A stretch of 64,000 nucleotides of DNA, from positions 98,325,098 through 98,389,097 of the forward strand of contig NC_052148.1 of the NCBI RefSeq assembly GCF_902713615.1, given 5' to 3'. Under the pieces are notes generated by a model. It did not search any database. It had not been told where the DNA came from and saw nothing but the letters and a program-made list of their open reading frames with translations. Made by a program: the position numbers and the translations under genes. Shown piece after piece: positions 1-64,000 of the stretch. This stretch comes from Scyliorhinus canicula (lineage: Eukaryota). Numbering within the stretch: position 1 is the first letter of the stretch; each line of letters opens with the position of its first letter.

Positions 1-561
1 GCGTCCAGGAGCCTGCCCAGGTCAGTGTCCCCAAATCTTGGGGCCAGTCTCCTTGGCGCCATTGTTGCGAGCTGGCTGGGGTTGGCGGAGCAAGTATAAT
101 AATAATCTTTATTGTCACAAGTAGGCTTACATTAAAACTGCAAAGAAGTTATTGTGAAAAGCCCCTAGTTGCCACATTCTGCCGCCTGTTCAGGCACACG
201 GAGGGAGAATTCAGAATGTCCAAATGACCTAACAGCACGTCTTTCGGGACATGTGGAAGGAAACTTGAGCACCCGGAGGAAACCCACACAGAACCCGAGT
301 GACCCAAGCTAGGAGTCAATCCTGGGACCCTGGCTCTGTGAAGCATCAGTGCTAACCACTGTGGTACCGTGCCCCCCCCCCCCCCCCAGTTTAAGTGCTG
401 CTAAACCTTGTTAGCGGGGGGGCTGGCGAGCCCGGTCCCAGCGAATCAGCTGGCGAGCCAGCATTTGGGATAAGAAGCCCATGAGGCCTCATTAAGTGGA
501 CCAATTAACATTGAATTCCCACTCGCTACCACACTTTGAAATTTTCCCGGAGAATCGCGCC
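1..561. mobile_element. Right end of a PIF/Harbinger-type non-autonomous element, interrupted by a SINE
   Basis: Ends in GGAGAATCGCGCCC (548-561), resembling the TIR of the other MITEs in the window; GC-rich; left end lies outside the window. Confidence 0.5.
97..373 (-). mobile_element. tRNA-derived SINE (V-SINE-like core, AATAAAGATTATT tail)
   Basis: Reverse strand has a tRNA-like head (GGGCACGGTACCACAGTGGTTAGCAC, degenerate B box), the GTGGGTTTCCTCCGGGTGCTC core, and the CTTTTCACA...GACAATAAAGATTATT tail shared with 4662-5700. Confidence 0.85.
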
Positions 562-1435
562 TCTATTTTTGGTCCTGATGGAAGGGTAATCGATATGCAC
601 CCTCTTTCTACACGTGTTGCCTGACCTGTCCAGGGCTTTCTGATATCTTTGTCCATTCTATCAGCTGTATTTTGCTTTCTATGATATTGGGCTCTTCCAG
701 ACACCACAGGGAAGTATTTCTTACTCAGTGTGCTGTTCACAGCTTCATCATTAAAAGGCAAGTATATCTGAGGTCCTGCGAGAGGAGTTTAAGGAGTTAG
801 GTCAAGATGAACATGCAGGGTCTCAAGGGTGGTAATCTGCAAATTGCTCCTTGTCCATATTCCTGAATTCTAGGTCCGGAACAAGACTTGGATGAATGTT
901 TGTTTGGAAAGCAGTGAGCCGTGGAACTCAAGTGGTATTAGTGATATTCACAGTGATGTTTCCAATGGGGCAGCCTTTAGCACAGTGAGGGGTGTATCTT
1001 GTGATTGCTCAGGCTACTCATACAGAATCTGCTGAACAGTACATACACTTTGCTGACCACTTTCTTTGTCACCACTCAGGCTCCTATCTGCTCATTTCCT
1101 CATTCTGTTCCTCCTGCTTTACAGTGAAGCAGATTTTGCAGACCAAAGTTGTGCAACTAGCAAAAACCAAAATTTATTTTTGAGTCCTTTTAAGGCAGTG
1201 TTTGTACAGCATCCTCTGATCAGCCATGGAAACATAGAAAGATTTATAGCACCGAAGATGGTCTTTCAGCCTGTGTCTGTGCTGGCTAAAAAAGAGCCAT
1301 CCAGCCCAATCACATTTTCCAGCTCTTGCTCCATAGCCCAGTGGGGTACAGAACATCGAATAAATATTCAAGTTTTTTTTAAAAATGCAACAAGGCTTTC
1401 TGATTCTCCAGCCTTTCAGGCAATGATTTCCAGAC

Positions 1436-1728
1436 TGTGGTGAATCACAGTCCGTGTTATTCACACTGTTATTATATATGATGTACTGTGTCTGTGTAAG
1501 CTCGGTATACGAGCAGTTGCGCGGCTCTGCCCCTAGGGGGAGATGAGGAGTTTGTACTGGGCTCCGCCCATGGCTCCGCCCATGGCTCCTCCTACTAACC
1601 AGAAGTATGAAGCATGGCAGTCTGAGCCTGCCTGCCAGTTCATCTCGTCACAGGCAGGCTCCGTTGTAAGATCATTAAAACTACTGTTCACTTCCAACTA
1701 CGAGTCTTGTGAATTGATGGTCACATCA
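1436..1728 (+). mobile_element. Solo LTR, Gypsy family related to 13193-17558
   Basis: TGTGG...CATCA termini, perfect 5-bp TSD CAGAC (1431-1435 / 1729-1733), ATTAAA signal, clear similarity to 22678-22994. Confidence 0.92.
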
Positions 1729-2321
1729 CAGACCCCAACACCTTTTGTGTGAAAAGAAAACTCCTGATTCCTTCTAATCATTCCACTAATACGTTAAATC
1801 TGTACCCACTAGTAATTGATCCCACTGTTAAGGGAAATAGATCTTGCTGATCCCCTTTTTTATTTGATACAACTCAATTAATTCTTGCTTCAGCCTCCCC
1901 TGTTTCATGGAAAACAGCCCTAGTCTATCCAACCCTTCCTCAGAGCTAAACCTCTCCAGTCCTGGCAACACTCTTGCATATGAAGTTCCAAACTGCATAT
2001 TCGGTGGTCACTCTTGCAGTTCTTTGTTCCCCATTGCAGCTGTACTCTGTCTCTACCTGGTTTAGAGAAATTGGACAGGATTATCCCTGTGGGAAATGAT
2101 ATCAGGGCGGTTTCTGGGTTAACACACCTATGGGGCAGGGAGGGGGGGGTCACTTGTGATTATTGAGGGGAAGCCATCTTAAATGACCTGGAGAGAGGGC
2201 AGACTCTCAAATTTGAAGGGCCAATCAAGGGCCTCACAGCTTGAAAGGGGCAGTAGGCTGCAACAGATGGTAAAGGAAAGATGGTGCTGCAAGATGGATG
2301 CAGCCTCTCTGCAAAATTTTA

Positions 2322-2627
2322 TAGAATTTACAGTGCAGAAGGAGGCCAATCGGCCAATCGAGTCTGCACCGGCTCTTGGAAAGAGCACCCCACCCAAGGT
2401 CAACACCTCCACCCTATCCCCATAATCCAGTAACCCCACCCAACACTAACGGCAATTTTTGACACTAAGGGCAATTTATCATGGCCAATCCACCTAACCT
2501 GCACATCTTTGGACTGTGGGAGGAAACCGGAGCGCCCGGAGGAAACCCACGCAGACATGGGGAGAACGTACAGACTCCACACAGACAGTGACCCAAGCCG
2601 GGAATCGAACCTGGGAACCTGGAGCTA
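2322..2627 (-). mobile_element. HE1/V-SINE-like SINE with CR1-type tail
   Basis: B box GGTTCGATTCC, core, GGTTAGGTGGATTGGCCATGATAAATTGCCC segment, tail GGCCTCCTTCTGCACTGTAAATTCTAT; near-identical to 33751-34120. Confidence 0.88.
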
Positions 2628-2957
2628 CCCACTTCGCTACTGTATTTGCATGAAGCTTTCACCACATTATTTAAAGAATACATTAGCCTGTATATTTTAA
2701 TAGCTGAGACCAAAAGATCTCACAGCACAAAACTTCCCTTTTTAATGACATAATTGTTGAGTTATCAATTCTGCATCATTTTCTAATTGTCTGCTGGTCC
2801 CCTATCACTATCATAGTGTTCAAGCAAATTTACTTTTAAATATAATCTAATAAGTTTTAGTCTCTTATGAACTCATTATCGAAACCAAATTGTTCATTGT
2901 ATAGCAATTAGTGCACATGCAAATTAAGCATTGAGGTTGTATAGTTTTCCACATCCG

Positions 2958-3540
2958 GGGCGGGATTCTCCTCCCCCCCTCCCCCCACCGCCTGGGTGGG
3001 AGAATCGCTGGGGCAGCCCAACCCCCACACGAGATTCTCCCACCCCGCCGAAACGCCGGGCCACTCAGAGAGTCGCCGCAAACGGCGAGCGGCGATTCTC
3101 TGGTCCAGATGTGCCAAGCTGCCGCGCGTAAACGACCTAGTCCCGCCGGCGCCGTCCACACCTGGTGGGGTTTGGCCTGCGTTCGGGGCTCACCAATCGG
3201 CAGGCCGGCCTCTTACCCCCAGGCCTACTTCCTTGCGCGACCGGCCTCAGAACACCGGCGCCATGTTGGTGAGGGGCCGGAGTGCTCCGCGAGGTTACCG
3301 TGCATGCGTCGGTTGGCACTGGCGCCACTGCGCATGTCATCGTTGGTGCGGTGCAACTGCGCATGCGCGGATCCCGCGGTGCCAGGTTCGCACCGGGATC
3401 TGCGATCGGAGTGTCGCAAACCACTCCAGGGCCGTGCGGCCCCCTGTAGGGGCCAGAATTCGACGTGAGAGCGGCCTGTTCACACCGTTGTAAAACCCAA
3501 CGGCGTAGACACTCTGCCTCCATTTCGTACAATCCCTCCC
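2958..3540. mobile_element. GC-rich PIF/Harbinger-type MITE
   Basis: Left TIR GGGCGGGATTCTCC, degenerate right TIR ACAATCCCTCCC; internal sequence is a reverse-complement relative of 4816-5549. Confidence 0.7.
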
Positions 3541-3639
3541 CCTGTCTCCACTCAGCCTCAACTCATTTTCCATTGAAACCTTTATCCATGACTTTATCCA
3601 TACCTCTCGACTTGACTACTTCAACACACTCCCAGCCAG

Positions 3640-4118
3640 CTTTTAACATGACACCCTTTATAGACCATTCAACCATCGCTCCAATGCTCGCTGGTCAAAT
3701 TTCTTCCTGCTCCGGTAACATTTTGATTTTCAAATTCTGGGCCTTTTTTTCAACCAAGTCCCTGCATGACCTTGTCCCTCTTTATCTCTGCAACCTCCCC
3801 CAGCTCTACAACCCTACAAGGTCTCTGTGTTCCTCCAATTCTGGTCTTTTTAGCATACCTGATGTTCTCTGCTCCGTATTTGACGGCTGTGTTTTAGCCC
3901 TAAACTCTGTTAATCTCTTGCTAAATGTCTCCACCTCTCTTCCTCTCCTCCCTCCTTTGAGACACTGCTTACAAACAATCTCCTCAACCAACTCCAATGT
4001 CATCTACCCTAATCTGCTCTCATGTGGCTCAGGATCATACTTTCTCTTATGATGCTCTTCCAAAACACTTTGGGATCGTTAATTGAGTTAAAGGTGTTAT
4101 ATAAATATAGATTGTTAC
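3640..4118 (+). mobile_element. Degraded L2-type LINE 3' end
   Basis: Peptide KSLHDLVPLYLCNL..YNPTRSLCSSNSGL resembles the L2 ORF2 C-terminus; tail AAAGGTGTTATATAAATATAGATTGTT. Confidence 0.65.
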
Positions 4119-4661
4119 TGAAGTTGCAATATTAATGCAAGGTTATTTCAGTGATACTGCTTTTACACACATTTCATATGTTCCTTGCATTATAAATTGG
4201 TCTCAATGTTTTTATTCCTTATTAAAAGACTACTAAAACCAGCTGCGTGCAGCTCTGCTCATTTGTCCACTTCATCCCAATTGTAGAGATGTCAGTCTTG
4301 TTAATAAATGGCATTGGAGTTGGCAATGTACAGAAAGAGAATGGTTGATGTCGCTAATGGAACAGTATATATTAATACACGGCTGGAAAAAGGAAAAAGC
4401 CAGAAAAACGTGGTCTAGGAAGTCAGCGAAAATTGGAGTTGCATTCAGATCCATCCTGCCTCCCCAGGACAGACCCATCTTCGCCTTCGCCTTCCGGTGG
4501 ATTGTTTTTGGAGGGGCTTATATTCTGTGCATTGTGAGTGACTGGCAACGACAGTGATTATGTATCCCACCAGGAATTACATGTTACTGGTAGAGGGATT
4601 TTAAAAGTCAGCAACAAAATGTTAATACTCATTTCACCCATTTCCTACTACAAGTATCACT

Positions 4662-5700
4662 GCCAGTGGTTAGCACTGTTGCTTCACAGAGCCAGGGTCC
4701 CAGGTTCGATTCCCGGCTTGGCTCATTGTCCGTGCGAAGTTTGCACGTTCTCCCCATCTCTGCGTGGGTTTTCCCCGGGTGCTCCAGTTTCCTCCCACAA
4801 GTCCTGAAAGACATAGGGCGGGATTCTCTGCCCCTGAGACTAAGTGTTGACGCCGCCGTAAATGCCGTCGCATTTCACGACGGCATCAACATGCCCTCGG
4901 GAACGGCGATTCTGGCCCCTACAGGGGACCAGCACAGCGCTGGAGCAACCCACGCCGCTCCAGCTGACAATACCGCTGTCAAATGGGCACCGTGAGTCTG
5001 CGCATGAGCGCTGTGACCGGCGCCGATGCGCGCATGCACAGTGCGACCCGTGCGATTGCGCACAGGCACAGTGGCTCCCTTCTCCGCGCCGGCCCGACGC
5101 AACATGGCATAGGGCTACAGGGGCCGGCGCGGCGCAAAAGAGGCCCCTAGCCCGAGAGGCTGGCCCACTGATTGGTATGCACCGATTGCAGGCCAGGCCA
5201 CAGCGGAGGCCCCCCCCTGGGTCGGACCCCCCATTTCCCCCCTCCCCCCACCAGGCTGCCCCTGGATTCATGCACGCCAAGGTCCCGCCGGGTCAGACCA
5301 CACATGGACGGCGCCGGCAGGACTCGGATTTTTTATGCGGCCGCTCAGCCCATCCCAGGTGGAGAGTTGCTGGGGGGGGGGGGGGGGGGGGGGGGGGGGC
5401 GCTCCGGCGCCGTGCCCACCGCGCCGGTGCCAATGGCACCGATTCTCCGCTCTCCGGAGAATTGACGAACCGGCGTTGGGACGGCATTGTGCAATTTGCG
5501 CCCAACCTGCCAATTCTCCAGCCTGGCGTGGTCTGCGGGAATCCCACCCATGCTGTTAGGTAATTTGGACATTCTAAATTCTCCCTCAGTGTATCCAAAC
5601 AGGTGCCAGAATGCGCCAACTAGGGGATTTTCACAGTAACTTCATTGCAGTGTTAATGTAAACCTACTTGTGACACTAATAAAGGTTATTATTATAATAA
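4662..5700 (+). mobile_element. tRNA-derived SINE split by a MITE
   Basis: Head and B box GGTTCGATTCC at 4662-4815; resumes at 5550 (GCTGTTAGGTAATTTGGACATTC...TAATAAAGGTTATTATTA). Confidence 0.85.
4816..5549. mobile_element. GC-rich PIF/Harbinger-type MITE
   Basis: TIRs GGGCGGGATTCTC / GGGAATCCCACCC, imperfect 3-bp TSD ATA/ATG; inserted cleanly inside a SINE; contains a long G run. Confidence 0.8.
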
Positions 5701-6345
5701 TTGAATGCCACAAGCTCTGCCATTAGATGGAGAACCAATATTTGCTCAGCTCGCTGAGGGTCTCTGCTGGGAAAAATCAGCTACTACCTCACAACTACAC
5801 ATGATTAATCAGATGAAAAACATAATTTTATACGATAGAAATTGGGTAACACGGCTTTTTGACCTTGAGGGTCAGGATTCGCAACCTTTCTGCAATAGTT
5901 CAAAATGAGCAAGACGGTATGTAAATTTGGTGCAGCCATTTCATCTGCCTGATATATAGCGTGACACTGAGTGGCTCCCACACTGATCTGCTGTCTGAAG
6001 TGCCCCAGTCTTTGTGCACAGCTCGGGACACAGTCTAATTCTGAATTAACCATGTGCTCCAAACTGCCTGCCCTTTTAAAGACTCAATCATTATAATAGG
6101 GAAACTGGAACAATGCACCGTAGGCGGCTGGATAATCACTTTGGTACACTGAGGGACACGGAGGATGGCCCAGCATGTCAGAGAAGTCTTCCCGATCAGT
6201 GATGTTGCCTTGGAGGCATTGGTCAAACAGGTGCAGGTCAGGAGAGGTGCCATGTTCCTGCCAGGTACCAGGGAGCCTTCATGAGAGCACATACCAAGGG
6301 TGATTATCTGAGGAAAGTTGTCCTTGCAGTAGAGGGAGTGTAGCA

Positions 6346-7560
6346 AATGTTTACCAGACTGATTCTCGGGATGGTGGGACAGACGTATGAGGAGAGATTG
6401 AATCGGTTAGGATTGTATTCGCTGGAGTTCAGAAGAATGAGTGGGAATCGCATAGAAACCTATAAAATTCTAACAGGACTGGACAAGGCAGATGCAGGAA
6501 GAATATTTCCGATGGTGGGTGTGTCCAAAATCAGGGGTCACAGTCTGAGGATATCGTGTAGTCCATTTAGGACAGAGATGAGAAGAAATTTCTTCATTCA
6601 GAGAGTGGTCAGCCTGTGGAATTCATTGCCACAGGAAGTAGTTGAGGCCAAGACATTGTGGGCGAAATTCTCCGCCCCCCACGACGGGTGGGAGAATAGC
6701 GGGAGGGCCTTCCCGACATTTTTGCCGCCCTCCCGCTATTCTCCCACCCCCCCCGCCGAAGTCCCGACCCGAATCGCTGCCGCCGTTTTTTTTACGGCCG
6801 GCAGCGATTCTCAGCTGTTAGATGGGCCGAAGTCCCAGCCCTTTCCGCCGTTTTTACGAACGGCAAACACACCTGGTCTTGCCGTTCGTAAAAACGGCGT
6901 CACAAACTCGCTTTTTATAACCATGGCACCGATTGGCACGGCAGTACCACGGCCGTGCCAAGGGTGCCATGGGCCCGCGATCGGTGGGCACCGATCACGG
7001 GCAGCGGGCCCGATGCCCGCGCACTACTTGTCCTTCCGCCGCCCCGCAGTATCTATTCGCGGGGCGGCTGAGGGGCAACCCGGCCCGCGCATGCGCGGGT
7101 TTCGCGCAAAAACGCGATGACGTCACCCGCGCATGCGCGGGTTGGAGTCTTCCAAACTGCGCATGCGCGGCTGACGTCATATGACGCGTCAGCCGGCGCT
7201 AACTCCGGCAAGCGGTCTTAACGATTTTCGTTAAGCCCGTCTTGCCGGAGCCTACGGCGTCGGGCTGCTAGCCCCGACCGGGGACCAGAATCGGTCCCCG
7301 GTCGGGAAGGGGCGCGCTGCCGTAAAACCCGCCCGGGTTTTACGCCAGCTTTATGATTTCTCCCGTTTTGGGAGAATCTCGCCCTGTATTTTTTCCAGAA
7401 ACAGTTAGATATGAAGGCGATCAAAGAATATGGGGAGAAAGCAGGATTAGGTTATTGAGTTGGATGATCAGCCATGATTATAATGAATGGCGGAGCAGGC
7501 TCGAAGGGCCGAATGACCTCTTCCTGCTGCTATTTTCCATATCTCTATGTTTCCATGTCT
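6346..7560 (+). mobile_element. CR1 LINE 3' fragment (split by MITE 6660-7384)
   Basis: YEERLNRLGLYSLEFRRM..RGHSL..RRNFFIQRVVSLWNSLP motif; CR1 3' UTR (GGGCCGAATGACCT) resumes after 7385. Confidence 0.88.
6660..7384. mobile_element. GC-rich PIF/Harbinger-type MITE
   Basis: TIRs GGGCGAAATTCTCC / GGAGAATCTCGCCC, perfect 3-bp TSD TGT (6657-6659 / 7385-7387). Confidence 0.88.
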
Positions 7561-9035
7561 GTGATTAATGCCCAGATTGATGCTCCCAGGACATAAGAGT
7601 AGGGGTAGGCCATTCAGCTCTTTGAACCTACTCTGCTTTCCAAACCAATCATGATTGATCTGGTTGTAGTCTCATCTCTATTTTCCTGTCTGGTCCCGAT
7701 AACCTTGTCTGTCAATAATCTACCTATTCTATATCAAAGTAACACCAATGGCTGGTATAACGTCACGCGTTGCACCTTGACATAATTGGAGCATTTTGTG
7801 GGTATCTGTGGAGTTGACCATTGTACCCTCTTTGAGCAGCATCTCGTACATTTACGATCCCGACATGCGCCCCCTCTGATTCTTCCTCTTTGCGGCTACA
7901 ATGCGGAACGTAACAAAAGAGAAACTGGCAATGAGATCTGGCCCGTAAAAAAAAGTGAGAGAAACAACGATGATTTTGTCAGGAGAAAGAATCATCGACG
8001 GAGTTCCAGGGCAGTACACCACCGAGAGTGAGATTAAGAAATATCGTTGACTTCTGAGGCAAAATCATCTTGTGGCAAATAAAAACAACTCTCAGATAAA
8101 TAGTTGGACATCATACAGTTTGTAGCAGGACGTCGGCCAATCACCTGGTAGAGTAAAAAAAGTAAAACTCAAGATAAAGACAAAAAAGTGTGCCTAAGTT
8201 TTTGAAGGCACGTACCATATCCAATGCTATTCAACCTAAAGAGAAGAAGAATTCGAGGGGTTACTGAAGACAGGAGCCATTGGGCCTGTTACCACCAGCA
8301 ATTGGGCAACCCCAATCTTCCCAGTCTTAAAGAAGGATGGTTCAGTACAAATATGTGAGGATTTCAAAATGTCTCACAACACTATTATGTGCTGATCAGC
8401 ACCCTCAACCACTTATCGAAGATCTTTTGCAGGCCACTCATTCAGTCAAAAATTTAGCAAAATTGATCTCTCCCAAGCCTATCTGCAAATGAATGAAGCT
8501 ATTGAGTCTCAAGCATTACTGAATATAGTAACACACAAGCGTCTGTTTTGATATCAGAGGCTTCCATTCAGGATAATGCCAGCACCGGCTTTCTTCCATA
8601 TCAGGTGTGCAGTTCCAGGTGGACAACATTTTGGTTACAGGTTCAAACGATATAGAGCATGAAAAGAACCTAGAAGCTACTCTGCAGCCTGCTTGTGACG
8701 CATCATCCTGTAGCGTTGGAGCAGTTGTCTCATACATAATGCCTTCAAACCAAGGGTGACCAATCACATTTGCTTCTCCACACCCCTGATATGACCCTCA
8801 ACGGACTATATGGAGGTCCCAGAACCCCCCACATCCCCCCAACACCCACGCAGGGCACATCCGAGCTCAATCACCGCCATGCAAAAAATGCCAGCTTGGC
8901 ACTTCCAGGCTGCCTAACAGGTTCCAGAGCCAGGGTACCACCTTGCCCAGAGGACATGACACTCCACATCCCACAGTCCAAAGATGTGCGGGTTAGGTGG
9001 ATTGGCCATGCTAAATTGCCCGTAGTGTAAGGTTA

Positions 9036-10628
9036 GTGCAGAGGCATTTGGATAGGTTAAGTGAATGGGCTAGGGTCTGTGAGATGGAATACAATGTTGA
9101 CAAATGTGAGGTTATCCATTTTGGTAGGAATAACAGCAAAAGGGATTATTATTTAAACAATAAAATATTAAAACATGCTGCTGTGCAGAGGGACCTGAGT
9201 GTCCTCGTGCATGAGTCACAAAATGTTGGTTTACAGGTGCAATAGCTGATTAAGAAGGTGAATGGAATTTTGTCCTTCATTGCTAGAGAGATGGAGTTTA
9301 AGACTAGGGAGGTTATGCTGCTATTGTATAAGGTGTCAGTGAGGTCACACATAGAACTTAGAACAGTACAGCACAGAACAGGCCCTTCGGCCCTCGATGT
9401 TGTGCCGAGCACTGTCCGAAACCAAGATCAAACTATCCCACTCCCTGTCATTCTGGTGTGCTCCATGTGCCTATCCAATAACCACTTGAACGTTCCTAAA
9501 GTGTCCGACTCCACTATCACTGCAGGCAGTCCATTCCACACCCTAACCACACCTGGAGTATTGTGTTCAGTTTTGGTCTCCTGACCTGAGAAAGGATGTC
9601 CTTACACTGGAGGGTATAAGAACTAGGGGCAGGAGTAGGCCATCTGGCCCCTTGAGCCTGCTCCGCCATTCAATTAGATCATGGCTGATCTTTTGTGGAC
9701 TCAGCTCCACTTTCCGGCCTGAACACCATAACCCTTAATCCCTTTATTCTTCAAAAAACTATCTATCTTTACCTTAAAAACATGTAATGAAGGAGCCTCA
9801 ACTGCTTCACTGGGCAAGGAATTCCATAGATTCACAACCCTTTGGGTGAAGAAGTTCCTCCTAAACTCAGTCCTAAATCTACTTCCCCTTATTTTGAGGC
9901 TATGTCCCCTAGTTCTGCTGTCACCCGCCAGTGGAAACAACCTGCCCGCATCTATCCTATCTATTCCCTTCATAATTTTAAATGTTTCTATAAGATCCCC
10001 CCTCATCCTTCTAAATTCCAACGAGTACAGTCCCAGTCTACTCAACCTCTCCTCATAATCCAACCCCTTCAGCTCTGGGATTAACCTAGTGAATCTCCTC
10101 TGCACACCCTCCAGCGCCAGTACGTCCTTTCTCAAGTAAGGAGACCAAAACTGAACACAATACTCCAGGTGTGGCCGCACTAACACCTTATACAATTGCA
10201 ACATAACCTCCCTAGTCTTAAACTCTATCCCTCTAGCAATGAAGGACAAAATTCCATTTGCCTTCTTAATCACCTGTTGCACTTGTAAACCAACCTTCTG
10301 TGACTCATGCACTAGCACACCCAAGCCTCTCTGAACAGCGGCATGCAGAGGAGATTCATTAGGTTAATCCCAGAGTTGAGGGGGTTGGATTACGAGGGGA
10401 GGTTGAGTAAACTGGGACTGAAAACGTTAGAATTTAGAAGGATTAAGGAGGATCTTATAGAAACTATAAAATTATGAAGGGAATAGATAGGATAGATGTG
10501 GGGAGGTTGTTTCCACTGGCAGGTGAAAGCAGAACAAGGGGGCATAGCCTTAAAATAAGGGGAAGTAGATTTAGGACTGAGCTTCGGAGGAACTTCTTCC
10601 CCCAAAGGGTTGTGAATCTATGGAATTC
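9036..10628 (+). mobile_element. CR1 LINE fragment, interrupted by two antisense CR1 pieces
   Basis: MEYNVDKCEVIHFGRNN..RDLSVLVHES..NGILSFIAR; continues at 9549-9616 and 10346-10628. Confidence 0.85.
9617..10345 (-). mobile_element. Young 5'-truncated CR1 LINE copy
   Basis: Uninterrupted 207-aa ORF2 C-terminus (LVRPHLEYCVQFWSPY...RVVNLWNSLP) plus 3' UTR ending CCTAGTTCTTAT. Confidence 0.92.
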
Positions 10629-10677
10629 TAATGGACATGTGCATCTGTAACAGAACTATGTTAGTAATGATATAATG

Positions 10678-11430
10678 CAGTCATTTTCAAATCCAGGGTC
10701 ACGACCCGTGGGTGGGTCGCGGGCGATTGTCGGGAGAGTCGTGGAGCCATGCATCGCGGCATTCCTGATCAAGGGGCCATGCATCGCGACGTTCCCGATT
10801 GCAGGAAGAAGTGCCCAACCGTGTGACCGGCTTTAAAAAATGCCAGCCATGACTGCCTTTCAGAATGCCGGCAGCTTCATGCATGCAGGCCCTGTCAGCA
10901 GTGCGCAGGCCCGGAGCCCAGTGGCGCAGAACGCCTCCTGCTGACGTCAATGCGCTGACCCAGGAGCAGATTTTTTAAAAATAGCTGGAGTCTTCCTGCC
11001 CGGAGCAATGGCAGAGAGCACCCGTACACTGCCGTCATGTGTTCTGGGTGCGCAAGAGAGATTTCTCCATTTTGCCGCTGCCAGCAGTCTCTGGTGAACA
11101 ATCCATGAAGAAGAAGCTGAAAACAGGAACAAAGCATCATAAAGATGATTCCTTGAGGCATGGGTTATTAATTGTGCCATTGCAAATCAGGATTCATGTG
11201 TGTTACTGCAAATGAAAGTTTAAAACACTCAAAACGTCAAGGACAAACCTCTCTATTTTTTTCAACAAATGCAGTGAGATTTTAAATCATCAGCTGAAGT
11301 CATTATCAGAAATGTAACATTGAATAACAAAGCAAGTGAGATCACGAGGACCAAGCAGGCTCACCTGTCACATAAAGGTAAGTGAAAATGGTGGGTCGCA
11401 AAGTTTGGGCGGCGTGAAGGTCCCGAAGGA
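10678..11430 (+). mobile_element. Internally deleted hAT (Buster/Charlie-like) DNA transposon
   Basis: CAGT start, GGGTCGC subterminal motifs near both ends, an N-terminal transposase-like remnant (ANESLKHSK) and the C-terminal QAHLSH* signature at ~11356-11376. Confidence 0.6.
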
Positions 11431-11840
11431 TGGTACAATGTGTTGGGTTTGTGTTAAAGAGCCTGATTAAGTAAAATTGTCGGGGACACTAAAGGAGTAA
11501 AGAGGGAGGTAGATTATGTATCAGCGTAACACCATTGGCTGGTGTAATGTCACATGTGACACAATGGTGTCATCGGAGCATGCCGTGGGCTTTAGTGGAG
11601 TTCACCATTGTACCCTATTTGAGCAGCATCTTGTAAATAAACCCCCTTACACTATGTTATACAACTTGTGATTCTTTGCCTTTGCAGCAACAACAAGGAA
11701 GATAGCACTATCGAACTCTACCTTGGATAAGTTCAATGACCCAGCCTCCACTGCTCTCTGAGGAAGAGTATTCCACAGACTATCCACCTTCCCAGGGAAA
11801 AATAAACCACCTCATATCAGTCTTAAAAAGGAGACTTCTT

Positions 11841-12518
11841 GGGCGGGATTCTCCCGTACCTGGCAGGGTGGGGAGTCCCAGCGGGACGGAGTGGCGTGAA
11901 CCACTCTGGCGTCGCCCGCCCCAAAGGTGCAGAGTCCTCCGCACCTTCAGGGGCTAGGCCGGCACCGGAGTGGTTTGCACTCCGCCAGCTGGCGTGGAAG
12001 GCCTTTGGCGCCACGCCAGCCGGAGCCGAAGGGACTCCGCCGGCCGGCGAGAGTGCAAACCACTCCGGTACGTCATCCCCACACATGCGTGGGGAGGGGG
12101 GGGTTCACCCACGCGTCGGCCATCGCGGAGGTCGACACGGCCGATGGGTAGGAAAAGAGTGCCCCCACGGCACATGCCCACCCGCGGATCAGTGGTCCCC
12201 GTTCGCGGGCCAGGCCACAATGCAGGCACGCCCCGGGGCCAGATCGCCCCGCGCCCCCAGGACCCCGGAGCCCGCCCACGCTGCCAGGTCCCGCCGGTAA
12301 GGGACCTAGTCTGATCCACGTCGGCAGGACCAGCAGAAAACCAGCGGGACTTCGGCCCATCATGGGCCGGAGAATTTGGGCAGCCCCAGGGCCCATTGAG
12401 TCGCGGCGGTCCCCACCATTCTCCGAGGTGGGCGGCACGATTCGGAGAATTCGGAGGACGGCGGGGGCGGGATTCACGCCGACCCCTGGCGATTCTGGGG
12501 GGTTGGAGAATCCCGCCC
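11841..12518. mobile_element. GC-rich PIF/Harbinger-type MITE
   Basis: Perfect 14-bp TIRs GGGCGGGATTCTCC / GGAGAATCCCGCCC and 3-bp TSD CTT; inserted into a CR1 fragment. Confidence 0.92.
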
Positions 12519-12555
12519 CTTAATCCTAATCTGTGTCCCCCACGGCAGCAGAGCC

Positions 12556-12738
12556 ATAGAATGCATAGAAACCCTACAGTGCAGAAGGAGGCTATTCAGG
12601 CCATCAAGTCTGCACTGACCCTCTAAAAGAGCACCCTATTCTGATCCACATCCCCACTTAATCCCCGCAACCTCTTAACCCCACCTAACCTGCACATCTT
12701 TGGACACTGAGGGGAAATTTAGTATGACCATTACCTTG
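12556..12738 (-). mobile_element. Partial HE1/V-SINE-like SINE (3' half)
   Basis: Reverse complement of GTCCAAAGATGTGCAGGTTAGG...CTCCTTCTGCACTGTAGGGTTTCTATG. Confidence 0.75.
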
Positions 12739-13496
12739 ATTTTCACCGGGAACGGGTGTTCTCGCCCATTCCATCATGGCTCCAGATGCGCCATGAGGTG
12801 GCACAGATCTCTCACGGTCTCCCTGCTCAACCTCAGTCAGTGGCGGAACACTCGATCCGGCATGTCTTCGTACAACAAGCGCTGCCGGTATACACGAGGC
12901 CTGATGCGATGCACTCCTCCTCAGCCTGTTGGGCGGCTGGCTCTCCATCAACACTAACTGGTCCCTCTTCTGTGGGGCAGGCTCCTATTCTGCAGGACCC
13001 TCCCCAAACAGCTCCTGCTCGTGCAACCTCAGTGCATCCATCAGGGTTACGGCAGCTAGACAGATGCCAACCATTCCTGACTCGATACTAATATCCATTT
13101 TCTGCAGGAGGTAAAGGGCAGACATGTTAGCATGGTGAGTATCCATGCCCAACCAGGTCCAAGGGGCTACACGGTGGTCCTGGTTTGCACTGTGTGGTGG
13201 TATGAATGGGAGCACTGCCATTGGTGCAGAGCATTGGTCTCCCATTGGCTCTGGCTGGTCATGTGCCTCTTGTCTGATTGGCTGGGACTAGTCATGTGAC
13301 TGCTCACCAATTGGTCGAGAGGGAAGTAGACCCCGCCTCTGAGGCGGGGTATTAGTACCCAGAGTTCCCGGCGGTCAGCCTTTCTCTGTAGTCGACCACC
13401 GGGCTAACAACTAGCTGATTAAAGCCAAAGTTTGGATCTTCATCGTGCCTCGCGCCCAATTGATGGTACATCAATTTAATCAGCTAGAATTTTGAA

Positions 13497-14260
13497 ATGG
13501 AGCTACGCATCAAGCCTGACTGCCTCCGCATCAGCCCGCATGCTTCAAATGCGCCTGCAATCTTTAAACATTGGCAGGCGTGTTTCAACAGTTACCTGAC
13601 AACTGCAGCCAGCAAACACACCAAGGAGCAGAAACTCCATATCCTCTACTCGTGCGTGGGCACAGCGGTATATTCAATGATCGAGGACGAAAATGATTAT
13701 GACGCGGCCATGGATATTCTGAGAAGACACTTTCTCCGGCCGGTCAACGAAGTATACGCACGGCATCTCCTGACTACTAGACAACAGTTCCCTGGTGAGT
13801 CATTCGACGAGTTCTACCAGGCCCTCACGGCTCTAGGGAGAAGTTGCGCCTGTCCCCAAGTTTCTGCGACTGAGCACATGGAACTTTTAATTAGAGATGC
13901 TTACATTGCAGGCATGCAATCCTCCTCTATCCGCCAACGATTGCTGGAGAAGAACGCCCTCAGCTTAGCTGAGGCACGGACCCTCGCAACCTCCCTGGAG
14001 GTCGCCGACCTGAACGCCCGCGCATACGCCCCCGGCCGCGCAGCAACCCCCTGGACTTCATGGCACGCACCGCCTCCGTCCACCGCTGACCCCGACCCCC
14101 CCCCAGGCCTGCGCCATGGGTCGCTCCGACATGCTAACGGGGCCCCGCTGCTATTTTTGCGGCCTCTCCAAACACCCCCGCCCGCGTTGCCCGGCTCTGC
14201 TCCGCTCTGTGTAAGAGCTGCGGGAAGAAGGGCCATTACGCTGTGGTCTGCCAGACCAAG
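13497..14260 (+). pseudogene. gag: Gypsy gag (frameshifted), two CCHC zinc knuckles
   Basis: ATG 13497 MELRIKPD..FKHWQACF..YARHLLTTRQQFPGESFDEF; CYFCGLSKHPRPRC at 14149 and CKSCGKKGHYAVVC at 14210 lie in shifted frames. Confidence 0.88.
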
Positions 14261-14589
14261 TCGGTCGTTGCTGTTCCGCGCAGCGACCACGGATCACCCC
14301 CCCCCCCCAGGCCCTCCCAGGGCCCAGCGCTGCGCACAGACCTCTCCGGCCCGCCTCCCAGCCCCGCAACAGGCTCACGGTCCTCCCGACCCCCGCTCCC
14401 GGCTGCCCCGACCGGCCCGCAGACGCCGCTGACACTGCCCCCAGCTGCCACGAGGTTCCCACGGGCGCCGCCATCTTGGGTCCTGGACGCCACGTGCGGG
14501 TCCTGGGCGCCGCCACCTTGGGCAAACACAGGAGGCCCTGCCAGCGATTACTCTGCCACCGAGGAATATCTGGAACTCTCGCCACGACT

Positions 14590-17062
14590 TGCTTCCATCA
14601 CACTCGACCACGCACGCTCGCCAAGACTACGACAACGATCCAGCTCAACGGGCATGAGACGAAATGCCTTCTGGACTCCGTGAGCATGCAAAGTTTTGTC
14701 CACCCCGACACGGTAAGACGCTGCGCGCTCCCCATCCACCCAGTCAAGCATAAGATCGATTTGGCCTCGAGTTCGCACTCCGTCCAGATCACCGGGTGCT
14801 GCATAGCGGACCTCACGGTCCAGGGGAGGGTTTTCAAAAACTACAAACTCCTCATTCTCCCCCGTCAATGCGCTGCGGCACTCTTGGGCCTGGATTTCCA
14901 GTGCAATCTGCAGAGCTTGACCTTCCAATTCGATGGCCCAATTCCCCCCCTTACTGTCTGCAGCCTCGCATTCCTCAAAGTGGATCCCCCTTCCTTGTTT
15001 GCTAATCTCACCCCAGATTGTAAACCTGTCACCACTCGGAGAAGACGATACAGTGCCCAGGACCGGACCTTCATCGGGTCTGAGGTCCAGAGGCTCCTTA
15101 AGGAAGGAGTTATCAAGGTCAGCAACACTCCCTGGCGAGCCCAAGTGCTGGTAGTTCGGACTGGGGAGAAAAACCGGATGGTCATCGATTACAGTCAGAC
15201 CATCAACAGGTTTACGCAGCTGGACGCGTATCCTCTCCCCCATATTTCCGACCTGGTTAACAGGATCGCAAAGTACAAAGTCTTTTCCACGGTGGATCTT
15301 AAATCTGCCTACCACCAGCTCCCCATCCGCGCGAGTGACCGCAAGTACACCGCGTTTGAGGCAGATGGGCGCCTCTACCACTTCCTCAGGGTTCCCTTCG
15401 GTGTCACAAATGGGGTCTCGATCTTCCAACAGGAGATGGACCGAATGGTCGACAAGCACGGGTTACGGGCTACCTTCCCGTATCTCGATAACGTCACCAT
15501 CTGCGGCCACCAGCAGAACCATGACATCAACCTTCAAAAATTCCTCCGACCCGCTAAACTCCTTAATTTAACCTACAATGAGGATAAGTGCGTGTTTAGC
15601 ACCGATCGCCTAGCCATCCTTGGCTACGTAGTGCGTAACGGAGTGATAGGCCCCGATCCCGAACGCATGCGCCCCCTGATGGAACTCCCTCTCCCCAACT
15701 CCCTAAAATCCCTCAACCGCTGCCTGGGCTTCTTCTCCTATTACGCCCAGTGGGTCTCCAACTACGCCGACAAAGCCCGCCCCCTCATCCAGTCCACCTC
15801 CTTCCCCCTGTCGATGGAGGCCCGCCAGGCCTTTAGCCGTTATCAAAGCGGATGTCGCAAAGGCCACGATGTATGCTATCGACGAGTCCCTCCCATTCCA
15901 GGTCGAGAGCGACGGGTCTGATGTAGCTCTGGCAGCCACCCTGAACTAGGCGGGCAGACCCGTGGCCTTCTTCTCCCGGACCCTCCACGCTTCCAAAATC
16001 CGCCACTCCATGGTGGAAAAGGAGGTACAGGCCATAGTCGAAGCTGTGCGATATTGGAGGCACTATCAGGCCCTATCACTATCAGGAAGTTTACCCTCCT
16101 CACAGACCAACGGTCAGTGGCTTTCATGTTCGATAATGCATAAAGGGGCAAGATCAAGAATGACAAGATCTTGCGGTGGCGGATCGAGTTGTCCACGTAC
16201 AACTACGATATCTTGTACCGTCCTGGGAAGCTCAACGAGCCTCCCGATGCCCTATCCCGCGGTACCTGCGCCAGCGCGCAGCTTGACCGCCTCCGCTCCC
16301 TCCACACGGACCTCTGCCATCCAGGAGTCATCCGTTTTTACCACTTTATTAAGACCCACAACCTGCCCTACTCCGTCGAGGAAGTCAGGACCGTCACCAG
16401 GGACTGCCACGTCTGCGCCGAGTGCAAACCGCACTTCTACCGCCCCGAACGAGCGCATCTGATCAAGCCGTCCGCCCCTTTGAACGTCTCAGTATAGACT
16501 TCAAGGGTCCCCTCCCCTCCAACAACCATAACACATATTTCTTGAGTGTTATTGATGAGTACTCCCGCTTCCCTTTCGCCATTCCCAGTCCCAACATGAC
16601 CACATGAACGTCTTCTTGTTTTCCCCAGGAAGTCGTCCTCAGGATCCCCTCTCCCGACCTGGCTGGCCACCCCCGGGCCCATCCTGCTCCGGAAGCATGT
16701 GCGGGTGCACAAGTCCGACCCGTTGGTTGAGCGAGTCCAGTTACTCCATGCCAACCTGCAGTATGCAGGATACGGTCTCGCTTTGGGACCTGGCAGCCGC
16801 CGGCGTGCGGCCTTCTCCTCTTACATCAACACCTCCCCCCCAACCCCAATTTCCCCCAGCGCCCCCTGCGCACCCACGACCCAGCGCACAGATATCCTCT
16901 TCCCCGATTACAGCGTCTCCACCACCGGCCCAGGGTATGGAAACACATCTACAACCAATTCTCCCAGAGGCAAGGACGACCACCGGCCCGACGTCACCGG
17001 CTCCAATGCGACGGTCCACCAGAACACCACGGGCACCCGACAGGCTGATTGTGTCCATCTGA
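14590..17062 (+). pseudogene. pol: Gypsy pol (protease, RT, RNase H, integrase), frameshifted, integrase core deleted
   Basis: LLDSVS protease; RT motifs RMVIDYSQTIN, DLKSAYHQ, VPFGVTNG, YLDNV; RNase H AFFSRTL; HHCC (HTDLCHPG..CHVCAEC); IDFKGP..VIDEYSRF, after which the sequence jumps at ~16603 to the C-terminal part. Confidence 0.93.
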
Positions 17063-20000
17063 TGCAACCATGGGACTTTATTGGACTCTATTGTAATTTT
17101 CTTTGCACTCTAATGTAGTTAGTATTGTTCATTTAGCCACGAGCCATGGGCATCCCCCATCTTCTCGATTGTCTCTACTCATACCACCAGTCCTTGGACC
17201 GCCCCCCCCTCTCTCTCTCTCTCTCTTCCCCTTACAACACCCATCCCCCACCCGCCTTCTTTCTCCACAAGGGGTGAATGTGGTGGTATGAATGGGAGCA
17301 CTGCCATTGGTGCAGAGCATTGGTCTCCCAATGGCTCTGGCTGGCCATGTGCCTCTTGTCTGATTGGCTGGGGCTAGTCATGTGACGCTCACCAATTGGT
17401 CGAGAGGCAAGTAGACCCTGCCTCCGAGGCGGGGTATAAGTACCCAGAGTTCCCGGCGGTCGGCCTTTCTCTGTAGTCGACCACCGGGCTAACAACTAGC
17501 TGATTAAAGCCAAAGTTTGGATCTTCATCGTGCCTCGCGTCCAATTGATGGTACATCACACTGCAGCCCCTGTCCCAGCCTGCCACACCACCCATTTCCA
17601 CCTCCAACTCTGACCGTACCCCCTGACACTTCGCTCTCCACACGCCGGCCCTGTTGGTGCCTGGAACCTGGTGCCTCTGACCATGCCACCCTTCCTTGCC
17701 AGCAGAGATACCAGTGACTGGCACTATCCATGTCAGCAGTACATTCTGCGTCCCCTGTCCTGCACCCTCCTGTAGGGTCTATTGTGGGGAACCACTCTGG
17801 TTGGGCCATGTGATACCCCGGCAGAAGGGGGAGGGGGGTGGGCACAGTGCATCACTGTCGGGCGCCATGCTTAATGGCATGCATGCCATTGGATGGGACT
17901 CAGCCTGGGGAGGGCACTCGTTAGGACCACAGGGATGACAGCAGCGGCGCACAGGTGGTATGTACTTGTCTGGGGGCAGGATGGATGGAGACAGGGACAC
18001 AGTTGGCAGGCAGGGCTTGATGTCAGCCGGTGGTCCTGCGGGGTGGGCTAGCTGATGGCGCTACTGGCGAGATGTCTGCCTTGCGAGGGGCAGTGTGCCA
18101 GTGTGGGTGCCAATGTCCACCATACATGCGTCCGCCAGCCAGGGTGGATTCCACGGTTCCCCTGCTGCCCCTGCAGTGGGGCAATGTCTCGGATTGGTGC
18201 CAACATCTGGTGGGCCACAGGCTACACTGTGATATATCCATCCAATTGATGGGCTGGCTGGCATCTGTGGACCCCTAGAGGGTGAACTGGGTGGAGGGGG
18301 GCATCCCTATGGCTTGTGGTGCTCTGTGCATCTATGGACCACAGTGGGCAGTCAATGGGGTGCGCAGCCAGATGAATGCCTTGCAGGCCACAGCAATGAC
18401 GGTCTGTGGCCAGACACCACGGTCCTGGGGGAAACTCGCCCTGGAAGACGCCTCCCGACCAACGGCACAACTGTCAGGCCTTTAGTAACTTTGCTTACCT
18501 CCTCTCCCTCCCTCATCGACCACAGTGCTTGTTTCCCAATTTTAAATGCCGTAAGTGAACCAAGCCATTGTCACTTCCACCTGGCAGAGGCAGAGCATCA
18601 TGGGAGACTTGGTAATACCGGCTCAGGCCTGGTAATCTATGCTAATTACTGTTACTGTACAATTTGCAAGCCCACATCGGCGCTTGTGTGGCACGCATTT
18701 ACGCCACCATCGCCACATCGGAGCATGGCATTCTGTTGGGCACCCATGCGATTCTCCGCCTGATCACGATTCCGGCATCGCTGGATGGAGAATGCCGCCA
18801 GAAGGGTTTGGTGTCCCTAGAATTCTGCTGCTTTTTTCCTCAATGTGGAAAAGGTTGGAGCAGAGATGATACTGTTAATAGGAACCTTGATGAGTTGCTG
18901 CAGTTCATCGTGTGCATTGTACATACTCCAGCCTTTGTGTATCAGTGCTTGAGGTGGTGGAATTTGATTCCAGTGGCAGTGACATCAACCAAATAAACTG
19001 CTCTATCGTAAACAGTATTGAGCATTATTGTAGTTACATCCGTCCAGTAAATGGTTGATATGGCTGGTCCAGTTCAGCTTCTGGTCGGTGGCGAAACCAG
19101 GAGATTGATGGTGGGAGGTTTGGTGATGGTGATTTCATTGAAGGTGGTCTAGTATCTCCTGGTGTGTTCTGGACTGTACCCTCAGCCTGATATAGGGCCA
19201 ACTGCGCAGCTCCACTCAAGCAGATTTGTCGCCATTCACTTGCTTGATGGAGGAGGTGGAAACAGTGTGAATTCTGGAAGATGACACCATCTTGTCAACC
19301 TACCTTCTTTTTATTTACCAGGCTTCAGAAAAACAAAGAAAATAATTCCCCAACCCTACTTCCGAATTCTGAAACCTACACTTCTGGCAGAGAGCCAGCA
19401 GGTCGCAGTCTGCTTGAATTCACCTGCTTAGTCTCAGGAACGTTTGTTTCTCGCATTATTGTTTCAACAGTGAGGACAACTCTTTGTTTATGGATAATAT
19501 TGTTCCCTCAAATAACACCATTAAAAATGTTGTTTTATATTACTAACAGAAAATGTCTCCAATGTTTGCTTACATAATGACAGCTACTTCTGAAGTAATT
19601 AACAGTGTGAAGTACTTTGAGATATAATAAAACACTATTGGCATGAAACGCATTGCTGCTGGAGGGTGCATTACAGAGGCCTAATTTTGCTTTGCTGTGG
19701 TGCGATGCACTGCCAGACGCTTTCTATGCCGCCCGTGTGGTGTCCCATCAGGAGGAGGGTCTTCGTGGGGGTTTCCGCAGACTATGTCAGAATGCTGTGA
19801 GTGCACACTACACTAACACCACGGAGCCCAACTGTCTGATACACTTCCAGAATATCAAATGTAGACCACACATGTCCATGCAGCAAATTGGTCAATTCAT
19901 CAACTCATTCATCAACGAATAAGATGGGCCCTACGCTCGTCTTCCTTAAAGCGCAAGCATAACAAAATTACAACTAAGCCTTTAAGTGCCAGGAAGTACT

Positions 20001-21079
20001 CAGAGGAGCATTCTGGGGAGTGTTGTGGTGAGTTATTCCTTGGTTTGCCAGAGAGTGTTGTTGCAGCCTACAGCAAAGGTGACCTGTCGATACTAAGACT
20101 TTTAACATGTGTGAAGCCAGCAGTGGGAGTGCCTCTGGGTCTGCAACGTGACAGCGAAGTGGATCAGAGACCACAGAAAGGGCAAGCTCTGTATGATGCT
20201 CTCTTGCCAAATTGCCGCAGGAGTGGCCCTTGCTTCTTGACAGTGACAGGATGCTGTCTGGCAAAGCAGTTCATATCACCAGAATACCAGGTTTTCTATT
20301 GGTCAGCCTGCAGCCCACCCTTGCCTGAAACGTATCTGGATTTAATAGGATTCTTGTTTTAAGATTGTTCGTATTTAAGTTTTGTTAAAATCAATAACTG
20401 GACAAGATGACGTGCCTGCTGCAATCCAAGCTTATTTCCACTACACTTGCCTGGAGCTTACAACAGCAGAGCAACATTGATAAACACATTAATCTTTTGT
20501 GACTAATAGCTGTATCTTTCTGCATGGTGTAAGTGGGCATTGTGTCACTGGACTAACAATATCCTCAATCATGATATTTTGCACTAGAAGTTATGGGAGA
20601 TATAATTGAATATCTACTTTCAAAGCAGCGAACACTGGCAGGATTCATACCCCGAAGGGGGGCTGGATTGCTGACTCCTGTCCCTGCCGTAGTAGCAAGC
20701 TGCATATTGCAGCAATAATCAAATTAATGGCTGCAGGGCAACTTTTCAGCCCATTATGTTGTTTGATTGTCATTCGCCCACCCAATCAGAGGTGCAGGGC
20801 GTGATATCAGATGATCAAATTCACAGGCTGTGACCCGGAAGGAGGTCATGACCACTAACTTAAAGGGGCACCTGGTATGGGACATGTCAGGTACCTGTCC
20901 GATTTACTGAAGTTCAAAGCCTGCAGGAATTTTGGTTTCAACAAAATTCTGAGACATTTTCTGAAGTAAATATTATTAATAACTCTTCAGAGACTTAGAC
21001 TTAAGCCAGTGAATATATGGCATGCATTTTGATAATCTACATAAAGATCTGAATATTGAACAGCTGATACATTCTCACA

Positions 21080-21350
21080 TGTTTTCCTCCATAGATGCCT
21101 GGGACAGGGAACAAGGCGAGAGAGGGGGAAGAATGTCCTGAACTGCACCACAATTCGATGGTGACGCTCTCCAAACCCTCTTCCAGGCTGTGTGCGCCAG
21201 GCGTGGATGCCAGTGGATGGGCGACCTCTCTCAATAACCTTATCTGCCTGGATGGAGGTCACTGCAGAGGTCAGCAGCATTGATGTGGTGCTTGAAAACT
21301 GAAGACAATGCAAGACGAGGCTAACTGACCTCTTGAGATCCGTAAAGGTG
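21080..21350 (+). pseudogene. Harbinger-type Myb/SANT-like DNA-binding protein exon remnant
   Basis: APQFDGDALQTLFQAVCARR..SAWMEVTAEVSS..RQCKTRLTDLLR followed by AAG|GTGAAT donor; disrupted. Confidence 0.6.
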
Positions 21351-22677
21351 AATTAGTCCTCACTCTGTGCATTAGGGCACACAAAAGGTACAGGGAAAGC
21401 TGAATAATGCTCAAGCCTTGTGAGTACCTCTGAAGTTCGAAGCAGCATTAGGCACCACTGTCACTGTTCATGACCCTGAAGTCTCTCTGGAGATGTAGTT
21501 GTGGTCCCAGGGTGGTGGGCAAGGGGTGATGTTGGGGAGTGGCAGGCTGACCTGAGACTTGAGGAAGGTACACAAGGTGCAAAGTGTACTGGCTGCCAAC
21601 CATTGTGCACGCTATGCATTCCTCACAGACATTAGACTGATAAGAAAATTAACAATGCCTGGCATTACATTCTCTGAATAATCCTCTGCCGGGCTACCAG
21701 GTTCGCAAAGTCCAGAATACCGGCCTCTTTCGCCTCCTGCACTCCCGGCTCCTCTGCAACCCCAAATATTGTGAACCCCCAGCCCGGCTTGACCCTGGAT
21801 CCTGGATCCTCGACACCATCCTCGCTACGCCCTTCCAAAATTCCTCCAGCGCTGGGCAGGCCCAGACCATATGGATATGATTTGCTGGGCTCCCTGAGCA
21901 CCTAACGCACTTGTCCTCGGTCCCAAAAAACCGTCTCATCCTGGTCCCGGTCATGTGTGCCCTGTGCAGCACCTTAAACTGTATGAGGCTGAGCCTCGCA
22001 CATGAAGAGGAAGAGTTCACCCTCCTGAGGCCATCTGCCCACGTCCCTCCTCGTTTTCCTCCCTCAACTCCTCCTCCCACTTACCTTTCAGCTCCTCCAC
22101 TGAGGCCTCCTCCTCCTCCTGCATCACCTGGTATGTTGCCGAATCTTCCCCTCTCCGACCCACACCACCGAGAACACCCTGTCCTGTACCGTGCGTGGCA
22201 GCAGCAGCGGGAATTCCACCACTTGCCGCCTGGCAAACGCCTTTACCTGTAGGTACCTAAAGGTGTTTCCCGGGGGGAGCCCGTTCTTCTCCTCCAGCTC
22301 GCCTAGGCTCGCAAACTTCCCATCCACAAACAGGTCCCTCAACCTTCTTATCCCTGCCCTGTGCCACCCCGGAAACCCTCCATCTATTCTCCCCGGTGCA
22401 AACCGGTGGTTCCCCCGTATCGGGGTCCACACCGAGGCCCCCACTTCCCCCCTGTGCCGCCTCCATTGCCCACAAATTTTGAGGGTAGCCTCCACCACCG
22501 GACACGTGGTATACCTCGTTGGAGGGAGCGGCAGCAGCGCTGTTGCCAGCGCCTCCAGACTCGTACCCCCACAAGACGCCGTCTCCAGCCTCTTCCATGC
22601 CGCCCCCTCCCCCTCCATCACCCACTTGCGCACCATCGCCGCATTAGCAGCCTTAGTACCCAGAGATGTTGGGCAGC

Positions 22678-22994
22678 TGTGGTGAATTATAAACACTAAT
22701 AATCCACACTGTATTTTACAACATGTGTTGAGCCTGTACCTTGTACTAGATGATGTGTAGTTGCACGCCTCTACCCATAGGGGGAGATGAGGAGTTTGTA
22801 CTGGGCTCCACCCTTGGCTCCGCCCATGGCTCCGCCCATAGCTCCTCCCCTAACCGGAAGTATAAAGGTTGCTGTTGTGAGCCTGCCTGCCAGTTCATCT
22901 AGAGTTCATCTCGCTACAGGCAGGCTCTGTTGTAAGACGATTAAAACCACTGTTATCTTCTAACCATGTGTCGCGTGAATTGATGGTCTCATCA
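22678..22994 (+). mobile_element. Solo LTR inserted in L1 ORF2
   Basis: TGTGG...CATCA, TSD GCAGC (22673-22677 / 22995-22999), TATAAA and ATTAAA present. Confidence 0.93.
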
Positions 22995-24090
22995 GCAGCG
23001 CCAGCCCCCCCATATACCTGCACCTCCCCAGGAACACCCTTCTCACTCTCGGAGTCCCTCGCGGCCACACAAACCTCATTATGCTCCTGTTGACCCGCCT
23101 AAAGAAGGCCTTCGGGATAACAATAGGGAGGCACTGGAACAGGAACAAAAACCTTGGGAGCACCGTCATCTTGACTGACTGCACCCTACCCGCCAGGGAC
23201 AGCGGCAACGCATCCCACCTTTTAAACTCCTCCTCCATCTGCTCCACCAACATCGTGAAATTAAGTTTATGCAGGTCCCCCCAGCTCCTGGACACCTGGA
23301 CCCCCAAGTACCTGAAGCTCCTCTCCGCCCTTTTTAGTGGGAGCTCACAAATCCCCCTCTCCTGGCCCCCTGGGTGAACCACGAACAGCTGGATCCTCCC
23401 CATGTTGAGCTTGTACCCTGAGAAATCCCCAAACTCCCTGAGAATCCTCATTACCTCCGGCGTCCCCCCCCACCGGGTCTGCCACATATAGCAGCAAGTC
23501 ATCCGTATGGAGCGACACCCTATGCTCCTCCACACCCCGCACCAGCCCCCTCCATTTCCTTGACTCCCTCAGTGCCATAGCCAGGGGTTTAATCGCCAAT
23601 GCAGAGAGCAGGCGGGACAAAGGACACCCCTGCCTCGTCCCTCGATGCAGCCGAAAGTACTCCAACCTACTCTTGTTTGTGGCCACACTCGCCATTGGAG
23701 CCTCGTACAGCAGCCTAACCCACCTGATGAACCCCTCCCCAAACCCAAACTCCTTCAGCACCTCCCACAAGTACCCCAACTCTACCCTATCAAAGGCCTT
23801 CTCAGCATCCATCTCCGCCACTATCTCAGCCTCCCCCTCCCTCGCCGGCATCATAATAACGTTCAGGAGCCTCCGCACATTCGCGTTCAACTGCCTCCCC
23901 TTCACAAACCCCGTCTGGTCCTCGTGGATGACCTGCGGCACACAATCCTCAATTCTCATGGCAAAGACCTTCGGCAGCACCTTGGCATCTACATTAAACA
24001 GCGTGATTGGCCCGTAAGACCCACACTGAAGGGGATCCTTGTCCCTCTTCGGGATCAAGGAGATCAGTGCCTGGGACATCGCCGGGGGCA

Positions 24091-24121
<31 letters not shown>

Positions 24122-26885
24122 ACCCCCCCTCTCTCCCTTGCCTCATTGAAGGTCCTAACCAGCAGCAGGCCCAACAGGTCCACATATTTTTTGTAAAACG
24201 CGACCGGGAAACCATCCGGCCCCGGTGCCTTCCCCGCCTGCATGCTCCCTATCCCTTTGACCAGCTCCTCCCACACAATCGGGGCCCCTAATCCCACCCC
24301 CAGTCCCTCCTCCACCTTCGGGAACCTCAATTGGTCCAGAAAGCAGCCCATCCCTCCCTCCTCCACCGGGGGCTCGGACTGATACAGTTCCTCATAAAAG
24401 TCTCTAAAGACCCCATTGATGCCAACCCCACTCCGCACCACACTCCCTCCCCTATCCTTAACTCCCCCGATCTCCCTAGCTGCGTCCCGTTTCCGAAGCT
24501 GATGCGCCAGCATCCAGCTTGCCTTTTCCTCGTATTCATAAATCGCCCCCTGGGCCTTCCTCCACTGCGCCTCCGCCTTCCTGGTGGTCAACAGGTCAAA
24601 TTCGGCCTGGACGCTGCGCCTCTTCCTCAACAGTCCCTCCTCCGGCACCTCCGTGTACCTCCTGTCTACCCTCACCATCTCCTCCACCATCTCCCTCTCC
24701 CTCTGTTCTCTCTTCTCCTTGTGGGCCCTAATGGAGATCAGCTCTCCCCTAACCACCGCCTTCAGCTCCTCCCAGACCATCCCCACTCGAACCTCCCCGT
24801 TATTGTTGGCCTCCAGGTATCGTTCTATGCTTCCTCGGACCCTCTCGCTCACCTCCTCATCCGCCAACAGTCCCACCTCCAAGCGCCACAACGGGCGCTG
24901 GTCCCTCTCCTCCCCCAGCTCTAAGTCTACTCAATGTGGGGCATGATCCGAAATGGCTATCGCTGAGTACTCGGTATCCTCTACTCTTGCAATCAGCGCC
25001 CTGCTCATAACAAAGAAGTCGATCCGGGAATAGGCCTTATGAATGTGCAAGAAGAATGAAAATTCCCTAGCCCCCGGCCTTGCAAATCTCCAAGGGTCCA
25101 CCCCTCCTATCTGGTCCATGAACCCCCTCAGCACTTTGGCCGGCGCCGGCCTCCTACCCATCCTAGACCTGGAGCGATCCAGTGCCGGATCCAACACCGT
25201 GTTAAAATCCCCCCCCCCCCCATTATTAGGCCCCCCACTTCCAAGTCCGGGATCCGACCCAACATACGCCGCATAAAACCCGCATCGTCCCAGTTCGGGG
25301 CATACACGTTGACCAGCACCACCCTCTCCCCTTGCAGCTTACCGCTCACCATTACGTACCTGCCGCCATTGTCTGTCACGATGCTCGACACCTCGAACGA
25401 TACCCTCTTTCCCACCAAGATCGCCACCCCCCGATTTTTGGTGTCCAGCCCTGAATGGAACACCTGGCCTCCCCATCACTTCCTCAATCTTACCTGGTCC
25501 GCCACCTTCAGGTGTGTCTCCTGGAGCATTACCACATCCGCCTTCAGCCCCTTCAGGTCCGCGAACACCCGGGCCCGTTTAATCGGCCCATTCAGTCCCC
25601 TTATCTTCCAGATTATCAGCCGGATCAGGGGGCTGCACGCCCTCCTCCCCCGCCGACGAGCCATAACCCCTCCTCGGCCAGCCACGCGCCCACGCCCCAC
25701 ACCCAGCCCATTCCCTACGGCGGCAGACCCCTGTCCCGACACCCCCTACTAGCTCCAGCTCCCCCTTGACCTCACCAGCAGCAACCCGGTTGTCCCTCAC
25801 CCCCTCCTCCAGCTAGGACCCCACCCCCGCGAGGCTCCATCCCCCCTACCGGCCATTCACCCTCCATTCCGCTTACTCGCCCCCCTCCAAGACCCCACCC
25901 GACAGACCCAACCAAAACAGTGCCCAACCCTCCCTAACCACCCATACCGAATCAAAAATAAATAAGAACAGAGAACCCCCCTCAAAATGTAACACAACCG
26001 CAGCAATCCCCAATCATCCCCACACACGACCCCTCGTCCCGACTCTCAGTTTGTGTCCAGCTTCTCGGCCTGAACAAAGGCCCACGCCTCCTCTGGGGAC
26101 TCAAAGTAATGGTGCCGGTCCTTGTAGGTGACCCACAGACGCGCCGGCTGCAGCATGCCAAACTTCACCCCCTTCCTGTGCAGCACCGCCTTTGCCCGGT
26201 TCTACTTGGCCCGCTTCTTCGCAACCTCCGCGCTCCAGTCCTGATAAATGCAAACCTCCGCATTCTCCCACCTGCTGCTCCTCCCTTTCTTGGCCCATCT
26301 GAGCACACACTCCCGGTCGGCGAATCGATGAAACCGCACCAGCAACGCCCGCGGCGGCTCGTTAACCTTGGGCCTCCTCGCCAGCACTCTATGGGCCCCT
26401 TCCAGCTCCAGGGGCCCTTGGAAGGACCCCGCTCCCATCAGCGAGTTTAACATGGCGACAACATAGTCCCCCACGTCTGACCCCTCCAGTCCCTCCGGAA
26501 GGCCCAGAATCCGCAAATTCCTGCGCCTTGATCGATTCTCCATCTCCTCGAACCGTTCCTGCCATTTCTCGTGGAGCGCCTCGTGCGCCTCCACCTTTAC
26601 CGCTAGGCCCAAGGTCTCATCCTCGTTATCTGAGATTGTTTTTGCCAGACCTCGCGGATCGCCAACTCCTGGGCCGCCTGGATCTCCAGCAGCTTGTCAA
26701 TAGAAGCCTTCATCGGCTCCAGCAGGTCGGCTTTAAGCTCCCTAAAGCAGCGGTGGAGGGCCTCCTGCTGCTCCTGCGCCCACTGCATCCACGGTGCCTG
26801 GTCTCCACCTGCCGCCATCTTGCTTTTCTTCCCTCGCACTTTCTTTGGCTTCACCACCACTTTTTTAGTCGCCCCGCTCCTGGTC

Positions 26886-27130
26886 TGATGCACGATCAAT
26901 GAACACAGAAACGACGGAGTAGTCCGAATCGAAGGCTTTAATCTACAAGAAGTGTGCCCAGCAGCTTGAGTACAGAAAGAACGATGGTTCTTACACTCCG
27001 CCTCGTGGGCGGAGCTACCTTCATCTCGACCAATGGGAAGACAACACTTGGGCCAATGGGCAGCGAGCCTTCTCCACCAATAGCAGCTCACACTCCCAGG
27101 TACCGTAGTACCTCTAGTCATACTACCACA
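26886..27130 (-). mobile_element. Solo LTR inserted near the L1 5' end
   Basis: Reverse strand TGTGGTAGTATG...TGCATCA, TSD TGGTC (26881-26885 / 27131-27135). Confidence 0.9.
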
Positions 27131-27293
27131 TGGTCCAAGCCATACAATGTCGGGGGAATGTTGCAGTCTCCTTCCCACACCGGGAAATGTCATAAAAATG
27201 GCGTTAAGGACCCTGAAAAGAGCCCAAATGTCTGTTCCTAGCGGGAGCTGCCGAACGTGCGACTTAACTCTGCATAGCCACAACCGGAACACC

Positions 27294-27570
27294 TCGATCC
27301 TTTTCGGCAACCACACAATCTGGATGTTCTGCCTCCTTGACCTGTTTTTCAGGTCATTCAGCTTGGCTGTTAACGACCTATTGGTTTCAGCCACCAAAGT
27401 CAGATCAGACTCCAGTGTGGTGTATCGATCACTGTGGTTGGTAAAGACCCCTCCTTGCTCTTAATCATGACTCCATGGGCTTCGATGGTCTTACCATTTT
27501 TTTTCCGGAACCACACAAATGGGTGCCAAGGCCTCTTTGATTGATCTTTTAAGATTCTCCAACATGATTC
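27294..27570 (-). mobile_element. Older L1 ORF1 fragment
   Basis: LNDLKNRSRRQNIQIVWLPKRIE, a second, diverged ORF1 RRM-entry motif directly upstream of the younger L1. Confidence 0.6.
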
Positions 27571-27599
27571 GTCAGTGTTTCTTATCTTCTTTCGGAATG

Positions 27600-28330
27600 T
27601 TGGTGAGTTTGGTGTCCAGAGTAGAGTTGAAGGCTTCTATGGACTTATCATTGGCATTAAGGGTTAGGGCATAGGCACTAATGATTGTTGCTTGCTTGTT
27701 CTCAATAATTTGTAGGTGAAGGGTCCTGAGGTGCTCATTGATGCCAACAGGAAGCCCTGAGAGTCAGTTGACGAGTTTGAACTTGATGGCAAATCCAATT
27801 CCATGTGTCCTGGGCTGATCTTCGGGTTTGGTTTAGCACACTGGGCTAAATCACTGGCTTTTAAAGCAGACCAAGGCAGGCCAGCAGCACGGTTCAATTC
27901 CCGTACCAGCCTCCCCGAACAGGCGCTGGAATGTGGCGACTAGGGGCTTTTCACAGTAACTTAATTGAAGCCTACTCTTGACAATAAGCGATTTTCATTT
28001 TTCATTTTCCTCTCCAGAAGAAGGCCTAACCAGCCTTCCCTGAGGTGCCATTCACCTGCTCTTTGGGTATATTGCAAGTAGCAACGTCAATATTAATGTG
28101 CCTGAGTTCATGGGCAACAAGGGCCATTCTCCATTCCAGTCGATTGTTTTGGATATTATCCATGAGGGTTTCTACATTACAAGTTCTGATATTGAGTTTA
28201 ACTTTGATTTTTTGAGTGCAGATATGTGAGCCCGCTGGATGTGGTTTTCCAGTCAGGTTGGGGATGGAACGGAATGTTTTTTAGGGCACTTTTTCTAGCC
28301 CTTTCCCCATTTGGGGTGAGCAAAGAGGAT
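27600..28330 (-). mobile_element. RTE-clade LINE endonuclease fragment (SINE inserted)
   Basis: Minus strand reads TCNVETLMDN..MALVAHELRHINIDVA and ATIISAYA. Confidence 0.6.
27824..28009 (+). mobile_element. Short tRNA-derived SINE
   Basis: GGTTTAGCACACTGGGCTAAATC..GGTTCAATTCC head joined directly to the CTAGGGGCTTTTCACAGTAAC tail; near-identical to 63436-63620. Confidence 0.85.
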
Positions 28331-28489
28331 CCTGAAGATTGTTGCTCAGTCACGAAGAAAGCTGCCGAAATGCTCTCCTGTTCCTATTCCCAGAGCGATA
28401 CGACTGAATCAGTAGATGAATACTTGACCAACAGTAATGCTTATCTTTGCACTCTGGCCATTGCTATTTGATGGGACTGGTTTATCTTC

Positions 28490-29900
28490 ACAAAAAATGC
28501 CAAGTAATGGTTTATGCCCCGAGACGATTGTGAAGTGCCGGCCATAAACATATTGGTAAAAGTTATTTTACAGCATGAATGACCACCTGACTTTCTTTGT
28601 CTATCTGGGAATATTTGCTGTCAGCATCCGACAATGAAGGCTACAGGCCTCTCCACACTATCTTCCATTTTGTGTGAGAGTACCACACCAATGCAAAAAG
28701 GTGATGCATCGCACATAACTATTATGGGCTGGTTTGGGTAAAAATAGACTAGCAAGGCTGATGACTGCAGGGTCTGGGTCATAAAACATTGTCCTGGGAA
28801 TCTTCCCACTTCCATCTTTGGTGCTTTTCAGCAGTTGATGCAGGGGAGCCAAAATGGTAGACAGATTGGGTAAAAAGTGGCCGTAATAATTGACCATCTC
28901 TAAAAAGGACTTCAATTCTGGTATATTCCTTGGTTCAGGTTCCCCTTTTATTGCCATTATCTTATCTTTGAGTGGGTGCAATCCCTTCACATCAATTCTA
29001 AACTAAATACATGGCCTGGCATGCATAGATAAGGTAGATAGTCGACATCTTTTCTCAAAGGTAGAAGAGTCTAGAACTAGTCTGGAGGTGAGAAAGGAGA
29101 GATACTAAAGAGACCAGAAGGGGAATTTCTTCACACAGAGGGGGATGAGCATCTGGAACGGGGCTGCCAGAGGCAGTGGGAGAGGCCGGTACAATATTGT
29201 CTTTTAAAAAGCAGTGAGACAGTTACATGGGCAGGGTGGGTGTAGAGGGATATGGACTAAATGCTGGCAAGAAGGACTAGATTAGTGATAGAAATTGGAC
29301 CTGTTTCCATGCTGTAGCCATCTATGACTCGATGACTCTATGACCTCATCAGCCTGAGATGTGCATTTATCTCACTTTAGCCGAATATTGGCTCCTCTAA
29401 ACATCTTGGGGACTTCTTCCAAATTTGCTTTGTGTTCCTTTGCTATCCCATCACTAGGACATCATCCAGATACAAGACAACCTTCAGAATTCCCTGAAAA
29501 AGGCTCTCCATTTTGAGCTGAAGTAGAATGCAGACAGATGAAATACTGAAAGGCAACCTCGTATATTGGAATAAGCCTTATTTGGGTAGTTATGGTGACA
29601 AACGTTCTTGGCTCATTATCTGGCTCAAGTTACTAGTATGCATTGCTTAAGCCCAATTTGGTATACTTGCGGTCCCCTGCCAACTAGGCATATAAATGTT
29701 CTATCCTGGGGATAGGATATTTATCTATTTTTGCAGCCCCATTCACCGTCACCTTCTAATCACCGCAGATTCAGACTCTGCAATCAGGTTTGAACACTGG
29801 GATGATCGGTGCTGCCTATTCTGAAAACTGTACTGGAGTTATTACCCAAATTCTTCCAGATGCTTCAACTTCACCTCCACTATTTGGCGTAGAGTGTATG
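28490..29900 (-). mobile_element. Degraded Gypsy pol (RT-RNase H) fragment with a CR1 piece inserted
   Basis: VLYLDDVLVM, PRNIPELKSFLEMVNYYGHFLPNLS, CDASPFCIGVVLSH; plus-strand CR1 3' end at ~29010-29340. Confidence 0.8.
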
Positions 29901-32229
29901 GCACCAGTCTGCCTCGAAAAAAAACTTTGGCATTACTTCTGGCTCTATATAGATCTTTGCTTTTACTCCCTTTATGCACCTCAACTCTCTACCTCAGAAG
30001 ACTATTGAGGCTCAGTCATTGAGCAAGTTCAAGACTGAGATTGATAGATTTCTACATCTTAAAAACATCAAGGGATACATGGTTAGAGCAGAAAAATGGT
30101 GTTGAAGTTGAAGATCAGCCATGATCTCATTGAATTACAATGCGTGCTTGAAGGGCTGAATGGCCTCCTCCCAGTCATTTTTCTTATGATCTTATTTCAG
30201 CAAAAGCAAAACTCCTCAATAATATGTTTTGAAACAAAACATGGAATACCAAAACCATAAGCATTTCGGAACCTATTATCCTTTCAAACCCACGCCACAA
30301 TCTTTCAACCATATAATTTATTATTGTTAAAAGCATTCAAATATATAATCAATGTACAACATTGCTTACTTTTCACATTTTACAAAACATCCTAACATTC
30401 TTACGATCTCTCAATATTTACCATTGAATTGTTTAAGCATCTCAAAGCGAATGTGGGGCTGAATTTTAGCAGCCCAGAGGGTAACAGGCTGCGAGATGAG
30501 AGGGTTGGCAACAAGACAGTCGGAAGCTATCGCAAGGTGTATCCAATGTTTTGCTGTCACCCTGGTATATTACGAACAGCTGGAACCTTGGCAGCTGCGC
30601 TATTGAGACAGATTACTTCTGAAATGACGGCATTTTGCCAGCATTGGGAGGGGCTCCGCTGCATGGGGAGCACACCAGGTCAGCCCTCTCAGCCTCCCAG
30701 CAGGTTCCAGGTTGGACTCTCCTTTATGGCTGCTCCATGGGCTACAGAGTGGATCACAGCACTCCACGGAACTGCCACCTAAGGGTGACCACTCTCAGCC
30801 CAATTGCCCAATTCAAGCTGCAGCTTTAGGAGAGCTGCCAAGCCTTCGGCCCTCAGATTGGGCCAGTCGCTTTAGAGAGTGGGCTGCCATCTTCAACTGG
30901 ACAGCAGTTCCAGTGGTAGCCTGTTAATTGGTCGCCTCCAATAAAATGCCAACCCTCACACTCCCCCCCCCCCCCCAACACACACACAATGCTGGGTCCC
31001 ACCTACTGGGAGCAGGGTCAGCTTTCACGTTGAGTCCTGGCAGCAAGATATCTCAACTAATGACAGTTTCTCTCATTTAGACAATCCAAAAAAGAAGCTG
31101 ATTGTAATTCTGTTGCATTCATTGTCATGGAACCAACAATTGATTTCAATTGTCATCAGCTACACAAGAAAACTCAATCCTGTGGTAGCCAATCTCACAT
31201 AAATAAATGGACTTCACTGTTTCTGATAAATATAGATAAAGTTGATTAATTTCCACTTCACCCCGATAAACCCCCCCCCCCCCGCCAACAAATACAGCAA
31301 CCCCCAACCCCCAATCTTCCAAGTGATGAGGCCCAACAGATCACCAAATTTGTAATGATATCTGACCATGAAAACGTTTTCAACTTATCACAGGTGCCAT
31401 TGGGCAGGCAATACAATCACACTGTCCCCTCAGTTAATGCTACATATGAAAATTTTCCCCATGAAATGTATAACTTCAAATAAAATTAGTGGGCATTTCA
31501 AAGTGCACGGGTTGCCAAGGTCAGTCAGCTGAGGTTTGGTAAAGGCTCGTCACATGTGACAAATATTACAGTTTTAGAACAGGTGACTGGTTAGATAAAG
31601 GGAATCAAAAATTCATATCTTGATTTTGAGGCACATTTAATGAGCTGTCACAGGAAATACTTGTGAGAAAAATTCACAAATGGTAAAGAGTATTGATTTA
31701 AAACTGGCTAATGGAATAAAAAGTTGGACTAAATGAGGTTTGACCACAGAGTACTGTGTGCAGAGTTAGGCAGCAGCAATAAAAAAAATACATTGAAGCA
31801 AAGGATACAATTTTTGATGGACGTGACAATGGGTCCATCCACAATCTAGAGAGCAGGTAGCAACTACGCTGCAGCCATTTCTGGGAGCCTTATCGGGATT
31901 AAATCGCAATCAGGCAGTCTACTGGTGGCTGTTGGGGTTTCTGCATCCTGCAGGGCAAACGTCCTGCCTCTGAAATCTGCTTACCAAACAGAGGTTGCCA
32001 GCTCTACTGGAACAGCAGCGCCACCAGGGGCCACAGACAGTACTGCAGTAAGCTCCTCAAAGAGGATCATTGCTGGAGAACGTCAACTCGAGTAAGTGGG
32101 ACGGGTTTGCTGGGTCGGTTCAGCCAGGGCTGATGGTGGAAATGATTTGAGGAGTTGGGAGGGTAATCACTCAAAACAGAATAGCCAGCTTCTTACAGCG
32201 TTTATGTGGCTGAACCAATTTAAGTTCCT

Positions 32230-32438
32230 TTTTCATTTTTTTTAATTTTTCCAATGAAGGAGCAATTTAGTGTGGCCAATCCACCTACCTTTGGGTTTGG
32301 GGGGGGGGGGGGGGGGAGACCCACGCAGACAGGGGGAGAATGTGCAAACCCAGATGAATAGTGACCCAGAGCCGGGATCAAACCCTGGTCCTCGGTGCCA
32401 TGAGGCAGCAGTGATAACCACTGTGCCACCATGCCGCC
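32230..32438 (-). mobile_element. Short V-SINE-like SINE with A-rich tail
   Basis: tRNA head on reverse strand; 15-bp TSD CCAATTTAAGTTCCT (32215-32229 / 32439-32453). Confidence 0.88.
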
Positions 32439-33750
32439 CCAATTTAAGTTCCTCATCAATGGTGACACCCAGAATATTGATGGTGCATGATTCAACAATG
32501 GCAATGTTGTTGAAAGTCAAAGGAAGGTATTTAGACATTCCCTTGTTGGAGATGATCATTGCCTGCCACTCGTGTGGTACAAATGTTACTTGACACTTAC
32601 CAATCAAACCTGGATGTTGACCAGGTCTTGTTGCATGTGGGCATAGGCTGTTTCATTATCTAAGGAGTTGCAATCCCAGCAACCACCCCCGTATCTGATC
32701 TTATGATTGAAGGAAGATCATTAGTGAAGCAGCTGGAGATGATTGAGCCATTGGTACTGCCCTGGGGAACTCCTGCATTGACATCCTGTTGCTGAAATGA
32801 TTCGCCACCAACAATTATAACCATCTACTTTTGTACGTACAACTGCAACCAGTGAAGCACTATCCCCCCCATTCCAATTGTCTCCAATTTTACCACGGCT
32901 CTTTGATGTGACACTTGGTCAAATGCTGCCTTGGTGTCAAGGGCAGTCATCTTCCCTCACTTCTGAATTCTGCTGTTTTGTTCATGATTGTACTAAGGCT
33001 AGATTGGGGCCTGGGATCAAATTTCCCTGGAGGAACCCAAACTGAGCAATAGTGAGAAGGACTTTGGTGAGTTAAGTGCTGCTTGATAGCACTGTCAACT
33101 GCACTTCCCATCACTTTGCTGATTATCGAGAATAGGCCAATGGGGCAGTATTTGGCTGGATTGGATTTGTCCTGCTTTCTGTGCACAGAGTATACCAGGA
33201 AGTTTTTTCCAATTTGTTTGTGTTGATGCTAATGCTGCAGTTAGATTTTTTTAACTTGACAAGGAGCACAACTAGTCCTGGAGCATCAATCCTCAGTACT
33301 ATAGCTTGGATGTAGTCTTTGCTGTATCCATTAGGCTCGACCATCTCATGAAATCATATGAAATTAATAAAACTGTTTGAAGACTGGCATCGGTAGTGGT
33401 GAAAATTTGGGGAGGGGGACAAGGTGGAGCATCCACTTGACCAATCTGGCTGAAGATTGCTGCAAATGCTTCAAACGTGCCTTTTACAATGGCTCTGCCA
33501 TTATTGAAGATGGGTTATTCCTGTGGCCTTCTCCTGTTAGTTATTGAATTGCCCACCACCATTCATGGCTAGATGTTGCTGCACATTAGGGCTTTGATTT
33601 GATCCATTGGTTGTGGGACTGCATAGCTCTGCTTATAGCTTGCTGCTTCTATTCATAGAATCATAGAAACATTACAGCACAGAACAATACTCAAGAATCT
33701 TGACACTATCCAGGACAAAGCAGCCCACTTAATTAGCACACCTTCCACAA

Positions 33751-34120
33751 GCAGCACGGTCAGCACGATAGCATTGTGGGTAGCACAATGGCTTTACAGC
33801 TCCAGGGTCCCAGGTTCGATTCCGGCTTGGGTCACTGTCTGTGTGGAGTCTGCACATTCTCCCCGTGTGTGCGTGGGTTTCCTCCGGGTGCTCCGGTTTC
33901 CTTCCACAGTCCAAAGATGTGCAGGTTAGGTGGATTGGCCATGATAAATTGCCCTTAGTGTCCAAAATTGCCCTTAGTGTTGGGTGGGGTTACTGGGTTA
34001 TTGGGATAGGGTGGAGGCGTTGACCTTGGGTAGGGTGCTCTTTCCAAGAGCCGGTGCAGACTCGATGGGCCGACTGGCGTCCTTTTGCACTGTAAATTCT
34101 ATAAATTCTATGATCTATGA
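33751..34120 (+). mobile_element. Full-length HE1/V-SINE-like SINE, CR1-type tail
   Basis: A and B boxes, core, tail ending TCTATGATCTATGA. Confidence 0.9.
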
Positions 34121-34675
34121 TAAGCATTCACTCCCTCAACCACAGGCACACAGTGGCAGCCGTGTGTACCATCTACAAGATGCACTGCAGGAATTCACCA
34201 AGCTGCCTTGGACAGAATCTTCCAAATGCTGACCACTACCATCTAGAACGACAAAGGAAGCAGATGCATGGGAACACCTGCAAGTTTCCTTCCAAGTCAC
34301 TCACCATTCTGATTCGGAAATATATCGCCATTCCTTCATTGTCACTGGGTTAAAATCCTGGAACTCCTTCCGTAACAGCACTGTGGATGTACCTACTCCT
34401 CATCATCTTGTCAAGGTCAATAAGGTATGGGCAATGAAAACTGGCCCAGCCAGTGACACTCGCAGTCCCTTGAATGAATTTTTAAAAAATAATGTTGGTC
34501 TGGAATGGTTGATTTGTGGTGGTTCTTATTTCAGCAATGTGGCAAAGCAGAAGAAAGTGGGCGATGCTGTTACCAGGGATTTGGGTTTTATATTCAGTGG
34601 GACAATAGGTAGATGAGGTGGCATGGAAAACCTGACCAGAAGAAAAATGTGTTGGTTGCATTCTCCTTCTCTTCT

Positions 34676-35470
34676 TGTGAGGTAATGCATTTTGGAAGGT
34701 CCAATGCAGGTAGGGAATATACAGTGAATGGTAGAACCCTCAAGAGTATTGACAGTCAGAGAGATCTAGGTGTACAGGTCCACAGGTCACTGAAAGGGGC
34801 AACACAGGTGGACAAGATAGTCAAGAAGGCATACGGCATGCTTGCCTTCATTGGCCGGGCATTGAGTATAAGAATTGGCAAGTCATGTTGCAGCTGTATA
34901 GAACCTTAGTTAGGCCACACTTGGAGTATAGTGTTCAATTCTGGTCGCCACACTATCAGAAGGATGTGAAGGCTTTAGAGAGGGTGCAGAAGAGATTTAC
35001 CAGGATGTTGCCTGGTATGGAGGGCATTAGCTATGAGGAGCGGTTGAATAAACTTGGTTTGTTTTCACTGGAACGACGGAGGTTGAGGAGCGACCTGATA
35101 GAGGTCTACAAAATTATGAGGGGCATAGACAGAGTGGATAATCAGAGGCTTTTTCCCAGGGTAGAGGGGTCAATTACTAGGGGGCATAGGTTTAAGGTGC
35201 GAGGGGCAAGATTTAGAGAAGATATACGAGGCAAGTTTTTTACACAGAGGGTAGTGGGTGCCTGCCGGGAACTCGCTGCCGGAGGAGGTGGGGGAGCAGG
35301 GACGATAGTGACATTTAAGGGGCATCTTGACAAATACATGAATAGGATGGAAATAGAGGGATACGGACCCAGGAAGTGTAGAAGATTTTAGTTTAGACGG
35401 GCAGCATGTTCGGCACAGGCTTGGAGGGCCGGAGGGCCTGTTCCTGTGCTGTACTTTTCTTTGTTCTTCT
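34676..35470 (+). mobile_element. CR1 LINE 3' fragment
   Basis: CEVMHFGRSN..RDLGVQVH; LYRTLVRPHLEYSVQFWSPHY; 3' UTR ending CTGTGCTGTACTTTTCTTTGTTCT. Confidence 0.92.
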
Positions 35471-35685
35471 TCTGCTCTTCTTCCTGTACCTCCTGTTCCT
35501 CCTCATCTGCCACATCCTGTTCCTACTCTTGAATGCTCATCTTTTCTCCAGTGATTGAAACAAAATTCTCAAAATTGGGAGGTTGAAAAGGACACAGCCG
35601 ACCATGATGAATCAGGATACATGTCCTGGCGAGTATTACAGAGCTTCTCCAGAGTGATCCAGGTAACAGAGACATTGCTTCAGAT

Positions 35686-36021
35686 TTAGAACAGTACAGC
35701 ACAGAACAGGCCCTTCGGCCCTCGATGTTGTGCCGAGCAATGATCACCCTACGCAAACTCACATATCCACCATATACCCGTAACCCAACAACTCCCCCTT
35801 AACCTTACTTTTTAGGACACTACGGGCAATTTAGCATGGCCAATCCACCTAACCCGCACATCTTTGGACTGTGGGAGGAAACCGGAGCACCCGGAGGAAA
35901 CCCACGCACACACGGGGAGGACGTGCAGACTCCGCACAGACAGTGACCCAGCCGTGAACCGAACCTGGGACCCTGGAGCTGTGAAGCATTGATGCTAACC
36001 ACTATGCTACCGTACTGCCCC
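35686..36021 (-). mobile_element. V-SINE-like SINE with a second CR1-type tail
   Basis: Same head and core; tail GAGGGCCGAAGGGCCTGTTCTGTGCTGTACTGTTCTAA matches the CR1 end at 9350-9410. Confidence 0.88.
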
Positions 36022-36129
36022 TAAGATCAGATCTCTGATGGTCTGCTACATTATGTTTCATGTGGCATTTTAACTCTCATTATACACATGCTGGCAATGT
36101 GTAATTGGGTTACACAGCTGAATCACAAA

Positions 36130-36750
36130 CTAGGTGTCAGCCAACAGTCACCCACATATACTGAGAGAACAATGGACTGGGACAGAATTAAAAATCATCA
36201 CTGCTGCCAAAATAACAAGCATTCATGTGCATGATATACAGAACATGGGCTCACACCAATTACACACTCAGGGAGTGGATATCATGGAGGTTGCAGTGCC
36301 CACAAAGCCACATGCAGTATGTACAATCTGTGGTTTCATCCACCATGGGGAAGCCCACTATCCTGGCAAAACCACAAGCCTGTTCCATCTGCTTCTTTGT
36401 AGTCGGAGAATATACAATGCACTCCTCTCTCCAGGCATAAAGAGTGTCAGTGTACAGCAGATTAAAAATGTTACACAGGTTGTCTACACCAAGCCTGGGA
36501 GAATCGCAACACAAATTCACAGTCCCTTTCACAGTCCCTACATTGAGGTTGCAGGTCTGCCTGCAAGATGTAGCAGAATGTTATTTCTTTGTGGCTACCT
36601 GTAGGCCCCAGAAAATACTAACAGCTGAGGTGGAAAGGAGTGAAATCCACCATGAACGTGAGCATCATCCCCTCTCCATGGTAGACAAGGGAGGAGGCCA
36701 GGACGGAAATGCCCAAAAGGGTTGATGAGGTAAGAGTAGACAACAGTAAA
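36130..36750 (-). pseudogene. Harbinger/HARBI1-like DDE transposase remnant
   Basis: QACGFARIVGFPMVDETTDCT..HSLSV*LV matches the GFP.V.G.IDCTH..HSLNVQLV pattern; multiple stops. Confidence 0.7.
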
Positions 36751-36891
36751 TTTTTTTCCCAATATCCTATGATGTGATGACTCATGGAGGGGAATTCTCT
36801 TCATCCTTTAAATGGTGCGCGCACTGTTATGCATTTACAATACGTTATTGCTGGCAGCCTGTACTTTCAGTACCCTTACTGAAACAACAGC

Positions 36892-37255
36892 TTATTTTAT
36901 TTTAACAAACAATTTTAATGATGTATTTTTCGGCATTTAAACAGTTACAGATAACAAACAAAAAAAAAAGACAGAAATGTGCAAACACCAACGTAAACCC
37001 AATGCCTCAATCAAACCATACTTCACAAGCCCGCTCCTCTCCCATAGACACTACCCGCCTATTTGTCCCTCCTACTCTACTCTAATCTCTCCCCCCCCCC
37101 CGGCTGACGTTCACTCTCCCGCGAAGAAGTCGATGAATGGTTGCCATCTTCGGGCGAATCCCAGTACAGATCCCCTCAAGGCGAACTTAATTTTTTCCAT
37201 ACGCAGAAAACTTGACATGTCCGAAAGCCATAGTTCGGTCTTCGGGAGTTTTGAC
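36892..37255 (-). mobile_element. 5'-truncated L1-clade 3' end
   Basis: Minus strand WLSDMSSFLRMEKIKFALRGS..RRWQPFIDFF* followed by a T-rich UTR and A-rich tail. Confidence 0.75.
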
Positions 37256-37327
37256 TAACTACAGCAAACCACAGTAAGGATTTTGCTTAGTAAAGGCCTG
37301 TTTTGCTAATTGTCGTTGCATCACCAT

Positions 37328-37618
37328 TTCATAGAATCCCGACATGCAGAAAGAGGACATCCGGTTCATCGAGTCTGCACCGACCCTTTGAATGAGCACT
37401 CTACCGAAGCCAACTCCCCCCCTATCCCCATAACCTAACCCTGGACACAAACTGCCTAACCTGCACATCTTTGGACTGTGGAGGAAACTGGAGCACCCAG
37501 AGGAAACCCACGCAGCCACAGAGAGAACGTACAAACTGGACACAGTCACCCAAGGTCGTTTGGGATTGAAAGCAATCCTGGCGCTGTGAAGCAGCAGCAT
37601 TAACCACCGTGCTACCCT
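37328..37618 (-). mobile_element. HE1/V-SINE-like SINE, diverged
   Basis: Same core and CR1-type tail on the reverse strand. Confidence 0.8.
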
Positions 37619-38861
37619 AACTACTGAAATATAATTTCCAGCTAATGTAAACCACATCTCACCAAAGTGATTGAAATGGCATTTGTTGCAGATGTTAATA
37701 TTTACTTTGAATAGTCCTTAGAGTTGAAGCAGGATACAGGTAAGTAAAATCAAAAACAAGATATTTTCCCACTCCCCCCACAGGGTCTGTCTGTAATTTG
37801 CTCTGGTGTTTTGCTTTCAGAGAGGACTGACCTTTCTTCTGCTATGAACACATTCTGCTATCTGACCTTTAAGGCAGGTGCTAATACTGGCTTAGTCTTT
37901 AACACCATCATTACTACTCCCTTTGTCTTGTGTTTTGACATCGCTGTCAAATCTCTCCTGATTCCCACTTATCCCTAACCTACAATTTTGCCACACTTAC
38001 TCCACTTACTCTTCAACAGTGTAAATTCCATCACATTTCTACCTCTCTTCAGCTCTGAAGAAGAGTCATATGGACTCTAAAATTTAACTCTGTTCTTCTC
38101 TCCACAACTTTTCCTTTTTTTCAAATTTAGTTTTATGGGAGGTGTGCTTCACTGGCTCGGCCAGTATTTATTGTCTATTCCTAATTGCGCTTGAGAAAGT
38201 GATGGTGAGCTGCCTTCTTGAACCACGACAGTCCCTGTGGTGTAGGTACATGCATAGTGCTGCCAGACTTGTTGAGATTTTCCACAAGTTTCTGTTTTGA
38301 TTTCAGACAGGAAAATTACTTTGTTTCTTTCTTCCTCCACCATCATTTGAATGTAGCAAGGTAATTGAGGGATGCATGGCTGAGTTCCTTGGTGACAATT
38401 GTGTGCTACAAAGACAGGTTTTCCTTCCCCGTTTTCCTCAGTGAGAAAAATCGAGCCAAGAGTGTATTTCCTCATTCTAAATTGGGATTCATGAAAAAAC
38501 ACAAGTTGAATCCTTGAAAGTAAGCTCGAACTATCATTTGATTATTTTCTCATCCTAGTTTTTCCAGAGCACAACACTTTGTCTTGTTTTTATGGTGCAG
38601 GATGACTGGTGCTATTGCTGTGAACTAGCGTTATTTATAAAACATTTTCATGACATGAATGCACAACTGCAAAACATCTTCAGCCTTGTAACAACCTTCT
38701 AACATGTGCTACCTGACCTATGACCTCCAGATCAGGTGACCCCATGTAGCATAGCGTGTACCATATTGTATCAATGCTGGAGTCCACAACCACCTATTAT
38801 CATGACACACCTCACACAATCTGTGTTTCCCGATTGTGTTCTCAGTTTCCCAAAATACCGT

Positions 38862-39435
38862 GGTCAGGATTTTACTGGCTGGGGGTAGGCCCCAACATTG
38901 GGACCAACTGCCTGTGAAGGTGGGAAATGGGACCAAAGCGGTTCTTGCCTCTTCATTGGCTGCCACTGGGCCTACCATCCAATTAAGGATGCAGGCCCAA
39001 AATAGTGTGTCAGCTCTGCAGCCTCAGTACCACTGAAAGAGGTGCCCACTGCTCAGCTGAACGGAAACTGAGTGGGCATCTTTTGAGGTAACCCTGCAGG
39101 GAAGCTGTAATGTTGCCTTTTTCTCTTCTGGAGATAGGCAGGTTGATCTTTGCCATTGGAGGGATAATGCCTCCAGTGGCATGTTGGGGCCACAGAGACA
39201 ACCTTTACCACCGGGTGTCCTCTCCTTGAGCCATGGAGCCTTGAATGGAATATACAATGCCCATCCCCTAGAAAACCACTGGGAGACTGTCATGCAGCAA
39301 GGGGTTCGCTCAGCCACTGAAAAATATCCCTTAGTTAGGGCCACATAATGGTTGGGCAGTGGGGCTGCACCACACATTTTTGCCAGTCTCCATTCCTCCT
39401 AGCCCAACAGCTGGCTGCCAGTAAAATCTCTCCCC
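38862..39435. mobile_element. Old TIR-bounded non-autonomous DNA element
   Basis: Inverted ends GATTTTACTGGC / GCCAGTAAAATC. Confidence 0.5.
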
Positions 39436-39779
39436 ATGGTGACATTTCCCAGTGCTTCCCACATCCCAGTTATATTTTTGAACATTCTGCTCCACCTCAA
39501 CCACTCATTCGCTACAAAATTTGCCTATGCTTGGCCAATATTTAGATAATTGCATCAAACCCAGCGATCAAGCAAAAATCCTGTCAATATATTTGGTTTT
39601 GCTGGATTTACTACATTTACTTATATAATTTGCTTGTTTTCATTAATGGCTTAGAAATTGAAGGAAATCAGATTTTTAAACATTATAACATTGACATTGG
39701 AGCAGATAGGTTGGGAGAATTAACGTTTGACTAAAGTGAATGGTGAATCGCATATTTAGAAGTCCTATCATGGTTGGCA

Positions 39780-40655
39780 CCTTCATAGCTAGCACCCTCC
39801 ATACCAGGCAACATCCTGGTGAACCTCCTCTGCACCCTCTCTAAAGCATCCACATCCTTCTGGTAATGTGGTGACCAGAACTGCACGCAGTATTCCAAAT
39901 GTGGCCTAACCAAAGTCCTATACAACTGTAACATGACCTGCCGACTCTTGTACTCAATACCCCGTCCGATGAAGGCAAGCATGCTGTATGCCTTCTTGAC
40001 CACTCTATCGACCTGCGTTGCCACCTTCAGGATACAATGGACCTGAACTCCCAGATCTCTCTGTACATCAATTTTCCCCAGGACTCTTCCATTGACCGTA
40101 TAGTCCGCTCTTGAATTAGATCTTCCAAAATGCATCACCTCGCATTTGCCTGGATTGAACTCCATCTGCCATTTCTCTGCCCAACTCTCCAATCTATCTA
40201 TATTTTTCTGTATTCTCTGACAGTCCTCCTCGCTATCTGCAGCTCCACCAATCTTAGTATCATCTGCAAACTTGCTAATCAGACCACCTATACATTCCTC
40301 CAGATCATTTATGTATATCACAAACAACAGTGGTCCGAGCACGGATCCCTGTGGAACACCACTAGTCACCTTTCTCCATTTTGAGACACTCCCTTCCACC
40401 ACTACTCTCTGTCTCCTGTTGCCCAGCCAGTTCTTTATCCATCTAGCTAGTACACCCTGAACCCCATACGACTTCACTTTTTCCATCAACCTGCCATGGG
40501 AAACTTTATCAAATGCTTTACTGAAGTCCATGTATATGACATCTACAGCCCTTCCCTCATCAATTAACTTTGTCACTTCCTCAAAGAATTCTATTAGGTT
40601 TGTAAGACATGACCTTCCCTGCACAAAACCATGCTGCCTATCACTGATAAGTTTA
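39780..40655 (-). mobile_element. CR1 LINE RT fragment with open frame
   Basis: 297-aa ORF: SCLTNLIEFFE, YMDFSKAFDKV, SGVPQGSVLGP, FADD. Confidence 0.95.
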
Positions 40656-41251
40656 TCACCATTTGCTCCTACTTAGATACTGAAGCATTCCATGGCTGTA
40701 AGCAAGAAGACATGGGCGAAAAGTGGCAAGTAATGTTCATGCTACATTCATTATCGTCTGCTTTAAGCAGGTAAATCTCAACTGACACTTTGCCCCTGCC
40801 CCCCCCCCCTTCTAAGTTTGGAGCTATGGCTCTTGTTAAAGATTTAGAGAAATGAAAATCTGCAAGAGAGTGAAATCTAAAGAAACATTTTAATCACATG
40901 GAATATTCACCGTCCATAGAAACGCTTATTAACTGATGGAAGATGGACTGATCATTAGGAAGAAGTACACAACGGCTGAAGTATCTAACCTCAGCCTCAG
41001 AAATCAGATTAAATCATGTTTATAGGGGACTTCCGGTGGCGGCAATGCGGAGCTAAGCCGCACGTTCGGCAGCTCCCGCTAAAAACGGAATTTGGGGCTC
41101 TTTTCAGGGCCCCCAACGGAACTTCGACGATGAATCCCGACGTGGGAAGGGGTCTGGAGTAGATCGCTAAGGTCCTATAGTCCGGACCAGGAGTGGGGTG
41201 AGAGGAAAAACAGTGGAAGCGCCCCTGGAAAAGCGGGGGAAGAGAAACAAA

Positions 41252-42022
41252 ATGGTGGCCGGCGGAGCCCTCGAGGAGCTGAGGCAGTGGGCGCAGGAAC
41301 AGCAGGAAACTCTGCTGCACTGCTTCCAGGAGCTTAAGGTGGAGCTGCTGGAGTCGCTGAAGGCTACCACCAGAGAGTTGATGGAGACCCAGACAGCCCA
41401 GGGGGCCGCAATCCGGGAGCTGCAGCAGCAGGCCTCCGCAAGGGAGGATGAGGCCGTGGCCGTCACGGGGAAGGTGGAGATGCACGAGGCGCTCCATAAA
41501 AAGTGGCAGGAGTGGTTCGAGGAGCTGGACAACCGGTCGAGGCGGAAGAATTTGCGGATCCTGGGCCTCACGGAGGGGCTGGAGGGGTCGGACCTGGCGG
41601 CCTATGTAGTCGTTATGCTGAACTCGTTGATGGGAGCTGGGTCCTTCCAGGGGCCCCTGGAGTTGGAGGGGGCCCACAGAATTCTGGCCAGGAGGCCCAA
41701 GCCAAACGAGCTGCCGCGGGCAGTGTTGGTGCGGTTTCACCGGTTCGTTGATCGTGCGTACGTGCTCCGGTGGGCCAAGAAGGAGCGGAGCCGCAAGTGG
41801 GAGAACACGGAGGTGCGGATCTTCCAGGACTGGAGTGCAGAGGTGGCTAAGCGGAGTGCCGGGTTCAACCGGACGAAGGCGGTGCTCCACAGACGGAGCG
41901 TGAAGTTTGGCATGTTGCAGCCGGCGCATCTGTGGGTCACCTACAAGGACCGGCACCATTATTTTGAGTCCCCGGAGGAGGCATGGGCCTTTGTGCAGGC
42001 CGAGAAACTGGACTCAAACTGA
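41252..42022 (+). CDS. L1 ORF1 protein (coiled coil, RRM, CTD), open frame of 256 aa from the first ATG
   Basis: DNRSRRKNLRILGLTEG, LEGAHR, PRAVLVRF, IFQDWS, QPAHLWVT..FESPEEA motifs. Confidence 0.85.
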   Translation: MVAGGALEELRQWAQEQQETLLHCFQELKVELLESLKATTRELMETQTAQGAAIRELQQQASAREDEAVAVTGKVEMHEALHKKWQEWFEELDNRSRRKNLRILGLTEGLEGSDLAAYVVVMLNSLMGAGSFQGPLELEGAHRILARRPKPNELPRAVLVRFHRFVDRAYVLRWAKKERSRKWENTEVRIFQDWSAEVAKRSAGFNRTKAVLHRRSVKFGMLQPAHLWVTYKDRHHYFESPEEAWAFVQAEKLDSN

Positions 42023-42360
42023 GGGTCAAAGATGGGGGATTTTGTATGATAATGTAATTGTGTTTAATTTTTGCTCTGGGGGGGGGGGGGGGGTTCTCTG
42101 TTTAATGCAAGATGTGTGTTGGCTTTAGGGTGGGTGGGGCGATGTCGTTATGTCTTTTTGTATGGGTCGGGTGGACGGGTTCGGGCAGGGAGGTAAACTG
42201 GGAGTGCGGGGAGCTGGTGGTGGGGACTGGCAATGGGAGTTGCCCTGGAGGAGGCGGGGTTAGGCAGGGCGAAAGCGCGGGCTTTTCTCTGGTTTCCCAC
42301 GCTGTGGGATGATGGGGGCGGGGTCGGGGCTGAGAAGCGCGGGCCGTTGCTGGCTGTTAT

Positions 42361-42646
42361 TGATGTACCATCAATTGAACGCGAGACGAGTTGCTGGACA
42401 AAAGTATGGCTTTAATCTGCTAGATGTTAGCCCTGCGGTCGATTACAGTATAAGGACGACCGCCGGGAGTACTGAGTATTTATACCCTGCCCTGGAGGCG
42501 GGGTTAACACAGCCTCTCGACCAATCGGGGAGCTGTCACATGACTGATCTCAACCAACCGGTCGAGAGGCACATGACCGACCAGGGCCAATCGTAAGCCG
42601 GTGTTCTGCACCAATGGCAGGCAGTTATGCTAATCATACCGCCACA
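42361..42646 (-). mobile_element. Solo LTR in the L1 inter-ORF spacer
   Basis: Reverse strand TGTGGCGGTATG...AATTGATGGTACATCA, TSD GTTAT (42356-42360 / 42647-42651); close relative of the 13193 LTR. Confidence 0.93.
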
Positions 42647-42972
42647 GTTATTTGCCCGTGCAAGAGCGGGGGGGAGGAGGGCCTGCTGAGGGGCACGGAG
42701 GAAGAGGAGTAGTCCCACGTGGGGAGGAGTCGGAGGTATGGCGGGAGTCGCCGGGGTCAGCAGAAGTTAGCTGGCTCACGGGAGTGCTATGGAGGGAGGG
42801 ACGCGGCTAGGAGGGGTCCTAGCCTGGGGGGGGGGGTTACCAGGTTGTTGCTGAAATGGCCAGGATGGAGCTGGAGGATGCAGGGGGTGCTGGGGGGGGG
42901 GGGGGGGGAGTTGCCACCATGGGGAACAGGCCGAGCGGGGGACGCTGGCCAGTGGTGGGCAGGGGGTGGGTT

Positions 42973-45870
42973 ATGGCTAATCGGGAGGGGAGGGGGGCAG
43001 GGTGTCCTCTGATCCGGCTGATAACCTGGAATGTCTGAATGGGCCGGTCAAACGGGCCCGGGTGTTTGCGCACTTGAAGGGGCTGAAGGCGGATGTGGCC
43101 ATGCTCCAAGAGACACACCTGAAAGTGGCGGACCAGGTTCGGCTGAGGAAGGGATGGGTGGGCCAAGTATTTCATTCAGGGCTGGTTGAGAAGAATCGGG
43201 GGGTGCCGATCCTGGTGGGAAAGAGGGTGCCGTTTGTGGCGTTGAGGGTGGTGGCTGACAGTGGCGGGAGGTATGTGATGGTGAGTGGTAAACTGCAGGG
43301 GGAGCGGGTGGTGTTGGTGAATGTTTACGCCCCAAATTGGGACGATGCGGGGTTTATGCGGCGCATGTTGGGCCGCATTCTGGACCTGGAGGTGGGGGGC
43401 CTGATCAAGGGGGGGGGACTTCAACACGGTGCTGGATCCCCCATTGGATCGATCCAAATCCCGGACAGGTAGGAGGCCAGCAGCGGCTGAGGCGTTGAGG
43501 GGATTTATGGATCAGATGGGAGGGGTGGATCCCTGGAGGTTTGCGAGGCCAAGGGCCAGGGAGTACTCGTTTTTCTCCCACGTGCATAAGGCCTATTCGA
43601 GGATTGATTTTTTTTGTCCTGAGCAGGTGGCTGGTTTCGAGGGTGGAGGATGTTGAATACCCTGCCATTGCCATTTCGGATCATGCCCTGCACTGGGTGG
43701 ACCTTGGGTTAGGGGAGGAGAGGGACCAACGTCTGCTCTGGCGCTTGGAGGTGGGGCTGTTGGCAGATGAGGAGGTGGCCGGGAGGGTTCGGGGGTGTAT
43801 TGAGAGGTACCTTGAGGCCAACGATAATGGGGAGGTCCGAGTGGGGACGGTCTGGGAGGCATTGAAGGCGGTCATTAGAGGGGAGTTGATTTCCATCTGA
43901 ACCCATAGGGAGAGGGGGAGCAGAGGGAGAGGGAGAGATTGATAGGGGAGATGGTGAGGGTGGATAGGAGATATGTGGAGGCTCCGGAGGAGGGATTGCT
44001 GGGGGAGAGGCGTAGCCTTCAGGCCAGGTTCGACCTATTGACTACCAGAAAGGCGGAAGCTCAGTCGAGGAAAGCACAGGGGGCGGTGTATGAATATGGG
44101 GAGAAGGCGAGCAGGATGCTGGCACACCAGCTTCGAAAGCGGGACGCGGCCAGGGAGATTGGGGGAGTGATGGATAGAGTTGGGAAGATGGTGCGGAGGG
44201 GGTTAGACGTTAATGGGGTCTTTAGGGACTTTTATGGGGATCTGTACCGGTCTGAACCCCCGGTGGAGGGGGGGGGGGGGGGAAATGGGGCGCTTCTTGG
44301 ACAAGCTGAGATTTCCGAGGGTGGAGGAGGGGCAGGTGGAGGGACTGGGGGCGCCGATTGAGCTGGAGGAGCTGGTTAAATGGATAGGGAGCATGCAGTC
44401 GGGGAAGGCGCCGGGGCCGGATGGGTTTCCGGCCGAATTTTATAAAAGGTATGCGGACCTGTTGGGCCACCTGTTGGTCCAGACCTTTAACGAGGCAAGG
44501 GAGGGGGAGGCTTTGCTCCCAACTATTTCACGGTGCTGATTTCCTTGATCCTGAAGCGGGACAAGGACCCTCTGCAGTGTGGGTCATATAGGCCGATCTC
44601 GCTGCTAAATGTAGACGCCAAGCTGCTGGCAAAGATCTTAACCACAAGAATAGAGGATTGTGTGCCGGGGGTCATTCATGAGGACCAGACGGGGTTTGTG
44701 AAGGGAAGGCAGTTGAATACTAACGTACGAAGGCTCCTCAACGTTGTTATGATGCCGGCTGTGGAAGGGGAGGCGTAGATAGTGGTGGCATTAGATGCGG
44801 AGAAGGCCTTTGATAGGGTTGAGTGGGGGTATCTGTGGGATGTGTTGGAAAGGTTTAGGTTTGGGGAGGGGTTTGTCCGTTGGGTGAGGTTGCTCTATGC
44901 GGCCCCGATGGCGAGTGTAGCCACGAATAGGAGGAGGTCGCAGTACTTTCGGCTGTACCGGGGGATGAGACAGGGGTGTCCCCTGTCCCCCTTGCTCTTT
45001 GCGTTGGCAATTGAGCCCCGGCCATGGCGTTGAGGGGGTCAGGGAACTGGAGGGGCCTGGTGCGGGGTGGGGAGGAGCATCGAGTGTTGCTTTATGCGGA
45101 CGACCTGTTGCTCTATGTGGCTGACCCGGTGGGGGGGGGGATGCCGGAGATGATGAGGATTCTCAGTGAATTTGGGGGCTTCTCTGGGTATAAGCGGTAC
45201 CTGGGCAAGAGCGAGTTGTTCGTGGTGCAGCCGGGGGATCAGGAGGAGGGGATTGGTAGGCTCCCACTGAAGCAGGCAGGGAAGAGCTTCAGGTACCGAG
45301 GAGTGCAGGTGGCAGGGAGCTGGGGGGCACTGCACAAGCTCAACCTCACAAGGTTGGTGGAGCAGATGGAGGAGGAGTTCAAAAGGTGGGATATGTTACC
45401 GCTGTCACTGGCGGGGAGGGTGCAGTCCGTTAAGATGACGGTGCTCCCGAGGTTTTTGTTTCTGTTCCAGTGCCTTCCAATCCTTATCCCGAAGGCCTTT
45501 TTTAGGAGAGTTAACAGGAGTATTACGGGATTTGTGTGGGCGCATGGGACTCCGAGGGTGAGAAGAGTGTTCTTGGAGCGGGGCAGGGATAGGGGGGGCT
45601 GGCGCTGCCCAACCTCTGTGGGTACTATTGGGCTGCCAACGCAGCGATGGTGCACAAGTGGGTAATGGACGGGGAAGGGGCAGCATGGAAGAGGATGGAG
45701 ATGGCATCCTGTGTGGCACGAGCCTGGAGGCGCTGGTAACTGCGCCGTTGCCGCTCCCTCCAACGAGGTATACCACAAGCCTGGTGGCGGCGGCTACCCT
45801 CAAAATTTGGGGGCAATGGAGACGACCAAGGGGAGAAGTGGGGGGCTCGACGGAGGCCCCGATACGGGTT
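42973..45870 (+). pseudogene. L1 ORF2 (APE endonuclease + RT), frameshifted
   Basis: [49 protein letters not shown] (45093); the CCHC region is missing. Confidence 0.92.
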
Positions 45871-46419
45871 CTCCATTGGTTCGGTGGGAGGGAGAATTGT
45901 GTACATGGGTTTGTTGGATGTGGCGGGTGTTATCTCTTTCCTTTTTGTTGTTTGCTTTTTTTTTGTTTTTGTAGTTGCTTTTGTAGTTGGGTGAGTGTTG
46001 TTCTTGGGTTTTTACCATGGTTGTTTTGTTAATATTGTTTTGTTGTTTATATTTTGTGAAAATCTTAATAAAAATTATTTCTTTAAAAATAAATCATGTT
46101 TATAGTCTCCAATGTACAAAGATTGCTTCCAGCTAATTTAGTTTAGGCCATGATGACTAAATCAAAACCATTTCTGCGAGTTAAAGGTGAAGGGCTGTCC
46201 TCAGTCTGTTCTTACACTGGGTATCAAATTAACTGCCCCACACATGCACTGAGTATTGATTTACACCTGAAATCAGTAATGAATTCACAGCATGTACTTC
46301 AACTACAATGTACACATTTTCTGCTTCACAACATTAAACTAAACAGGGAAGAATCTAATGCAGTTTGGCTTCTAACATTGGAGCACATCACTGAAATTAG
46401 CCCACTTGTTTTGGAATAG

Positions 46420-46768
46420 GATTGGATTTGTTTATTGTCACATGTACCGAGGTACCAGTGAAAAGTATGTTTCTGCGAGCAGCTCAAACAGATCATTTAG
46501 GGGAAAAAAACAACGTAATAGGGCAATACAAGGTACACAGTATAAACACATAGACACAGGCATTGGGTGAAGCATACAGGAGTGAAGTATTAATCAGGTC
46601 AGTCCATAAGAGGGTCGTTTAGGAGTCTGGTAACTGCGGGGAAGAAGCTGTTTTTGAATCTGTTTGTGCATGCTCTCAGACTTTTGTACCTCCTACCTGA
46701 TGGAAGAAGTTGTAAGAGTGAGTAAGCCGGGTGGGAGGGGTCTTTGATTATGCTGCCCGCTTTCTCCT
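46420..46768 (-). mobile_element. Rex1/Babar-type LINE 3' end
   Basis: IIKDPSHPAYSLLQLLPSGRRYKSL..RFKNSFFPAVTRLLN followed by a GTGACAATAAAC tail. Confidence 0.75.
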
Positions 46769-47718
46769 CAAATTTTTTTTTAAACCCACAATATAATAAA
46801 AGATCTAATTGGAAAGAATTTCTATAATGTGCCACCTGAGACAAATTATACATTAACCAGAAAATGCAGTGGTACAACATTAGTATATTTGTACTTTGAA
46901 ATATATTGTAATGTATTGTTAAAGACAGAAGCTGTTGGAGACATATATATATATATATATATAGGTAAATAAGGCATGAGAATTTCTTAGTTCAATTAAG
47001 ATTTTCAAAGGTTTCAAAGTTGATTTGAATTCAGAACTATTGTATTTTTCAGGCTGCCAAATTGAACATCAATTACATGCAGTATATTAAAATATTAATA
47101 TAGATTATTTAAATCACTTTTGGAAACTTATCAGTCTATTCATTGATTAAATTGTATAAACATGAGGTGACTTTCCTCTTTATGGCAATTTTACTGATTT
47201 ACTGCCACATGGATAATGGTTTCCAGCAGGCTGGATTTCACACTCCCCTGCTGGCACATTTGAAGGTGGGTTAGCTCGGATGGAAACTGAAGGAAATTAG
47301 TATTACTAGAAAAATAGTGCTGGAGAAATTAATGGGATTGAAAGCTGATAAATCCCCAGGGCCTGATAATCTACATCCCAGGTTACTAAAAGAAGCGGCC
47401 ATGAAAATAACGGATGTGTTGGTAGTCACCTTACAAAATTCTGTAGATTCTGGAACAGTCCTGGCAGATTAAATGGTGACAAATATAACCCCAATATTTA
47501 AAAAGAGAAAGGAGAGCAAAAACAGGGAATTACAGACTGGTTACCCTAATGTCAATAGTAGGGAAAATGCTAGAATCTATTGAAAGGATGCGGTAGCAGG
47601 ACACTTAGAAAATATTGACGAGATTAGACAAAATCAACATGGATTTACGAATGGGAAATCATGTTTAACAAACCTACTGGATTTTTTGTGGAGGTATCTA
47701 GTAGAATAGATAAGGGTG

Positions 47719-47937
47719 TGTTAAGTAATGGGTTAAGCGGCATTCCAATTAGTTGTCTCATTTATGTTAAGCATCCAATAATTGACACTGATATGTAAAG
47801 GGGCTTCAGGTGGCCCTTGTGTCAGATGATGTGATGTTAAAAGTTTTGTGCAAAGTCTGTTGAAGGAATTAAAGGTGTTTTGTGGAAAAGCAGCAGAACC
47901 TTTGACTCTTTATACTACAGCAGCTAAACGTCTAACA
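47719..47937 (+). mobile_element. Solo LTR of an unrelated family
   Basis: TGTTA...TAACA inverted termini, 5-bp TSD GGGTG (47714-47718 / 47938-47942); cleanly interrupts the CR1. Confidence 0.85.
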
Positions 47938-48055
47938 GGGTGAACCAGTGGGTGTAGTGTATTTGGATTTTCAGAAAGATTTTGATAAAGCCCCACATAA
48001 GAGGTTCATGTGCAAAATTGAAATGCATGGGATTGGGGTAATATATTGGCATGAA

Positions 48056-48285
48056 GGGGTGGCACGTGGCACAGTGGTTAGCACTGCTTCCTCACGGCGC
48101 TGAGGAACCGGATTCGAATCCCGGACCTGGGTCACTGTCCGTTGGAGTTTGCACATTCTCCCCGTGTCTGCATGCGTTTCACCCCCCCGGGTAGATGTGC
48201 AGGGTAGGTGGATTGGCCACGCTAAATTGCCCGTTCATTGGAAAAAAATTTAATTGGGTACTCTAAATTTATTTATTTTTTAAAT
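48056..48285 (+). mobile_element. Short V-SINE-like SINE
   Basis: tRNA head and the AAATTGCCC..TTGGAAAAAA..GGGTACTCTAAATTT end. Confidence 0.8.
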
Positions 48286-48705
48286 TGCCATTGATTGAGA
48301 ATTGGTTCACAGGCAGGAATCAAAGAGTAAGGCTAAATGGGCCTTTTTTGAAGTGGAAGATGGTGACAAGTGGGAGCCTGCAGGGATCAGTGTTTAGACA
48401 CCTGCTGTTCACAATATACATCAACGATTTGGGTGAGGGAATTGAAAGTAAATGGAATTCTCCATTTCATAGAGTGCTGATGCCAGGGCTGAATCGTGTG
48501 CGTTCTATTGTTCCGAAAGTGGCGCCAGTCCAGGAGTGATGCAGAACATCCTAATGGGCTAGCACAAGCCTCATGTGAACTAGTGTAATTCCAACGAAAG
48601 CTAGCATGTGATTTGCTGGGGTCGGAATTGGCACTCAAGAGTCTGACAAGCTGCAGCCACATATAAACACTCCACTCCGCACACACTCTCATTCCAGCCA
48701 AGCAG

Positions 48706-48921
48706 ATGCCACCCCGAAGAGTGGCACCAAGGTTTGATGGAGACACTACTGGATATCGTGGAGAGGACCCTGTTTGCCAGGGTGGGAAGGAGACTCCACC
48801 CACGGATGTCAACTGGGCCTGGGCCCAAGTGGCAGAGGGCACAGGCGCCATGGGCACCGCGGCCAGGATGGGCCAGCAGTGAAGAAGGAAGCTGCACGAC
48901 CTCAGGGCAGTCAGGGTGAGT
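48706..48921 (+). pseudogene. Harbinger-type Myb/SANT-like exon remnant
   Basis: MPPRRVAPRF..LLDIVE..AWAQVAE..QQ*RRKLHDL followed by G|GTGAGT donor. Confidence 0.6.
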
Positions 48922-49151
48922 CAATGCCACCATGCCCCTGGCACCAACCCCTAACCCACACCCCACCCCAATCAGACATCTTGAGTGGGAGCCTTCATCA
49001 AAAGCCAGTCAAATATGAGACTCATGTGATAGTGCAGCATGAATTATTATGTAGTATTATGCCTGCTATAGTTGCAACATATCAGTTGCCCTGCCATTTT
49101 CACCTGGTAGGTTTCATGTTTTGAAATATCACTCAAAGATTATTAGCGAAG

Positions 49152-49382
49152 GGAGGGCAGCACGGTGGCGCAGTGGGTTAGCCCTGCTGCCTCACGGCGT
49201 CGAGGTCCCAGGTTCGATCCCGGCTCTGGGTCACTGTCCGTGTGGAGTTTGCACATTCTCCCCGTGTCTGCGTGGGTTTCACCCCCATAACCCAAAAATG
49301 TGCAGGGTAGGTGGATTGGCGACGCTAAATTGCCCTTTAATTGGAAAAAATTAATTGGATACTCTAAATTTATATTTAAAAA
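49152..49382 (+). mobile_element. Short V-SINE-like SINE with A tail
   Basis: A box TGGCGCAGTGG, B box GGTTCGATCC, 17-bp TSD AAAGATTATTAGCGAAG (49135-49151 / 49383-49399). Confidence 0.92.
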
Positions 49383-49959
49383 AAAGATTATTAGCGAAGA
49401 GAGTATTGGCCATCAGAAGCAAAATTACGTTGGCAGGACAACAATGGGGAGCACAAAAGAGCACCAGCAGTGGTGAAAAGAACGCAGGGAGGGGCCCAGC
49501 AGGGAGCTTAAGAAATTAGCAGCAAGAGACAGAGACCAGCAGAGAATATAAAAGAACTGTAACAGCAACAAGAGCCAAGAACGTCCGGGCCCAGCATAAA
49601 GGTAAAGAATGGCAGGTGTGTGGATTCAGAACACAATGATAAGGGTGTGTGACTGTATGTAAAGGAGTTATAGGGATGCAGAAAGTCACAATCACGGTGC
49701 TTCAGGACCGCGAATTGCCCAGTAGGTTCAGGAATCTTACTGCTTGTGTGAATGTGTGCAGAGGGACGAGGCATGGTGGCGCAATGGTTAGCACTGCTGC
49801 CTCATGGCGCCAAGGACCCAGGTTCGATCCCGGTGTGGGTCTCACCCCAACACCCCAAAGATGTGCATGGTAGGTGGATTGGCCACAATAAATTGCCCCT
49901 AGCCACAACATCATGGTGCGGGGAGCTATTCAAGTGGGGGGGGGGGGGGGGTAAAAGGT

Positions 49960-50400
49960 TATGCAGCTGTAGTAGGGGACAGTATTATGCTCTCTGCAGC
50001 CAAAAGTATGAGTCTTGACAGCTGTGTTACCTGCCCAATGTCAGGATTAAGGACATTTCCTCTGACCTGGGGAAGAACATGGAATGGGAGGGAAAGGATC
50101 CAGTTCCCATGATCCACATGGGAACTGATGACATGGGTAGAACTAAGAAAAAGGTTCTGCTGATGGAGTATGAACAGCTATGAACTAAATTAAAAAGCAG
50201 AATCACAAAGGAAATAACCTCAAAATTATGGCCTGAGCCATGAGCAAATCGGCAAAGGGTAAATAAGATCAGAGTTTAATGGGTGGCTCAAAAATTGGTG
50301 TTGGATTGGTTATGATTCATGTGGCACTGGCACCAGTTATGGGCAAGGAGGGACTGTTGGGACATCCTTCACTTGAGCTGCTTTGGTGAGTTGCAGAGAA
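49960..50400 (+). mobile_element. CR1 ORF1 (SGNH esterase) remnant
   Basis: CYLPNVRIKDIS..GKDPVPMIHMGTDDMGR resembles the CLPGA...HVGTND motifs. Confidence 0.6.
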
Positions 50401-51110
50401 GCCTTTAAATAAATAGTGGGGGGATGAGTTCACCTCAGGGGCTATCTTCAAAAGTAGGAAATGTCTCTCTCTAAATCTTTGTCATGTCTATATAATATGA
50501 GTTCTACCTTTTGTTCTGTCTTCTCTTGACTCCTTTGTGCTCTTTTTTCCACCCATTCACATTATCCAGCCATGTCTTTGTTCACTTCTTTCCTGCTTTG
50601 AAAATTGGTTGAAAATTAACACAGAGGTTTCAACACCTTGCCCCGTACTGAAAATAAGTACCTTTCAGCATCTTCCTTGTCCAAACTATTGTGGCTTGAT
50701 GTGCCTTCATGATTAAAATCCAGGCTTTGATTTCACTGCCTATACCTCTGACAACTTCTCTTTCTTTGAGCACTTTATTGGGCTCTAACTTTCTCACCTC
50801 TCATTTAATGTCCTCATTCTCTACCACCCCACCAAGTGCTATCCCAGGTTTCTCAATGAGATTCCTCTCACCTTTCATTCTTCATCCAGTGCACTGATGG
50901 TTTTCATTGACTTCAACCTGTTTTACCTCATCTTTTCCCTCTCTCGTTCAATTTTATTGCCCCTCTCTATTAGATTTACTGTCCATAAGCACTGCTATAT
51001 TCATAGAAACATCATTAGCCTTACCATCCTCTGTTATCAATGTCTGTTTATTCTCCTTGACCTCTTTGCTGGATTTGACATCGTGGACCATATCATCATT
51101 GGACCATTGT

Positions 51111-51460
51111 GGGCAGCACGGTAGCATATTGGTTAGCATAATTGCTTCACAGCTCCAGGGTCCCAGGTTCGATTCCCGGCTTGGGTCACTGTCTGTGCGG
51201 AGTCTGCATGCTCTCCCCGTGTGTGCGCGGGTTGCCTCCGGGTGCTCCGGTTTCCTCCCACAGTCCAAAGATGTGCAGGTTAGGTGGCTTGGCCATACTA
51301 AATTGCCCTTAGTGTCCAAAATTGTCCTTAGTGTTGGGTGGGGTTACTGGGTTATGGGGATAGGGTGGGGGTGTGGGCTTGGGTGGGGTGCTCTTTCCGA
51401 GGGCTGATGCAGACTCGATGGGCTGATTGGCCTCCTTCTGCACTGTAAATTCTATGATCA
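51111..51460 (+). mobile_element. Full-length HE1/V-SINE-like SINE inside an L2 remnant
   Basis: Near-identical to 33751-34120; the left flank reads ILLDLFAGFDIVDH (L2 RT-like). Confidence 0.9.
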
Positions 51461-51534
51461 TCCTCTCATCCCTCTCCTCCATTGGCTAGATCAATGGCAC
51501 TTAGATTGTTAAACCTTTTAAAACATTAATTCAT

Positions 51535-51745
51535 GGCAGTGGTTAGCACTGCTGCCTCACAACACCAAGGGCCTGGGTTTGAACCCGGTTCCAGGTCACT
51601 GTCTATGTGAAGTTTGCACATTCTCCCCATGTCTGCGCGGCTTTCGCCCCCACAACCAAAAGATGTACAGGGTAGGTGAATTGGCCTTCTTAAATTGCCC
51701 CTTAATTGGAAAAAAAAATAATTGTATACTCTATATTTTTTTCAA
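51535..51745 (+). mobile_element. Short V-SINE-like SINE, diverged
   Basis: Head plus AAATTGCCCCTTAATTGGAAAAAA end. Confidence 0.75.
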
Positions 51746-52139
51746 AATTAATTCATGGTGTGTGGATATTTTTGCTACGCCAGTATTTATTGCCCCACCC
51801 TGGTTGCCATTGAGAAGGGGTTGGTGAGCTAACTTCTTGAACCAGTGCATTCTGTGATGATGTACATAAGCAGTCATGTTTATGGTGATAAAGAAGACCT
51901 CCAACCAGCAGGTGGCAGTAGAGAACAACCACATGGCACTGTTACCTTGGGAGTCTGGAGATAGTATTCATAGTGGATAATCACAATTTGTAGGAGCTCT
52001 TAGTTAATTTATAATAGTTTTTGATAATATTCTTATGGTTATCTAACCCATGCTATTGTTGAACAAGAAAACTTCAACTAGTCTGGAACTAGACATTCTT
52101 CAGTACATTTAGTCCAACCGGCCAAGCACCAGAATGTAA

Positions 52140-52900
52140 CATGGTACCAGGATTGAAGATCTGACGAGATACCAGGATTAGTTTTGAAAATCTAAGAAAC
52201 AAGATAACCTGAGAAGGAAGAACAATCATTTCTACTAACCACGTAGAGTACTGACGAATCTCACTCAACACACACTGCAGGCATCAAAGTCCGTGACGGA
52301 AGGTCTGAAGATACGACACCAGTTTTGAGTCACTGGTAATTTAGATGCAAATTGACACGCTTTTAAACAGAAATCCACACACTGTGTAGCAGTTCTAGGT
52401 CTGCAGGCACAGCCCGATGAATGGAGAATAGCGTTGCTGCTCACTGTAGCAGGTCCACAAGTGATAGAAATCTTTAACACCTTCGCATTCGATAACGAAG
52501 CTGATGAAAATAACTTCACCGAAGTCGTTAAAAAATTGATCGGCATTGTGCACGAAAGGAAAACGATACACTCGAGCACAATGTTTTCTGCAAGCGTTCA
52601 CAGCAGGCAGGTGAATTGTTTGATAGCTTTTTAATGGACTTGAGGTTGAAGGCACAGACCTGGAATTTGGAAACCCTACAAATGTCGATATCCGCCATCA
52701 AATCATGTTCATGATTCGTAATGACAAGGTCAGGGATAGGTAGTTGAGGGAGAATGAAATCCAGTTGAGATGCCATTAAAGATTTGCTATGCCAGTGAGT
52801 TAGCTGCGCAGCAAATTAACAATTTAACCTTAAGAATTTTGGCACGAAGCTCGGAGATGCAGCCAACACCATTAATGTTGTGTTGCACCCTAAGGCAAAC
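52140..52900 (+). mobile_element. Degraded Gypsy gag fragment
   Basis: QPDEWRIALLLTVAGPQVIEIFNTF; preceded by TAACA-TGGTACCAG (possible LTR end and PBS). Confidence 0.55.
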
Positions 52901-55900
52901 ATGAACCCAGCAGCAATGGACATTTTAAGCAAGTAAATGAGACTAAGTCCTGACGCTGGCATGGAAACAGTGGTGTGGATTCCTCCCACAACCCAAAGAT
53001 GTGCAGGTCAGTGGATTGGCTATGCTAAATTGCTCCGTAGTGTCCAAAGGTTATGTGGTGTTATGAGATAGAGTTGGAGGGTCAGCACAGACTTGATGGA
53101 CTGCATGGCCTCCTTCTGCACTGTGGGGATTATATGGTTTTATGGATTCTATGCAGAATTGTCAGCCAATCAGATTGGCCAGAAACTCTTGAGGCCGGAC
53201 TTCCTCCCACGTGAGGGGCTGAAGTCCTATCTCCAACCAATTAATACTAAATAGCTGCAAGGCAGACGGCATGAGCAGGGGTATGTTCTCTGCTTACACT
53301 TCAGGTATTGGGACCACCTGCTACATTCTGCCCTGAGGAAAAATGTATTTGCTTTGGAAGGAGTGTTTATCAGAGTTCCACGTGACCTTAAAGAGTAAAA
53401 TTTCAGAGGGTCGGATGCAAATGTATTACTTCGAGTTTGGGAAGGTGAGCAATAATCAAATCAAGGTGTTTAGAATAGGGTCGATCGATAAATGATTTTC
53501 TCCGTTTGGGTAATTTAGATCAAGACTTCATAATCTTTTGGAGCTGGACCATTTCGGAGAAAAATTGGGAAGTGTTTTTTGACACACAGGGTCTGGAATT
53601 CTGGAACACTCCCTAAAATATTATGGATGCTTTGTCACTTAAAATACTTCAGACCAAGACAGATTTTTGTTATACAATGTTATCAAAGGGGATAGAGTTG
53701 AGGTCTCGTTCAATCATGAAATAATTTACACAAAATGAGGAGCTGAATTTAATGTTTCTGCTTATATATCCAATTATATCCAGTGTTATTTTGATTTTCT
53801 GAACAAGATCTACATTGTTGCAATGTGCATTTGCTACATTCATCCTGTGCTATATAACCTGCCCACATTTGTAACAGTGTAAGATACGGTACCATTTTTA
53901 AAAATGTATTCCTGGAATGTGGGCATCACTTGCAAGTCCGGCGTTTCTTGCCCTTGCCTATAAAGAAATTATTAATTCTAGAAGTAGTGTTGCCACAATG
54001 ACAAATAAAGAAACTTCACTTACTAGTGATGAATATTACTTTCCTGCACTAATGTGTAAATATTGTTATGTGGACTGGAAGACACTCGTATAATTTTGAA
54101 TCACGCAAGAATGACTGGTGTGTTGACTTCTCCCATCGTAATTACCACTTCTGAGGACAACCAAGATTCAACACCAGACGCGGCCAGTTAAGGCGAGCAG
54201 GGTTCCTTCCTTAAAGGAGTGTACATTATCCAATCCGTAGATTTTTGTTACAAAAACCCAATAGTTTCATGATTAAGTTTTACTGTCTTGGTGGGATTAT
54301 GAACTATTTGACCTCTGGTGTGCTAGCTTGGGGGCATAACCATTTCAAAACGGTGTCCGGGTCAGGCCAATTTAACCATCCATTTGCTTACAGGGAAACA
54401 TTGGAAAGCACAGAGGCCTATGGTGATTATTACTTTGAAATCAGCTAATTGTCATTTTTCGAAAGACATTGGCACTAGCAGTTTCAAAGTAATATTCGGG
54501 CAGTGTTTTATTTATAGCAGAAACACGGCTGAAGTGTGATCATTTGATGTGCAATGTGGCTGTCTGTCTCAAGCAGTATCAGGCACTCTGCATATTTGCA
54601 TTTAGTTGCCATAGCAAATCAGAATTTTACTTTGCTTCCGAACTGCAAACAGCTTTATGTGATTGTTCAAACAATCGGTCGGCCTCATTTCCTTGCTAAC
54701 CCCACGCTGACGTTAATCTAAAACCAATACAAGCAGGAAATAGATTTTTTATTTATATATATGTTATCCCGATATATAATGAACTGGGAAGTTTAACCCT
54801 GTCGCCTGGAATTAGTCACTGTAACTAGTCGTTGTTCGCTGTTTTATTGGATGGAGGTCCTTTGATAAGTCTTCCTTTGACACCAATCGCTGGCTGTGGG
54901 TCGTTCTTTGTTACGCAGTTTCTCACTGCAATGATCTACCCCGAGCTGACAAGCCGACCATACCCTTCTTTGACTATTCCCTCCACAATGCACGTTCCAG
55001 CTACTGACTCATTGCAAAGTGTGGGCAAAATGTTATAACAGAGTAATAAAACTCGGGCATAGTGAAATGCATTCAATTGATAGCGGTGATCAAAGAAAGT
55101 CACCAATAAACAATTCAGTAAGCTTTCAACACCCAGAGTGACAAGACAAGCAAAGAAATGAATCATTCTGGAAGCAATTTACTTACAATAACAAATAAGA
55201 ACACCTCAGTTAGCAGTGATAAATATCACTTGCGTGTGCTAATATTTATGAATATTGTTTATAGATAGGCTGGAAGGCACTTGCATCTATCACGTTAAGA
55301 ATGACTGGCGTATAGATTTCTCCCATCCATTGATTAACTCGGATTCTTAATGCTTTGACCCATGAGTGATTGGTAATCAAATCGGTTGTCCCGCCCCGAC
55401 CAGCTCAAACAGCATCCGAGTTTTCTAATAGACCCAAAAGACTGTGGTGAATCAAAACCCAGCGGTTATCAATAGCACACGCTCACAAAGGTAAGATAAC
55501 TCAATCGATTTTATGTGTACGGCAGCGCTTCTTAAATTTTGACCACACCTAGAAAATGAGTGGAGGCGACCTTTTCCGTTATGCCTATTGTAGTAAAGAA
55601 TCTCCATCTCTCGCCAACCAGCGCGGCTGTGAATGGTCGATTCCGATATCCGTAGCAGCTGGATGACACGCGGATCCTGAGTTTCCCTTTGCTTTCTGCT
55701 CTGTGGTTAAAGGTCCGTCCACACTGCTGGCAGAAAGGCGGCTCTTCACACACGGAAGCAGCAACTGCGGGACTGAAATGTGGATCTGTGCACAAATCTC
55801 GTCGCAAACTGACAACTAAAGACGGTAGCACGAGCCTGTGTTTTCTCCCCTTTCTTGAACAGCAGATTATTCACACCTTTTGAGTTTGTAGAAATAAATG

Positions 55901-56334
55901 GAGCTTTATGGGAAGGTAATGCATTATTTTACAATACTTACGGGCTTCCTCTTTAAAAGCCAAATTTCCGTAATAAAAAGACCAAATTTCCGTAACATGA
56001 GAAAGGGCTGTGTTTTCGGGCGCTCCAGATACCCTGAATACAGCCAGAAAGTCGGCTTTGTCCCCACTGCAAATTTGAATGGACACTAACAATCAGCTTT
56101 CTCGTTATGCTTGCTTTTAGGGTATCTGGCATTGTTGATTTAATTATTTTGCAAGGATTCAGTCAATTTTTTTTAAGTACAGAAGTAAATCCGACGTGGC
56201 ATATGATAATTTTTTTTTCTTCAGGTTAGGTAAGGGTTTGTCAAAAATATGTGCAACATGTCCTGGCTGTTGGTTGCAAATACCCACCCAAAAAGGGGCA
56301 TCCTTGCTTCCAGCTCTGTTCCTTGCCAGCTCCG

Positions 56335-56500
56335 AGCCCCGTCGCGCGACAGTGGGGATTGGCGCCGGGAATGCTGGGAGTTGTAGTCCAACATAGCCGG
56401 CCCATTGTGCTCGAGTCGGGCCTGAGCCCAAACAACTACAGATCCCAGAGTGCGTGGCGCGGCCGGCGCAGGCGCAGCGTGCTGCCGCTGTCAAAAGAAA
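56335..56500. promoter_or_regulatory. CpG-rich promoter with two opposed ZNF143/Staf-type motifs, CCAAT and NRF1-like motif
   Basis: ACTACAACTCCCAGCAT (minus, 56367-56388), ACTACAGATCCCAGAGTGC (plus, 56435-56453), reverse CCAAT (56358-56362), GCGCAGGCGCA (56466-56476); CpG-dense and not recognisable as a repeat. Confidence 0.8.
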
Positions 56501-56589
56501 AGTAGGTGACAGAAGGAGGCAAAGAGGCTCGTTCCGCTCGGCTTTCTCCACAGGCTCAGAGGGAGAGGGATCGCCAGCGCTCTGGCAGC

Positions 56590-56613
56590 ATGAGACACGA
56601 GGCACCAATGCAG
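56590..56613 (+). CDS. RAB3C: First coding exon segment of Ras-related protein Rab-3C (MRHEAPMQ)
   Basis: ATG AGA CAC GAG GCA CCA ATG CAG|GT just downstream of the promoter. The peptide matches the recalled human RAB3C N-terminus MRHEAPMQ-MASAQD, with a phase-0 donor. Exon 2 was not seen in the window. Confidence 0.85.
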
Positions 56614-58994
56614 GTCCGTATAACCTTCCATAATCACACAACACATAAGCAGATGGAAACAGCGTCCGAATGAGACTTTCTGATCAAGGAGGTTGCTTTA
56701 TCATGCCTATCAATTAATATTTTTTTTGCATGCTACAATAACTTACATGGTTACAAGATGCACAATTAGATTTATTTTTAAATAGACCGTTTAATTTCAC
56801 AGCTCATTTTATCGTCATCTGGAATTGAATCGTTCTGCATGGAGAATTTCAGAAATGTCAATTTGCTTGAACGTGTTCAATTAAAAAAAATATATATATT
56901 TTGAATTAAGAATTGTGTTTAACCAGTTTTCTTCCGAGACCAGTGATTTATTCATCGCAGTTTTTGTTCCTCCATTGATGGGTGCTCAATATCTCCCAGT
57001 GTTTAAGGGCTATTCATGTTAGGGTGGTGTTGGGGGGGGGGGGGGGGGGGGGGGGACGGGACTTTTAAGGTAGATGAAATTGTGATGGCAGATGCATTTC
57101 TGCATCAGAATTACATCCTTCATTACTCTTTGGACACATTGTCTTTCATATACATCCCTGGCATCTTGTATTTATTTTAGGTGCTACAGATATGTACCAA
57201 GATGTCTGGGCTGCAGTGTAATGAGTCTATCCATCTGACTTGAACATGTCGACTTTTTCATTCAAGGGGGATCTCCTCTAAGGAGATCTTTGGGCGACTC
57301 TCGGTGAGGGTTATTTTGCGAGTTCGAAGCACACACACGTTTCATGCTGACAAGATAGAGTTGTTTTCCAAAACGTTTTTCACGTTTGCCTTTTGCACAG
57401 TAAGGAACAGTCTATATATTTTGTCCATTCAGAATTCACAAGACAGTACGCACCAAAAAGGCTTTCAGCAGTATATATTTTATTCTGCCATTTAAATCTA
57501 AATTAAATACAGAACCATTCTGGTTATTATAAAATACATCTAGTGGATTAAATACTGGATACTTATAACTTTTAATTCAAATGATTAAAACCATTTCTCA
57601 ATTTGAAAAGCCATTTTTGTTGGAATGGTACACATTAGAAACACGCTTCTGTGCTTGTAGTTAGAAGGTACACCATATATGCTCAAATGGTCAGGACTAA
57701 GGGGATTGAAGGTATAGGATTGTTAATGTTGCATCATTTTTTGGAACTTTGTAGATCTTTTCTGATTCCTGTCTTATAAGCAGTTTTTCTTTTAAATAAA
57801 TAGGGTTGGTAGTCAGCCATAGTCCATGCGGGATCATAGATCTGTTAGTAAGAGAGAAGTGGTTATATAGCTTGAGGGGCACTAATCCACATCAAGCATG
57901 GGGCAAGGCAAGGGGGCTGGCCTCCATGAACTTCCACAATATAGCTTCAGGGACTAATGATGCCCATTGCAGCTACTAGGAAAACAATATTGCTTGCCAA
58001 GAAAGGATAAAATACATATCTCCAGCTGTGTACATGCTCATGACTGACATCAATTAGAAACTGATGCTACTGGAAATAGTTTATGGTATTTTAAGAATTG
58101 TTCTTTGTGTGGAATTATTTTGAATCAGAGACAAAAGAAATCAAAGGAACAAGTAGCTCCCTGCATGGCTTAATAGATGAAGGCACCATCTGGTGTAGCT
58201 TTAACAGTGCATTCCAAGATGTTCCTCTTTGGATTTGGACCATGCTGAATGAGATGATTTTAGCTAGGTCAATATTTGGGGGAATACAATTGGGTTTAGT
58301 GACTGTAACTGGGCTGTAAAGGAAAAATATCACCTCCGCTTCATAAGAACATTCAGCTCCTTGAGCCTGCTCCACTATTCAGTTGATCTTTTTTTTAAAA
58401 AATGTTCACTGAAGGTAGGTGTTGCTAGCTAGGTCAGCATGATGTATTGCCCATCACTAATTACCCTTCAGAATGTACTCTGTTTCATTTTCCTTAATAT
58501 TTGAATGACACCTCTTTCTTATGGCTGTGCAATGTTACTTGATGGAAACTGGATGTCCACAGTGAGAACAGATTTAGCCTTGGTTATAATGCAATTATAG
58601 GCTCATGTGAATGAAATTTATTGGAACCAGTGCCCATGGAATTCGAGCTGGAAAACACTTGGTGCCTTTCTAAAAGAAGGAAAAGTGCAGTGAATTGCCA
58701 CTGATGTAGGGTAAATGTTAGCGCCCCTGTGAGTTACAGTTTTGTCAACAGCATTCATTGTTTGGACGCTTGCATTCCATGGAAAATATCTGGGTGGTTT
58801 GTGTATTGAAAATCATCTTAGAAATATTTAAATACAATAAGACAGCAAAGTGTACGAGTTTTGCTTCCCATGGCAATGCCTATCTTTTGTCACTTCGCTC
58901 TCTCTTTTCCATTTACTTATTTTTGCCCTTGCATTCTTTCAGTTTCTTATTGCTATTCTTTTTAGATGGGAGTGATAATTTATATGATATTAAC

Positions 58995-59530
58995 AGCTGG
59001 AATACTGTGAACAGTTTTTTAGTCCCTTTATCTAAGGAAAGATATACTGGCATTGGAGACAGTCCATAGAATGTTCACGAGGTTGATCCTGGGGATGGAG
59101 GTTGACTAGATTGCGCCTGTGCTCATTGGAGTTTAGAAAAATGAGAGGTGACCTTTATTGAGGATTCTTAGGGGGCTTGACATGGTAGATGCTGAGAGGT
59201 TGTTTACCCTTGTGAGAGAGTCTAGAACCAGAGGACATAATCTCCGAGTGAGAGGTCGCCCATTTAAGACAAAGGAGGAAAAAAATTGTCCCTCAGAGGG
59301 TAGTGAATCTGTGGAATTCTTTCCCTCAGAGGGCTGGAGAGGCTGGGGTGCTAAGTATGTTCAGGGCTGAGATTGAGAGATTTTTTAATTAGTAAGGGAA
59401 TCATGGCTTATGGGGAAAAGGAGCATGCTGTTGAGGATCATTATATCAGATCAGTCATGATCTCATTGAATGGCAGAGCAGACTGAATGGGCCGAATGAT
59501 CTACTTCTGTTCCTACGTCTTATGATCTAT
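58995..59530 (+). mobile_element. Degraded CR1 3' fragment (intronic)
   Basis: ILRGLDMVDAERLF..SRTRGHNL plus CR1 3' UTR. Confidence 0.8.
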
Positions 59531-59624
59531 GGCTTGTGCTGGGAAAAGGAGCTACTGCATAATGCTGTCTTGCTTTTTCATTTATGCGTCATGTCATCTA
59601 TCTATCCCTCTTCCCTTCCATTCT

Positions 59625-60590
59625 TCAAGATAAGTGGCAGAAGGTGCAGAGAGGACATGAGGAAGAACATTTTTATGCAGAGAGTGGGGCAAATCTGGAA
59701 TTCACTGCGTGTTGGTGGTGGAGGCAGAGACCCTAAACACTTTTAAAGTGTACCTGGATCTGCACCTTAAGTGCTCTAAGCTACAGGGCTATGGACCAGG
59801 TGCAGGAAGGTTGAATTAGAAAGGGCACCTGTGTGTCTTCAGGCTGGCATGGACAAGATGGGCCAAATGGCCGCCTTCTGTGCTGTAACTTTTCTATGAT
59901 TCTGCTTATCATTCCTAATTTTCCCTTTTTCCTGTCTCCTTTTCACCTTTTTCCACAGTACCCTGTCATATGTTTTAGCTTCTGTTACATCCCCAAATCC
60001 CACATCACGGCTATCATCTCCTCGCTTTTTACATTGATTGCAAAAGTGAGGAATTATGCTCTAGTTGTACAAAATCTTGGTCAAGCCCCATCTGGAGTAC
60101 TGCAGTCGGTTTTGGAAACCCACTTGAGGAAAGATATATTGATTTTGAAAGGGATACAGTGAGATTTGCCAGAGTGATGCTGGATGTTGAAAGGTTAAAT
60201 TATGAGGCTAGGTTGTTTAAACATGCCTTGTATTCCCTTGCTTTTGGAGGGCTGTGGGGTGATCAAAATGCTGCCTTTAAAATGGGAAAAGGATTTGGCA
60301 GGGTAGATACAGAGGAATGACCTCCTTTGATGGTTGGATCCAGAACAATGTGTCATAACCTTACAATTAGAGCTAGGCCATTTAGAAGTGAAATCAGGAT
60401 GCAGCTTTTCACACAGAGCAGTGAAATTTTGGAATTCTCCCCAAAAGACTACAGATGCTGGTCCAATTAAATTTTTCTGAGCTTTGATCAATGGGTTGGG
60501 GAAGGGCACCGAGGCACTGGCAAAAGGACAAATTGAGTTGTGGTCTTATCAACTGTGATCTAATAGTATGGCAGAACAGGCTTCAAATCC
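59625..60590 (+). mobile_element. Two further degraded CR1 3' fragments
   Basis: MRKNIFMQRVGQIWNSL with TCTATGATTCT tail (to ~59903); a second piece at ~60045-60590. Confidence 0.65.
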
Positions 60591-62149
60591 TATCCTTTTC
60601 CTACAAGCGATTCCTGTTTTGCCTCTGCCCTTTCACTGGGCCTGCCATGCAACCTTGGTTAGCTTTCTCAGCATTGAATTTGGAAAATGACGGTCTGTTT
60701 TCAAAATGTTAATTCTGCATAAATGAATTTGCTGTTTCAGGTTGGCACATAAATTATGAGTGTTCTGATGTTTTGGTTTTCATTTCAGTGCTACCCACCT
60801 ATGCTTCACCTTGCATGTCTCCTCTTCCTGTATCATTTCTGTCTTGTCCCTTTTCTCTTTTTCTATATCCCTTCCTTATTTGACTTCTAGAACATTTCTC
60901 CCCTTTGCCCCATTCTGCTTTACACCCAAAAATATTTCTTCCCACTGCTGTCCCTCATTCTGACCCCTCCACCATCTCCTCACTTTTTCCCCTCCTTTTC
61001 ATCCTTCCCCTTCAACTTGATGTCACTTCCTCCATTGTAAATTCCCTATCCCTGTTCCTCTATCACTGCCACCGCAAATGTCTCGATAAGAAAATGAAGC
61101 CTAGAGAAGTTAAAAATAACTATAAAATGTATATAATGCATGGTTCAAGTGCTAGAAATGGACCTGGACCAAGACGTTTTATGAAGAAGCCATGTATCAT
61201 GAGAAGGGCTGAAAGGTAAGTATAAATGTTGAGTATACATTTCTTTATATGGGTCAAAAGTATCAACAAAGGTCCTTATTTGTGTGGCTACTTGTTCAGG
61301 TGATTGACTTGTTTCCTTTCAAAGATAATGTATAAAGTAGACTACTATTCTTTTAGCGGATAAGCTGATTTTTCTGGTCATTGTCTAAATAACAGTTTTG
61401 TGCTTTAAACGGTACAGTTGAATATTGTAATGCCTTTATATTCGTGCTATGTTAATCAGTTGTGATATATGCCAAGTTAGTCTTTGTTACTTTTCAGGAA
61501 AGCACAATGTTCTATTACACACGTAATGTAGATTTTAAGTGAACAAATGTATCAATTTTGAGGGTGTACTGATTGGAATGGGAATCCCTATGTGCCGTTA
61601 AATCAGCACTTTCCAATGAGCTGTACTTCAGCAAGCTGTGTTAGCATTCACACAAATTGTGAATTGGAGAAATTTCAGTGCTCCATTTAACATCTAAACA
61701 TGTTGCGATCATTAATGTTCTGAGTGTACTTTGCATTAACGTTTGACAATTCTATTCCAGATATTTTTCTTGAATCTAAGTCTTTTTCAAGTGTTTATCT
61801 AATTCCTTTTGAATGTTATTATTGAAAATCATCTTCCATGATCTTTTCAGGCAGTTCATTCCATTCATAATGGCTCAATGGATAAAAAAATCTCTTAATC
61901 TCCCACTGACTTTTATTTTTGCCAATTATCTTAAATCTTTGTCCTTTGGGTACTGATCGTTCTGCCACTGGAAACAGCTTTCAGAAATCCAAAATTATTT
62001 GAACACCACTTAAATTTCCTCTTGGCTTTCTAATGGCAAAGGAAAGCAGTCAAATTATCACAAAGACTACACATAACTAAAGTTGTCACCTTTGGTAACA
62101 ACATTCTAGTCCTTTGCATTTGCTTTGCATTTTTGCCATTAACTGAGAT

Positions 62150-64000
62150 GTACCATGTTGCAAAGGCCAGTGACAGGCTGGAAGATTGGGAAACTTTCAA
62201 ACATAAACAAAGAGATGCTAAAAAAAATCATAAAAAGAGCAAAGATAAATTACGAAAGAAAGCTAGCGTAAAACATCAAAAACAATAGCAAAAGCATCCA
62301 TAAGTACATAAAAGGGAAGAGAGTCACTAAAGTAAATGTTGGTCCCTTGGAAGATGAAACTGGCGAGTTAATAGTGGGGAACACCGAAATGGCCGAGATG
62401 CTAAATCAATATTTTGCCCCAGTTTACACGGTGGAGGACACTAGTGCCATCCCTATAGGAACGGGTAATTCAGAGGTAATTGAAAGGGTGGAAATTAGAA
62501 CAATCAGCATCAATAGGGAAACAGTACTCAACACACTATTGGGATGCATAGTGCCGAGGACCCGTGCTTGATCCAGATCCCGGGTCACTCTGCGTGTGAA
62601 ATTTTCACACACTCCCCGCGTGTTTGCGTGGGTCTCACCCCCACAACTCCTAAGATGTTCAGGGTAGGTCGATTTGCCATGCTAAATTGCCCCTTAATTG
62701 GAGAAAAAATGAATTGGGTACTCTGAATTTATAAGAAACAAAACTATTAGGATTGAAGGCAAGTCCCCAGGGCCAGATGGCCTACATCCTTTGGTGTTAA
62801 AGGATGTAGCAGCGGATATAGTGAATCCTTTGGTTATAGTATTCCAAAATTCCCTCAAAACGGGAAAGGTTCCAGTGGATTAGAAAAATGCTAATGTAAC
62901 ACCCTTATTTAAAAAGGGAGGGAGAGAGAATGTAGAAAATTACAGACCTCTTAGTTTAACATCTGTTGTTGGGAAATTATTGGAATGCATTATTAAGGAA
63001 GTAATATCAGGACATTTGGAAAGTCAAAACTCAATCCATCAGAGTCAGCATGGTTTTATGAAGGGCAAATAGACAAATGTGCTGGAGTTTTTCAAAGCTG
63101 TAACAAGCTAAGTGATAATGGGGATCCTTTGGATATAGTATATCTGGACTTCTGGGAGGTGTTTGATAAGCTGCTGCACCAAAGGTTAATACATGGGGGG
63201 GATAGGGGTAATTTATTAGCTTGGATTGAGGACTGGCAGACAGACAGAAGACAGAGTCAGGATAAATGGGTCTTTTTCTGGATGACAAGATGTAACTAGC
63301 GGGGTGCCACAGGGTTCGGTCTTGGAGCCCCAAGTATTTACAATCTATATTAATGACTTGGATACAGGAATAGAAGTTTCTGTAGCCAAATTTGCAGATG
63401 ACCCTAAAATAGGTTGGACAATAAGTTGCAATAAGGGGCTGATTTAGCTCACTGGGCTAAATCGCTGGCTTTTAAAGCAGACCAAGCAGGTCAGCAGCAC
63501 GGTTCGATTCCCGTATCAGCCTCCCCGGACAGGCGCCGGAATGTGGCGACTAGGGGCTTTTCACAGTAACTTCATTGAAGCCTACTCGCGACAATAAGCA
63601 AATTTCATTTCATTTTTTCATAAGAACCTTACAAATGGATATAGATAGGCTAGGTAAGTGGGCCAAAATGTGGTATATGGAGTTATGTGGATAAGCGTGA
63701 GGTCACCCATTTAGATCAGAAAAATGGAAAGGCAACTTGTTATCTAAGAGACTTCAGGAGCGACTTGGGGATGCTCCAGTGCAGAGGGATCTGGGTGCCC
63801 TCATGCATGAGTCACAGAAAATTAGCATGCAGATACAGTAGGTAATAAAGAAAGTGAATGAAATGCTGGCATTTATAGCTAAAGGAATAGAGTATAAAGG
63901 TAAGGAAGTGTTGTTGAAACTGTACAAGGTTTTGGTGAGACCACACCTGGAATATTGTGCATAGTTTTGATTCCCTTATTTGAGGAAATTTGTTTTGTCA
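62150..64000 (+). mobile_element. Degraded CR1 ORF2 with two SINE insertions
   Basis: EMAEMLNQYF, KSPGPDGLHP, NYRPLSLTSVVGKLLE, SGVPQGSVL, FADD; SINEs at ~62541-62745 and 63436-63620. Confidence 0.88.
63436..63620 (+). mobile_element. Short tRNA-derived SINE
   Basis: Near-identical to 27824-28009; (TTTCA)n tail. Confidence 0.85.

What the first reader, a model, noticed from the sequence alone, without database searches (positions are those of the whole stretch)
13405..13490. Gypsy element without a tRNA primer site: the PBS position folds back onto the LTR's own poly(A) signal
Seen: the 5' LTR ends at 13473 and is followed by ATTTAATCAGCTAG, not the TGG expected for tRNA-CCA priming. TTTAATCAGCTAG (13475-13487) is the exact 13-nt reverse complement of CTAGCTGATTAAA (13411-13423), which contains the LTR's ATTAAA poly(A) signal. 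An overlapping alternative stem AATTGATG-gta-CATCAATT spans the LTR/internal junction. The 13-nt partner exists only after the 5' LTR. Established: Tf1/sushi-group elements self-prime from RNA complementary to their PBS, and retroviruses can occlude the 5' poly(A) signal by RNA structure. Inference: this Mag-like family may use one fold both to self-prime reverse transcription and to silence 5' LTR polyadenylation. That geometry differs from Tf1, where the extreme 5' end of the RNA pairs with the PBS.
Basis: partly seen in the sequence, partly recalled or inferred. Interest (0 to 1): 0.72.

Follow-up and report, generated by a model that had tools for sequence, protein, structure and literature searches.

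The report
Jumping gene primes with own RNA
This jumping gene and its many relatives carry a primer site that matches a piece of their own end-repeat holding the poly(A) signal instead of a tRNA, and faulty genomic copies whose extra matching sequence stops at the RNA start site indicate that it very likely begins copying itself with the first ~44 bases of its own RNA.

Summary
Confirmed and extended. The window holds a decayed 4.4-kb Gypsy element (LTRs 13193-13473 and 17279-17558, 5-bp target duplication). Its primer site (13475-13487) is the exact complement of 13411-13423, which ends in ATTAAA; 0 of 5000 shuffles reach 13 nt. Across 36 distinct primer sites in sister families the pairing covaries (permutation p<5e-5), including ATTAAA/TTTAAT to AATAAA/TTTATT. 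It recurs in 9 of 17 distant loci. RNA reads place the cap about 30 nt below TATA (sister family; homologous to 13380) and poly(A) about 17 nt after ATTAAA, so the paired piece is RNA nt ~32-44, not the 5' tip as in Tf1. New here: 51 aberrant genomic copies continue with the complement of R beyond the primer site; 26 run to the LTR start, 13 stop at 35-50 nt (at or below the cap), only 1 at 51-170. This indicates a capped ~44-nt self-primer, cut after ATTAAA, left attached and copied. The cutting enzyme and silencing of the 5' poly(A) signal are untested; 'Mag' membership is untested. The scan noted this clade's pairing four times before on other genomes.

The parts
13188..13192 (.). left target-site duplication (CACTG)
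   Evidence: repeated at 17559-17563
13193..13473 (+). 5' LTR (281 nt, TG...CA)
13350..13355 (+). TATA box (TATTAG in this LTR, TATAAG in the 3' LTR and most copies)
13380..13423 (+). inferred self-primer: capped RNA nt 1-44; start inferred by homology to the cap mapped in a sister family
   Evidence: template-switch-oligo reads at L068:1412; copied complement in L202 ends at LTR position 188 = 13380; pile-up of run ends
13411..13423 (+). 3' part of the primer that pairs with the primer-binding site
13418..13423 (+). poly(A) signal ATTAAA; inferred cut lies just 3' of it (13423/13424)
   Evidence: poly(A)-tailed reads of family copies leave the sequence after 13438 (11 reads); inverted U5 pieces end 1-2 nt from the hexamer end in 5 aberrant copies
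13438..13441 (+). poly(A) addition site of the LTR (approximate)
   Evidence: 13 tailed reads at the homologous place in a sister family
13458..13476 (+). short U5 hairpin abutting the primer helix; takes up the A at 13474
   Evidence: predicted only
13474..13474 (+). single A between LTR end and primer-binding site; first base to be copied
   Evidence: never pairs with the R segment in 34 of 34 primer-site types scored
13475..13487 (+). primer-binding site, complement of 13411-13423
13497..14432 (+). gag reading frame (ATG 23 nt after the LTR), frameshifted before the zinc knuckles
14215..16770 (+). broken pol: protease, reverse transcriptase (YLDN), RNase H, partial integrase
   Evidence: Pfam hits; frames
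17267..17278 (+). polypurine tract
   Evidence: sequence
17279..17558 (+). 3' LTR; no complementary partner follows it
17559..17563 (.). right target-site duplication (CACTG)

Best explanation
The element very likely primes reverse transcription with its own capped 5' end: the primer site is complementary to RNA nucleotides ~32-44 ending in the poly(A) hexamer, a cut is inferred just after the hexamer, and the resulting ~44-nt primer is inferred to stay attached and be copied. Steps: (1) transcription starts about 30 nt below TATA (shown for a sister family, carried over to 13380 by homology); (2) nt 32-44 pair with the site 1 nt past the LTR, closing a 50-nt loop (complementarity and covariation shown, the fold predicted); (3) a cut 3' of ATTAAA makes the primer's 3' end and the end of the strong-stop template (position inferred from aberrant copies; the enzyme, by analogy with Tf1 the element's RNase H, untested); (4) strong-stop DNA jumps using only the ~17 nt between the cut and the poly(A) site (inferred); (5) plus-strand synthesis copies the attached primer, which rewrites the primer site from R each cycle and so would enforce the covariation (inferred). 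The same helix would hide the 5' poly(A) signal until packaging (predicted, about even odds).
For: Covariation: 74 of 80 junctions picked without reference to the primer site are gag-followed; 36 distinct primer sites give mean own-LTR complement 9.6 nt versus 5.6 swapped, permutation p<5e-5; four Watson-Crick pair types at +8 and +9. 10 of 10 loci chosen only for a TTTATT site had AATAAA in the LTR. Distant relatives: 10-16 bp in 9 of 17 loci, 7 families. Cap: 9 reads with the template-switch oligo at L068:1412, 29 nt below TATA, 34 nt above the paired piece; poly(A) after 1473. Primer copies: of 55 distinct aberrant junctions 51 could be anchored; 26 run to the LTR start, 13 of the other 25 stop at 35-50 nt, 1 at 51-170; none of 14 short runs with a TATA found ends above TATA+28; L202 ends exactly at 13380. 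Strong-stop end: 5 of 8 inverted U5 hits end 1-2 nt from the hexamer end; six elements carry one 60-nt deletion in both LTRs whose right joint follows ATTAAA, arising repeatedly (5 changes on the tree, AU p=0.0003). In Tf1 the primer is likewise copied onto cDNA ends (PMC11042837, passages).
Against: No biochemical test; no RNA 5' end at the cut was seen. The cap rests on 9 reads (agreement 0.73) from one run and one sister family, and probably from short LTR-only transcripts. Aberrant copies were picked by patterns that demand 18-30 nt of complement, 5 of 35 matches were not fetched, run ends depend on the reference LTR, and the uniform null used for the p-values is crude. The 26 long runs need only complementarity and a fold-back, not an RNA primer. 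The 60-nt deletion (7 events) is only weakly above controls at other short repeats (2 and 0 events). 32 of 74 junctions keep under 10 perfect pairs (decayed copies). A second AATAAA in the loop of one distant family (0.56 unpaired) argues against occlusion being universal.
Confidence: 0.87

Rival explanations
1. Classical Tf1 geometry: the packaged RNA starts at the paired piece (about 13411), so the primer is the 11-13-nt 5' tip.
For: Established mechanism in Tf1/sushi (PMC10085805, PMC4600332 passages). Caps were mapped only on reads that probably come from short LTR transcripts.
Against: Cap maps 34 nt upstream of the paired piece at the usual distance from TATA; copied complements extend 35-50 nt, to the cap, not 13.
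Confidence: 0.04
2. The primer is the same capped piece but supplied in trans by the short cap-to-poly(A) transcripts of solo or 3' LTRs, trimmed back to the helix; or it is the 3' copy of R.
For: Short capped and tailed LTR transcripts exist. Long aberrant runs include U3, which the 3' copy of R carries.
Against: The 5' copy is 50 nt away in cis and forms first; strong-stop ends at the hexamer and the recurrent deletion fit a cut in the template RNA itself; long runs stop at the LTR start rather than entering the polypurine tract, and 3 of 7 with a visible upstream LTR start have 5-bp duplications, as expected for fold-back of plus strong-stop DNA.
Confidence: 0.05
3. The helix is only a poly(A)-occluding structure; priming uses a tRNA fragment or another host RNA, and the aberrant copies come from DNA template switching at an inverted repeat.
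For: The hexamer or a variant is in the paired piece in all families scored; HIV-1 hides its 5' signal in a hairpin (PMC2645353 abstract). Only 13 distinct tRNA genes were tested.
Against: The site varies in at least 36 ways in step with the LTR, which no fixed host RNA could follow; longest complement to the tRNAs tested is 5 nt; DNA-level switching gives no reason for ends to pile up at the cap.
Confidence: 0.04

Closest known systems
Tf1/Tf2 (Schizosaccharomyces pombe), Tj1, Tosmo, sushi and Tcn1: the self-primed Tf1/sushi chromoviruses
   Same: No tRNA site; primer site just past the 5' LTR is complementary to the element's own R; primer retained and copied onto cDNA (Tf1; PMC11042837); helix flanked by a U5 stem.
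   Different: There the self-primer is the 5' tip of the RNA within a three-duplex 'pretzel' (PMC10085805) and integrase has a chromodomain. Here the paired piece is nt ~32-44 of a ~44-nt capped primer, always ends in the poly(A) hexamer, and no chromodomain family is listed in 120 of 120 closest proteins.
TAR lineage of plant Ty1/copia (Houba, Osr-1), predicted self-priming
   Same: Self-priming predicted outside the Tf1/sushi group from LTR-PBS complementarity (PMC6317226 passages).
   Different: Copia, plants; no link to the poly(A) signal in the passages seen.
HIV-1 polyA hairpin
   Same: An RNA helix covers the poly(A) hexamer near the 5' end (PMC2645353 abstract).
   Different: Local hairpin present at both ends and unrelated to the tRNA-Lys3 primer site; here the partner exists only after the 5' LTR and is the primer site.
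Mag lineage of Ty3/Gypsy (A, B, C clades)
   Same: Short LTRs, 4-5-kb size, 5-bp target duplication as tabulated for mosquito Mag elements (PMC3286476).
   Different: Those use tRNA-Leu, -Ser or -Arg sites; placement of this clade (RT mostly YLDN, integrase DFKGPL) was not tested by a tree with named references.

Membership tests
Ty3/Gypsy LTR retrotransposon | TG...CA LTRs with target-site duplication and polypurine tract | tested here: met
Ty3/Gypsy LTR retrotransposon | gag, then protease-RT-RNase H-integrase order; RT closest to Ty3 among solved structures | tested here: met
Tf1/sushi self-primed chromoviruses | primer site complementary to own 5' LTR, no tRNA site | tested here: met
Tf1/sushi self-primed chromoviruses | self-primer at the extreme 5' end of the RNA | tested here: not met
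   cap maps 34 nt upstream of the paired piece; copied primers are 35-50 nt
Tf1/sushi self-primed chromoviruses | chromodomain at the integrase C-terminus | tested here: not met
   no chromodomain Pfam entry among 120 listed homologues; this copy's own integrase is partly deleted, so the test rests on relatives
Tf1/sushi self-primed chromoviruses | RNase H-dependent cleavage that frees the primer | not testable with these tools
   cut position inferred from aberrant copies only
Tf1/sushi self-primed chromoviruses | RT phylogeny inside the chromovirus branch | not tested
   no named reference sequences were available from the tools
Mag lineage | 5-bp target-site duplication, short LTRs | tested here: met
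   comparison table in PMC3286476
Mag lineage | primer site complementary to tRNA-Leu/Ser/Arg (as reported for Culex) | tested here: not met
   no TGG start; at most 5 nt to 13 distinct host tRNA genes (partial set)
Mag lineage | RT/RNase H tree placement with Mag, SURL, CFG1, Gulliver, Hydra2-1 | not tested
   references not obtainable

The most novel reading that the evidence does not exclude
A large animal-wide, non-chromovirus Gypsy clade evolved a second kind of self-priming in which one helix is both the primer duplex and the switch that hides the 5' poly(A) signal: a capped ~44-nt RNA ending in the poly(A) hexamer is cut out as primer, stays on the cDNA and rewrites the primer site from R in every cycle.
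Probability: 0.5. Interest if true: 0.82.

Novelty: new variant of a known kind. Interest (0 to 1): 0.72.

Why it matters
Self-priming is described in the papers read as a mark of the Tf1/sushi chromoviruses (and a predicted trait of one plant Copia lineage). Here it appears in an abundant, chromodomain-less Gypsy clade with over 4000 LTR-gag-type junction matches in this genome and relatives across invertebrate-like loci, with a different geometry: a long capped primer whose business end is the poly(A) signal. It bears on how often tRNA-free priming arose, on how short-R elements avoid stopping in their 5' LTR, and on escape from tRNA-fragment control. The aberrant insertions act as a fossil record of reverse-transcription intermediates, a method that can map primers of any family without a bench assay.

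Tried and rejected
tRNA priming: 13 distinct tRNA genes from 30 loci gave at most 5 nt of complement; the set is partial, so covariation carries the argument. Reads on the focal family gave the poly(A) site but no cap among the rows shown (13 loose-end rows were hidden); the pile of read starts at 13358-13359 is on the antisense side and unexplained. No run was indexed as an RNA holder (no evidence either way). Viral contigs held no relative. A first tree of deletion copies on 1400 nt was spoiled by three interrupted copies; it was rebuilt on 600 nt without L069, L080, L085 and without L071, L086 (same elements as L100, L101). The recurrent deletion as proof of the strong-stop end: downgraded to weak because a control repeat also gave 2 events. 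Whole-leader folding energy is not exceptional (z -1.6); the helix itself is (pair probability ~1.0 at its centre). Conservation of the U5 hairpin cannot be judged because the search patterns required it. Splice-acceptor-like runs before the paired piece were seen but not pursued. Clade naming through papers failed; no listed paper contains YLDN. Three primary Tf1 papers were not held.

Full report
Observation. The window holds a 4.4-kb LTR element: 5' LTR 13193-13473, 3' LTR 17279-17558 (271 of 280 aligned positions identical), CACTG on both flanks and a purine tract before the 3' LTR. gag starts at 13497; protease, RT and RNase H are recognised by Pfam and the RT is closest to Ty3 among solved structures. 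The copy is broken by stops, frameshifts and an integrase deletion. The closest named proteins are from sharks and rays, then cnidarians, a damselfly and a sea cucumber. After the LTR comes one A (13474) and then 13 nt that are the exact complement of 13411-13423, ending in ATTAAA. None of 5000 LTR shuffles reached 13 nt; after the 3' LTR the best complement is 6 nt. Of 30 closest copies the junction was located in 28, and 27 of those keep 13-14 bp.

Covariation. Two patterns that ask only for an LTR end and an ATG 18-28 nt later gave 1867 and 2416 matches. I examined 80 junctions (30 + 30 returned loci and 20 chosen for differing primer sites); 6 were dropped for lacking a recognisable gag start. 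Among the 74, 42 keep at least 10 perfect pairs and 37 at least 12. For 36 distinct primer sites the mean complement to the own LTR is 9.6 nt against 5.6 for swapped LTRs (permutation p<5e-5). In the 34 with an intact hexamer, positions +2 to +13 pair in 27-34 of 34, with four different Watson-Crick pair types at +8 and +9, while +1 pairs in 0 of 34. Ten loci picked only because their site read TTTATT all had AATAAA in the LTR; overall 11 of 12 TTTATT sites do. Related copies are not independent, so the p-value overstates; the multiple pair types do not depend on it.

Distant relatives. Of 17 loci from metagenome and genome collections (RT 42-70% identical), 9 show 10-16 bp in the same register, covering AATAAA, ATTAAA or AGTAAA, with loops of 23-50 nt; they form 7 families. 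Three contigs begin downstream of the signal and five lack the junction. Their hosts are unknown. Against 13 distinct host tRNA genes the focal site has at most 5 complementary nt (a partial set).

Where the RNA starts and ends. On the focal family 11 single-cell reads carry a poly(A) tail after 13438. On a young, expressed sister family, 13 reads are tailed after L068:1473, 16 nt past ATTAAA, and 9 reads carry the template-switch oligo joined at L068:1412, 29 nt below TATA (agreement 0.73, one run). The same base in the focal LTR is 13380. The paired piece is therefore about nt 32-44 of the RNA, and ATTAAA is a used poly(A) signal. [quoted passage not shown]

Fossil evidence for the primer. 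If the primer is a piece of R that stays on the minus strand, plus-strand synthesis can copy it past the usual 13 nt; Tf1 cDNA keeps such primer copies (PMC11042837, passages). Three pattern searches (6, 35 and 25 matches, 5 of the 35 not fetched, some overlapping) gave 55 distinct junctions; 4 could not be anchored. Of 51, 26 run through U3 to the LTR start, 13 stop at 35-50 nt, 4 at 18-30, 1 at 63 and 7 at 173-238 (several of the last probably reflect imperfect reference LTRs). Counting one restart (L207) and one end set by eye (L257), 14 of 23 ends of 30 nt or more fall at 35-50 and 1 at 51-170 (p about 1e-10 against a crude uniform null). None of the 14 short runs with a TATA found ends upstream of TATA+28 (one of them later proved long). 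L202 stops exactly at 13380 and then jumps into pol; L201 copies 7 extra nt and resumes the normal leader. The long class is explained by plus strong-stop DNA folding back on its own R; 3 of 7 with a visible upstream LTR start have 5-bp duplications. It needs only complementarity and is not counted as evidence for the primer. The edge at the cap is the discriminating result.

Evidence for the cut. In 5 of 8 aberrant copies with an inverted U5 hit, the inverted piece ends 1-2 nt from the hexamer end, as strong-stop DNA would if the template were cut there. Six elements of the young family carry the same 60-nt deletion in both LTRs, between a 9-nt repeat in U3 and its twin right after ATTAAA; they are scattered on the family tree (5 changes, AU p=0.0003, 21 rows, five left out as listed under Tried and rejected), so they are repeated by-products that did not spread. 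Mis-transfer of a strong-stop DNA ending at the hexamer would make them, but control repeats gave 2 and 0 events against 7, so this is weak.

The poly(A) question. In the predicted leader the hexamer is 0.13 unpaired, in the 3' context 0.59; sense reads cross the 5' junction. Priming alone does not require that the paired piece hold the hexamer, yet it does in every family scored, which suggests a second role, as with the HIV-1 polyA hairpin (PMC2645353, abstract). Against this, one distant family has a second, largely open AATAAA in the loop, closeness to the cap may itself weaken a 5' signal (recalled, not from a call), and the A-run may instead be what the nuclease reads. I put occlusion at about even odds.

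What is known. Searches of the open library listed self-priming only for Tf1/sushi/Tcn1 chromoviruses and, as a prediction, plant TAR Copia elements (PMC6317226, passages). I saw passages of PMC3601003, PMC3286476, PMC12471100, PMC13524379, PMC6238403, PMC6934838 and PMC5341516; none of those passages describes this pairing. No supplements were read; subscription journals, Repbase and GyDB were not searchable, and I have a vague, unverified recollection of Repbase notes on self-priming in fish Gypsy families, so prior mention cannot be excluded. The element works like Tf1 but fails two membership features (primer at the 5' tip; chromodomain, none listed in 120 homologues). Mag membership is untested. 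This scan noted the same pairing four times on other genomes; a look-up for the primer-copy evidence returned nothing.

Verdict. Real feature; self-priming by a capped ~44-nt R fragment ending in the poly(A) signal, confidence 0.87; dual role in poly(A) silencing about 0.5; new variant of a known kind; interest 0.72.

Noticed in passing
L225, L232, L235 (G000 loci): Small head-to-head units, LTR + A + inverted R-U3, flanked by 5-bp target duplications: apparently folded-back plus strong-stop DNA integrated by its two U3 ends.
   Followed up: partly
L100-L106 (G000): Six elements and one solo LTR of a young 266-match sister family share one 60-nt LTR deletion that removes start site, primer piece and poly(A) signal; present in both LTRs and arisen repeatedly.
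   Followed up: yes
window 1436-1728 and 22678-22994: Solo LTRs of sister families with 5-bp duplications (CAGAC, GCAGC); another LTR end of the clade lies on the minus strand near 42360-42375.
   Followed up: partly
window 14992-15840 and homologues: RT active-site motif is YLDN in this copy and Y-x-D-N in 95 of 120 homologues (YLDN 79), with integrase motif DFKGPL in 96 of 120: a handy signature of the clade.
   Followed up: partly
L062, L192, L198: A pyrimidine-rich run ending in CAG, like a splice or trans-splice acceptor, lies shortly upstream of the paired piece in these distant relatives.
   Followed up: no
L191, L194, L195: A second AATAAA sits in the loop 15 nt after the paired one.
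   Followed up: partly
L189-L199: Contigs of these animal-type retrotransposons are filed within bacterial metagenome-assembled genomes, most likely host contamination.
   Followed up: no
window 13358-13359: Many reads of three oligo-dT runs begin here on the antisense side of the LTR; unexplained.
   Followed up: no
window 39731-42013 (minus strand); SINE copies at e.g. 33763-34102, 48061-48272, 51116-51455: A further reverse-transcriptase frame (Pfam RVT_1, probably a LINE) and many tRNA-derived SINE-like repeats.
   Followed up: no
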